From: Hyphochytrium catenoides
Lineage: Eukaryota > Protista > Hyphochytriomycota
Assembly (NCBI GenBank): GCA_900088475.1
Contig: FLMG01004571.1
Coordinates: 62,001 to 126,000 of the forward strand
Direction: 5' to 3'
Length of the DNA: 64,000 nt
The stretch's first letter is position 1. Each line of letters starts with the position of its first letter. The notes under the pieces are model-generated. The model saw only the letters and a program-made list of their open reading frames with translations. It was not told the DNA's origin and did no database searches. The position numbers and the translations under genes are program-made. Shown here one piece after another: positions 1 to 64,000 of this stretch.

Positions 1-1985
1 AGACTATCTGCCCATGTGGGAGCAGTGTCGAGGGTCAAAAACCCTATAGACTTAGCCTGCGCACTCTTGAGGCGCTACAAGAAGGTATCAATGCTGAGCA
101 ATGAATTGGGCCCTCTTCGTCCACACTTGGCTAGGTTTAGACATGTCCATCCGAACCACACTATAGTTGAGGGGCTCATCTCTTTGTCCGTTTGCCTGTC
201 TCTTTCCAGCGTTGGTTTTTCGTAGAGCTTGATAGTTCTCATTTGTCTCTCAGTTTACTCTCGCTCGCATGACACACGTTTGTCCTCTTCACTTCGAATT
301 TGGAATATTACCTTCGTCTCACGTTTCTTACTAAGGCCTCTGGACCTACTCGTACCCTATAGAGATATGATCTCATTCCTGCATTCGTTTATGTCTTTCG
401 GTGCTCTCAGTTGACACTCTGCCCCTTGTATGGTCCGACTTCCACTCTATGCCAATACCGGGATGTATAGGGAAGACGCTCACTTGATAGAGTATCTCCC
501 TTGTTTCTTGGCGGTGCTGGTGCCACCTCCTGGGCCAAGAGGCATGACGTGAAGATTTTAAAAGACAAGAATGCGCTGGTATGTAAGCAAGATATCTTAG
601 AGGTAAGCCCGACCTAACCTTCGAATCTCGCCTTTCACCAAGGTCTCTCCTCCAGCGATGAGAGCTTGGCAACACTACCAGGGCCTCCTCGCAGAAGAGG
701 AGAACGGAAGTGGACAGAGTAGGAGAAAAAGAAGGAGACAGGAAGGCACTGCCAAGAGGAAAGAGGTGCAAGGGAAGATGATGGATACGGTGGGGGCAAT
801 CTGCATCGACAGCCGTGGAAGGGTGGCTGCCGGTATGCAGCGCTCATCTACTGCCTACATATCCTATACATGTTGCCTAACCGATGGGCCCCTCCTCCTC
901 TCGGCCCTTCATGACTACCCATCACTACTCCTAGCGCCTTAGTTCCTTAGGCCCTATAGCAATGTCTTGGACCTACTCTTGCCGCCTAACGCACATTCGT
1001 TTCATCCTTGCGCCCTCTCGTCGTAACCTATCTCATAGGAGTATCCAGCGGCGGCATTGCGATGAAGTCTTCGGGGCGTATCGGCCATGCCGCCTGTCGA
1101 GGAGCAGGATGCTGGGCTCAAGATGGCTCTCTCTCCTCTCCAGGAATCAGCGTCTCCACGTCAGGTAATAGAAAACTTCTTTATGGCTGCAGCGTGTTGG
1201 GGATCAAGCTGCAACGAAGCAACCCGGCTGTTCCATACAAACTCTCTAGCCATGGTCTCGGAGATGAAAAGCGTTGGTGGAAAGAGAGCAGATATGGATA
1301 GGGGATAATGAACCGAAGAAGTTCCATGAAAGTTCCTAACTGTTGGGAATGACTAAGCGGAAAGCGAGAGGATGAAGGAGCTAGAACAGGTGAGAGCTAA
1401 GCTGCTCGTCAAACCGTCCAGGCTGCGGAGAGGAAATCATGCACTCAATGCTCGCGATGAGATGTGCAGAAATAATCCAGCAGGCACAAGGGGATGAGCT
1501 GCGGTACGTTGATCAAATTGCGTTCAAGGATCATCTATCTGATAGGCTTTGTGTCAAACTGTGTCGTCCTACTCCTGTCAGGCGAAAAGAAATAGAGGCT
1601 TTTTTCCAAGATGGGAACGCAGAGGCTGGGATAATTGGATTAATCGCCGATAAAGGTACAATTCATAACAGAAAAGAAGCGAAGGGAAGGGAGTTGGATG
1701 GTCAAAGTGCATCCTGTTAGACGTAACTTATTCTTCCTGTCCGCTCACTCAATTTTTCTGAAGGGACGATTAAGGGCTTTGCAGCTCATGTCACACCCAG
1801 CTTCGGTGTGGGATACTGCTCAAGCGTGAGCCCTCAACCTTCAGTGAGTGCCGCGGTTCTAACCTCAAGTGGCTCTCCATCTCATAACTGACGGCCTTTG
1901 TCTTCAGACCAGCATTCTTAGAAGCGTAAAGGGCGAAAATCCGGTGGTCTTCAGAATGCTAGAGCTGTCGCCACCACCAGCCTAG
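1..1985 (+). CDS. TASP1: Threonine aspartase 1 (taspase-1; Ntn-hydrolase, asparaginase-2 family), 5' end outside window, multi-exon
   Basis: Spliced exons give GAVSRVKNPIDLA, LFLGGAGATSWA, autocleavage site MMD|[53 protein letters not shown] and AHVTPSFGVGY. GT-AG junctions; stop TAG 1983-1985. Confidence 0.9.
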
Positions 1986-2053
1986 GCGTCGCGGCAGAAT
2001 ACTGGCCTTTCATCTGCATCTGTCTGGGAAAATGTTAGCAGTCTGGGGAGGTT

Positions 2054-4536
2054 TTACCAGTGCTTGTCTGAAGATGCACTGTCTCCAAGAGCTACTCCTG
2101 GTACCACGATGGGCTTGTCGACATGGAAGCGATGGCATTCCTGGTAGAAGTTCCTTGGAATCAGCTTCGACAAGAAACGCTAGGCGTCATGAAGGCGAAC
2201 ACGTGTCAGTCATGGAGAGCAAGAGGTGATGAGAAAGCATCAGCAAGCTGGCGGCAGAAGACAGTTAGATGAGCGCATTTTGCATCTAATAATTGATAGA
2301 GGCCGTGGGCTTAAAACGAGCTCAATAGAAAATATTGCGGTCTGAACAAGCAACAGGCCGAGAAAGGAACAAGCATCGATTGGACAAGGAACTCACCTCC
2401 AAGTCAGTTAATGACACCAGGCCTTGCTCATCAGCCTCTGGTAGCTTGATGACATTCCAATTATAAAGTATGCGCACGGCATAGTCGTCTCTACCGCTGT
2501 CCTTACTGGAGGAAGAAGCAGAAGGCTCTTTTCGATAGAGTTCGAAGACGACATTAGCAGCATAAGGCGGCCAGTGTGGCTCATAAGCGCCTAAAGCCTT
2601 GAGTAGGGGTAGAATGGTGGTGTCGTGGCCCGAGTAGATATAGAGCTGGCGCTCGTCGTCGCCGTGAATAATATTCTCCATTCTAGAATAAGTGCCAGGA
2701 TAATGCCAAGTCAGACAATAATACGGAGACGACTGTCCTGTATAGAAGCATCACCCATGGCTTCCGCTAAGACAGCTAGATGAGGATGGAAAGACAATGC
2801 CAGACCTGTTCAGTAACTCGCCGAGAAGCCCTCCTATTGAGAGCTTCAGGAGCTCGACACCCTCCCTGGTCTCTCCGTCACCCACTAGCCCAGAGATGTC
2901 GTGCACTGCGATTTCTCTAAGATACACACGAATTGGCTCGCGGCAAGTGGTGCATTGGCAGAAGACATGCGAAGGGAGAGAGAGAGGAAGATGGACATTC
3001 TTCACCTTCTACTAGGATGGAGGTCCTCATGGCAAAGACCGGCAAGCTACACACTAAGCAAAAGGAAAATAGATAGAGTTCTACATAGGACGAGAGGACG
3101 GGGAAAGTAGGGCCAGAAGTACAAAGAGCACTTACCTCACTTGGGCGACAAGATCATGCGTCACTCCTGGCGGTAGTGCTTTGCCGTGAGCCACCCGAGA
3201 GGAAAAGATGTCATTCAGAGCGATGGCGTCCAGCTTCAGCTCCGAGGTGCCCAGCAAGCGGTTCATCTTCTCCAAAACGGAAGCGGAGTTAGAGTGGGCG
3301 ACTTGCTCACTATGCACACAGAACAATGGTTGTCAGCAATCAGCTCACGCAGCCAGAGAAGACGAAAGATTTCTTTCACATAGCTATCTCTCCTCCCCTC
3401 CCTTTCAGATATCTCTCGTGACCTCCTCCTCTGCTTTCATAGTCTCTTTCGTTGAACAAATGGCCCGCAGCTAAGCGCGCGTTCTTTCTGTTTCTAACGT
3501 TTTATCTCTGACAATTGATCGTTTGGTGACCCCTTTCTCTGTTTCATGGTCCTTTCGTAGCTCTGCCTCATTACCTCCTTCTCTTCTTCACGAGAAATAA
3601 GAGCTGCGGGCAGTGTCTTCCATTAGGATACACCCACTCAGCTTCATCCTGGACGGTGCGCACTGCTACCGTCCCTTCTTGTCCAGGATAAAGACCCACC
3701 AACGTCCCGTGTGCACTCTCAATAGTGCGCGATAGATTGGAGCTTCGCACTGAAAGCTCTGTTGGGACGAGGGAGGGAGAAAGGAGCCTGGTCTGTTCAA
3801 CATAGCGTCTATTCAACGCAAGAACAGCAATAGAAAATTGCAGAGTAAAGAAGGGTTAGGCCGTACACAATGAACCGCACGTGGAAGAGAGATAGTCCCG
3901 GGAGGAAGGAACGAAGATGGAGAGCGCCCAGGCCCAGTGAGAAATGGGAAGTGACAGAGAGACAAGATTAGGTGAGCGACAGGACCACGGTGAGAGAGAA
4001 GTCGGTCGGCCTGGCAAGTTAGAAGGGAAAAGAGAGTCACAGACCAAGCGGGGAACAAAGCGGGACAGAGTCATAGAGCGATGAGGAGTGGACAGTAGAG
4101 CTAGAGAAGCGTACCGGCGGAGCTCTTCACCTAACTCCACCGTCTGCCGCCATCCCAGGTCTGACAATTGTCCACTATGGCATCCTCCAGGGAGACTCTT
4201 CGCTCTCTGTCTCGCATCAATCTTCGATGGCGGTCGAGGATGGCCATCTATCTTAAGGATCTGTATCGATGGCTTCATCTGCTGGTTGAACTCTCGTTCC
4301 TTTCCGCAGACGTCCCACTGCACTTCTTCCTGATTTGGAAGTGAGTTCAGCGGACTTCGAGCGCCATGTCGAAGCACCACTTGCACGTGTACGAGCTGGT
4401 ACTTTGACCCATTGGAGGAGAGAGGAGAAACTCGTAAAGGGCCTTCTCTCTTCTCACAGTGACTGAGAATAGATCCTCCGGAGAGCAGGGCGGTGAGGGA
4501 GACGATCCCAGAGCGAACTAAGCAGGCGCGTTGCAT
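2054..4536 (-). CDS. ACP6: Histidine acid phosphatase, ACP6 (lysophosphatidic acid phosphatase type 6)-like, multi-exon
   Basis: VQVVLRHGARSP (RHGxRxP), GQLSDLGWRQ, VRSSNLSRTIESA, YSGHDTT (HD motif), WPPYAANVVFELY. Last exon reads RFLSKLIPRNFYQEC...KHW*. N-terminus looks like a targeting sequence. Confidence 0.85.
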
Positions 4537-4844
4537 TATAACGCGCCGAAGGTTACGTACACGAAGCTTCCTTTCTTAAGCTTTTGAGGTGCTAAGTGGC
4601 ACTGACCCCAAGACGCCGCTGCTCCGACCTCCGCTGACAATAGCTGATGATGTCAGTGAAGGGAGCCCCAGGCCTTGATCCGCTAGTGAGAGAGAGACGA
4701 TGGGGACACTGAGGAGGTCTTCTTGAGTTTACCGCTCACCCTGTCTCTTCATCAAGAGAGAGAGAGATGGAGGATTGCGTGGCCCCAGGCTCTGAAGAGA
4801 CAAAGTGATGACCAACACTTCGGAGACCCGTGACAAGAAAGAGC

Positions 4845-4881
4845 GAGCGTGAGAGAGAGGCGTGAGAAAGAGAGAGAGCGT

Positions 4882-4912
<31 letters not shown>

Positions 4913-4921
4913 CGTGAGTGA

Positions 4922-4959
<38 letters not shown>

Positions 4960-5235
4960 GTGAGTGAGAGAGAGAGAGACAAAGAGAGAGAGAGAGAGAG
5001 GGAGCAGAGAGACAGAGAAAGAGAGAGAGAGGGAGACAGAGAGACAGAGAGACAGAGAGAGACAGAGAGAGACAGAGAGAGAGGGGGAGACAGAGAGACA
5101 GAGAGAGAGAGAGAGACAGAGAGAGACAGAGAAAGAGAAAGAGAGTACGACAGCAAGGGTTGGGGAAAGAGAAAGAACGGAAAAGAGAAGAAGGAAGAGA
5201 AAGAGAGAGAGAGAGAGAGAAAAGAGAAGAGGTGA
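4845..5235. repeat. (GA)n microsatellite with interspersed GAGCGTGAGT and GAGACA variant units
   Basis: Directly visible; produces spurious ER/SL ORFs. Confidence 0.95.
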
Positions 5236-7685
5236 CAAAGAGAAAGAAAGACAGGGAAACTGAGATGAGGGAAGAGGTAGATTGTTAATTATTGCTATCT
5301 ACCGCCGTATCTACCAGTACATAACTTCCCTTCCCCAACACCACAACAACCATAGTATTGTTTCTCCGAGAAATATATTGCAAGCTTGTGTACAACTTAT
5401 CACACGCTGGTATTTACCGAGAAGGTCCCACTTGTCAATGAGCAACAAGGTCGTTCCTCCTCATCTCTTCTTCTTTTGCTGCTCCATCATCGTCTTCTAC
5501 CCTTTTCCTCCCTGATCATCATCACTCAGCCACTATTGCCTGCACCAGCCAGGGGGACACTAACAGGAAGGTATTCCTCCTCTTACTACTGCTAGCGGTA
5601 GTAGGCAGAGGGAAAGGAAGGGCATCCTCTCATGGGTGGGGCGAGGGAATGACTGGGCAGTTGAAAGAAGACAGACCGACCTGCTTGTGCCTCTCTAGGG
5701 AGTGGTGCTTGTTTCTTTCTTGGGTGGAGGAAGGAGAGGAGGAAAAGGGACGAGAAGGCGGCAGCAACCTTCAACCATCAGAGAAGAGGTGCATCTTTCA
5801 CTCCCGAAGAAGCCCTCGTTTCTTCTTCGGTCGTTCATGTCGTGATTAGATAAAAGGTGTATCTTCTTCGTTCTTCCCTTAGATCATTCAACCACTCAGT
5901 CATGTAACAATAAGAGGGCTGTGCTTGCTCTCTTTGTGATGGGCCAGCGAGATCATGGCCAAGTAATAAACTTCTTGCTGATAGAAGGAAGAGGAGGTAG
6001 TACAGGTCATTCTCATAAGAATGCGATACGCAGCAGAGTAGAATAACACGGCTGCTACGACAGCGTGGAAGAGCAGCAGCAGCGTCTCCTACAGCGTTAT
6101 ATTATACAACCTCAGGTCCTTTAGGGCGGCCTATATGGAAGGGAGTCGATAACTCGATGTGAGCGTTCGGAAGACGCCTCCAGAAGAAAGCCAAGCAACA
6201 CTTCGCCTATGCATTTTTATTATCTGTCACTTAGTTGTTGCATCTCGCTTCACCTGTGGATGGGCGGTGATGGAGGAGGGAGCACCGCCGAGAGGGCTTC
6301 CTTCGTCCGTCTTAGTAGCGCCAGTAATTGAAGGACGTCAGAAAATAAGGTAGCTATATCATCACCCCTACCATGCACCACCGCCACCACGAGAGCACGG
6401 TTCTTGCTATCGAGGAGGATGAGGGACCTACTACAGCCAGGAGGTAATGGACGGAAAGATCACTGATAATTGACCAGAGAAAGTAATTCCTCCTTCTTTT
6501 GATCTTCTCTCTCACACTATTATGCTCCTCCTTCCACCTATTCCTTGCTGCATGTTTAGTCTCCTCGGTTAGTTAGCCACTCTTTTCTTATGTCTCTTTT
6601 TCGTTAGCTGATGATCCGCAGACATGGAGAAGGAAGAATGAGGAGGAGGCCACGACGCGGTCGCCAGCAGCGCGCCACCACCTCTCGTGCCGCAGCATCC
6701 TCTATTATATATACTCCGGAGTATTCTCCTTAACGGAAGCTTGTAGTACTTCTTGGGGTGGGAAATCCTAAAAATAATAGAAAGAGAAGAGAGAAGAACA
6801 ATTGCCACTTTATCTTCCTCCTGTGTACCTGCCAAAGCTGGTCGCCTATCTGTCCTACCGCCTCACACTACTTCTTCCTGGATAACGAAGGTCAACTCTG
6901 CACCCATCGTCACTTTTTGGGGAGGAGACCTCCTACTGCATGAAGTAGTAGCGGTGGCAGTCTCTTCATTTAGAAATGCGGCCTAAGTCATGATTAAGGT
7001 CCCATCATGTACCCGACAGAAAGAGTTAAACGTCAATGAATGCAAGAGAGCTGGGGAAGATCGAATGATTTGACTCAGCCTTAATAAGGTCTCCTCAACA
7101 CAATCTTCTGGGAGAGGAGGGTGCCCGTCAGAACATCAACTAACCTTTACCTCGCAGGGACATCAAGCATCGCCCCCACCTCTTGCTGCTGCCTTCCAAT
7201 TAGCAGGGAACAAAGAAAGACATCCAAATCGGCAGCAAAAAGGAGGAGGAGGTGGAGGAGGAAAGGAAGAAGACGACGACAAAGGAGACGACGGCAGCGA
7301 ACAAAAGCCGGATGGATAATAAAGCAGTGGGGGAAAGAGCAGCAAGAGGAAGAAGAGAGACGACGAAATATCCAGCGATGATGGCAAGAGGAGGGCGAGT
7401 GAGGAAAAAGGAGGCACATAAGGCACTGTGGGAGGCTGTATGCAACCCTCCCGGCATCCAACGGCGGCGGCGGCGGAGCCTCAGCGGCAGGAGAAAGAAA
7501 GAAGCTGAAGAAGCGAGCGAGGGTGTTCGCCATCCAGTCCCCGCCGCCGCTTCATCAGCAGCGGGAAGAGCAAAGGTATTGATCGCACTTTTTGGTGAGG
7601 AAAGATGAAGGGCTTTTTTTGACAAGGGATTCAATTATCTGTAATAAGAGACAGTTGCTATTGGAATATAACGTGTCTGTAGTAT

Positions 7686-7983
7686 GCTTATTCTTAACGC
7701 TTAAGAACCGTTTTGACATTTTTAAGCCTTTGTTAATTGTGTGAATTTAAACCTTCGTCTCTCCTACCAACCTGTCCAAAGAGAATATTGTCTCGTGTTT
7801 ATTAACTTTGTCAATATTGAGGCAGGGACATTTTGCAATATTCCCCTCACAGAAATTGGGGGACTTTTTTTTTACGGTAGCTTTCAGAAGGAAGGAAATT
7901 TATTGTATAAAGACACAGCTTTCTCTGTTGGCGAATATTTCCGACAGGTTGAAGCTTTCGTGCCCAAACGTCTAAGAATAAGC
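7686..7983. mobile_element. Possible ~300 bp MITE-like non-autonomous element
   Basis: AT-rich island bounded by imperfect inverted repeats GCTTATTCTTAACG (7686-7699) and CGTCTAAGAATAAGC (7969-7983); no clear target-site duplication. Confidence 0.35.
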
Positions 7984-8009
7984 CCCTCTCCCTTCCTCTT
8001 CCCCATCAA

Positions 8010-8136
8010 CACCCTCTTCTCTCTCTCCTCTCTGTCTCTCTCTCTCTCTGTTCGCTCTCTCTCTCTCTTTCTCTCTCTCTCTTCTCTCTCCCTCACTCTC
8101 TCCCTCACTTTCCTTTCTCTCCTACTCTCTCTGTCT

Positions 8137-8177
<41 letters not shown>

Positions 8178-8200
8178 CCATTTCCTCTTCCTCTCTATTC
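8010..8200. repeat. (CT)n microsatellite upstream of the ATP-grasp gene
   Basis: Directly visible. Confidence 0.95.
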
Positions 8201-8878
8201 CCTTTCTCTCGGTTCTGATAGGGAAGTTCCGTTTCCCATCAAGAGCCAGAGAGTTGCTCTCTCCAAGATTGTTGATGTGTCCTCTCTCTCCCATCATCCT
8301 GGTCGCCTCCTTACCTCCTCCTCCTTTCCCTTCTCCCTCCCAGTGAGTCAAGTGCTGAGCTCTTCCCTCTCTCTCTCCTCTCTCCTTCTTCCCTTCGTCG
8401 CTTGCTCTCGCTGTCGGCAAGTGGAGAGAGAGAGTCAAGAGAAGTGAGGAAGAGCCCATCCTTCTTCCCACAAGCCGAGACATGGGATGGAGGAGAACAA
8501 AGAGCAGGAGAGAAATCTCGTCCTTCTTCTTCCACCTGCTTGCCTGTTATTTTCTTTAGAGCCAATGGAAACAGATGCGAAAGATAGTGCCCGGCGAGAA
8601 GAAGAGAGAGAGAGAGAGAGAGAGAGAGATTGGACCAATGCTTCCGCCTATCCTTTACCTCATTAGCCTCCATGACTTGCACCTCAGCGCCAAGCTCGTG
8701 CTGTCGCCGAACATGATCTTCTTGAAGGAGAGGTCGATCTGATGCGCCAGAAGGCAGTTTTCTATCTAAGCGATAAGCATTCTATCTCTCCTCATCAGGA
8801 GAGTGATATCTCTTTTGTCTCTTTCTTGGGTGCTTTCTCTCTCGCGTTCGCTCTCTGTGCAACTAAACAAAAGGAGAA

Positions 8879-10692
8879 ATGTGTCAGCATCCTGTCTCTG
8901 ATCGCAGACGAGCAGATCCAACTGGTATCGAGCAGTTAAGAGGGAAGACACTTCTGTTAGTCATCTGTGGCGGAAAGACACGAGAAGACATCCTCTCCCT
9001 CTTTAAAAGGCTAGGGTTGCGGCTACTCTGCCTCGACGTGGAGAAGAAAGAGTGGGCATGCAAGTACATTTCAGAGTGGATCATAGGCCCTGCTCAAGAT
9101 AAAGAACAGGCTTTAGAGACCTTGAGAGAGCACTTTGGTCTCGGAGAACACGGAAACCTCGTACCAGAGAACACCGATGACAAAGTCCCGCTTTCTCCCA
9201 CCTCTCATCTCTCGCCCTCTCTTACCGCTGCCCTCTCCTCGCCCCGTCGTCCTCCCTTTGACGCTGTATACTCCTACGATGAGTTCGGAGTGGAGACTGC
9301 AAGTTGGATAGCAGAGAGCCTTGGGCTACACTGCATTCCCCATGACATTGTAAGCGTAGTGAGGGACAAGTACTCCTTCCGCGCGCTCTGTCAAAGCCAT
9401 GGCATCCGGGTTCCTAGGCACTTCAGAGGAAGACTTGACCAGCAGGATGGAGAAGAGCTAGCAAGTGGGAGAGAAGGAGCGAGAAAGGCCCTGGAGGAGC
9501 GATTGCGAGCGACGTTAAGGGAGAAAGAGATGACCTTTCCTCTAGTCTTCAAGCCTACTAAGGGAGGAGGAAGTAGGCTCGTAAGGAAATGCTGGACGCT
9601 CTCTGAGCTCTGCGAGACAGTCCGTGAGTTCTATATGGAGGCCAAGACTCAGATGATGAAGGATTTCCACCTGACAGAAGAGGACTGCGACCAGTGGATG
9701 GTTGAGGAGTTTATACCTGGTAACGAGGTAGATGTGGACTGCATTGTGCAGGTAAGATCTGGGTCTTGCCTCTCCTAACCTTTCCAAGGTACTTTTATTG
9801 CTTTGGCGTGCAGCTCCTCCTCTCCGTTTGAATCTTACGGAGTAGACCTGTGAATTTGGTCTCATTTCATGCAATCTCTCTCTTCCCACTCTGCCTCTCT
9901 TCACCTTCACCCTTTCCGTGCCTCTAGCCCTAGCGGCTCGTGGCCTGCGTACCTATCCTTTGAACCTGTGTGCTTAAGCCTCACTTCTAACTCTTTCCCT
10001 CGTCTCTCTCTTCTTTGCTCGTCTTTTCGATTCCCGGCCTTCGGTTCCCAACCTCACATCTTTCGCAGGAAGGACAGCTTCTCTTCTTATCGATCAGCGA
10101 CAATAAGGGACACAATGACAAAGAGATCTTCTTCATGGAGAAAGGAGGGTCCTGCCCTTCAGTGCTCCCTTCTGAGTCTCAAGATGCCCTCCGGACCTTG
10201 ACATCAGACGTTCTTCGCATGTTTGGGAACAGATTTAGCGGAGTGATTCACTTTGAAGCCAAAGTGGCACATAGAGAAGCGTTTCCAATAGAGTTGAACC
10301 TCAGGATAGGCGGAGCAGAGACCTACACGATGGTGAAGACCGCATGGGATGTAGATTTAGCTGAAGCAGCAGTCATGTTGGCGTTTGGCCTGCCTCTTCC
10401 ACCCACGAAGTATCCGTCAGATGCCAAAAGGCACGCAGCTAGCATCAATTACGTGCCCGACTGGAAAGGGAAGGGCCGCTTGGGACCAATCTTGGTGGAT
10501 AGCGCGCTATATCGCGATCCCAGCTTTGTGAAGCAAGTCTTTTACTTCGGCCAAGGAGATGTTTTGCGGTGTCCTCCCGCAAATTTTGATTATCTGGGGT
10601 GGTGCGTGGCAAAAGGACCGTCCCCTGATATTGCGGAAGAGAACTTAGGAAGGTTGACCAGACTTGTAAGCTTCAGTTTGTCTCCCTTATAA
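8879..10692 (+). CDS. ATP-grasp domain peptide/amide ligase (carnosine-synthase / L-amino-acid-ligase-like); true start unresolved
   Basis: DAVYSYDEFGV, VRDKYSFR, FPLVFKPTKGGGSRLVRK, WMVEEFIPGNEVDVD, GVIHFEAK, PIELNLRIGG. One GT-AG intron (about 9752-10068) joins ORFs 8879 and 10015. Confidence 0.85.
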
Positions 10693-11350
10693 GCTAGCGT
10701 CCCAGAAAAATCGAAGAAGGATTGGAGAGACCAAAGGCTTTGCCGTTCCTATTCATCTCTTTGGAAAGCATTCTTTTAGTAGTGGAACGCCACACCGTTT
10801 GTATCTATGTACATAGCCCTGCTTGCCCTCTTGTACACTAAGGAAAAATCAAGCAGTACTCAGACTGTTCACGAAGAGATACCATTTGCGTCTGTTCCGC
10901 GATAAAGCTATCCGAGTCTGAGAGGGAGATAATGAGCAAAAAGATTCACGCTCTATGAATTAGATAGGTATATCAGTGGTCCTTAGGAGATCAGGAGCCG
11001 GGACTTTAGCTGTGGCATACTGGCCACACATTGGCAGTAAATTAGCTGTCTCGCCCTCAGAAGAGCAGACACACAGCTTTTCTAAAAAGCAAACAGCAGG
11101 AAAGGAAAGGACAGAAGAGAGAAAAAAGGAAGTTTGATTGGCAGATAAGAGAGATTATTGCCTCTGCACTACACGCCAGTCGTCCGTTGAGGGGAACAAT
11201 AGCCCCGCGATGGTGGGAAGAAGAGCGAATGAAGGAATAAGCGCAGTCCTCCTCCAAAGGTGAACGATGGTTAAGAGAGGATGTTAATGACCCAGGGAGA
11301 GGAATCCGTGTGTCAAATTATGAAGGAAGAATAGCCAAGGACCAATGAGA

Positions 11351-14300
11351 CTACGAGGAGGTCCAAGGATAGCTGGATGAGGGCTCGTGACGAACGCCGT
11401 CAGCGCCGCAAGGAGCCACCGTCAGACTAAGGGGACAGACGGATGTGCCCTCCAATCTGAGTGGAAAGGGAAGAATGATACATGTTAGTCCCGCTCCTAA
11501 GCCTCTTGACGCCAATCATGCGGATGTTAAACTCTTTCCTGGTCCTTTCTTGTCGCTACCGTAGCACCATCTTGTGGACTCGCAGCTCTCCACCCGCCTG
11601 AGATGGCATCGCCTCAACTTGCCCACCGTCACGCTCCTTACCTGCTCCATTGCTCCCAAAGTCGCTCTACCTTGGCTCTAACTGTCTCGTTCAGAACGAT
11701 GGCGAAGATGGCATCTACCCCGCCCGCTGTGGATTAGGGGTTAGGGAGCAGTATGGCTTGCTTGTAGAACAGGTTCAAGAATATTCTTGTTCCTGAACCT
11801 TCTACCCGTCTACCCTTGCTTGTCTCTCTTCAAATGCTATGGCTGCCTCTTTGGTCGTTCATTACTCGTGGCTCTATGAAGTCTCTCTGGATCTTCATCG
11901 TTTTTGCGGTTTGAACCAAATTTTGACTGATGGCTGTTTGTGCGTCCCTCTCCCCTACTAGTTTCATGATCCACATCTGTCCTTATTCTTGCGGACTCAC
12001 CTCCAGGAACCCCTGCGGCCAGAACCCCTGGAATGGCCATCGTCCGGTCGGCAAGAAGGGTTTGTGAGTCTGGCTCCACGTCAACACCCGCAGCCTCGCC
12101 CATAGCCCTAAGAGTCCATCAAGCTGAGAGAAGGATAGGGCAGCAACATCACACAACATAGACAAAGCCCAGGTAGGACGAAAGAAAAAGCAAGGATGCC
12201 AAAACCCAAGCAGAAGTAGAGCGCTTGGATTGGTAGGCCAGAGTCCTAACTTTCTGGGCGATTAAGGCGAGACAGAGTCAAAAGAAGCCACTCCTGAGGA
12301 CAGCTTAGAAAAGCGCAAGGACAGCCCCCAAAGAAGAAACCTGTGTCCAGATCGTAGACGCACTTTAGCTGGCTTCTGATCTGAAGAAATGCCTTTCGTA
12401 CGGAATAGAGGACAGCACCTGTGAATGCCTTTTCACCTTTAACCCACTAGTGGATAGTTAAGGAGTTAGTGCATCAGCAATTCAAGCGACACGGAAGAAC
12501 AATGCAAGGATACAGATAGTTGCCAGCGGACTAATCGTTAAAGAGAATGGGACATTTCCAAAGGAGAAGTAGGTGAGGCTCGTTCTGCCGGACCTTTGTC
12601 ATTCCAACGGAGATTAGACGTTAATGGTAGATAAGAAGTCAAGGTTGTGAGAGAAGACAACGATATCGGAACCAGTCCGGTGCTAACCTCTTGTGGCTCT
12701 AGCGTTGCACAGCGCTCAAGGGTTTCGGTGTATTCTTGGGGCATGGTCTCTGAAAGGGAGACAAGGCGCTCAAAGAGGCAGCATACGGCCGAGTTGGATA
12801 CTCCTAAACTTCGCCACTTTTCGGTGGCAAAAGGACCAGAAGACTTCCATGCCAAGATCTTCCTCACCATCGCCGGAGTTCCTGCTCAGGTGCGTTCCAG
12901 AGTTGGCCATTGAACCCACCGTGATAGGTAAACCGACAGGCCGAGGAACCAATAGAGGCAGAAGGGCCTTAAGGTAAGGCGGAGCAAGAAAGAGTAGCTG
13001 CTGGAGGAAATAGTAAAAAAGGTATTTTGGAGACCCTCACTCTTACGCGGGAGAGAGACACTGGGGTCCTACTAACCTGAGCCTCCTTGAACGTCTCCCA
13101 TTAGAAGGTGCAGTCCTGGTGGAAGAGAGAACTTTGCCTTGAATGATCAAAAAGACACAATGAAGGAGAGCAAACGAAACCAGAGACAGTGAGCAAGTGA
13201 TCAGCAGGATGCAGGATGTGGAAGAAGATTCCTTGCACGCCACAATCATTCTCACCCTTTCTCCTTGCCACTCCCGTTTGGTGTCCAGGACAGCCTCGTG
13301 AAGAGCAGCAGGGGAGAGAGAGGCGATGGAGAGCAATTTTTCAATGGCCTGAGGGCGAAACCTTCGATATCTTTGACTGCCGTAGACAGCCGCTGAAACG
13401 TCGAAGCCACTGCCAACCTGAAGCAACAACGAAAGGGCACAGGGTCAAGCAGTCTGAAACACGGGGCAGGAGAAAACGGAAGAGACAGAGGAAGGAATAG
13501 ACGGAAAGAGTGAAGAGAAAGAGAGAGAAGAGAGGAAAACGCAGAGGAGAGATTGTGAAGAGCCAGAGAGGGGAAAGGGAAAGAGAAAATAGGGATAGAG
13601 AAGTGCCCGACTGAAGGACTATGGGGAGAGACGAAGATAGCTGATCCCTTAGCCTCAAAGAGATTAGGAGGAGAATGATTGGAGAGAACGAGACACAATG
13701 GTTACTAGAAGGCGATCAATATGAAGGACGAAATAAGAGGCTTCACAACCTTCCCCTGCGCCGCGCCGTGACTAATCTGTGCAAGGTTGTGCACAATGTC
13801 CAGAGCTTGACTTCTCTCTGAAGAGTTAGACAATGCACATTGGTCAACTTCTACGTCCATCTTCGGATATCTTCACACTTGTTCGTACCTTCGTCTGAAG
13901 AGGGAGAGAGCTGGACGGCGCCAAAGAATGAAAGGACGGCGGCTACAAGCGATGTAATAAGGGCAGCGCTGCTTCCCATCCCTGTCTTATTGATCTGAAC
14001 GATGCCATTGGAGTCTGAGAGCCCAGAAATGTGGTGCCACATCAGAAGGTAGGGGTCGACAGAAAACTTATGAGTTAGAAGTGGTATCTGAGAACGTCTG
14101 CTTGATAGTGAGATAGAGTGAATGTCAGGGAGAACAGGGATTGGCAAGGTATAAGGAAGACAGCGGTCCGGGAGTGAAGTGAAAGGTGCGTACCTCTAAC
14201 GCATGGATTGAATCTTGGCAGTTCTTTGAGCCCTTGTGAGTTGAGGGGCAATCCTTTTTCCTCCAACTAAAAGGCATCGGAGGAGACAGAGTCACGCGTC

Positions 14301-15885
14301 AGCGAGCGAAAAAGGTGGGCGGAAGGGCTCATGACCAGCTCCGTATGTGGAAGAGAAGAGAAGAAGTGCCTTAAATGAACGAAGTGGAGCAGATGGCGTC
14401 AACCTGCCTCAGAATGAGGAGTATAGAGATAAATCGTATGAGAAGTAGGAGAGAAGAGGCTTGCTGACCGCTCTTCTTTGGGAGTAGAAGTCGTTATCGG
14501 CACGAAGGATGATGTCCAACTGCTTCCCCTTATTTTGAAGAGAGAGAAGATGTTCGCAGAATTCTTCTGGCCCCATAAACACCGAAAGAAAGGTGAAGCA
14601 GTACAGGAGAGTCATCTCGACATAGGTGTTTTCTTCCTGGCCTCTCCTAGGAGTTTCGACGAGAGGGAGGTAATGGACGAAAAAGTGACGAGAGAAAGAG
14701 AGAGAGAAAGAGATGGCGAGAGAAAGAGTGTGTGTGAGAGAGTGAGAGATACGACAGCAGACGGGCAAGAGAAGGGTAGTTCAGCTTAACGACGAACACT
14801 CTCTCTCTCCTGTCTCAAAAACAACTTCCCCCCTCTCAAGCTCTAACCCCGAACCTTGGCTCGAGTCTGAATAGTGAGTGCTCCCCTCTGCATAAATGAT
14901 AGGTCCACTGCTGGTGAAACTGAGGACTGACGACTCGCACTGGGAGGGCTAACGTAGCTTCCATACTTTCTGCGGCGTCCTCTAGCTAAAGAGGAAAGAA
15001 GAGAAAGAGAGAGACTCTCTCAGAGTGGGAACAATGTAGAGAGGAGCATGAAGAGGTAGAAGGGACACACCTGGAGCGGAAGAGAAGGAGGAAGCTTGTG
15101 ACGAAACGAAAAGAAAATGAGGCAGTGCAAAGAAGACACATAGAGAAAAGAGAGAGATGGGCTCGCTCTCGGCTTTCTTCCCCTTATTTCCCAGCCGCTT
15201 TTCTTTGGCTGACCTGTGTAAGGGCGATAGTGGTATAAAAGCGGGCGGAGGCAGCGAGGACGAGCCCTTCATGCTCAGGTTCCAGAATAAGATAGCCACC
15301 AACCAAGAGAACTTTACCGGGAGCACTTAATGTCCTACGGGCAGAGAGAGAGAGCCACCCAGAGAGCGAAAGAAGAGGTGAGGCGAGAGGGTAGAGTGCG
15401 GAAGAGGGGAGAGAAAGAGAGAGTCACAAGCTTGCCAGCCTTAGACAACTGACTGAGAGAAGCAGGCCGCAGGAAGAGGGCCAATGGAGAGGGGAGGCGG
15501 AACTGACGTGACGACGGGTAGCGTCTGACAATGGACGACGGACAGATTGATCAGAAGGCAAGTTGCCCTACTTGACAGACAGAGTGAGAAGAAGATAGAC
15601 TCTTAGATAGAAGAGTGCCAGAGAGACAGAGAGCGACTGTGGGAGAGTAGGTGTTAGCCCTAGGGCAGGGTATGCCGTCAACTATGTGCTTGCTTACATC
15701 GCCTTATGAGTCCCCCCTAACGGTCTGTCCAGCGCTGGCAGTCTCTCGCTTACCCTGTCTTCCTTCCTCTCTCTCCTTTCCCGAGCATTCTTTGCCCGAC
15801 CGCGCTGGGAGAGAGAATAAGCAGCCACAAGAATGCTCATGGCCACCAACGCCGCGGCGGTTGAAAGTCCTATATCTCTCCGCAT
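11351..15885 (-). CDS. ERG8: Phosphomevalonate kinase, ERG8 (GHMP) type, multi-exon, with N-terminal extension
   Basis: SAPGKVLLVGGYLILE, NTYVEMTL, ADNDFYSQ, KTGMGSSAALITSLV, VGSGFDVSAAVYGSQRYRRF, MGEAAGVDVEPDSQT, GVLAAGVPGAGGVDAIFAI. Stop at 11351-11353. Confidence 0.92.
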
Positions 15886-16149
15886 CGTAATGCGGGAGAG
15901 CGAGACAGGTAGAAGAATATCTTCTCCAGAGAAGAGGGGAGAGAGGGAGGGGTGAGAGGGGAGAGAGAGAGAGAATACAAAGAGAGGCTGTCGGTTGACC
16001 ATGAGATCAATGATGAGCCTTTGAGCCAGCGCAGAGAAAATCAAGGACTATATATGCGGTGCGTTGAGCGAGGGGTGTGGGAGCAGAGTCCAGAGACCAG
16101 AGTCATAGAAGAGATCCAAATCGAGATCAAGAGATCGAGAAATTGCGCG

Positions 16150-16858
16150 CACGCGAGAGAGAGAGAGACAGAGAGAGAAAGAGAGAGAGAGACAGAAAGC
16201 CAGATAGAAAGAAGAGAGAGAGAGAAAAAAAGAGAGAGAGAGAAAGAAAGAGAGAAGGAGAGAGAGAGAGAGAAAGAGAGATTGTTTCGTGTCAGAGCAG
16301 CAGAGAGGGAAGGAGGAGGAACCAGTTCTGAGTGATGACTACCTAGCCGGAATCTCAGGCGTTAGCGGCTCTTAAGAATGTCTATGAAGAGATCTTTTTT
16401 CTTTTTCTTGCAATCAGATCGGAAAGGACGCAACGCAGGCCATCATCAAGCGCCTGCACTGGTTGTTCTGAGTTCTGAGGCAGACACTGAGAGAGAAACT
16501 CAGAGGGAGAGAGAGAGAGAGACTGTGAGAGAGAGAGAAACTCTGTGAGAGAGGCAGAAAGAGAGAGAGACTCTGAGAAAGAGAGAGAGTGAGAGAAGAC
16601 AGAGAGAGAGAGAAAAGGAAAGGAGATGGGGCGTAGGTCTGGAAGAGCGGGAAGGTCGACACTCAAGAGACAGAAACGCACAAACCAGGTGAGTGAGGTT
16701 CCAAGAGACAGGAAGAGCTGAGGTTGGCGCGAGAGAGGTGAGAGTAGCAAAGGGGAAGACAAACTGAGGCAAAGGATAGGGAAAGCGATAGAGGTCCTGA
16801 GCACGTTGGCATGAGAAGGTTGAGAATCTTATCCCGCGATCGAACCTTGATAGTAGGC

Positions 16859-16891
<33 letters not shown>

Positions 16892-17020
16892 TAAAGAGCG
16901 AAAGAGGGTGAGAGAGGAGAGAGAGGNNNNNNNNNNNNNNNNNNNNNNNNNNNNNNNNNNNNNNNNNNNNNNNNNNNNNNNNNNNNNNNNNNNNNNNNNN
17001 NAGAGAGAGAGAGAGAGAGA
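16150..17020. repeat. GA-rich microsatellite tracts including an assembly gap (N 16927-17001)
   Basis: Directly visible. Confidence 0.9.
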
Positions 17021-17133
17021 GAAGACCAAGAGGCTTGAGACACGATGTTAAAAATCAAACTCTTGGCAATGACAGCCACACCGACACAAGCGCATTATTT
17101 ATAATAGGAGTCCTTTCCTTCCTGTCTGTCTCC

Positions 17134-20100
17134 TTAGATGCCCCAGAGGCTTGGCTTCTCAGTCATTTTATTAGCGAGTTTCTGCTGCTGCTCCATCGTG
17201 TCTGTGGCGGTCTGCACCCGACCCTGAACGCGTTGAATCGTCTCGGTGCTCTCCACTATCTCCTTGTTGGCATAGTCAGCCTGAGAGCAGCCAGAACGAG
17301 AGGAGATAGTAGAGCAAGTGTGTGGGCGAGAGACAAAGAGAGAGAAAGAGAGAAAGAGAGAGAGAGAGAGCAGACAGGTGGTTAGGGAGCAGCAGCATAC
17401 TAGCGCTCCAAGGCAAAGGGAAGAGGGGTAGAACCTAATGGCATGGGAGGGAAGATGAAAGATCCTGAAGGCAAAGGAGAGAAAAGCCATAGGTCTTCAG
17501 ACGGGAGAAGGACGGAGATCGAAAACCTATCGATGAAGGGAGAGAGCAGTCTCGCTTGCAATGTCTCGAACTCTTTTGCTTCTCTCTTTCTCTATTCTTC
17601 GGTTTCTCTACTCTCTCTCTCTCTGCCACTGGCTCTCCCTCCTCTCTGTCTCTCCTCTTTGGTTTCTTCTTTCTTTCTCTTCGCATTTCCTATCTCTCCG
17701 CCCTAAACAAGCAGTCGGGCTCCCTGTACCATTCTAGCTCCACCCTCTCTCCTCTCTGAGTTCTTCCCAAACACGACGTCTCAGTCAAGCTCTTCTCACC
17801 AGCTCCTTCATGTCCGAGAGGCACCTGGACAAGTTGGCAAGGTCGCTGTTCTTAGAGTTTTTTAGCTTGTTCGCGAGCTCAGGATTCTTCAGGGCCACGC
17901 GGCTGATAGCCGCCTGCTTCACCATCCCTTTACCCTTACCAGCCTGGAGTGACATGTGAGACAGAGACCGATAAAGAGGAAGACACGTGCAGACAGACAG
18001 AGAGTGAACCAAGAGCAATAAAGAAATCAATCCGTACGACAGAGAGAGAGAAGTTGGGAAAGCCAGAAGAGAGACACAATTGATCGCCGACGCTCAAGTT
18101 AGCAAAGTTCGAGAGCAACCTACTCCTCCTCCTCGGACTGCAATGTGAGAGGGAAGCTCCACAGTTGGTGGTGGAGAAGCTTCCACAGCAGCGCGCTTAC
18201 CTTGGTCATTTCCATCTTCTGTCTCAGCAGCTGCGCCTTCTTCCTCTTGGCCCACTCCACATTGCTGCTGAAGTGATGGGTTAGAGGATGCGCCATCTGC
18301 TGAAGAATGTTGCCGCTTTCCTCTTGAATCTTCTCAATATCGTCGAGGTCCTGGTTGATCTTCTCCAGTTGCTCTATAGCGGCCCGGAAGAGATTAAGGG
18401 ATGGTGCAATAAAGCGCGGGACAAAGAGAGAAGACGGGAGAAGTTAGAAGCGAAGAGCGAAATACTCCTCTAGCTCTAGACCGATGGGTCTTATGCTGCT
18501 CTCTGCTGTTGCCGCTTCTCCTTCCCAGCTAGGTCCCCTATTTTCGTTACAGTTTGGCTTCTGTCTGTGTGTCTCTCTCTCTCACTCGCTCGCTCTGGGC
18601 ACGCGCTCTCCCGCTCTCTGACGCCTGTCATCTCTGTTTCTCTCGTCCGCTCTCTTTCGTCATGTTGCCCCTTCTGTGTCACTCTTCTATGACTTGCTTC
18701 CTCAACTCCCACCTCTATTCCTATCTAACTCTGCGTTCGTCGACTTCATGATCGCGGAAGTTTTCTCTCCTACTGCCAAGGCCTTTGCAATGTTATTGTC
18801 GAAGGTCTTTACATTCTTCTTCAGTTCAGCCTGCAAACATTCATGCGGCGAGACGACAGAAGATGGTTAGGTTTGGCGGAGGTAATGGCATCTGCAGAGA
18901 ACAGTGAAACAAGTATGTGGGAACTAGATCGTAGAGGCCAGCAGAACCGATAACGAGGATTAGAGTACCTGCTCTTGAGCTTTGGCACTTGAGGCCAAGA
19001 GACCTCCATCGTCAGCCGCACCAGGCCCTCCAGAGTCTCGCCGATGCACTGTTGACCGCAGGAGAGGCAGTAGAAGAAAAAGGGAGAAGAAAGTTAGGTT
19101 CTTCTCTTCACATCTTTGTCTTCGACTCTATCGCTGACCGATGGTCTGTTCTCCTACTTACATTCTCTAGCCTCTGTTGCGGTGGAAGTGTCCGCCCTCA
19201 AAGCCTGAAGCCATTTCAGTTGCTGGCCCTTGTCATCCAGATAAGCAGCTGTCTCCACCTTAGACTCATTAAGCTTGTGACCTGGCAGGGAGCGCAGAGA
19301 CACGATTGAATTAGTCATTGAAGAGGTGGCGTTTTTTGGAGGTTTTTTCAATAGCAATAGGGCAATCCGCAGAGAGTAGAGTAGGCGTCAGATGGCTGCG
19401 GGACCATAGCGCGCAGGAGATACCGCCAAATGCCACAGAAGAAGGATGAGAGTGGCCCGAGAAGAGAAACATGAGGAGAAAGCGAAGGAAAGGCTATTTA
19501 TATAGGGATAGCTCTGTCCCTGGGTGAACAAGTGCTTCACAAGGACCTGGAGGAAGCGGGGAGAAAGCAGAAGAACAAAAAGAAGAGGATAATGAAGAGA
19601 GGGAAATAAACCGAAGCAAAAGAAGGAAAGAGAGGGAAAGCGAGCTAAGTTGCCGTCAGACCATAGAACTTCAGTCCGTAAGGCTTGACGTCTTTTTTGA
19701 TGATGGTGCCAGTTTCAATTTCAGTGGCCTCAACGCGGTCCAGGATGAAGGCGCCCTTTGGCGGTGCGCCTCGAGTGCAGTCTGCTTCCGTGTCCCAGTA
19801 CATAAAGAGCTTTGACTCTGTCTCATACTTGCAATAACAGCGTTTCCAAGCCTTCCCCACAAGGTCATCAGCTTCAAATGGCGACGGAAGGACATATGGA
19901 GAGGTAACGAGCAGTGCAAGAATCAGTATTGGCGAGGAGGAGCTGCAGGCATACATAAAGGTAGAAGCACACTCCATTATACAAAGAGAGAGAGAGAGGG
20001 AATAGGAAGAGTAAAGCACAGGTTGAAGAGAAGATAATCGCGCAAGCCGACTGAGGCGGAACTCCCAGGCTTCCCCAGTCGAGCCCTATAGCCCTCCATG

Positions 20101-20462
20101 CTCTTACATTTCTTCTTCAAGTAGCCTTCAAAGCCATCCACTCTGGCCTGAGCTGAGCTATGCCCGTCCATCCTTCCTGACCCTTTCCTCAACTCCACTT
20201 AGATGTTAAGAAAAGCGTCCAACAGCCACGGAGCAACCTTACAGCAAAGGATGGACAGCTCAGCACTCGCTTCGACAGAATCCGTAAACTTGAGGAGCTT
20301 TCTTGAGGGCTTGGTGACTATGAGGACCAATTGGATCGAAAGAAAGGAAATGGGCAACAAGGAAGGGATAAGAGAAAGAAGAGGGAGATTGGTATGAGGT
20401 CAACCACTCCTTGCTGTCGATGTTGGCTCCTTGCTTCTCGAGGTCTGTCTCTTCTCCATCAT
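17134..20462 (-). CDS. PH-domain-containing SNAP-25-like Qbc-SNARE (start may instead be the ATG at 20171)
   Basis: PH motifs FEGYLKKK..VGKAWKRCYCKY..LFMYWD..PKGAFIL..QQLKWLQAL. Exons 18830-18713, 18373-18201, 17943-17800 and 17280-17134 splice in phase and encode two heptad motifs that align without gaps to the SNAP-25 Qb and Qc helices. No transmembrane segment. Confidence 0.8.
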
Positions 20463-20589
20463 GAACCGTCCGTCACCCAGATCCTTTACCTATATCTAAG
20501 TTGTTAGGAGCCTTGCCTCTCCTTCCAATCGCTCTACTGGAGCTCTTTCCCTTCTGTCGTTCCTCCTCTTCAATCGTTTTTTTCAATTT

Positions 20590-20780
20590 GTACCTTACTC
20601 TCCTCTCTCTCTGTCTTTCTCTCTCTCTCCCTTTATCTCTCTCTCTTTCTCTCCCTCCCTCTCTCACTCTCTTTTCTCTCTCGCTCTCTCGCTCTTCATC
20701 TCTTTGTCTTTCTCTTTCTCTCCCTCTCTTGCTCTCTCTCTCTCTTGCTTTCTCTCTCTTTCTCTCTCGCTCTCTCTCAC
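20590..20780. repeat. (CT)n microsatellite in divergent intergenic region
   Basis: Directly visible. Confidence 0.95.
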
Positions 20781-21484
20781 TTGTCATGAGGAGTAGCAGC
20801 TTCATTGATGATGAGGCGTTACAGCAGCTCCAATTCCTTCACTTCTGATAGCGGCTAACGCTACGCAGACGCCTGTTGGGAGCATACTACTACATACGCA
20901 CATAAGGACGAGCCTTTGACCAGTAGAGTCCTTGTTCTCCCACAACAGCAGCAGGAAAGGATCAAGAGGTCATGGTCCAGGCTGATCACTGACCACTCTC
21001 TGAAGGATCTCAAGCACAAGGACATCGTAGTTCAGCACAGCCTCTGCAGTTGGGGAGGACCGAGAGTCCTTCGTCCGTTGCCTTCTTCTTCTTCGTTCGG
21101 TCTGTCATTTATTGACTTCCTCTCCGTCGTCTTGGACATTGTTATGGGAAGTGTTGAGTTCGCACTTGACAAACAGCAACGTTGGTCGTAAGTAGTGGTC
21201 TTTCTAACTGCTGGGGCCGTGATAACGTTACTTCCTTGATCATACGACGCCTGCTATCCGCTCGTCAGCCATCCCACTTGCCCTTGGTGGTCGCAATAAC
21301 GAGAAGAGGAGTACTAACGAGAGGAGGAGTACGATCATACAAGGAAGGAGGACCAGTTAAATTATATATAGCTAACGTCATTAACCCTCTCGGCGTGGAA
21401 CAACAAAAGAACCAGCCTGTTGGTATCATCGCCCCACATTGCATCAGAAGTTTCTTGGACGAGCGAAAAAAAGGAACATCGAAC

Positions 21485-22075
21485 ATGCAAACGCGTAACC
21501 AGAACAGTGGACGATCATCAAGTTCACCACCAGCCCCCAAGGAGACTTCCATCGGGATCCTAGCCATCAATGGCAACGGCGATTTCTTGGTCATTCAGCA
21601 GACGCACGGACACCATTGGACTTTCTCCAAGGGTCATCCCAAGCGTTCAGAAGTAGAGATCCAGACAGCTCTGCGTGAGCTCAAGGAGGAGACCGGACTT
21701 ACAGTCAAAAGCTTTCTCTGGGTCGACGAGAAGAACCACCCACAGTTTATCCCTCATCACGAAGCCAAGCCGCAAATTCATGAGAGCCAAGCCGGCGAAT
21801 GCTTGCCAAGGCATCCGCTCATAAGACTTAGCCAGCAGTATCTAGTCACGAAGAGACGGAGCACTCACATGAAGCAAAACCATTTTTTTGTTGCCATCGT
21901 TAATGATGACCCAGTGCGCCTTCAGCCAAAAGAAGTGAAGGATCACAAGTGGCTGCCAGCAGCAGAAGCTGAGGCACAGCTCACATTCGAAGAGGACCGT
22001 TCTCTGCTGCGCGAGACCACGGCGATCATCGACAGGCTTCCCACAGCCTCAAGGACAGCTTCAGCTTCAGAATAA
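21485..22075 (+). CDS. Nudix hydrolase, Ap4A hydrolase (NUDT2)-like, intronless
   Basis: Perfect Nudix box GHPKRSEVEIQTALRELKEETGL preceded by HWTFSKG; C-terminal EVKDHKWL..EA...LTF. First ATG is 21485, although the frame is open from 21182. Confidence 0.85.
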   Translation: MQTRNQNSGRSSSSPPAPKETSIGILAINGNGDFLVIQQTHGHHWTFSKGHPKRSEVEIQTALRELKEETGLTVKSFLWVDEKNHPQFIPHHEAKPQIHESQAGECLPRHPLIRLSQQYLVTKRRSTHMKQNHFFVAIVNDDPVRLQPKEVKDHKWLPAAEAEAQLTFEEDRSLLRETTAIIDRLPTASRTASASE

Positions 22076-22626
22076 CCAGGAACTGACTCCATCAGTCCAA
22101 AACGTGCTGCTGCTTGAAATTTTGTACCTGAAACCTTTCCCCCGGGTGAGGTATTAATGCGGAAAACTTGAATAGCATGGAATTTACAAAGGCTTTCCTG
22201 GAAAAGGTTTCTTTCGGTTTTTTGGGAATACTTCACAATAAATTGCACGCAGACCCTCATTTTATCTACCAATGAACAAGGGACTCGCCTCGTTAGGACT
22301 GAATCTCACGACCATGATGCCCGCCTTCCATTGTTTACTATACAACTAGTTCCTATTGTTACGTTTTAGCACAGACTGAAGGACAGTCATTACAGTAGGT
22401 TGTTCCCAGCTATCCACATAATGGAATGGCTGTCAGATAAGGTTCCAGGAGTGATTGTCCTTGTGCGCCGCTGGGTGGAAGAACTTCATCTGCGGCTGCC
22501 GCGCCGCGTTATTAGCGCTCACTCTTCCATTTCCATCAACATCTCGCAGTGCTTTGGAGCTCTGCGATCGGCTGAGGGCTCTAGGAGGCCAGCTAGACAG
22601 ACCCGGTGTCACAGAGCTGAACGCCT

Positions 22627-23583
22627 GTGGTTACCGCTGCAGGCGTTCTCAAGCAACAAGACTCGATTTACTACTTCCTAGGTGACGACAATTCTGTCTT
22701 TCACCATGCAGTCCGCCGTAGCGAAGAACCTCAACCACTTCAACCTAGTGATGAACTGCTACAGCAGCTCGTCATAGACTCGTGGCCACATGAGTGCGAG
22801 GTTCCCCTGGTGGAACTAAGCCCTCATGTGGCCCTCGAAGGGGATCTGACAAGTCCATCCTTCGATGCCTCGGCAGAGTCTAATCTTGTCTATGTGGGTT
22901 ATGGAGCAGGTACGGAGGGGGAGAGTTCTCTGGTCTTGGAGAGCTGCGCAGCCGTAGTAGGTGACGTATTGTCGGATGCGGCGATGAGCGGGGAGGTGGA
23001 TCTAATGCAAGAAGAAGCACTTGAAGGTCTTTGTGAGCTGGTGGATCCTTTCGTTCAAGAGTTTGGTCCTGAAGGCGCTGAGGACGGCGTGTTGGTTGAT
23101 GAGGCACATGCACTTTTCTGTGATCTAATTGAGGAGCCATGCCAGGCTCAAGTGGAGAAAGAGCTTGTGTCCGGAGATGAGATGGACCGTCTGGACGCTG
23201 CGAATGTTGACGCAGTCTGTCTTTTCATGGAAGGGAACAACTGCCGTGCAGAGGAAGACCCTGAATGTCAGACGTTGATTCAATCGTTGGAAGTAGACAC
23301 GAAGGAGAAAAAGAAATGGCTAAAGCGTTTCCAGATTCCTGCTGCTCGATCTGTACGGATGGAGGGGATGCCAGGCTTGGAAGTGCCTTCTCCTTCTGGA
23401 GCGCCGTCGTTGTCTAGGAGGGAAAGGGTAGAGAGGTATCTGAGGAAACGCAGAGAGAGAAGAGGACGTTCCTCTTACTCTATGCCTTCTTCGCGACAGA
23501 AATCTGCTTTCAGGCGGCCAAGGATAAATGGACGGTTCACGGATGCCAAAGAGTTTATCTGCATCGATAGCTTAAGTTCTTAA
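22627..23583 (+). CDS. CCT-domain protein with long acidic N-terminal region; start unresolved
   Basis: C-terminal SRRERVERYLRKRRERR...SRQKSAFRRPRINGRFT matches the CCT motif; 318-codon open frame. Confidence 0.75.
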   Translation: MVTAAGVLKQQDSIYYFLGDDNSVFHHAVRRSEEPQPLQPSDELLQQLVIDSWPHECEVPLVELSPHVALEGDLTSPSFDASAESNLVYVGYGAGTEGESSLVLESCAAVVGDVLSDAAMSGEVDLMQEEALEGLCELVDPFVQEFGPEGAEDGVLVDEAHALFCDLIEEPCQAQVEKELVSGDEMDRLDAANVDAVCLFMEGNNCRAEEDPECQTLIQSLEVDTKEKKKWLKRFQIPAARSVRMEGMPGLEVPSPSGAPSLSRRERVERYLRKRRERRGRSSYSMPSSRQKSAFRRPRINGRFTDAKEFICIDSLSS

Positions 23584-24016
23584 GCTGCTGCAGGCCTTTA
23601 AGGCCAGGTTCAATGAGTTTCTCCTTTTCGCACTTCTTCAAGCCCACATAATAAATGTTAGTTATTGTCAAGACTCTCCATCGTGTTAACGAGTCCATAC
23701 TCTGGTTCTGCGGAAGGAGGGAAGCTTCTTATATGTTTTATTAGAGGTCGGGTTAGCCTAAGGTCACTTAGTCCCAGTTTGTTGCTTGAGACCATCCATT
23801 GCCAGCTGCGTCATTAATGGATCTTCGCTCTGGCACTTGGGCACCTTGCGTTCTCTCGTTTGGTTCAATTTAGGTTGTCAGCGTGAGACCATGCATAGCA
23901 TGCCGCCCCATCAGGCTCTTTGCAAGTCGTCAGCTCCTTCCTGTTAACGCCACCATCCGTCACTTATTATCAGCTGCCTAACTGCTCTTCTTTCTCATGC
24001 TCTCCTCCTTTTATAA

Positions 24017-25841
24017 TTAGGAAGTGATCTGCTTGATTCCAAGCTCCCGCTCATAGAACTCTGCGGTAAACTTATCACAAGAGGTAAGCTCGAGCTGTCT
24101 TCCGTAGACAAAGACAGAAGTGCCACAGCGCAGATCTTCTTTAGAGACAAAGTCCATGACTGGTCGTTCTCTCCCACGAGGTGTCTCGTGCCCTGACGGT
24201 ATAAGAAGTGAATCCTTTGGAAGCCGCTGCCTCTTCAGCAGGAGAGGAAAATGGTCCTTTCCATCGTTTTTCTGTCTCCTCTCTGCCACCTCAATAGTGT
24301 CATCACCTAAGAAGTAATGCAGACGATAGTGTTGGTAAGCTCCCTTCTTTGTTCCGTCTGCGGCAATGGTCCCCGCCGTGTTATCCTGGCAATCGCGTTC
24401 GACATGCCCGTCCTTTCTTTCCCAGTGTACGCAGTCGAAGGCGAGGACCTGGTTCTCATATTTGATGTACTTCTTCAGCTTCAAGCTCTGGGACGAGGAG
24501 GACGACGAAGAGATAGAGATTCCGTCGTTAGCCGCTTTGGCACTTCTCCTGGGGTCCATTGTGTCTCTCTCTCTTTTCCTTCCTTCTTCGTAGCTATCCA
24601 AAGGACATTCTTTGGCCTCCGACATTATTAAGCCCATCTTCTCCTTCATAAAGCTCCGGGTCTTAGGGTCGCAATCATAAATGTGAACCAGCAGGGAGGA
24701 GGACGGGGAACTAAGAGCTGAAGAAGAAGGAGAGAGGTCAATGCTCTTTCCTATAAGTAGATCCTCCGGGCAAAGAAGACCCTGTGGAGAAAGCAGCTGC
24801 GACCGCTTAAGAAATGCTCCTTGGAGAAGTCCACTGTTCTCCGTCTTGGGCTCTGTAATACTTACAGATCTGTCTTCCAGGTGATAGCGCACCACGAGCT
24901 TTCGAACTCTTCTTTCTCCTCTTGTTGAGCTCTCTTTCCCTTTGGTCCTGGCTCTGTCAGTCAGTTTCCTTACACCGACCTCTCTTCCGCGCTCCTCTTC
25001 TCCTAATAGCTCTATGGTGTAGGCGTGAAAAGATAGGACTTTGCCCCCGTTCTCCAACCAATCTGAAGGCTTCACTTTGACCCTGTGATTCGCTGGCCGA
25101 ACAGGAAGAGCTGGACCATTCGCTTCCTCGCGGGCTTCCTCGCTCTCTCTGCTTCTTCCTAGCGTTTCATCCCTCTTTGCTGCGTAATTAGATTCATGTT
25201 CATGCCTTCCCTCTCGCTCTTCCTCTAGGGCAGGGCTCACCAAACCTTGCCCCTTCCGCTGAGGGGAGGAAGATTCGGGCTTGTGGATTGAGGAGGACAC
25301 TGAAGAAGATACGGCTGGAAGACAAGGAGAAGAACTGATAACTGAGAGGCCACATCCTAGGTAATGTTCCCCAAGCCTTAAATCTTCCAGTTCCTTGTAG
25401 ATTAGGTTTTTCTTCCTGTTGTCGGTTGGTCCTTTCTGTCGGTCTTCCCCTCTTTCCTTATTCACGACCTCTTCTTCCAGTTTCTTTGGTGCATTATTCA
25501 GGTTGGGCAGTGCAGATGATGTTGTGGCCTTTCGCTTCTCCCGCTGCTCCACAGCCTTGTCGAGATATAGCGGCTGTGAGGAGTATCTTGATTTCCCTAT
25601 GTCCTGCAGGAGGTCCGAATGGCCACGGCGGAGAGAAGGCAGACGGGGACATAAGGCCCAGAAACCAGGTGTAATTTGGTCATTAGAAACAACGAGTAGA
25701 CAAAGAGAGAAGAGACGAAGCGCCTGAAAGAGGAGAGAAGCTTACCTCTAACACTGGCATCACATGTCTTGTCAGGCCAGGAAGTAGAGGGAGTTTGACT
25801 TTGTCTCTAGGAAGAGTTCCTTCTCTCCTCTCCATCGTCAT
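24017..25841 (-). CDS. EFHC1/Rib72-like DM10-domain protein (two DM10 domains), 2 exons (25841-25746, 25603-24017), about 560 aa
   Basis: N-terminal LPLLPG motif. DM10-1: KVLSFHAY..YHLEDRSVSITEPKTENSGLLQGAFLKR..IYDCDPKTRSF. DM10-2: QVLAFDC..YFLGDDTIEVAE..NDGKDHFPLLLKRQRLPK..DLRCG..VYGR..CDKFTAEFY. Confidence 0.85.
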
Positions 25842-27962
25842 AGTAGTACTGAGAGCGTGTTGCTAATAAGAAAGAAGCACTATTGGATGCACGGAGGCCT
25901 CACGGAGCGATCTCAGCTGATCCCGCTAGGATCTTGAAGACGACCAGGATCTAGGCGCCACCAGTAGTAGGAGAAAGACAAGAGTGATAAAACGGCAATA
26001 AGGAGATGGGCTAAAGAGGAGGATGATGCAGTTAGAATAAGAGCCTTCTTCTCTTCTCTTCTGGCAGAGACCAACTCGCGAGAGACTGGGGAATGTAACA
26101 AAGCTATGGCTATAATGGGGCTCAACTGCTCATCGTTGGTCCTCCCGCTCCTCCTTTTCTTGTCATGCTCCTCAGTCCTGCTCTCTCTCTCTAAGCCGCT
26201 ACCAGTTATCCCTCTCTTGCACTATCTGGTACTTTCACTAGTAAGGTTCGTAATGATAGGAGAGCCAGGCCTGCAGCAGCCTTTGACGAAATTCTTCTGC
26301 TCTTAGGTTATCCTTATTTACTATATTCTATGCAGCTTGTCTACTAGAGGAGGGCTGCTGCCCGAGGCCCAGACTGCGGGGAGCCTGGTAAGAGGGAGGG
26401 AGGGCGCAGGAAAGAGAGCCAGAGAAGACGGATATGATAGGAAAAGAGATCATGACTAGAAGAGAGAGAAGAGTCAGAGGACGGTGACAGAACAGAAGAG
26501 CACCAGAAGATAGAAGAGACACTACCAATAACTCAAGAGGCAGGAGGTAGGCCGCAGAAAGACAAAAGGAGCCAACCCTCTATGCACTCGCCACTACTCT
26601 TCACATCCTAAGCAATAGGTTGAGCCGGAGACTAAAAGCCAGGAAGGACAAGGACGTAATAGATCATCATAATCAGGATGCACGTTAGACCCCCTTCTTC
26701 TGGCAAATCGATAGAGCTATAGATAGACAATAGGGGAAAAAGAGACAAGATGGGCAAAGTAACCACCTGTACAATGGAGCGAGGTCTATAGCAGAGTGGA
26801 AGCAGCGAGGAGTCGGAGGAGAGAATGATCATTTGGACAGAAGATACGGAGTAACGCAGCAGCTATAATGCGGATGGAGAGGACAGAGGAGGCAGTAAGT
26901 AGAACATAGGAGGAACACGGATAAGAACACAGCAACGCGTCAGCCGAAGAGAACGATGGGGACTGAGAGAAATGGAGGAGGCGGAGAAGAAGTGGCACGT
27001 TTTGTGATGAAGAATGAGATGAACATGATGGGCAAGGGCTGAAGCTGCTTGTTCTGGACTGTTCTCTACCATCATCAGATCTTCTCCTCTTTCATCACAA
27101 GAGCCAGCAGGCAGCGAGCCATCTCTTCCGCTCCTCCTGCTACGAGTAGTACCTTCCTCTCTGCCCGCTGCAGCTAGCGCTAGCTCCGTCCGCTAGCTGC
27201 CGCCGCCGATCTTCTTCCTTGTTTCTTGTTTGATCCCTCGTCGCCTTTGTCTTGGTGCTGCTGCCTCCTCCTCCTCCTCCTCCTTATGCTCCTGCTGCTG
27301 CCGAAGAAACGCACACACAGCCCCAACCGTTTCTTCCCTCTAAAAGCCGTTAGCGGCAATAAAACGACGCACAGAGTTATTAGTTTTGGAGACTTTCGTG
27401 CAGAGCCGAAACTAGGCCCTATAGCTTTTACTTTTCATGACAGTGAGTTTGTGAGCAGTGCCTGGTCTTTTTCGGATGCGGATCTGTACGAGTAAAACAT
27501 GGTGTTTCTGACACCGAAGATAAGAAATGAATTCTGAGCACGAAAGTAGGCAGACACGGTATGATTGGACCCAAAGCAGGAGTTAGATAACCCGTATTTT
27601 CGGGTCTATAAGAACCGTGTGCCGCCGTCAAGGGTCCAGTGCCGGCCGCTCCATCGTCGGCGCGACTCAGATATTGCTGTCGCTGCTCTCGTTGCTCTCA
27701 AGTTATAAAGACTCTAGTCCGCTCTTCGCAGCTCTGGAGATCTTCCCAGTGCGAAGCTTGGTGTTCATAAGACGCAGGGTTAGTGTCCATTGTGTTGGGA
27801 CGACACCACCGGGGAAGGTTTTTTTTTGCGGTGCGCAGCAGGTGGAATTAAGAGGCAGAAGTGGGAGCTCGTCTTCAATAGGAAATAAACGCTTCCCAGC
27901 CTGAGGCTGACTGAAGACACACGCTATAAGAAAAGTTCAGGGTGCCCCGTAGATAAAAGAGA

Positions 27963-30391
27963 ATGGCGCCCTATTCCCCTGCCGGAGCTTGCTCCTCCCG
28001 TGGCCCCATAAAGGCCGTAATCTGTGACTTGGACGGGACTCTGCTAGACACGGAGCAACTTTCGACTGACTCAACAAACATGATTCTCAGTCCACTGGGG
28101 AAAGAACTCCACTGGTAGAAGAGCCTTTCTTGCTTTCTCTCTCTCTCTCTCTCTCTCTCCTTCTTGGCGGCACGCTGCCTCTGACCAGGGTCCTTTTTCT
28201 TTTTCTTCATTTTCGCTTTCTTTCTTCTATCTCTCCCTTTACTTCGTACCCCTGTCTCTTTCTTTTTTCTCTCTCTCTCTCTCTTCCTTCTCTCTCCCTC
28301 TGTCTCCCTCTCTCTTTCTCTCTCTTTTTTTCCTTCTCTCTTCCGGTACTTCTCTATCCTTCTATTTTTTGCTTTAGCTGCTGTCACCCATAAATGTCTG
28401 GTCACTCTGCTACAGACAAGATTGTCCACAATATCTCCGCGTTTGCCGTTGGTCCTGGCTGAGATGTCTGCTTGCTAGTTGTTCCCCTCTGGGCTGCTCT
28501 CTTACTCTCATTCTCTCCCTAAAAGCAAGAGTCCTCTAACTTTAAGTCTTCGGCGATCGGCGTTCTATCGTTCTAGGGAGTTGAAGAAGAAGATTCTAGG
28601 GATGCCTGGATTGGATTGGGCGGCAGTTGTCATTGCTGGTTCCGTGCCCCCTCTTCTACTCTTCATATATATCTCTAACTCTCTCTTTCCATCTCTCTCT
28701 TCCTATTCTCCAGCTCTTCGCCTTCGATGCTCTTTCTCCATTCTCTACCATGCTTCTCTCTTCTCACATGAAAGCATCTGGTGTCCTCCCTGAGGTCGGC
28801 CACATTTCTGCTAGCCTTCCGACTCGACGATGTTTCTGCTAAGCCTTCTGATTCGGCTCATGGATATCTCTCAAATGGACAAAGTTTCCTCCATCGTACG
28901 ATCTCTTTTCCTCAGTCTAATATCTCCGCTCTCTCTCGTTTCTGTCCCGCTAATAGAGCTAGAGATTGAGGGCAAGATAACGCCAGCCGAGATGGTGGCA
29001 CAATGGGAGGAGAACTTTAAGGCGCTTTATCCACATACTAAGAAGCTTCCTGGCGCCGACAGAGTTACAAAAGACATGCGAGAGAAGTGGAACCTTCCCA
29101 TGGTCAGCGACAATGCTTCTCTCTGTCTCTCTCTCTCTCTCTCTCTGTCATCTCCCTTCTTATCTGTTCGTCTGCTTTGTCTCTTCTCTCTCTCTTTTCT
29201 CTACGACTGACTTGAAACGCTTTTGTTTTATTCGTTGTCAACCCAACAAATACTTGCTCGAAGAAGGAAAGGAGACACTAAATCCACTCCCTCTAGTTTG
29301 TCTCAGTTTGTCTCTACAATTCTCTATGCGGCTCTCTCGCCTGCTTAGATTCCCTTTCACTTTCTCTCCTGATCGTTGATATCATCGTGATTCTCTCTTA
29401 GGCAATTGCTACGTCATCCAACTCGCACGCTGTGGAGCTTAAGAGAGCAGCTCATCCAGAGATGTTCGATCGCTTTAATGTAAGTAAAGTAAATGTCGTA
29501 CCGTAGCCAGGACCAACCGCCCGGCCTTCCTTAGATTTTAGGTAAATGACTAGCAACGAGCTGAGATAAGCCAGAGGGTAGTTGGTATGCGGGGAAGTGG
29601 AGCCACATCCTTAGTGCAGCAGGATGTAAGAGCCATATTCAGGCATTGGGGACCTAATTAGTGGGGTTATGATAAAGATCGTGCTAAGGCTATTAACCGG
29701 GATCTATCGTGGATCCTTTGGCCTCTCCACCAGATTGTGATATGCGGGAACGATCCAGCTCTGAAGAATGGGAAGCCTGCGCCTGATATATTTTTGGCAG
29801 CAGCTCAGCGACTGGGTCTGTCCTGCCAGCCCTCGGAGGTGCTCGTGATCGAAGACTCAAGGTGGGGGGATGACAATGACTAGGAGTTAAGGGATAATAG
29901 GATAAGGCTTCGGGAATTACATCTGGGCTCTTACCACCCGTCCTTACCTTCCTCTGCACTGTCCGACCCAGAGGCAATGATGAGCAACCTAGTGGTGTGC
30001 TACGTCGCCCACTATGCTCTGCTATTTGTAGCTCTTTCTCTGTGCTGATTAGAATCCCCTGGTCGTAGTGTAGGCTCTATGGGCCCTGTCTCTTCCTAGC
30101 TACACCACAGCTAATCTATTGTCCCTTCTGGTCCCTCCTCTGATGGGTGATCTTCCAGTGCTGGAGTTGAGGCCGCAAAGAGGGCAGGAATGAAGGTCAT
30201 TGTGGTGCCGGATCCTCGGTTGCCTCTAGAGCTTTTCCATGGTGCTGATCAGGTAAGGACAAGAACGACAGGACCAGATGACGTGTTAAACCCTTGTCGT
30301 ATTATCTCTGACTTCGTTTTTGCTTTATTGTACTTCTGATAAGGTGCTACACTCCTTGGAAGATTTTGTCGCAGAGGAATGGTTCAGGTGA
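27963..30391 (+). CDS. PUDP: HAD-superfamily hydrolase, pseudouridine-5'-phosphatase (PUDP/HDHD1)-like, 7 exons
   Basis: AVICDLDGTLLDTE (DxD), KILGM, AIATSS, GKPAPDIFL, VLVIEDS, GVEAAKRAGM, VPDP, VLHSLEDF. Exons splice in phase; TGA 30389-30391. Confidence 0.85.
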
Positions 30392-30706
30392 TGGGTAGCG
30401 AGCTTATTGAAGTCCAGAATGGCGGCACTCCCAAACCCACTTCCAGTGCTTGCCCCTTTCCTAACTGCTCTTTCAACTGCGAAATTTTGATCTTTCATCG
30501 CAGTGCTAATGTACTGGGCTCCGTAGCTTAGCGGTCGAGACCGCATTGGGCTTCCTTAGTTGGCGTGCCAATGTTACTGTCCAGCTATAAGGCATTGCAC
30601 TACTATTGCACTCATGCTTCAACCACCCGCCGGCCGTAATGGAACCCGTTGCCTTCATGAACCGCGATCTTATCGAATATACTTGCTATCGCTCTATTCT
30701 GCTCCC

Positions 30707-33700
30707 TTAGGTAGACCCCGAGAGCATCGAAGAAACGAGTGAGAAGGGCAGTGAAGAAGATGAAGAGGAGGATTGAATATGATGTCGAAGCGCAGCTATC
30801 TCCGTGATGTTAGCGATGGCCAGCTCCTGGTAGGATTTGTGATTGTAAGGGTTGAAGCCTGTCTGTACTGCGTGTAATATAGAGGTGGAGCTAGGCGCCG
30901 ATAAAGAGGAAGGGTATCCTTGAATCTGCGTGAGAAGGGGTAAGCATGAGCCATTGCCAACAGCAAAGGCAGAGACCCCAACAAAACGAACATTTACAGA
31001 CAATGAGACGCAAGAGAGCCACACGATGAACGATATGACCGACGCAAGCCGTAGCGACTGGGCGGGTGGCGATAGAGGAAGACATCGGGGAGCAAAGTCC
31101 TACCAGATACTCCTCCCACCAGTGAATCATATCTGCGGTGTAACTGAAGTCGTCTGGGACCAAAGAGGAGAGGATTCCGCTGACGACCCCGCTATTCTGG
31201 AACAACTAGATGCCAAACGAGGGTCATTATCGGAAGTTATTATGCAGACCAGCGATACGCGCTGGTAGGAAGCAGAAGTCATAAAAGGTGCCATAGAAAA
31301 AGGTGACCTGATAAGAGTTGCTTAATGCCCAATTATTAATGTGCAGGCCCGTGCCAGCAAGGACTGAGCTGCCGCGAAAGAGATGACGCACGCTACAAAG
31401 TCATACCTCAGAAGGGAGAAGTGTAGCATCACTACCCTTTCCTGCTCTTTCGGTCCACTTGTTTAGATAGTCGGAAACGTTGAATATGAATATCTGCTCA
31501 TCAGGAGTTAGCTTTGATTGAAGGGACTGGGCGTGAAGGGCCAGGTAATGGGTGGTCCTGGCGGTGGAAGAGGCGTCATTCCTCGGCTACAGAAGTCACA
31601 GCAATGCTCATGGAGGGAGCTCAAGTTAAGCGAGGGGGGAAGGAATCACTAAGGCGATCATCGGAGTTGCCCTTAGGATGGACCGTTTGCTTGAGGCTCA
31701 CGTGTGACAATTAGAAAGTGGAGAGAGGGAAAAGCTTAAAGAGAAAGGAAGAGATATGATAAAAATAGTGTTATAATAAGCTTCCAGGCTTCCAGAGCAA
31801 AGAGAGAGATAAGAAAGAATAGGCCAGGGACTAGGACGAACAGAGAGAGAAAGAAGTAGGGAACGGGTTAAGAGGGAGACACGTGTTTGTTTGCCTGATA
31901 GCTCCATTGATAAAGTCGGCTGCTGCTTCTTTATCCCACGAGTAAGGAGATAGAGAGCTGTATACGGGTAAATCAAAAGTCGGAAGAGCTCGAGCTAACC
32001 GCCTGGCCATTCGAAGAAGCTTCTTCTTTGTCAGCTGTTTGGGACTCAGCTCTATAATGTCGCTGAGGATAAACGGGACTCTACGTTGGGGGGAAGCAGC
32101 GGATGAATCAGACCGCGTCATTTCGTGGGAACAGTATGAACCTTGTAACGGCAGTAAGGACTGATGGAGAAGAGTAGGGCCATCAACTTACTGCAACAGA
32201 AATAGAAGGATGGTATCGCCCCTCGGGCAAAGACAAAAAGGCCAACGAGGGACATCGTAGTGACATCGTCATTACCTTTCAATAGCCTCTACTGAAGGAT
32301 CTCCGTCCTTCCATCTACCAGAAATATAGAGCTTCTTGTTCTTATTTGCCTCCACAAACTGGTGCATGCTTGACGGCAAGATCGCAGTAGTAGGAGATAG
32401 AGAGATTAGTGTAAAAAGTTAGAGAGACCAGGGAAGAGAGAGAGGGGCCAGAGAGAGAAGGTCAGTCTATGTACGCGGTCGCAATTGTTTGATGGATCAA
32501 GACCCCTTCCAAATCAACTTTGCTCCGGTGTCTACTTCTTCACCGCCACAGTATCTAGTCTTTCCTGCCTTGTGCGCTTAGAACGCATCTTGCTCTGTCC
32601 CTTCTCCCATGATGGCAGTCTACCTTTCACTCGCTCATTCCCTCTAGGACTTTCTTTCAAAGAACCATTCTCTGCACTTCTATATCTGTACTAGCTGTGA
32701 ACTTGCTCCATCTTACCTGAAGCCGCCATGCTCGTAGGGATGATATTTATCTCCTGGCATTGTGAGCCCACGGGAGGAATAGTAGGGAAGATATTGTTGC
32801 CTTCTCCACCAAGGAAAGGTCATCAGGGCCACGGAAAGAACCATCACATCCTCCCTGGTAAGCCATGCCATCACTTAGTCTGACAGGAAAGCGTTCTCTT
32901 CTTCCAAAGCAGGCAAAAAACCTACCGAAAGCTCTCACAGTTCTGCAAGTAGGTGACAGTGTTGTGCTGCAGGTCTCCATTAACGAGCAGGACAGCGTTC
33001 TGAGGAAGCGAGCCGAGAACCTGCTTTCCAAAGCGAAAGTAAAGCCTGAAGGAGAGCGTTAAAGAGAAGCAAAGAGAGAAGATACAAGAAGAAAGAGACG
33101 GACGAGGATAGCTAAGCAGAGTCTGTTGGAGCCAATAAAGACGCATCAGGGACATCATCTCGATAAGGGGTACTCGTGAACTGAACTTGTAGATGGAAGT
33201 AGACTGTGTCGAAGCATTTTGAGTCCCACAAGGAACCGGGAAAGCCAAAAAGCTAAGCATTATGCGCCAACCATTCGGTCGTAGGAGGTCACTGAGAAGG
33301 GAGGGGACACAATAGTAGAGCAGAGGTTGAGCTGACCAATCATTTTGGTGGTCCATCTCTTCAAAGCGCCGCGAGATCTGCAGAAGGATAAGGAGAGCCA
33401 CGACAGGAGCCGCCCAAAGCCAAAGACGTAACTGTCCGTGTGAAATCTAGCAAAGGACACACGGCGGATACCCGTAAGCTGGCGAAGTGAAAGGACAGGG
33501 TAAGCACTATCGGACCAAGGAAACGATAACAAAGAGGGAAGATACAAGATTGCTAACGTCTTCCCACCTTTGACAGGAACGACATGGAGCAGGCGAGTCC
33601 CGTCCCCAACCAGACAAAGCAGAGAAGGTGCGCCTGTTGCCACATCCTATGCGGGAGAAAATAAGAGGTGAGAGGTCCCGGGATAAGGCCCATTTCAGAA

Positions 33701-36377
33701 GAGCAGATATTAGGTAACGAGGGACCTGAGGCTGTTCCTTGCGGTTCCTAACAAAAGCCGTTGGGCGACAATAGCAAACTGACAGAAACATGGTCCCAGA
33801 CAGAATGGCGTTATAAAGAATGGCGTTATAGAGGATGGTACGAAAGGAAAAGGCCAGCAACTCAATAGACATGCTGTAGATTAGAAAGGAAGCTCAGTGC
33901 GGTCCTGATACCTTGCCATGACGCCTATAAATAGAGGCTTCAGAGGGAGATTTGAAAGATGGTTGATCAAGACGATGTATAGAATAAACCCTAGGGCCAT
34001 CACCCTTCCGGTCTCTCCTCTGCTAGCGGATGCGGTAAACCCTATCGCTGCGAGAGGGAGGCCTGTCGGGACAAAAATGGATCGACATACTTAACAAGCG
34101 GCTGTGAAAGAGAAGGAAGTGATCGAGCGCACACAAGATTCTCCGGTAAGGACGGAAAAACCTCACAAGAGAGTAAGGAAAACAGGAAGGTGAAGACACG
34201 ACAAGCAAAAGTTCACATTACCAAGGAGCTTATAGAATAGCGAGAGAGAAGGGATGTCGTTAATCAGACGAGTATCAGTCATACACTAATGGCGCTACTG
34301 TTCCTTCCTCGTCTTACCGATCTGCATGGAATGCTCACCAAACATCTTAAGAAAAAGGGAGATCTTCTGCACTACGAGATCTAATCCCCGTCCGCTTTCC
34401 CCAATTTCGTCAGCCGCTAGCTGGAAGGTTCCGTACTCCGAGCGGAAGAAGTGAAGCAAAAAGCCTTGGAGAGAAGACTGATCTCCCCAAGAGTGCTTCC
34501 TGCACCCCGGTGACGGAAAGAAAGAAGAGCACAAGGTCAAAGTCTAACTTGGGAACCTAAGTGAGCAACATTAACGTTTTCGGAGCCAAAGTATTGAGAA
34601 CGGCTTGCAGGGCCAGATACACCAAATCAAGGAGAGCAAGAGGTGAACATGAAGCGGGCAACCGAGAGGTGTAGCAACAACGCAGCAGATCCTTAAACGA
34701 GGAGCGTGAAAAGCTTACGGGGCGTCATAGCTCCTGATAACCAAGTAGAGATAACAACTGAGTCCCGCTAGAGCTGAGAACGAGAGGCACAAAAGAGGTA
34801 CTGGAGACCAAAGGAATGCTCTTCCATGGCCTAACATGACAGCTCCCGCCACCACAATTACATAAAAGACTGAGATGTGTTGGTTACTGAGAGAAAGGCC
34901 ACACGAAAGGGCGAGGAGACAGGCGTTATATAATAGGGCTCTGTTGCTGTTTGACTCCTTCTCCAGCAACTGGTAGAACTTGTGCAAGAGCAGAAAGATT
35001 AAGAGCACAAAGAAGTTGTTTAGTGGGAACACCTGCGAACAAGAAAACCCGAGGGTGAGCCTTTATAATGCTGTTCCTGAAGTTTAATGGGAAAATGCCA
35101 AGGGAAAAGAGGCACCTAGATGACTAGAAGTGTGAAAGTGGCCGCGTTATAACGATGAAATCCTTACTTCGGCTTGCAAGGCATAGGCCCAAACTTCAGG
35201 AGAGAAGCACCAAAGGCCGGCCGCCAAGATGCCGCCTAGAAGATCACCGATTGTTTCTTCGCTGCTAAGCACCCGACCGGAATGATTGGGCTGTTCAGTC
35301 CCTTGGGAACTTCTTGTCTCTCTTCTTTCTTTCTGGAGTTTTACAGTCAGGCGAAAGAGAAGTCCACTTGACAGGCTGGTGAGCATGGCGGAGAGGAGAG
35401 ATATGCTCCAAGCCGGAGAGGAGGAGGGACTGAGAGCTCTTCCGAGCCGAAAGAATATATTAGAGAGCAGGGTCCAGAGAGGATAGCCCTATACAGCACA
35501 ATGCGGGGTTGTTAAAGCTATATCAACCGGTAAGGCAGTGGCGATTGAGTCGAGGGTAAGGGACATCTGATGGAGGAGAGAGCCAAAAGCAAATGGGAAT
35601 GAGAGGAAAGAATCTATCACTGCAAACCACAGAAGCGCTGAAGACACGCTACGGGCTGACAAAAGAGTGGCAGATGCAAGACTCTAAGGATTATGAAGGG
35701 ATGAGCGATGAGCAAGCTTGTAGCCTGGGTGGCCAAAAGATTTAGGCGGAGCATGCAGTGATTAAAAGTGCCTCTCACCGGAGGATGAGCCATGCCTAGG
35801 CTGCAGGCCGCGCTAAGGAGTTCTGCGACCAACATTCGAATGGGCGGAGGCCATGAGAGAGGTGGGTGGAGGGGATAGAGAGAAAGAGATAGCTAGGGAG
35901 AGCGCAAGACAGAGAGAAGTGATGAGAAATTGAGACGACCGGAGAAGGGTAGCAAAGAGTGGGACAGTCAAAGAAGCACAAAACAAGGGCGATGTGATGG
36001 AGCTGGATGCGACCCAAGGACATGCAAGAGACGAGTCTGGAAAGAGGGAAGAGATATAGCGGGAAAGATAGGCACAAAGAAAACGGTGATCTGGGCTACA
36101 GAGGGAGAGACAAACGAATCCTCATACCTCCAGAATCTCCACCTGACACTGTAGGATACATCGTGCGCAAGTAAACACCCAGTGCAAGTGAAGGCAGCAG
36201 CCATGAGCCACATAGCCAAAGCCAGCGATGCAGCGTACCGTGGTCCATGTCCACTGCTGTGTCGGAGTTGTTTGTCTTCTTCCCTGACGCACTTGCTAGA
36301 GAAGGGGTGGCACACAGGGCTTGGCGGTTTGTTCCCGCCATGATGTTGCCGCCGGTGGGGAGCCTACGCTTGCCCAT
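30707..36377 (-). CDS. TMEM260: TMEM260 / DUF2723 family membrane protein (protein O-mannosyltransferase-like), multi-exon
   Basis: [78 protein letters not shown]. Confidence 0.88.
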
Positions 36378-37922
36378 AATTGTACTCAGAGAAGACCTAT
36401 ATCACCCCTCACCGAGCTGCTCTATCTCCAAAATCCAAGTCTTCCTTTCTGTGAGGTCACTCTGGTCCCTATTCCTGCTGCTTTATCACAAAAACGAATG
36501 CTGCGGTGGCGGCGGCAACAACTGAAGGCCGGGCTATCGTTGTAACAATAATGCAAGGCGAGCAGCAGCTGCGTAAGACACGCAGAAGCCTGGCAAGCCA
36601 GGCTCGAAGATATAAGCAGCTTGGAACTCCTCGTCGCCGCGGACAGACTGAGGCGCGTCCATAGAAAAACTCTTGGAGCTGGAAGCCGAGAGAAAGTGAA
36701 GTTGAAGTCGAACTTCAGAAGAACAGATGAAGCATCTCTTCGCTAACCATCTTCATTCGTGATCCAAACAGGCAAAGGCCAGCTTATCCATGATAGGATG
36801 AGGAATAGTGGTGTATAAGCTGAATACTACTGCTGTAGCTCCTCCGCTTCTGTCCGACTTTTGGCATCACCATGCTCTTGTTGCTGCGGCGCTGTCCATG
36901 ATGATGAAGACTGCCCATGTTGATGAAGCTCAAAGTGACCAAGCCGATTCTCAATACAAGCGCTAAAAACTCCGCTCTTTTCCTCTTGAAGAGCTCTTCC
37001 ACTTGTTCCTTCACCCTTTGAATGCCAAGCAAGCCAAAGTCTCCCTTCGATCCACAGCTGTCGCGTCGCCGCTGCTGCCATCACACTCCTTCCCCGTCCT
37101 ACGCAACCGCTGGCGGGCATGTTAGGTGTCAAGCGTATTTATCTCTGGGCAGGTGCTAGGACGGACCTCTTTCTGATCGTGGTGTAAGTTAGCTAGCTCT
37201 CATTCCTCTCAGCGTTACATAAGAACAGGCGTGGCGAACTCTAGCCCTTCATGGCAACACATCTCTTCGCCGTCAAAGGTAGAGTTTTCTCTCTTCGAAG
37301 TAATAATGATAAGGGAGAAAAAATGGAAGACGAAGAAACACCTATCTGATAGTAGAAGTGAGGGACATAACCGACAAGGAGTCTTCGAGGCGAGCACTCA
37401 GCTCCTGCCTCAATCATCATCATAGAAGAATCATGAGAGAGATTCTTCTTAGCGAACTTAACAAATGTAAGAGGAAGCGAAGAGAAAGAAAGGAATCGAG
37501 TTTATTCTGATAAGGCAGCAGGGAAGTGAAAGAATTGAGGACGCAGACGGAGAAAAAAAGGACGAGACGGATACGACCAGGGCACAGTGCACGCCATGTA
37601 GAGAGATGAGGTGTACCAGGACCTTCGGAATCCTTCTAAAACAGCGGCTTCATCTGGGTTAAGGGACACTGATACAACCGAGAACAGATGATACCAGGAA
37701 ATGCCCAACAATGCTTATAAACCGAATCAAGACCTCCTCATGCTCTGCTGCAGGTTTCTCATGGAGTCTGCGCTCATTGACATGGGGATCGCCGTTCGTC
37801 TCTCTACAGATAAATATGCCGTTTCCCGCCTGCCTTTTGAAAAAATGGAGTAACCTCTCCAGTTGGGAATGAAGGCTATATGCCAAAGCACCACATGAGC
37901 CCGGAGGAGAGTCTGTGGCGGC

Positions 37923-38687
37923 CTACGCTACATCCTGCGCAGCAATTCTCGACAGAATGGCATCCACCGCATTAGTAGACAGCTCTATCTCAGAGAGCTT
38001 GTAATCCTTCTTGATAGCCTTAAGGTCGGCCAGTGGTAAAATCTATAGCAAAGAGCTGCTGTTAGCTCTGCGAAAAAATGCTGGTCCTGGACCCAGCTTA
38101 GCCTTTCAAGACTTAGCTCACCTTGGCTACTTGATCGACGTCTACGGGCTGTCCTTGCACGCGCTTCAGTATGTCCGCTTGCGTAGAACGTAGAGACTCC
38201 CCAGAGTCTAAGACTCGCACCACAAGTAGAGTGTCTGTCTGGTCACTGATTCCAAACCGCCGAAAGGCATCAGCAATGTGATGATAGGGTGATAGACAGA
38301 ACACTACTTCAGAATGTAGAGTGTTAGAGGACATGACGCCTAGCTTTTGCTTGAATAGTGCCCGCGTCACTGCTGCGCTGAGGTGCGAGACATGAAGCAC
38401 CTATATTGAGAAAGGAGCAGCGCAAGCGGAAAGTTAGTCTATTTACCCCTATCCGACGTCTTCCATCTCCAGGGCCTTTACCTTCTTCGCGTCAATGAGC
38501 GCATAGTCTGTTGATCTGCTGATCAAGTCCGCTCTCAGGTCCCTAGCATTATGGACGTCTTTGAATAACCAGACAAAGGCGTTCCTAAAGTTTAGCGCCT
38601 CGTAAGTGCACCAGCCGCAACAGAATGAAAGTAAGGTGTAGCTGTAACTCACACTTCGGGAAAAAGCTCCAAGGTAAGTCTTGACAT
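37923..38687 (-). CDS. TPRKB: EKC/KEOPS complex subunit CGI121/TPRKB, 4 exons
   Basis: LFKDVHNA..ALIDA, TLHSEVVFCLSP..IADAFRRFGIS, DLKAIKKDYKLSE..AILSRIAAQDV. Confidence 0.9.
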
Positions 38688-39846
38688 TTGTTGGTCCTTC
38701 TTAGACACAGCTTCCTCACTGCCGCCGTATACAGACGCAGTGTGCTTGCTGCTCTTCCCTCAACACTGATCTGAGTATCCCAGCTATGAATTCGTCACGG
38801 CTCTCATCCAAGCTACGATGCTGCTTGTGAGACGGAAAATTGTCTGAGAGGCGCGCCAGATCTCATCGCGAGCTGTGAAGCTTTGAAAGCTCTGAAATCC
38901 ATGGGCAACTGCGGAATTATCGCGACATTTCAAGGAGAGTCATGCCGCAAACACGAAAGCGTACCTTGAAAACAATGGAGCTTATATTGTGGTGTAAAGA
39001 GGAACCCCAATAATGCGCAAATTACCGGGTTTATCAGGGTGACCTTTACATCCGCCGCTGGTGGTTCAGTGAGAAGGGCTCGCCCGCGGTTTAGACCTAT
39101 AGATATTCCGCACCGTATGTTACTTGCAGTTTCGGGAGGGGTGGAGGAGATTCTCTTTCTCATGCTTCCTCTCTTCTTCCGCACCCTCTGTCTGCCGTTC
39201 TCTCCTTTCTTCCCTGATTATCCCTATAGCTATGTTGAATCCCACCCCATCTCTCTCTCACTCTGTCTGATCCAACCTTGCCCACTGTCTCTCACTCCGT
39301 TCTTCCCTCATGTCTGCCTGACCTCTGTCACGCTCCTCTGTCTCCTTCCACAGACCAAAAAGCTCTGATGATACACGCAACAATCAATCAACATCGCCTT
39401 TCTTGCCTCGAACTGCACTCAGAAAATCCTCTTCAACTTGGTGATTGCGGACTAAAGAGAGACAGAGAGACACAATCGGACGACAGCTAGGAGGACAAAG
39501 GGCTGCTCTCAGAGAAAGAAGAGACAATAAGAAGCCAGACAGAAGTTAGGACTGGGCTCAGGACTATCACATAGCACTGCGGACGTCAAGCGGGGGATCT
39601 CATCTGTGAGACTAGTGTCAAACAACAGGCAGTTGGGGTTTGCCCAGGCCCACCGCACTTACCGAAGAGAAGCACGACCGGATGGTTCTTTTCGTCCTCT
39701 AAAGGATTGCACCTTAGCTAGGGCATTGCATGGCTTTCTCCTTGCGAGGAGGATGAAAAAGTCTCTCTCTCGCTTCTAAGTCTTTGTACCGTTCTCTCCC
39801 TGCCACTCTCACTTGCTTCTCAGAGTCCCACTCATCGGCGGAAGAC

Positions 39847-40672
39847 ATGGGCTTGAACTGCTCCTGCCCTACTCCGTACAGCTATCCACATAGGGGCTTG
39901 GAAGATGGGACCACTGAGTATCACTCGGCTATATTTAGGGAGAATGTCCAGGCTTCTTCCACCCTCTCTCCCGCTACATCCCTCACCTCCAGCAGAAGTA
40001 GTGAGGGGACTACAAAGAGCAAGTCCACAAGTCCCTTGATAACAGCTACTGCCAAGGGACAGGGAGGAGAGAGAGAAAAAGACAGAGATAAGAAGAGCTC
40101 TTCTGGAGCATCAGCGACGGTTCCTTCAACCGAAGCTCGAGTGATTAGCCTTACTGAGTCGTTGGTAAGTTACAGCAGCTTATCCACAGAAGGAGAGAGA
40201 TGAAGAGAGAGATTGTTTCCGCTGGAAAGAGAAGAGAACAAGAAAGAAGAGAAGTGATGAGACACTAAACTCCTTTTTTCACAGCCCCCAATTAGCAGTC
40301 AGGACGAACCCGAGTGTGTCATGTGCTTGGACACTTTTGATGCGGTACGACACTCTTCCAGTGAAGCACTTACGTCGGAGCTTGGTTCTTAGGCTATCTA
40401 TAGAGTTTCGTGATCTGGGTCACTCTTCTCTATTGTGGTGTCTTCTGCAATCTTTCTCGATTAGGCTGGCTCTCTCTGCCTCATCAAAAAGCAAACCAAC
40501 ATCTGACGTGTCCAAATTCTTTCCTCCACAGGAGAACCCAGTGGTTCCCACTCTCTGTTCATGCGGTGTCAATCGCGCGCTCTTCCATCTCAGCTGCCTA
40601 TACGAATGGCTGCAGTATAGCCCCAACTGCCCAGTCTGCAGACAAGTTCTATTTTTTGAAGAGGTGAACTAG
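39847..40672 (+). CDS. RING-variant (C4HC3) zinc-finger protein, putative E3 ligase, N-terminal MGxxCSC; exons 39847-40164, 40285-40344, 40532-40672 (172 aa)
   Basis: Spliced sequence CVMCLDTFDAENPVVPTLCSCGVNRALFHLSCLYEWLQYSPNCPVC; all junctions are phase 0. Confidence 0.82.
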
Positions 40673-41390
40673 GGCACACATCGCAGACAGCGTCAAGATC
40701 TGAGTAAGAGCTATTCTTTGACAGTGCCGATTGGAGAGCGGCAGAAGTCATGATACGCCCTACTGAGAAAGCGGAAGAAAGTCGCTCAGAAAGATCCAGT
40801 GTTTATTTATTCTGCTTGCAGGCAGTTGGTCTTAGGAACGTGCATGGAAGAGGAAGAAAGTGAGTCTTAGTGCTGGGATGGCAGAGAGAAAGTACAATTA
40901 GGGTCATGACTAAGAAAAGAACAAAACCAAGGGCTCCGGATTGCAAGACACAGACAAGAAGAAGGAAGAAGAGAATAGGAAAATTTCAGCAGAACTATGT
41001 TTTGCTTACCCTGTCTCACGGCTACAGATGAGGCAAGGGTGTGTACCAATATACTCGTTAAGATAAGCTGGATGCTCGTACTGTTCGAAGCAAGATCTAT
41101 CTTGCAACAGGCACATGTCAAAAGAGACAAGGACTAGAGGAAACGCAAGGAATCCTTAAGGCGAAGAGAGAGAGAGAAACGAGAAAAAGCTCATACAGCT
41201 CCTCTCCAAGCTCAAACTCAAGCTAATACTTATTTCAGGATATAAGGAATCGATCTATTACATCGTTAAGAGACTAGCGGCGGAGGTACAAGGAGAGAGA
41301 ACGTGAAGGCGGGTTTACGCACCAAGAGAACTGAGATAAAGAGGGAGAGTTCCAGTAAAAGGAGTCATGGGAAAGCGAGGAGAAGGAGGA

Positions 41391-42270
41391 TCACGAGCTA
41401 GAGGGCGGTGGTGCCTGTTGGTCATAAGAGGTTCCTGGCTTCTGAGGGTTGTTCTTTAGAAGAAAGGTCCCCAGCCACTCTATCGGGTTTGGAGGCCGCT
41501 CCTTCACCAGTTGAGACATGCCCTGGAGTGAACGTAAGGAAAGACGAACAGTCAGGAAGGAGAAATCACTAGGGTCAGCGATAGCCTGACTCGCCGATGA
41601 CATCGCAGGTGGCCGTCTAAACAGAGGCCTCAAAGAGAAGGAGAAGTTACCTGTAGCAGTAGGGGGACAACGGTCTGATCAAGGTACGCTCTGATAGGAA
41701 GCTGGTGGACGTTCACCTTCTCCTGGACAATAGAAGCAGCTTTTTTCGCCTGCTCCACCTTCAGTATTCACAGCAATATGAAGAAAGGAATAGATGTAGC
41801 TTGTAAGAGTAGATGACATGATGGCGTTTGGCAAGCAGGCTTTCTTCCAAGCGTACTCAATGGGCTTGCATGAGTAGATAAGATAAGTAATAGAGCGACA
41901 GCCAGGAGTAGATTAGAAAGTAAGCGAAAGAGAAAAACTTATGAGGGGCAAACTGAATCTAAGACAAAAGAAAGCGATCAACAGAAAGGAGAGCAGCAAG
42001 GAAGAGACACGTATGAAGATGAAGGCTACTTGGTCGACCAAATGGCATACGGCGGTAAGGTAAGAGAAGCTACAATGACGCAAAGAGAAAACGACAAGGC
42101 ATAATGGAAACATTATCATCCAGAGAGATGGAGGAGATCCGACGAGGAGGTGGCGTCACCTCCTTAGCTTCTTCCTGGGCCTTAGTATCCTCTGCCTACA
42201 AAGAAAGTGGTTAGGAAGTGGTATAGAACACTGCAATGGCGGCACTTACCGCTTTCTTCTCTATTAACAT
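41391..42270 (-). CDS. DPY30: DPY-30 motif protein (COMPASS subunit DPY30-like), 4 short exons; first exon less certain
   Basis: [42 protein letters not shown]. Confidence 0.88.
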
Positions 42271-43567
42271 TTCAATCCACCAAAACGGCAAATAACGGCG
42301 GCAGGGTGGTTCGAGGGGAGAGTGTCAAAAGGAAGGAGAGGCGAGGGACGCAACGGAGTATGAGAAGACGTGATGAGGCTTGAACAAGAGCGACTGCTAT
42401 CTTAGTGAACGGATTTAGCCATGCGGAGTCGTCACTCTCTGCGAGGCTCTAACGCAATCAGTCTTTCCCTCTCTTCCCATAATGACTCCTTTCCTCCCGC
42501 AGTAGCTTCTGACTACTATCGACATAGAACGGCGACGATTAGGTGAAGACTGAAGAATTCTTACCTGCCTCACTCATACTTTCTCTATGACGTTGCACAA
42601 TCGCTAATGGATGACTGTGGGAGCTTCTATGCTATGGTTGGCAACCCTGAGGAAACGGAGGTCCTGGGTAGGCGATGTGCCGCAGGAGAGCAAGAATTGT
42701 CGTGTGCCGCTGCAGGCCGAGCTGATGAGAGCTGCGAGCTGCTTGCGACAGAGCTCTGATGTTCCGTGGATCGAGGACGAGGAAGAGCTTTTCGAAAATG
42801 GGGCGACAGAGTTGATGGCAGTCCGTTATTCCAAATGCCCTGCCACTTCCCAGCTGTTATTACGGAATAGCGTGACATCCTTATACAGAAGGTCCCACTA
42901 AAGACAGACAGGCCTTTCTCACACTAGTTCCTAGTTCCTACATGTGTGTGATCGTGTGTGTATGTTTGTCTGTCCCCTTTTTCCTCTCTTGGTTGATGTC
43001 TGTCACCCTCGATGAAGTCCTTCCATCTCCCTTCTTCATTGCCTTCATCATGGCCTCTTGCCTCTCTCCTCTTGCATTCTCTCGTCATGCCATGCACCTG
43101 AGTGAGGGTCATCAGAGTAGTGAGGTGCGCTTCTTGGCTTGTGAGCCTGTGAGGCACACGGAAGTTGAAGAAAGGACTTCCCGGCTCAACCGCAGCGATG
43201 CTTCTGCATTAATTGCACTCATTCGAGGCAATAAGATTACTCTTTATTAGCAGGTGATGTGGGCTTGAGACTCCAGACAAGCGCATTGATATGGCAGATT
43301 TCTAGGCCGGGACTTCCAACCAGACGTGTGAGAAAAGTGCACATCTCTTCTCTTCACAGTGCTACGGAGAACCACTCGAGAGGGGTAGATATGAGCACAA
43401 GCCTGTAGAACACACTTTCTTAACGCGCATGCATAAACTCCGTAGGGTCCTGAAACATAAATGCAAAGAATGAGCACAGCCCCAGATACGTTGGGTCTGC
43501 AACCTAGTCTTTATATCTCAGCCAATTGACTTCTTTGCGTCTTTCCCGCTGTGACCTTCATACCCAC

Positions 43568-46500
43568 CTAAAGCCTTGCTCCTCCCGCTATCAGACTGTC
43601 ATAGGCCTTCAAATCAAAGGGTTCATACTGCTTGGAGTTGGAATTAAACCACCAGAGAGGATCCTTCACGACCTGAGGATTGTAGCCGTCGTCTCGGAGA
43701 CGGTTCTTTTGGTGCTATAGAGAGACGAAGAGATTGTGAGACCGTACGCCAAAGCTGGCAAAGAGAGGAAAAGCTGAGCAATTGACGAGACGTGGCTGAA
43801 GAAAGAAAGGAGGATAAATAGTGGATCGGCAAGAAGGGAGAGCGAGACAAGTCCTTCCTTTCGATGATATACAAGGACTCTGATATTACCTTGAAGGTGC
43901 CCGTGACGTCCATCTCCTTCAAGAATCTGACGAAGAGGGGCACGCTATAAGATGGCAAGTGCTCCTGCACGTATTTGCTACAAATCCAGGAGTTAGAAGG
44001 AAAAGTTAAGGCGGAAAGTTAGTTCATTGAGGATTGCTTGCGCTTGCACGGGGAAGGGATGCCTTACGAGAATTCGACAGGATCAATCTCTCCGTTAGTG
44101 ACCAAGCCAACCATGCAGGCTCGGCCATCTGCACCCGGAATCTGTATGCCATAGACATTTGCTTCTACCACGTTCTTGAAAGAACTGACGATCTGACAAG
44201 AGCAAAAAACATGGTCAAGGTCCAGAGGTAAAAGGGCCAAAATGAGCAGGTTGCCTAAGAGCTAAGAGGTAGATTGACTGGACGGTGCCATAGATGGTAA
44301 GAGATGAATGGCAATAGTTGACAGACGTATTTCTGACACATAAGAGAAGAAAAGATAACCTCGAAAGGACGGCGAGATCTTGCTAATGTCCTGTCCTCAT
44401 ACCTCTGAGACTTCCATGGTGCTGACATTCTCACCCTTCCATCTGAAGGTATCCCCAATGCGGTCCACGAAGTAGAAATAGTTCTGAGAGTCATAGCGCA
44501 ACAGATCGCCGGTCCGAAAGTATTTGTCTCCTAGAAACGTCAAGAACGAGGAGCATGCATGAGATCTCGACAAGACAGACTTGGGCGTCTTGTCGTAGTA
44601 CCCTCTCTTAACATAGCGCCGGTCGCCTTCGATGTGATGCATGATACGCAGAGAACGAGGCCACGAGCAAGCGAGAGAAAAGGAAGCCCCATAGACTCAG
44701 AATCGCTACACGCTACCTTTCGCAAAGACGTCATGCATGATCTTCTTCTTAGTGGCCGCCGGGTCGGAATACCCCTTGAACTGTCTGACCACATCGTCCT
44801 TGATCTCGCTGAGAAGCTCCCCCACCTCTCCAGGTCCACATTCAATGCTGGATAGTAGAAAAAGTGAAAGCTGTTATATTGCAGCAGAACGGAATCCCCC
44901 ATAGAGTTGCAGAGAATGACAGCGGAAGACGTCGATGCGGCGAATGACAAACGCTTGGAAGAACTCACCAAAAACCTTCCGCATTGCGCAATGGCTCCTC
45001 ATTTTCAACATCAAACTTCACGATGCGCACCCCTTGGATCTTCTTTGCAAGTGTGCTGCATAAGCAACCGCACAGTTAGGAGCCAAGCAGATTGCGATGC
45101 AGCACTAGTAGATGGTAAAGCGAAGAGACACTACTGCTCCATAACACTGCGAAGATAAACCAACCCAAGAAATGACCAAATAAGACTACTCCGGAGGAGA
45201 AGACTATCGTGGTCTGGAAAACGCTTACCCTAGGCGGCCAACAGCTCCTTGGCCTACATGGTTTTTGCAATGATTCAACAGTGCCACATTGCCCTAATCA
45301 CGACGTTGGAGGAGATAGAAAAGAGGCAATTAATTGTTTAGGTCGAGGAAAGAAGAAGAACAAAGCAGAAGGGACGATGGGATCGGATGTTTCACTCTAT
45401 CTTAAGGTGCTGCTTCAGTCATCTGTTCTGTTAATTTACCTCAGTTGCCCCATAAAATTCTCCTACTTCCGGAATATTAAAGCGCCTTTGGAACTTGTCC
45501 CACACCTCCGGACGCATACCGTTGCCTACCATCAGAATGCAAAAGTGAAAAAGTTGAACAGGGTGTTTGGCAAAAAGCTTGAGAGAGGCCCAGATGTCCC
45601 ACACATATGGCTGTAATTGACTGAGCAACATAGGAATAGATAGGCCAAACCTTTGCACTGTCTATATCAACTTATCTTGGCTTACTCACCAATCGCTAGG
45701 CGGACTTTATGATCTTGGTCCAAGGGAGAAGGAGCTTGAGCTACGAGATAGCGGCAAAGCTCGCCAATATATTGGATAACGGTCACTTTATACCGCTTGC
45801 AGTCTTGCCAGAACTCCCTTACGGAGAACTTTCTCTTGATCACTATGGAGGAGCCTCCACTGAGCATCTGCCCCACGCCAATGCCTCCTCCAGCGGTATG
45901 ATACAGAGGAAGAGCGATGTAGATGCGGTCCTACACGAGAAGAGGTAAGTACGGAGGTGCTAGCTACCATGCAAGCCAAGCACTGATGCCAGAGGATAAT
46001 AGAAAGGAGCAAATTGCTTTCAAACGACAGAAAGATATTTAAGGGGAAACCTTACCTCCGGTGTGACCTTGAAGCCATACTTGAAAACCAACCCGTACCC
46101 CATAAACTTGGCGTGCGCCACCACGCAAGCCTTAGGTAGGCCGGTTGTACCACTGCTATAGATGTAACCAAATGTGTCCTGCATCCCTATACCGGCGCGA
46201 TATCCCCTAGGGGATGAAGCAGGTCGTCCGTTAGAGCATAATATGAAGAGAAGTGGCAACGAGGATAACTAGGGATGATCTTGCATCAAGATGTTGAACG
46301 GATATCCTAAACCACGGGCAGAGCTATTGACGGCAAACATACTCCACCGTAGCGCCTTGAGTTCCGTAGGAAAGGATAGAAAGACAACCAGAGCCCTAAC
46401 AAAGTATGAGAACTTCTTACTTATCCACCGGTCTGTCCGGGAAGGACGGCAACGCGGCGTCTAGGCTTTCGGCGTAGGAGGGACTCTCTCCTGGACCATA

Positions 46501-47700
46501 GGCAACCAGTCTCACCCCTTGAGAGGCAAACTCATCCGCCACATCCCCGACGGCTTCCGCAACTTCCGTTCCAAATATCATGACCTTTGCACTGGCCGCA
46601 GCAACGCAGTGGAGGAGGGGCTTCTTTTTGACGTTGTAGTTGATAAGAGCAACCACGACGCCAATCTGGTATATTTTCGAATGAAGGTGTGCGGAAAAAA
46701 TGCAAGGTGCGCGAATGTGTGGGTTTTTGGCGTGCATGGAAAACGGGCAGAAGATAAAGTGGATAATAATTGAATGCTGAAAGCAGGAATATCTGGAGAC
46801 GACACCAAAACAAAGGCTTGAGATTGGTGGGAGAGCAAAGCGGCAAGAGAACAGCTCACGAAGCCACACCTCAGAGCGACCAAAACATCCCCAGAGACCG
46901 TACAAGCGTAAAAAAACATTTCAGCCGACAGGAAGCCAGTGAGGGCATCGAGAGGGGCCTTCCATTCTTCCAGGAGAGTAAATGTAGAGGAGGACATAGA
47001 GATAGAAATCGCCCATTCATAGTCCCTTACCTTCGTAAGGCCTAGCCAAGTGGGAACATACTCCGCTCTGTTCTCCATGTTCAGGGCGACCACATCTCCT
47101 TTCTTCAGTCCTTTGCTAAGTGCCCAATGAGAGATGCGGTTCGAGAGCTTCTCGATGTCCAGATAGGTCATGACGGTGTCTAGAAAGGACCGCAAATCAA
47201 GTTAGCAAAAGGAAGCGTAGTTCAGAGAGAAGGAAAGTCCATATTGATCTTTCCAGCCCTACTACCTTCAAAGTAGATTGCCTTCTTGTGCTTGTACTTG
47301 GCGAAGGTCTCATACCATTGATCGGTCACCTGATAGCCGCCAGGAAGCCTCGCTCTCGCCTCCATCAGCTGAAAGTAAGGTGATAAGGGAGGGTTCTCTT
47401 CAGAAGGCCTGGAGGTCAAGTCCGGCGAGCGTTGGTGTTGCTTACCTTCTTCAGGGGTCCCATCCTTGCAGCAAGGCTGAGATCGTGGACAATGGCGTGC
47501 TTGTTATCCAGGTATGTCCCTACTACGATGCCGCCTGCCGTTGCCACTGCCGCCTTTTGCCATGTATTAAGACCCTACGGAGGTGATTGAGGGGTTCAGC
47601 GTATCGTTCCGCTGCAGGGAGTAATCCCCATGCACTCTAAAGTCCAGCCAGCAACATGATAGCAGCAAAGTAGGAAAGACGGTTCTAGGCGCCATACCAT
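43568..47700 (-). CDS. Fatty acid transport protein / very-long-chain acyl-CoA synthetase (SLC27/FAT1 family), multi-exon
   Basis: [81 protein letters not shown]-terminus ends -ARL*. Confidence 0.92.
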
Positions 47701-48264
47701 CAGCCCTGCTCCCAGTCACTGCCGCTCTCCTCTGTCAGGAGAGGACGTAGGCTTGTCTCTAAGAAGACTGTCCAGCTGCCGTGGGTCTGCTCTTCGCCTT
47801 TCAGCTTTGAAAGTGGAGTTCGACGCTGCCAGATCTTGATTGCGGGTAGGTCTCGGAGCAGTTCCTTAGATTCANNNNNNNNNNNNNNNNNNNNNNNNNN
47901 NNNACTTCCACTTGCTGCAGCTTTTTGAGAGCAGAAAAGGAAGTTCAACCACGAAGCTTCAGCAATGAATCTTTCACAGGATTAGAAACCTTCAATATTG
48001 CTTCCATTCCTTTGGGGCAACCCATTCTCGCTTGAAACCTTGACGACGGAAAGCTCTGTGAAAGAAACCTTCGTCACACGTCGGCATTGTCCATCGATGC
48101 AAGCGTGAGACCACGTTATTTTCAATGAGGAGAGCCTCATTCGGGATCCGAATGATGCGGACCGAACCCAGTAACGGACCGCCCCAGCCGCAGGAGGACA
48201 AGAAAGATCATGAACCACCAGGCGCGAGGAGGAGCTGATGATGATGGCAGGGAGGAGAGACAAC

Positions 48265-48350
48265 CGAGAGAGAGAAAGAGAGAAAGAGAGAAGAAGAGAG
48301 AGAGAGAGAGAGCAGAGGGGGAGAGAGAGAGAGAGAGAGAGAGAGAAACA
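48265..48350. repeat. (GA)n microsatellite in the divergent FATP/FAM184 intergenic region
   Basis: Directly visible. Confidence 0.95.
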
Positions 48351-48822
48351 TTTAGGGGCGTAGGAGGCACAGAAGGGAGGAAAGAAGAGACAGGACAGGC
48401 AGGGAGCAAGGGTAAGAGACATAAAATGAAAGGGTAGCAGCGAAGTGAGGAGAGAGAGTGAAGATTGTAGGGGACTGATGAAAGCGAAGGAAGTGAAAGA
48501 GGGAGGAGGCCAGCGAGTTCCGTATGCCGCCCGCTATTCTTGTCCATCCTCTTCAGATGGAGTGCGTATCGTCTAATATGCACAGATGGCAGGTCTAGAG
48601 CTGGAAGAATTATGCTTGCTTGAGAAGCACTCCTTCTCTGCAGACCTGGAGCTAGTTCACGTTTGGATTGACAAACATGAAGGCTTGAGAAGCGAAAGAT
48701 TTAAACTGCATCGACTAGTAGCAGGACACTGTGGGAGAACGGGAACTGGAAAGCGGCAATAAACGGAAAAAGAAGAGATATCGAGGTGGCTGCGGAAGAA
48801 AGAAAAATTTAAAGAGAGCGCC

Positions 48823-51800
48823 ATGTCGAAGCCCCAAAGTCCCGATCAGGGCTGTTCAAAGCCTCAGCATGCGGATCTTCTGCTTAAGATGAGCAAGAAG
48901 ATTGCGCAACTGACAAAGGTTATCTATTCGCTTAACACAAGGAATGAAGATGCTACCGCAGAGGTTAGACCAAAGCACCTTCCAGCATCTCTACCTCCGT
49001 GCTTTCTGCCCTCGCTCGTTCTGTTTTATTCCTCGCGTAGCCCCCTCACGCACTCAAGACTGATGTTCACTGTGCACGCAGGTCCAATATCTCAAAAAAT
49101 ATCATGAGTATCAGCTCCGGGAGCTCACCACCTCAACTCTAGCCAAAGTGGAGACTCTAAAGGAGCAGGTCGTCCCTGCTTCAGTCTAGCCTGCTTTATC
49201 ACCTGGGCTGCCCTCGCTAATAACTCCTTCCGTCCATCGACTTTGCCACCCTTCTCCTTCTCTCCCCCGTCCCTTACTTTTCTCTCAAGCTTCTTATTCC
49301 GCCCTTCCTCGTCTTCTGCAATCCCATCCGTTCTTCGTCTGAAACTCTATGAGTGCCACTCCTCAAACAACCTTATATCTCTCTTGGCCACCCTGGCGCA
49401 TTAGGCTACCAAAGGAAAGGAGGCGGCAATGAAACTGAAGGTCTTACAAGAGAAGTATGAACAGGTCCTCGAATTGCTTTCGAAGAGGATGTAGTGGAGG
49501 CTGGTCGCCCCTAGTTCTGACCCTGGCTGTCTGTCCTTTCTGTCGCTTCCTCTACCGCAGCCATAAGCTATAAACTCAGTTCTGTCTAGGCGGATCAAGC
49601 TCTAATCTCTTTCCTTCTCGTATGCCATTTATGGTCTCTTATGCCTCATCTATAAATTTCCATAGGAGAAAGCGGATTGTCTTGGAGAGCTGGACCTCAT
49701 CCGCGGGAGAGCAGCACATAAGGAGAAACTGCAGGCGCAAGCGTACAATGAAGCACTCCAGAAGCTTCAAGGAGAAGTAAAGGATCTACGAGACAAGATC
49801 AAAGAGAAATCTGAGAAGATGAAAGAGAGAGAAGAAAAGCTAAAGAAGGAGCAGCTGGCCGCAAGTGCTAATGAAGGTATATAGAAAAATCGATAAATTC
49901 ACCGGTCATGCTCCTCATGTGTCACTCTTGTCCGCTCTGTCTCCCTCTTCTTCCGCCCCGCCACTATCCCCTCTACCAACTTTGCTAGGAGTCATCAAAC
50001 AGCGGTGTCAGCAGGAGGTGGCAGACCTGGTCAAAGAGTGGAATAAGAAGTACAATGATCTTCTGACGTCCAAACTAGAGGAGCACGAGAGCGAAAGAGC
50101 AAACCACCAGAAGGAGCTTCAGCAGTCGGAACGGAACATGCAGGAACAGATAGAGAGAGAGAGAAAGTTGGCAGAGGTGAGCCAAGCAGAGAGGCATGAC
50201 AAAGTCAATGACTGTAGCGTGTGCAAGATGATAACAAGGAACGAAGTCTGATCGTGGGAGGAAGAGATGAAGAGAAGGGAGAAGAAGAGCAGAGATGAGA
50301 GAAAGAGAATAAATAGTGAAAAAGACAGCGACGGAAGGGAGAGAGATACGTAACAAAATATGAGGGCAAGAAGGAGAGAGGACGAGGGAGAAGGAAGGTC
50401 ATCCTAAGCGGAGACAAGACGGGAAGAGCTGACTCCGCTTTTGGGCGGACCTCCCCCAATCTAGGAAAAGCTTCTTTCAGCAGAAGAGAAAAGAAAAGGT
50501 GAAGCAGAGGCTCAAGCTCGAGAGTATCAGAAGCAGACTGAAGAGATACGCGGAGAACTGACTAAGAAGGTTCTTTGATCAACTCTTCTTCCACATCCCA
50601 TTCCTTTCTTCTTCCCTTCACCTAAATTGTGTTCTTCCCTTCCTCGCCTCTCCTGAGGTGTCAGCTTATATAGACCCGCTCCCCTTCTGTTACCAGCTTC
50701 AGAAGGCTCTGGGAGACCTTGGAGTCTCACAAAAAGCAGAGAAAGAGAGTGCTGCAGGAAGAGAGAAGCTGAAACTGGAAGTGAAGAGCCTCCAAGAAAG
50801 ACTGCAAGCAGCAGAGGGCAGGCTCCAAGACGCTGCCGCAAAGCTCAAGGTCTCGTTGCAAAAGCCTTGTGCTTCCCCACATCTTGCTCCACTTTATCCT
50901 TCAGACACTGCTCGCTTTACATTCCAATACGTCAGTGTCTCCTTCCACTCACTCACCGAACGGGTAATGACACCATGTAGGAGAGAGAACTTGACAGCTC
51001 TCAGAGAGAGAAAGAGATGGAGAAAAGCCTTCACGCAACTAGAGAGCTACTGGAACAGACCAAATCAGGACACCAAGCGGCGCTAGTGGCAATGGAAGAC
51101 TCGCTAAGAGGAAAGAGCGATGAGAGCAAGCGGTAGGAGAGAGAGAGAGAGAGAGAGAGAGAACACTCATGCAGAATTGGAACCGCTTCAACCTTGCCGC
51201 CAGCTCAGCTGGCTCTCCATCTCTTTTCTAGCCAAAATAGTCATGGTTCTACCCCTCCCTCTCATGTTTCTCTCCCTTTCTGATTGTCCATGTGTCCAGT
51301 TATCTCTCGCTATCTCCTCTCTTTGTGTGTGAGTATACCCTCTGCCTCGCTCTCCAGCTGCCTCTTCTATATTGAACGGCCTCGACTCGCTCGAAAGTCC
51401 GTACAGCACCGCGGCTGCTGTCATTCTGACATCCTCCTTTCATCCTGACTACACTTTCCTTCTGTGTCCCTCTTCCTAGTAAGTTTTCCCCCCGTTCCAA
51501 TTGCCCTTACGGTCACTCTTTTTCTTTCTATCTAAGGCTCCGGCAACAGATAGAGGACCTAGAGCGAAAGCTGAAGGATGAAGCGATGCACCACAGCAAG
51601 CAGTTGGCAGAGAAGGAGAGAAGTAAAGAAGAAGAGAAAGCTACTTTTCTCCTCGAGCAACGGAAAGAAGCAGAAAAGGAAGTGAAGAAAGCAGCAGAGA
51701 AGGCAGCTGCGGATATTCTTCTCGTACGGCACACCTTCATGTTCTTTGGCATTCACTCCCTTCTTGCCGCCTTTAGTCCGCCGCCTCTCTATTCCTCGTT

Positions 51801-54800
51801 TTGGCTAGTCTATTCAACGTTGACATCCTGCCCCCATTGACATTGGCCAAACGTCCATCTTCCGTTCGGGAGCCTGGATGCTTAGGCCCCTCATCCCGTC
51901 CCATCTTTTTCAAAAGCTCACTCCCTCTCTCCGCTTCCATCATCTGGACATCGTTCTTCATCAGGCAAATGCCAAGCATGAGGATGAAGTCAAGAAACTG
52001 AAAATCCTCATTGCTAAGCTGGAGAAGGAGGGAGAAGAGAGACAAAGAGAAGTGGGTTCTCTACGAGTGCTCTTAGATGAGAAGGAGAAGGAGAGGAAAG
52101 CGCTAGAAGTCGCTCTACGAGCACAAGAGGAAAGAAGAAAAGCAGAGGAAGAAACGCGACGAGTAAACGAAAAGGGAACAGAGGAACTACTTAAGCAGCA
52201 GCAGAAGGAAGCAGAGCTGCGACTGGAAGAGCTCAGGCGCGTGGCGGATAAAAAGCTAGAAATCGAAAAGGTATGGTTTTGAACCGAGAGGGGCAAATGG
52301 CAGTTGTGGGGAGGGTAAAGAGGCTTTCCAATGGCCGGAACACGGTCAAAGGCTACGGAGGTCGCTGAAAAAAGGCCTTTGTACCCCAGCGAAGAGAGGA
52401 CGATCTGTGATAACAAGTGAGAGAGAGAGAAGTATCTATATCTGCGCTTGACAAAAGGGTAGAGATAGGAAAGGATGAATGTTTGGCATCGATGCCATTG
52501 TGCTCATCTCCCTCTCTTCTCAACCCCAGCACCGACTTTCCAAAGAGAAAGAGGATCTTGGAAAAGTTTTGCAGAAGCAGCTAGAGGAAGTAAGGGAAGA
52601 GGGTGCCCAAGCGGTAGAGAGGCAGAAGCAGGAGGGACAAAAGCTATTGGCTGAGGTGGAGCGGAGGGGGAAAGAGAAAGAGGATGCCCTCTCACAGCAG
52701 CATCAGAAAAGAGTTATGGAGGTTAGCTCTTTCTCCTTCTGCAAATGGAAGAGTGTCTCTCCTATCCTTTTCTGTTTCGTCTCGTTATCAGCGTATGCCC
52801 TTTCTTTCTTGGCAGCTTCCTAGCTTCGCTTCTACCAGCAGAGAGGTTTTCTTATATTCTTCGAACTTCCAGCGCCATCTAGCCTAGAAAGGCCACAGCT
52901 GCTCCTTATTGCTGTTCCTTTTCTTTCCTTCCTTATGTCATCCGCATCTCTGCTTCCCGCCCAACTTAGTTGACAGAAGAGCACAAGCTGGTCCTCAAGC
53001 GGCAAGCCGATGAAGCAGCGAAGATCAAGTCATCAAGCGAAAACGATGCCAAGAGGATAAAAGAGGTGAAGAGTGCTATCTTCCTGTCCTTCTTTTCTTC
53101 TCTCGTTTGTCCTGGAAAACTCGATCAAACAGTTTAGCCTCTCTTTTATTTTCTACACCTTCGACTGGTTACAATTTTGTCTATCCCCTTGCTATGCCTT
53201 TGAAGTGACGAAGCTTATTCCCATGGCACCTGACACCTTCAGTGTAACTCCCGGTTCTTTCTGCTGCGCTCATCTGGCGGCACGGCTTTTTTAACTGAGT
53301 TGTGCCTGTTAGCTCGAGGCTCGTGCCAAGTCACTGCAGACAGAGCTTGAAGCGGTCCGAGCAGAGCTGACCCAAAGCAATGGGACTCTCACCGCGCTGA
53401 AAAAAAAGTTGACGGAGGGTAAAACGGAGAAGGATAAAGAGCTGAGGGATATGAAAGAGAAGCTGGGTAAGTATTAGGGTGGAAGCCAAGCCGTCTTGAG
53501 ATAGACAAGGTAGAAGTGGGTGAGATAGTGAGAACTGCTTCAATAGCGTAGGCGGCGATATGTATCGGTTTGTTACCTAAGAACACGCCTCGCTGATAAT
53601 TCCTCTGGCCGTTCTGTGACTACTGTCCCTTCCTACTCCACAGAGCAGCAGCGATCTACTCTCGATAAGGAATGGCAAGGAAGGCTTCGGGCACTGCAGG
53701 CTGATTTCGAAGGACGCCTAGCAGCGACAGAAAGGACATTAACGGAGACAGGTTGCCCTATGCGTCATCATACTCTTGCTTGCTCTTTTTCTCTTCTCTG
53801 AAAATTTCTGCCTGTCATGCTGGCCTTGCACTAATATCTCGCTCTTCTCTTCGGTAGAGAATCGGTGGGCCGCAAAGCTTTGCAAAAGCGAGGACGAAGG
53901 CAAGGCCCAGATTGCTTCTCTCACGACAGAGAAGGAGGAATTGAGAAGTGGCTTAGTGGCTAGCACGCAGACGATACAGGAGCTGGAGAAAATCAAGAAG
54001 TGGGTTCTAAGCGCTAGTCTTCGCTCTTGCTTTATCCTCGCTCTTATCTTACACTCTGCCTAACAATCCACCGGGTCTTGGCACTTTTTACGTAACGTTC
54101 GCTGGTGCTGCACAGAACCTTGGAAGAGTCTCTCGCCGCTAGTGAAGAGCGAGAGAGAACGTTGAGAAGAGATTCCGAACTGGCACTGGCCGCGGCTCAA
54201 GATGCCTACGCGCGTAGCGTCAGCGAGAGAGAAATTGAGTTTAGCGGGACGCTTACAGCACTCAAGAAGAAGAGTGAGGAGGAGTTAAGAACCAAGGTTA
54301 CGGCCTTGGAAGGGTGAGCTCTTGTGCATCGCTGCTTTGGTCCGATCTTTAAATGCATACTCTTCAACTCTCCTCTTGTACGTTCACTTCCTTGTTACGT
54401 TCTCGTACGTCTGGCCGTTCCCCCGTTTCGAGTGACCTACACTCCTAAGTCCCTCGTCTGGCTACTCATACACATATCGTCCCCTTCTTTCCTGTCCTTT
54501 ACAGCTCATTCTCTGAAGAGAGGCTCACATGGCGAGCAGAGAAGCAGAAAGAGCTGGATAATGAAAGAGAGTCTCAGGACAGAAAGAGACAACAAGAGAG
54601 GGAGCAGCTTACAGAGGTAAGCAGAGACTTTTTAAATACCGGCAAAGGCCTAAGAAGTATCTCACTCTGACTATCTATCTTGAACTGCACCCCGCCTGAC
54701 GCTCATTTTCCCCTCTTGCAGGAGATGCAAACGGCTCTCCGTAAGCAAAAGGACGTGCTGGTTAAGGAGAAACTTGACACTATAGAGCAGCTCCAGGCAA

Positions 54801-56829
54801 AGTCCGACGAACAGGTCCGGTTGACCTTTTACCTCCAAGGAACGCCTTTAGTTTCCCAGCTGGTGTTGCCTTCTCTTCTTGCTCTCTCCGGCGTTGGTCA
54901 CTTCCACCTTTGGTTCCACTTTCTCTTCGTTTGTTTATTGGAGCAGCCTTCTGATGGTGCTTATTATTCTTCCTCGAAGCTGGGTATGAGCTTTGTAATC
55001 GAGGTTAAGCGACTATCTCTCTATGGAGCGGTTTTTGCAAGGCTTTGTCGTCTCAGACTCGCTCAGGTTATCCTAGATCTCTTATGCCCTTACCTCTGTT
55101 GCATCCAGGCGCGAGCCTTCTTGGCTCGAATCGATAGTCTGGACCAAGCCTTGAGGACCAAAACTTCCATGGTTGAGGATCTTCACTTACAGATAAACAA
55201 GCTGGAGATGCAAACTCAGGTAGAAGAGAATTGAATCAACTAATTGGGAAAGCAATGGATAGGAGAAGAAGTGCAGAGGGAAGAGGAGTTTTAAAGGATC
55301 AGAGAATGTGTGACTCTAAGGCAGTGAATCAATAAGGGCTTATAGCAAAAGTGAAGGGCTGGCTTTAAGCACGTGGCGGGAGAGGACCACTTCGTCAAAC
55401 GACAGATAGTTCAGACTGAAGGCATCGAAAAAGGCAGTAGTGCGGAAGCAACCAACAAGGCCTTTTTATCCCATTCAAACAGCAAACTCAGGAGGACCAT
55501 TTGAGTCTTCTCAAGACGATTGAAGACGAGCACAGGAAACTTTTAGACCGGGAGAAAGCTGCGCACGCTGAAGCCTTACAATCCTTGAAGACCCAGCATC
55601 GAAACAATGTGGAGAGCCTGACTGGAGAGTTTAATGCGTCAAAGGTGCTCTGTCCGAGTACCTCCCTTTACTCTATCCCATTGCCTCCTCTGTTGGCCTC
55701 GAAAACATGCTCTCCTCGTTGTCAGCGGCCTCACACCTGTGGCGCTCACTCTCTACTTTGATCTGTGATTTCTCTGAAGNNNNNNNNNNNNNNNNNNNNN
55801 NNNNNNNNNNNNNNNNNNNNNNNNNNNNNNNNNNNNNNNNNNNNNNNNNNNNNNNNNNNNNNGGTAAGCTTTCCTTCTTCATCTAACTTTGTTCTTCTTA
55901 CTAGGTGTAGCTTGGTCGTTTGCCTCGTGAAGGCTAGTCTCTCACTGTCTTTCTTTGCTGCCCCATGTCTCTTCCCTAGGATGTGGAGTTCATTCAGGCT
56001 CTACAGCAGCAGATGGAGTTACTTGTCAAGTCAGAGAGAGAGGCGAGAGAGAAAGTGGAATATCTGAAGAGAGAGCTGCACAACCGGGAGGAAATGTACA
56101 ATCAGAAGTTTAACGTATCACCTACCGTGGGCTTCATGCAGGTGTGAACATGGAACAAGCAGCTTTTATGCCTTCGAGATAGTGCCTTATAATCATCTTT
56201 CTCATCACTTACTGTCTGCTATAGTCTCTGGCTCTTGCTCTCTCTCTCTCTTTTTCTTTTGTCAACTATTTCCGATTTTTGTAAATGACTCTCATTCCTT
56301 GGACTCTTGCACCTCGGGATATCTGACTACTTTGTATGAAACAACAGGTGACCAAGCGCAAAGGAGAGTCGACGCCACAACGTCGGACACCTCTTGAGAC
56401 TCCTAAGATCAAGCCCATTAAGCCAGAAAGAGAGCGGCCTCAGCCAGAAGAAGAGAGTAACAATAACAGAGGAGAGGTACACAGCTCTTTCTTGTGGCTG
56501 CATTCTCTCATACCATTCCTACTCCTTGCGCACCGGTGACGGTAATTATAGTGCAAGGCAGCTTGAGGAAGTTGATCGCCTCTCTCTTTCTCTCTGTACA
56601 TCTTTTCTCGAGGCATACCCTATCCTCTTTGTCTCTCTCTCTTCGCTACCTCTTCCATATATATTGCCCCCGTCCAACCTCTGTCTTTTATGCTACAGCA
56701 GACGTTAGGGTTCCCTCCTCTCTCCCCGAAGACCAGCCTATCTCCACCTTCATCGGGCTCAACGGCACCGCAAGACCAAATCGGCAAAGAGAGACTGTCC
56801 TCAGGACTCTCCAGAGAATCGCAAGTTAG
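48823..56829 (+). CDS. FAM184-like long coiled-coil protein, >20 exons (one inside an N-gap)
   Basis: N-terminal KMSKKIAQLTKVIYSLNTRNED and C-terminal KRELHNREEMYNQKFNVSPTVG match FAM184A/B conserved motifs; intervening exons are E/K/Q-rich coiled coil. Confidence 0.82.
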
Positions 56830-57304
56830 ACCGAGAAACTCCAGATCATAATCTATTAGCTTTCTCCTTGAACTTTGTCCATGCCACAGAACGACTGAAC
56901 AAGCCAGTCTGTCCCAAGGGACTAATAGCCTTCATTGCCACCTTCCTCTTCCTCTTTCCGGCTGCCGGTTCACAATGATCGTCCTTCTCCGCTGGTTTAC
57001 ATTGTGTGTATAGCGCATTCTTTGCTTCCTCGCTCGTCTCTGCCTTCTCTCCTGCGATAGCAGTGGTGCCCGTGAGAAAGTTGACGATGAAGAAGCATGT
57101 GATACTCCGCTGTATCACACTTCAGCTCTCGGCTGCACAGACATCACCTTCCTACAAGTCGAAGAGCTGTCTTTCTACTCGTCGGGTGTCACAACTCCTT
57201 CCGCTCTTTCCTCTGCGTCATGTCCGTCTTACTGAAGTCATCACATCTCGTCCAGCTCTTGCTCTCTACTTCTCTCTCCCTCCCTACACTCTTCTCCTTG
57301 CATC

Positions 57305-57352
<48 letters not shown>

Positions 57353-57573
57353 CTCTCTATATTCCCTTTCGCCTCCATCATCCCCTAATCTTCTTGCCAT
57401 CAGAACCCAATGCACTCCCTTAAAAATACATCCGGAATGGTCATAACCCAGCCCTGTGTTTATGTATAGAAGCAATGGGCCAATTGGACACGTAGTAATA
57501 CTCCTTGGTTTATTCCTATGATGGGATGATTGTGGTTTCTTGGGGGCCCATCATGGCAGACAGACAGAGGGTG

Positions 57574-57615
<42 letters not shown>

Positions 57616-57700
57616 CTCCCTGTCTCTCTGTCGCTCTGTCTCTCATTTCTCTCTCTCTTTCTCTTTCTCTCTCTTTCTCTCCCCTCTCGTCTTCTCGATC
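57305..57700. repeat. (CT)n microsatellite tracts
   Basis: Directly visible at about 57305-57360 and 57575-57700. Confidence 0.95.
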
Positions 57701-58247
57701 GTCCCTCTCTTTCCGTCCCGTCCATCATCGTCTCCCTTTTTCTCTTTCAAACCTCTCTTACCCTTCAAACCTTGCTTCTTTTCCCCCTACTCTCCCTTCA
57801 TCGCTCTCTTTCTCTTTGTCCGTCCTTTTGTCTGGTGAAGAGTGTGACACTGAACGAAGCACCATCGAGTTATTCAGCTGTCCAAACAAGCCTGGTTGAA
57901 TAGACTATGCCTCCATCCCTCCGACTAACAGGCAGCGGAGAGCAGGCTGGCCTGGTTGGAGGACAGAGAATCCGAGATGGCAGCAGGTCCTCTTGCATTA
58001 TCTCCCACACATGCGCCCTCACTTTGACGTTGCCTCTTGGCACTCGCTCCTCCATCCTCTCTGTCTCTCTATGATGCCCCATCATCCGGCCGCATCTGCT
58101 CATATTGCATATCATCCAGCTCCTTCACTTGCTTCAGCAGTAGACAAGTTTCCACCTGACCCACATCACCTGCAAAGAATACTTTCTACAGAAGTTCCGG
58201 CAGGTCCTCAAAAGTATCTGCAAGAGCTACAAGAGCAATAAAAGACT

Positions 58248-58796
58248 ATGACCTTTCAGCGTGTACTCGTAGCGGCCGCAAAGCCTGCCCTAACGCCACA
58301 GAATATGAGCCCGTCTGGTCCATTAGCGGCACTCAAATTGCAGGGAACTAGATCTCTGGGAGCCGCAAAGAGAGCTCTCTCATCCACGGCTGCCCCTTCG
58401 GAGGCTGCGGACAGTAGCAAGAGAGCTGCCCAGGAGACGAACTCCACAAATACTGAGGCTGAGTTCTGGAGGCAGAAGTTCCAGCAGGCCAGTGAGGAAT
58501 ACAGCTTGAGGTTTCCGTCTGGAGCACCTGGAGAGCAGGCCTCGAGGGCGAGAGGTCACTACCAGCAGAGTGGATGGAAAGAGGTGATGAATCGTACACA
58601 ATTTTCCGGCTGGTGGCTTCTAGGAACCGCTGTGCTAGCGTACAGCTATGGCCGGAACTCTGGGGCTGCAGAGGCACAAAGAGAAGGAGCAGAAAGGGAG
58701 TTGAGACGTCTTTGGAAGTCTATGAAGAATGCTTTTCCTGCGACAAGAGACTCGGAGGAGACTGTGAACTTGAAAATATCCGCGAAAGAGGAATAG
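58248..58796 (+). CDS. Hypothetical 182-aa protein with mitochondrial-presequence-like N-terminus and one short hydrophobic segment, intronless
   Basis: ATG-initiated ORF. The first ~50 aa lack acidic residues and are rich in A/R/K/S/L, ending KRALSST. Hydrophobic segment FSGWWLLGTAVLAYSYG. Confidence 0.6.
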   Translation: MTFQRVLVAAAKPALTPQNMSPSGPLAALKLQGTRSLGAAKRALSSTAAPSEAADSSKRAAQETNSTNTEAEFWRQKFQQASEEYSLRFPSGAPGEQASRARGHYQQSGWKEVMNRTQFSGWWLLGTAVLAYSYGRNSGAAEAQREGAERELRRLWKSMKNAFPATRDSEETVNLKISAKEE

Positions 58797-60011
58797 GACC
58801 CAAGATCTTTCAGCACTCTCCTCCTATTCACAACTGGACAGAAGTAAATGTTAGCTGAAGATCTCTAACTCTAAACGACAAGGGAGCGCTCCAGCTATAA
58901 TTCTTATAGCTTATTGCAAGGAGCTCATATGGCAAAGAAGATGACGAGCTAAGCAAGTCAGAAGCAGAAGCGGTGACAGAGCAGTGGGGGCTATCCTATT
59001 GAGAAGCTGGGAGGAGGAGATTGATGATAAATAAACTGTCTGCCCGCAGGCAAAAGATCTGAAGAAGGATGTTTGGCTTCCTGACGGTGCCGACGAACAA
59101 ATCAATCAATATTATTAGCTTGAATGTACCGAATCTGCTTCCTGCCATCAACCCAATCAAACAAGGGTGCAAAGAGCTAATGAAAATCAAGAGAGGTCCC
59201 TTACACTGCTTTCTTCATTATGCCTCGCCTGAGCCACCTCGACCGAGGCTCCTGTTGTAGAGCTTGTTGAAGTTAGGGCTTTGGGTGATGATAAGGAAGC
59301 ATCTATGGACAATCATCATCAAGCATGCTTTCTGCCGTACGAAGTCCTTGGATGATAGTGATGCAGCACGATGTGCTGTGGGTTCTTCTACAATCTTCTT
59401 TCCTCCTCCTACTTGTACATTCTTTATTTCTTCTTCTTCTATTCTAACGGGACTGATTATCATCTTCCCTACCTTCTTCTCCTTCTGTCTGTCTTTCATT
59501 CTTGTGCTTTCTTGCCCAGCTATTTTCTTCTTTTGTCTTCTTTCTTCTTTAGGCGCTAATGATTTTGTACCTCTTCCTCTTCCTTCGTCTCTTCTCCTTC
59601 GCTCCTCCGTCCTTCCCCCTATCACTGTGTACATATCTCTTCTTAGTAGATCTACATCATTACGCCTTCCAGTCACTTGTTGTTGTTGCTTTCTTCTTTC
59701 TTCTTGGTTCTTCATTATAATGAAAGCTCTTTCGCTCACTTGTCGTTCTTCTCTTTGGCGGTCCTGAGTTTCTTTTATTGACACTTTCTTAATGAAGTCT
59801 TGCACTAAGAAGGCTCGCAATCTTAGTTAGAAGACAAGAAATCTTCTTCCTTTGCCTGTGTGTCCGATCTTTCTTTCTTCCTCTTTCCTCCTTCTTCTTG
59901 TTCATCATCATCATCATCCTCTTCTGCTTCATTTTCTTCTCATCTTCTCCATAACACACATAATAGATAGTGAATTTTAGATCTTCTTCTCCTTCCTCTT
60001 CCTCAACGGTC

Positions 60012-60665
60012 CTACTGGAAGGTAAACTTATAGTTCTGTCCATACTGACTGTCCCACTGGCCATTTGGACCAAAGAAAGCCACCTCAACGGCCCAACCAT
60101 CATTCTTCTGGAATCCTTTAAACATTTCTACTTGCTCGGCAGTTGGATTCGTGATCTCATAGTCGTCTGCTCCTCCAGGGACAGCCGGACGATTCGGACA
60201 ACGGGGATACTCGCCGGGTCCAACATGTGGCTCGAGAGTGGGCTTGGCGTTAGAATCCGCAATTGAGCACTGATAGCAGCCTTTTTGGTTGAGAGCTGCA
60301 GCGGCCCAGACGCCACCTCTGGAGAAATGTGGGTCCATTTTCGTGGTGATGTCACGGAAGGAGCCCGATCTCAAGTTGCGCACTCTGACCCAAACGTTAA
60401 CATCAAGGATACTAATGATGCCTTTTTGGTAGTTGATGTGAACGATTGGACTATAGCTCTCAGAGATGTTCCGCCTGTTAATTGCGCAGACGTTGACTGG
60501 TCCATTCTGCTTGCACTCAATGCCCTGAGGTGCGAAGTAAATCTCTGGGCTGGGACAGTATTGAATAGGGCGGACGTACGGCGTCGTTGGCTGTGGCGTC
60601 TGCTCCTCGGCCGCAGTCACAAGAGCCAGGAATGAGAGGGCGACGAACGCGGTTGGAAGCTTCAT
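60012..60665 (-). CDS. Secreted 217-aa protein, intronless, with a C-terminal WDSQYGQNY motif (CBM-like beta-sandwich end)
   Basis: Signal peptide MKLPTAFVALSFLALVTAA; six Cys; ends WAVEVAFFGPNGQWDSQYGQNYKFTFQ. Confidence 0.8.
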   Translation of the reverse strand: MKLPTAFVALSFLALVTAAEEQTPQPTTPYVRPIQYCPSPEIYFAPQGIECKQNGPVNVCAINRRNISESYSPIVHINYQKGIISILDVNVWVRVRNLRSGSFRDITTKMDPHFSRGGVWAAAALNQKGCYQCSIADSNAKPTLEPHVGPGEYPRCPNRPAVPGGADDYEITNPTAEQVEMFKGFQKNDGWAVEVAFFGPNGQWDSQYGQNYKFTFQ

Positions 60666-63300
60666 GATGCCTTTAGCTCTTTTGCGTGGTTTCTTGCCTG
60701 ATGTGTCGTCTTCTCCTTCTTCTGTAAGCTGTTTGCGAGCGTTGTCTGGTTAGGATTTGAGCTTCAGCTTGGAGCTTTAGGAATGGAAGACTCAGAGAGA
60801 TGCCACCAAAGCAAAAAGTCTCCTACTTTTGCCCTTCTGTTTGGAAGCGCTTCTACTCTCTTTCTTTCTCGCTCTCTCTCTCGCCCTTCCTCCTCTATCT
60901 CTTCCTCGTTCCCCTTCTCTCTCACTGAAAGAGAGACGAGCGGGACGGCTGATGGCAATTACTGGACCTTGAGCTGTTGATCCTCCTCAGCCCTCTTGCC
61001 CCTGATGTAGAGAAAGGTTGAGATGTCACTACTGCAAGGGTAGATTCGAGCGCCAATGAAAGAAAGAAGGCCGAAGAGAGATGTGAGGTGTAACGACACG
61101 GCTCTACAGACGTCATAGAGAGAAGGACGGTGATGGCTGCTGTAGAAAGAGAGGGGGAAAGGAGAGAGAGAAGGATCGGCGAGGTCGTTCTTCTTTGGGC
61201 CCTCAGAGTTCCGCGTCGTGACAGCTTGTTGGGTCGCGCACACGCATCTCCTGAGAAGAAAAGAATGGGAAGAGTGCACCAAAGAGCGGAGGGGGGTCTG
61301 GGGAAGAAAGAGAAGATAGAACATGAAGACAAGGCTGGTGAGACACTGTGGATGAGATTCTGAAGGAGGAAGAGGCTACAGCGAAGAGACACGGATCATG
61401 GACAGACAAGTGATCGATGATGAGAAGCGAACCATAGAGATACTGCGAGGGTTCTTGGGAGAAGATCAGGACGGAAAAGGAAAACTCGAAGTCCTAGCGA
61501 GACGAAGAGACCAATTCACACACAGATGGGTAGGACTGGGTATCGAAGTTGCCCCACAAGGCAGGCATAAGGGCAGGCACATGTGAGATGCGGAAGGAGA
61601 ATAATGATAGACTTTTGCCTCAACCAAAGCAGGCCCCGTTCGCACTGGCGACTCTTCAAGCTGAGAGAGAGAGCGAGGGAGGGAGAGAAAGAGAGACGGA
61701 AAAGGAGGAGGCACGGAAGCGTGACCCGCTATCCGTCCATTCCGCTCACTTTTTCTCTCTTTTCTCTTCCCTCCCTCACTCTTCCTCTCTCTGTCTGTCT
61801 TACACTCACCCTCTCTTATTTGAGACAGTAGCCTGGAATCATAGCTATGCATTGACGATCTATGTCAGCCTCTTTGATGAGCATCAGCGAGCGAGAATGG
61901 GAAGGGCAGCGGAGCTCGTGATCAGAATCTGTTGAAGGCTTCGCTGCCATTCTTTTTGTGCTGCCAGCGTTTTGGACTTTCACGACGCTAGGTCCATCTT
62001 AAGGCTTCTGCTATGACTGCCATGTCATCTCCTTTTGGCTTCCACTCCTCCACCTTGGTGGGTGATCATGAACGAATCTACTCGTAGAAGAGAGAGGAAG
62101 GAAGGAATAAGGCACCAGAAGAGAAGCTTCTCTGGCTCTTGTGATCGTTATCATCATCTTGTAAGAAGAAGGAGCTGACACAAAGACAGATGACGGCAGC
62201 AACAAGGAACGGCCCTCTTCTTCTTCTTCTCTCCCCAGCAGCTCAGGGTGGTGCTTACTGGTCCATTCATGGGTCCATTTACCACTCACTCTCTGGATTC
62301 CTCATGATATATAAAGGTCGTATCATCATCGCTGTGACGCTACCCATGAGTCCTGGTGGCCTGGTAGTTCTAGTGGGAGCTGCTGCTGCCTCTCCTCCGT
62401 CGTCCATCTTTCTGCCTCTTCCGTGATGTTTTGGCCTCTTGATCCTTTGTGGCGGCGGCCTGCCCTCCTGCCGCAGACAGTTGCTTTGATGGATGAAGAA
62501 CTGGCGATGACCATCACGTTCTTAGGATGAGATCGGAACATCGGGAAGAGCATACAATCTCAAAACCGTCATACCCTTTTACAAGGACAGTTTGAGATTG
62601 TATAATACAGTCTCATCTGAACCAAGAAACAGACTGAAGGATCGTAGTAACGCCATCGGGATCGCTGGCTGGCGTAGTAGAAAGCCTTTAGTGCCCACAG
62701 GATGGGCATTCTTCTTCTCTTGCCGCTTTATTAAAAGTCATCGGGTGGGGGTCTGCCACTGGTCTGCCACGGTCCCGGCCTTTGTCAGTCTTTCCTGGTG
62801 CGCTGCCCAAGCCTATCAGACGGTTGCAGTCAAACGTGATGTGCACTTCTTTCGGCATCGTTTGATCAAGCAAGTGTCTTGGCGTCTACGCGCATGAGGA
62901 GGCGGGTACTGTGATGGTTTCCCGATTGGCTCCTTCCTCGCCGCTTCTCACTCTTCTCCAATCTCTTCTTGCCCCTTCCTTCTTTCTCCTTCTTCTCCTC
63001 CAGCTGCTGGCGCTCATGCTTTCCATCATGTCTCCTCTTGTTGTTTGTTTGGAAAAAGGAAGAGCAAAGATTTTGCTCGTCTCTCTCATCATCGGAGAGG
63101 AAGATGAGAGCCCCGCTTCCTCGCCGCCGCATCCGCATCAGCTTCCTGTCACTTCTTGCCGGCACTAGGTGGTGACCGCGTGAATTCACTGCTTTCTTCG
63201 TCTTCCTTTCTGTCTTTCTGACCTAGTTTCCGTTCTCTTGTTCTCTTCACTTCTAGTAGATACTTCCTTCATCTCTTCCTCTTTTTTTATCGGTGGTCTG

Positions 63301-64000
63301 TTAACCTTGAAGAGACAGGCAGATTCTCGCCGCGGGCTTGCCCACCAACATGATATACTCCAACTCTGTTCTTAGCGTCACAGTGCCTAAATCAATGCTA
63401 TATAACGATAGAACACCCTCGGATCGGTGTCTATCGTCGCTGATCCATACTGGTCGTGGAAATCTACTCCTCCATGGAGCATATCCCACACATGGCTGTC
63501 TTGAAGGTACAACTTAGCTCTTTTTTGACTTCTAACTAGGAACTACTACATAGTTGACTAGCTATGGAGTACTCCATCTGATCATTAAAACTATAGTCAC
63601 ATGATATAGAACCCACATGTCCCAAAGGATTCCTACGTTGTAGGTGCATTGTGCCCATTTTGCCGAGCTTTATCCAATGGCAAACAAACAAGCAAGGAAT
63701 CCAAAAGTACTTTGTTGTTCTAAGCAGTACACCCTTAGAGGCGAATGTCAAAAAAGCAGCCAAATCTTCATGATGCTTCACTTCGTGCTCCTCATTTTGG
63801 GAGTTCTCCGCTGTCAGCTCCTTTCAAGGGAAGGAGACTAATGCATTTCAATTATACCACGCTGATTATCCCGACTTAGTAACCTCATACCCTGGCGAAC
63901 GCTTGATACCTCTGGTTTCGGCGTCTTCAAGTTAATGTTAGGCATCGAAGCTAGCTAAGGCCACCCTCTTCATGCTTATGTAGGTCTTATAAACTATCTC
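63301..64000 (-). mobile_element. Putative degenerate piggyBac-family transposon remnant
   Basis: Minus-strand fragments in shifting frames, in the expected order: MPN..KP/RGIK..GY, TKYFWIPCLF..GKMGTMHLQRRNP, HGGVDFHDQ (63473-63450). TTAA followed by CCTT at 63301 coincides with a composition boundary. Confidence 0.4.

Follow-up and report, generated by a model that had tools for sequence, protein, structure and literature searches.

The locus considered here raises two questions: whether a series of separated minus-strand open reading frames in Hyphochytrium catenoides belongs to a single spliced gene, and whether the product of that gene could be a SNAP-25-type (Qbc) SNARE bearing an N-terminal PH domain. 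The window, that is, the whole stretch of 64,000 nucleotides analysed (contig FLMG01004571.1), consists of eukaryotic DNA with about 50% G+C and with GA/CT-rich introns. All coordinates given below are positions within this window.

A spliced eight-exon gene on the minus strand

Eight minus-strand exons, running from 20171 down to 17134, form one spliced gene model, and the spliced product read from the ATG at 20171 comprises 351 amino acids. The seven introns measure 236, 380, 113, 138, 339, 257 and 519 nt. All of them start with GT and end with AG (7/7), and the codon phases are compatible at every junction, which bears out the initial annotation in its proposal that the gene emerges only after splicing. 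The features of the locus, in the direction of transcription, are as follows.

20172..20462, minus strand: 5' stretch, probably 5' UTR or promoter, without coding signal
20108..20171, minus strand: exon 1 (coding part), ATG and strand beta-1 of the PH-like domain (..GYLKKK)
19662..19871, minus strand: exon 2, core of the PH-like domain, 69 whole codons; codon LLR +0.18
19162..19281, minus strand: exon 3, last strand and C-terminal helix of the PH-like domain, the helix with Trp (..KWLQALR..)
18969..19048, minus strand: exon 4, Gly/Ala/Asp-rich spacer, 26 codons; codon LLR +0.12
18713..18830, minus strand: exon 5, helix 1 layers -7 to 0 (its N-terminal half); codon LLR +0.32
18201..18373, minus strand: exon 6, helix 1 layers +1 to +8 (its C-terminal half, ending at 18294)
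17800..17943, minus strand: exon 7, last 34 linker residues and helix 2 layers -7 to -4; codon LLR +0.25
17134..17280, minus strand: exon 8, helix 2 layers -3 to +8, the helix ending at 17164; codon LLR +0.26

Coding signal was scored as a codon-usage log-likelihood (LLR) trained on open reading frames elsewhere in the window, several of them real genes (NUDIX, DM10, ATP-grasp and LAL_C2). In its proposed frame each of the eight exons had a positive LLR (0.12-0.32 bits/codon), this frame was clearly the best in seven of the eight, and values were close to zero in all frames of all introns. A check of the plus strand of the gene region for a competing gene revealed no consistent coding signal. 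Exon 1 ends in phase 1 at the donor GTAAGA and scores +0.24 bits/codon in frame. Exon 6 also encodes the first 31 residues of a basic linker, helix 2 begins at 17841 within exon 7, and exon 8 also holds a nine-residue tail and the stop codon TAA at 17136-17134. The spliced gene exists as such in the sequence. Its least certain element is exon 4, because one other frame of this exon scores as well by codon LLR; the length of exon 4 exactly carries phase 1, in which exon 3 ends, to phase 0, in which exon 5 begins.

The 5' boundary differs from the one drawn initially, which had extended the gene to 20462. Three pieces (20462-20406, 20315-20244 and 20195-20172) can be joined in phase through introns of 87 nt and 45 nt, and the resulting N-terminal extension from an ATG at 20462 was considered as a candidate and not adopted. 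No codon bias was found in any of the three pieces between 20462 and 20172, the 45-nt intron compares with 113-519 nt for the introns modelled, and a stop codon stands in frame shortly before the ATG at 20171. On these three grounds the start at 20171 is likely, and the earlier extent is not retained.

The same exons could also be read as two genes, with a PH-only gene (exons 1-3) lying head to tail with a separate two-helix gene. Read-through from exon 3 into intron 3 meets a stop after two codons, so that a PH-only gene could possibly end at this point; the ambiguous codon bias of exon 4 would fit such a division, and the searches described below found no homologue to support the junctions as read from the DNA. 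Set against this, the open reading that leads into exons 4 and 5 lacks an in-frame ATG before helix 1, the only Met being inside that helix, at layer -3. The pieces are moreover separated by just 113 and 138 nt (introns 3 and 4), too little to accommodate a terminator, a promoter and UTRs, and the phases remain compatible across exon 4. We therefore favour a single transcript on three points, namely the missing ATG, the short introns and the phase fit of exon 4, and consider a wrong gene model of the two-gene kind very unlikely.

The PH-like domain, the helices and the linker

The product is ordered as PH-like domain, Gly/Ala/Asp spacer, helix 1, basic linker and helix 2. The N-terminal PH-like domain is split over three exons (1-3). 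When exon 2 was searched alone, its best Pfam match was PH (PF00169), with an E-value of 0.019 and 15.9 bits against a cut-off of 25.1; this match covers profile positions 16-63 of 105, exons 1 and 3 being too short to score. The second match was PH_CERLI1 (E 0.064). On either side of this core, exon 1 encodes a strand of beta-1 type (GYLKKK), and exon 3 contributes the C-terminal helix, which has its usual Trp (KWLQALR). Exon 2 match, exon 1 strand and exon 3 helix together cover the PH profile in order, so that by direct reading the PH sequence pattern appears complete across the three exons, with a Pfam score that stays below the cut-off. The PH domain proposed initially is thus kept in a reduced form: the pattern over exons 1-3 and the top rank of PH among the Pfam matches speak for it, but the score of exon 2 does not reach the threshold, and we call the domain PH-like.

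A phmmer search of the PH-core exon against PDB chains gave no match, and the AlphaFold2 model of exon 2 alone was unusable (pLDDT 48). The beta1-beta2 region of the PH-like domain is basic (KKK...K.WKR), and for this reason binding of acidic lipids is plausible.

To describe the two helices, we placed the SNARE layer frame (layers -7 to +8, spaced 3 or 4 residues apart) on each of them and scored the hydrophobicity of the layers relative to the remaining residues against 20000 shuffles. In helix 1 (18791-18294) the layers read I A G T M T L N L I L I Q S L M, with a register z of 3.6 that was reached by 3 of the 20000 shuffles. In helix 2 (17841-17164) they read L L L M A A I S I V V A M Q A M, with a z of 4.8 that no shuffle reached (0/20000). 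Both helices, quoted already in the initial annotation and recovered here when read across introns 5 and 7, span about 53 residues and are amphipathic, with an unbroken 16-layer heptad register. The single chain thus holds two 16-layer motifs of about 53 residues, whose Qb/Qc order is putative.

The central layer is Asn in helix 1 (codon 18719-18717) and Ser in helix 2 (codon 17250-17248), and the central Gln expected in both helices of a Qbc SNARE is absent from both. In helix 2 a single placement of the 16-layer frame scores best, and it is centred on this Ser. For helix 1 a frame shifted one heptad earlier, with Thr at its centre, scores equally; the Asn-centred frame is preferred only because an EQLxxI stretch comes right after that centre, which we take to resemble the Qb helix of the SNAP-25 family. 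The weak layers of helix 1 are G, T and T in its N-terminal half together with the polar Q (+5) and S (+6), and helix 2 has a polar residue at layer +6.

The linker between the helices fits its initial description as short, Lys/Arg-rich and Cys-free: it has 65 residues, with 15 K+R and 4 D+E (net charge +11) and no Cys, is low in complexity and lacks strand-like hydrophobic runs. A search of all exons for a TM-like hydrophobic stretch found none (maximum 19-residue hydropathy 0.58), as had been claimed. The linker is long enough for the helices to lie parallel, as in a Qbc protein without a TM anchor, and the product ends nine residues past helix 2.

Searches for SNARE signatures and for relatives

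Profile and structure searches of the individual exons returned no SNARE. The SNARE-family Pfam models matched none of the helix exons (5-8) at E<=10, and phmmer of exons 5-8, each searched separately against all PDB chains at the same limit, found no SNARE; NCBIfam returned nothing for the five exons searched. The PDB chains searched include many SNARE complexes. The PDB matches that did appear for exons 5-8 were restricted to poly-ubiquitin, carbonic anhydrase and an oligopeptidase, and were discarded as noise. Searches at the exon level are less powerful here because introns cut both motifs, helix 1 right beside its centre.

ESM-Atlas look-alikes point in a different direction, with scores under 0.9 classed by the tool as leads only; shuffled proteins often reach 0.8 or more. 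For exon 8 the ten best named look-alikes all belong to the SNARE clan, and they include V-SNARE_C, SNARE and Sec20 clusters at 0.81-0.86. Exon 6 drew an unnamed cluster (0.90), followed by PF00835 SNAP-25 (0.88) and PF12352 V-SNARE_C (0.86). Identities to SNAP-25, counted by hand on the strings with which the initial annotation had proposed a gapless alignment, amount to about 15/55 and 11/55 for the two helices and were not used as evidence.

The Qbc assignment made in the initial annotation therefore holds in part. The 16-layer registers, the central polar residue of each helix, the EQLxxI stretch and the SNARE-clan look-alikes argue for it, whereas HMM and PDB searches at the exon level yielded no SNARE match. 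As far as the sequence can be read, a SNARE (Qbc) identity of the helices is plausible.

Relatives were sought more widely. An exhaustive phmmer search of the PH-core exon (69 residues) against 1.84 billion representative proteins, a collection without the proteins of the present genome, retrieved no relevant relative. Its sole match (E 2e-4) was a 763-aa His/Tyr-rich repeat protein aligned over 23 residues, which we regard as noise. Two metagenome scans, one with the PH core and one with exon 6, found no relative, and a word search with the PH core was blank; full-length kin lie beyond the reach of word searches of exon length. These searches yielded no sign of conservation. PH domains diverge fast, and it does not follow from blank searches of this kind that the gene is an orphan.

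Known proteins of similar layout and the competing readings

Animal SNAP-47 offers an instructive comparison. It has an N-terminal PH domain (predicted, and now partly validated), followed by a Qb helix, a region of about 175 residues that folds as a second PH domain, and a Qc helix. SNAP-47 lacks a poly-Cys region, attaches to membrane through contacts of its PH domain with phosphoinositides, binding PI(4)P, PI(4,5)P2 and PI(3,4,5)P3, and is a fusogenic Qbc SNARE; one phylogenetic survey treats it as metazoan-specific. The present product resembles it in placing a PH-like domain and then two helices in one soluble chain, with neither a TM segment nor a Cys cluster. It differs in its linker, which is basic, has 65 residues rather than about 175 and contains no second PH domain, and in its central layers, which are Asn and Ser. 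Moreover, SNAP-47 is an animal protein and the present host is not an animal; the likeness described here is one of layout. The predicted layout is accordingly SNAP-47-like, with a short linker of SNAP-25 length and one PH domain only.

The wider family of SNAP-25, SNAP-23, SNAP-29, Sec9 and SNAP33 provides a second point of reference. Its members share with the present product two helices of about 53 residues, a linker of about 60 residues and an end just after helix 2, and the likeness extends to the EQLxxI stretch that follows the helix 1 centre, and to the presence of PF00835 among the atlas look-alikes. A Cys cluster is usually absent in SNAP-29, Sec9 and plant SNAP33, and in this respect the present protein is like these three and unlike SNAP-25 and SNAP-23. 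It departs from the family in the added N-terminal PH-like domain, in the replacement of both central Gln residues and in the lack of a significant sequence match at the exon level.

Taken together, we read the locus as one eight-exon gene for a divergent, soluble, PH-anchored Qbc (SNAP-25-type) fusogenic SNARE of about 351 amino acids, and put the chances of this reading at about even. In such a protein, the PH-like domain and the basic linker would dock the soluble chain on an acidic or phosphoinositide-rich membrane and would provide its membrane attachment in place of palmitoylated cysteines. The two helices could then lie parallel, the 65-residue linker permitting, and would combine with a syntaxin (Qa) as well as an R-SNARE, neither of which is found in the window, to build the four-helix bundle that powers fusion. 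At the centre of this bundle, Asn and Ser would take the positions that Qb and Qc usually fill with Gln.

An alternative interpretation would see the product not as a SNARE but as an adaptor that joins a PH domain to a two-helix coiled coil of the ordinary kind, whose helices dimerise or bind some other partner and resemble SNAP-25 only through a generic heptad appearance. The failure of any SNARE HMM or solved SNARE to match a helix exon is in line with this, as are the missing central Gln in both helices and the ease with which shuffled proteins attain atlas scores of 0.8 or more. Against it stand an unbroken series of about 16 layers with one polar residue at the centre in each helix, a unique best frame placement in helix 2, a linker of SNAP-25-like length and a protein end nine residues past helix 2; in addition, two separate exons independently draw SNARE-clan rather than other coiled-coil families. 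We hold the adaptor to be unlikely, while giving it appreciable weight. If it were correct, the gene would encode an ordinary orphan PH protein.

The helices might also be SNARE-like in form and regulatory in function. A PH-targeted soluble protein could bind syntaxin at the Qb and Qc positions so as to restrain fusion or set its timing, much as amisyn and tomosyn use an R-type helix to do. Amisyn (STXBP6), which binds SNAREs and carries an N-terminal PH domain, is recruited through PI(4,5)P2 to fusion sites. It has one R-type SNARE-like helix and acts as an inhibitor or competitor. The present product is likewise soluble, with an N-terminal PH-like domain, putative SNARE-type helices and no anchor, and the replacement of both central Gln together with the polar layers (+5 and +6 in helix 1, +6 in helix 2) would suit such a role. 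The resemblance is limited by the helices themselves, one of R type in amisyn against two in putative Qb-Qc order here. Furthermore, SNAP-47, with the same layout, is fusogenic, and non-Gln central residues occur in working SNAREs, such as Ser in Bet1 and Asp in Use1. A regulator of this type appears quite improbable to us, and the fusogenic Qbc SNARE remains the reading that we prefer.

The initial annotation had further suggested a lineage-specific new architecture, and this suggestion is weakened: a combination of PH, Qb and Qc without a Cys cluster is not new, because animal SNAP-47 already has this layout. Our literature search found no PH-bearing Qbc SNARE described in oomycetes, hyphochytrids or apicomplexans. 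It is conceivable, if rather doubtful, that a stramenopile PH-anchored Qbc SNARE was built independently and is convergent with SNAP-47, its central Gln residues having given way to Asn and Ser. The central layer of the fusion complex would in that case be 1Q:1R:N:S.

If the protein does function as a SNARE, it would be the first SNAP-25-type protein with a PH domain to be described outside animals, as far as the searchable literature goes. This would imply that a lipid-binding domain replaced palmitoylation more than once, or did so far earlier than thought. A complex lacking two of its three central Gln would, in addition, provide a test of the role of the 3Q:1R arrangement in assembly and in NSF-driven disassembly.

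Ends of the PH-helix gene

Upstream of the likely start codon (ATG at 20171) of the PH-helix gene, a minus-strand gene whose product carries a PH-like domain and two SNARE-like helices, three short pieces at window positions 20172-20462 (-) can be joined in phase from an ATG at 20462, the start proposed in the initial annotation, across introns of 87 and 45 nt. Codon bias, measured as a codon-usage log-likelihood trained on other open reading frames of the window, was absent from all three. They could be exons of the 5′ UTR or could encode an N-terminal extension under weak constraint.

At the opposite end, an assembly gap of 75 N (16927-17001), with (GA)n repeats on both sides, lies ~130 nt beyond the stop codon, indicating that the 3′ UTR is incompletely assembled. 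Further N runs occupy 47875-47903 and 55780-55862.

Neighboring coding stretches

Domain searches identified the following features in the window:

3859-4536 (-), open stretch matching histidine phosphatase superfamily branch 2 (E = 1.8e-7)
8879-10689 (+), two adjacent open stretches matching ATP-grasp_4 and the L-amino-acid-ligase C-terminal domain
21182-22072 (+), NUDIX-domain ORF, a clear match (E = 2.6e-15)
24020-25552 (-), 511-codon open stretch with two DM10 matches (E = 2.6e-39)

The two stretches at 8879-10689 are probably exons of a single ATP-grasp ligase gene. DM10 domains occur in EFHC/Rib72-type flagellar proteins, and their presence here fits a flagellated organism.

Shared intergenic region and repeat tracts

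The PH-helix gene and the NUDIX ORF are divergently transcribed and share a CT/GA-rich intergenic stretch of ~1 kb (20172-21180). Microsatellite-like GA/CT tracts are abundant in the introns and flanks of the PH-helix gene (17300-17800, 18400-18700, 19320-19660, and 20560-20780); when translated, they produce extended Ser/Leu or Glu/Arg stretches, which crowd the list of ORFs.
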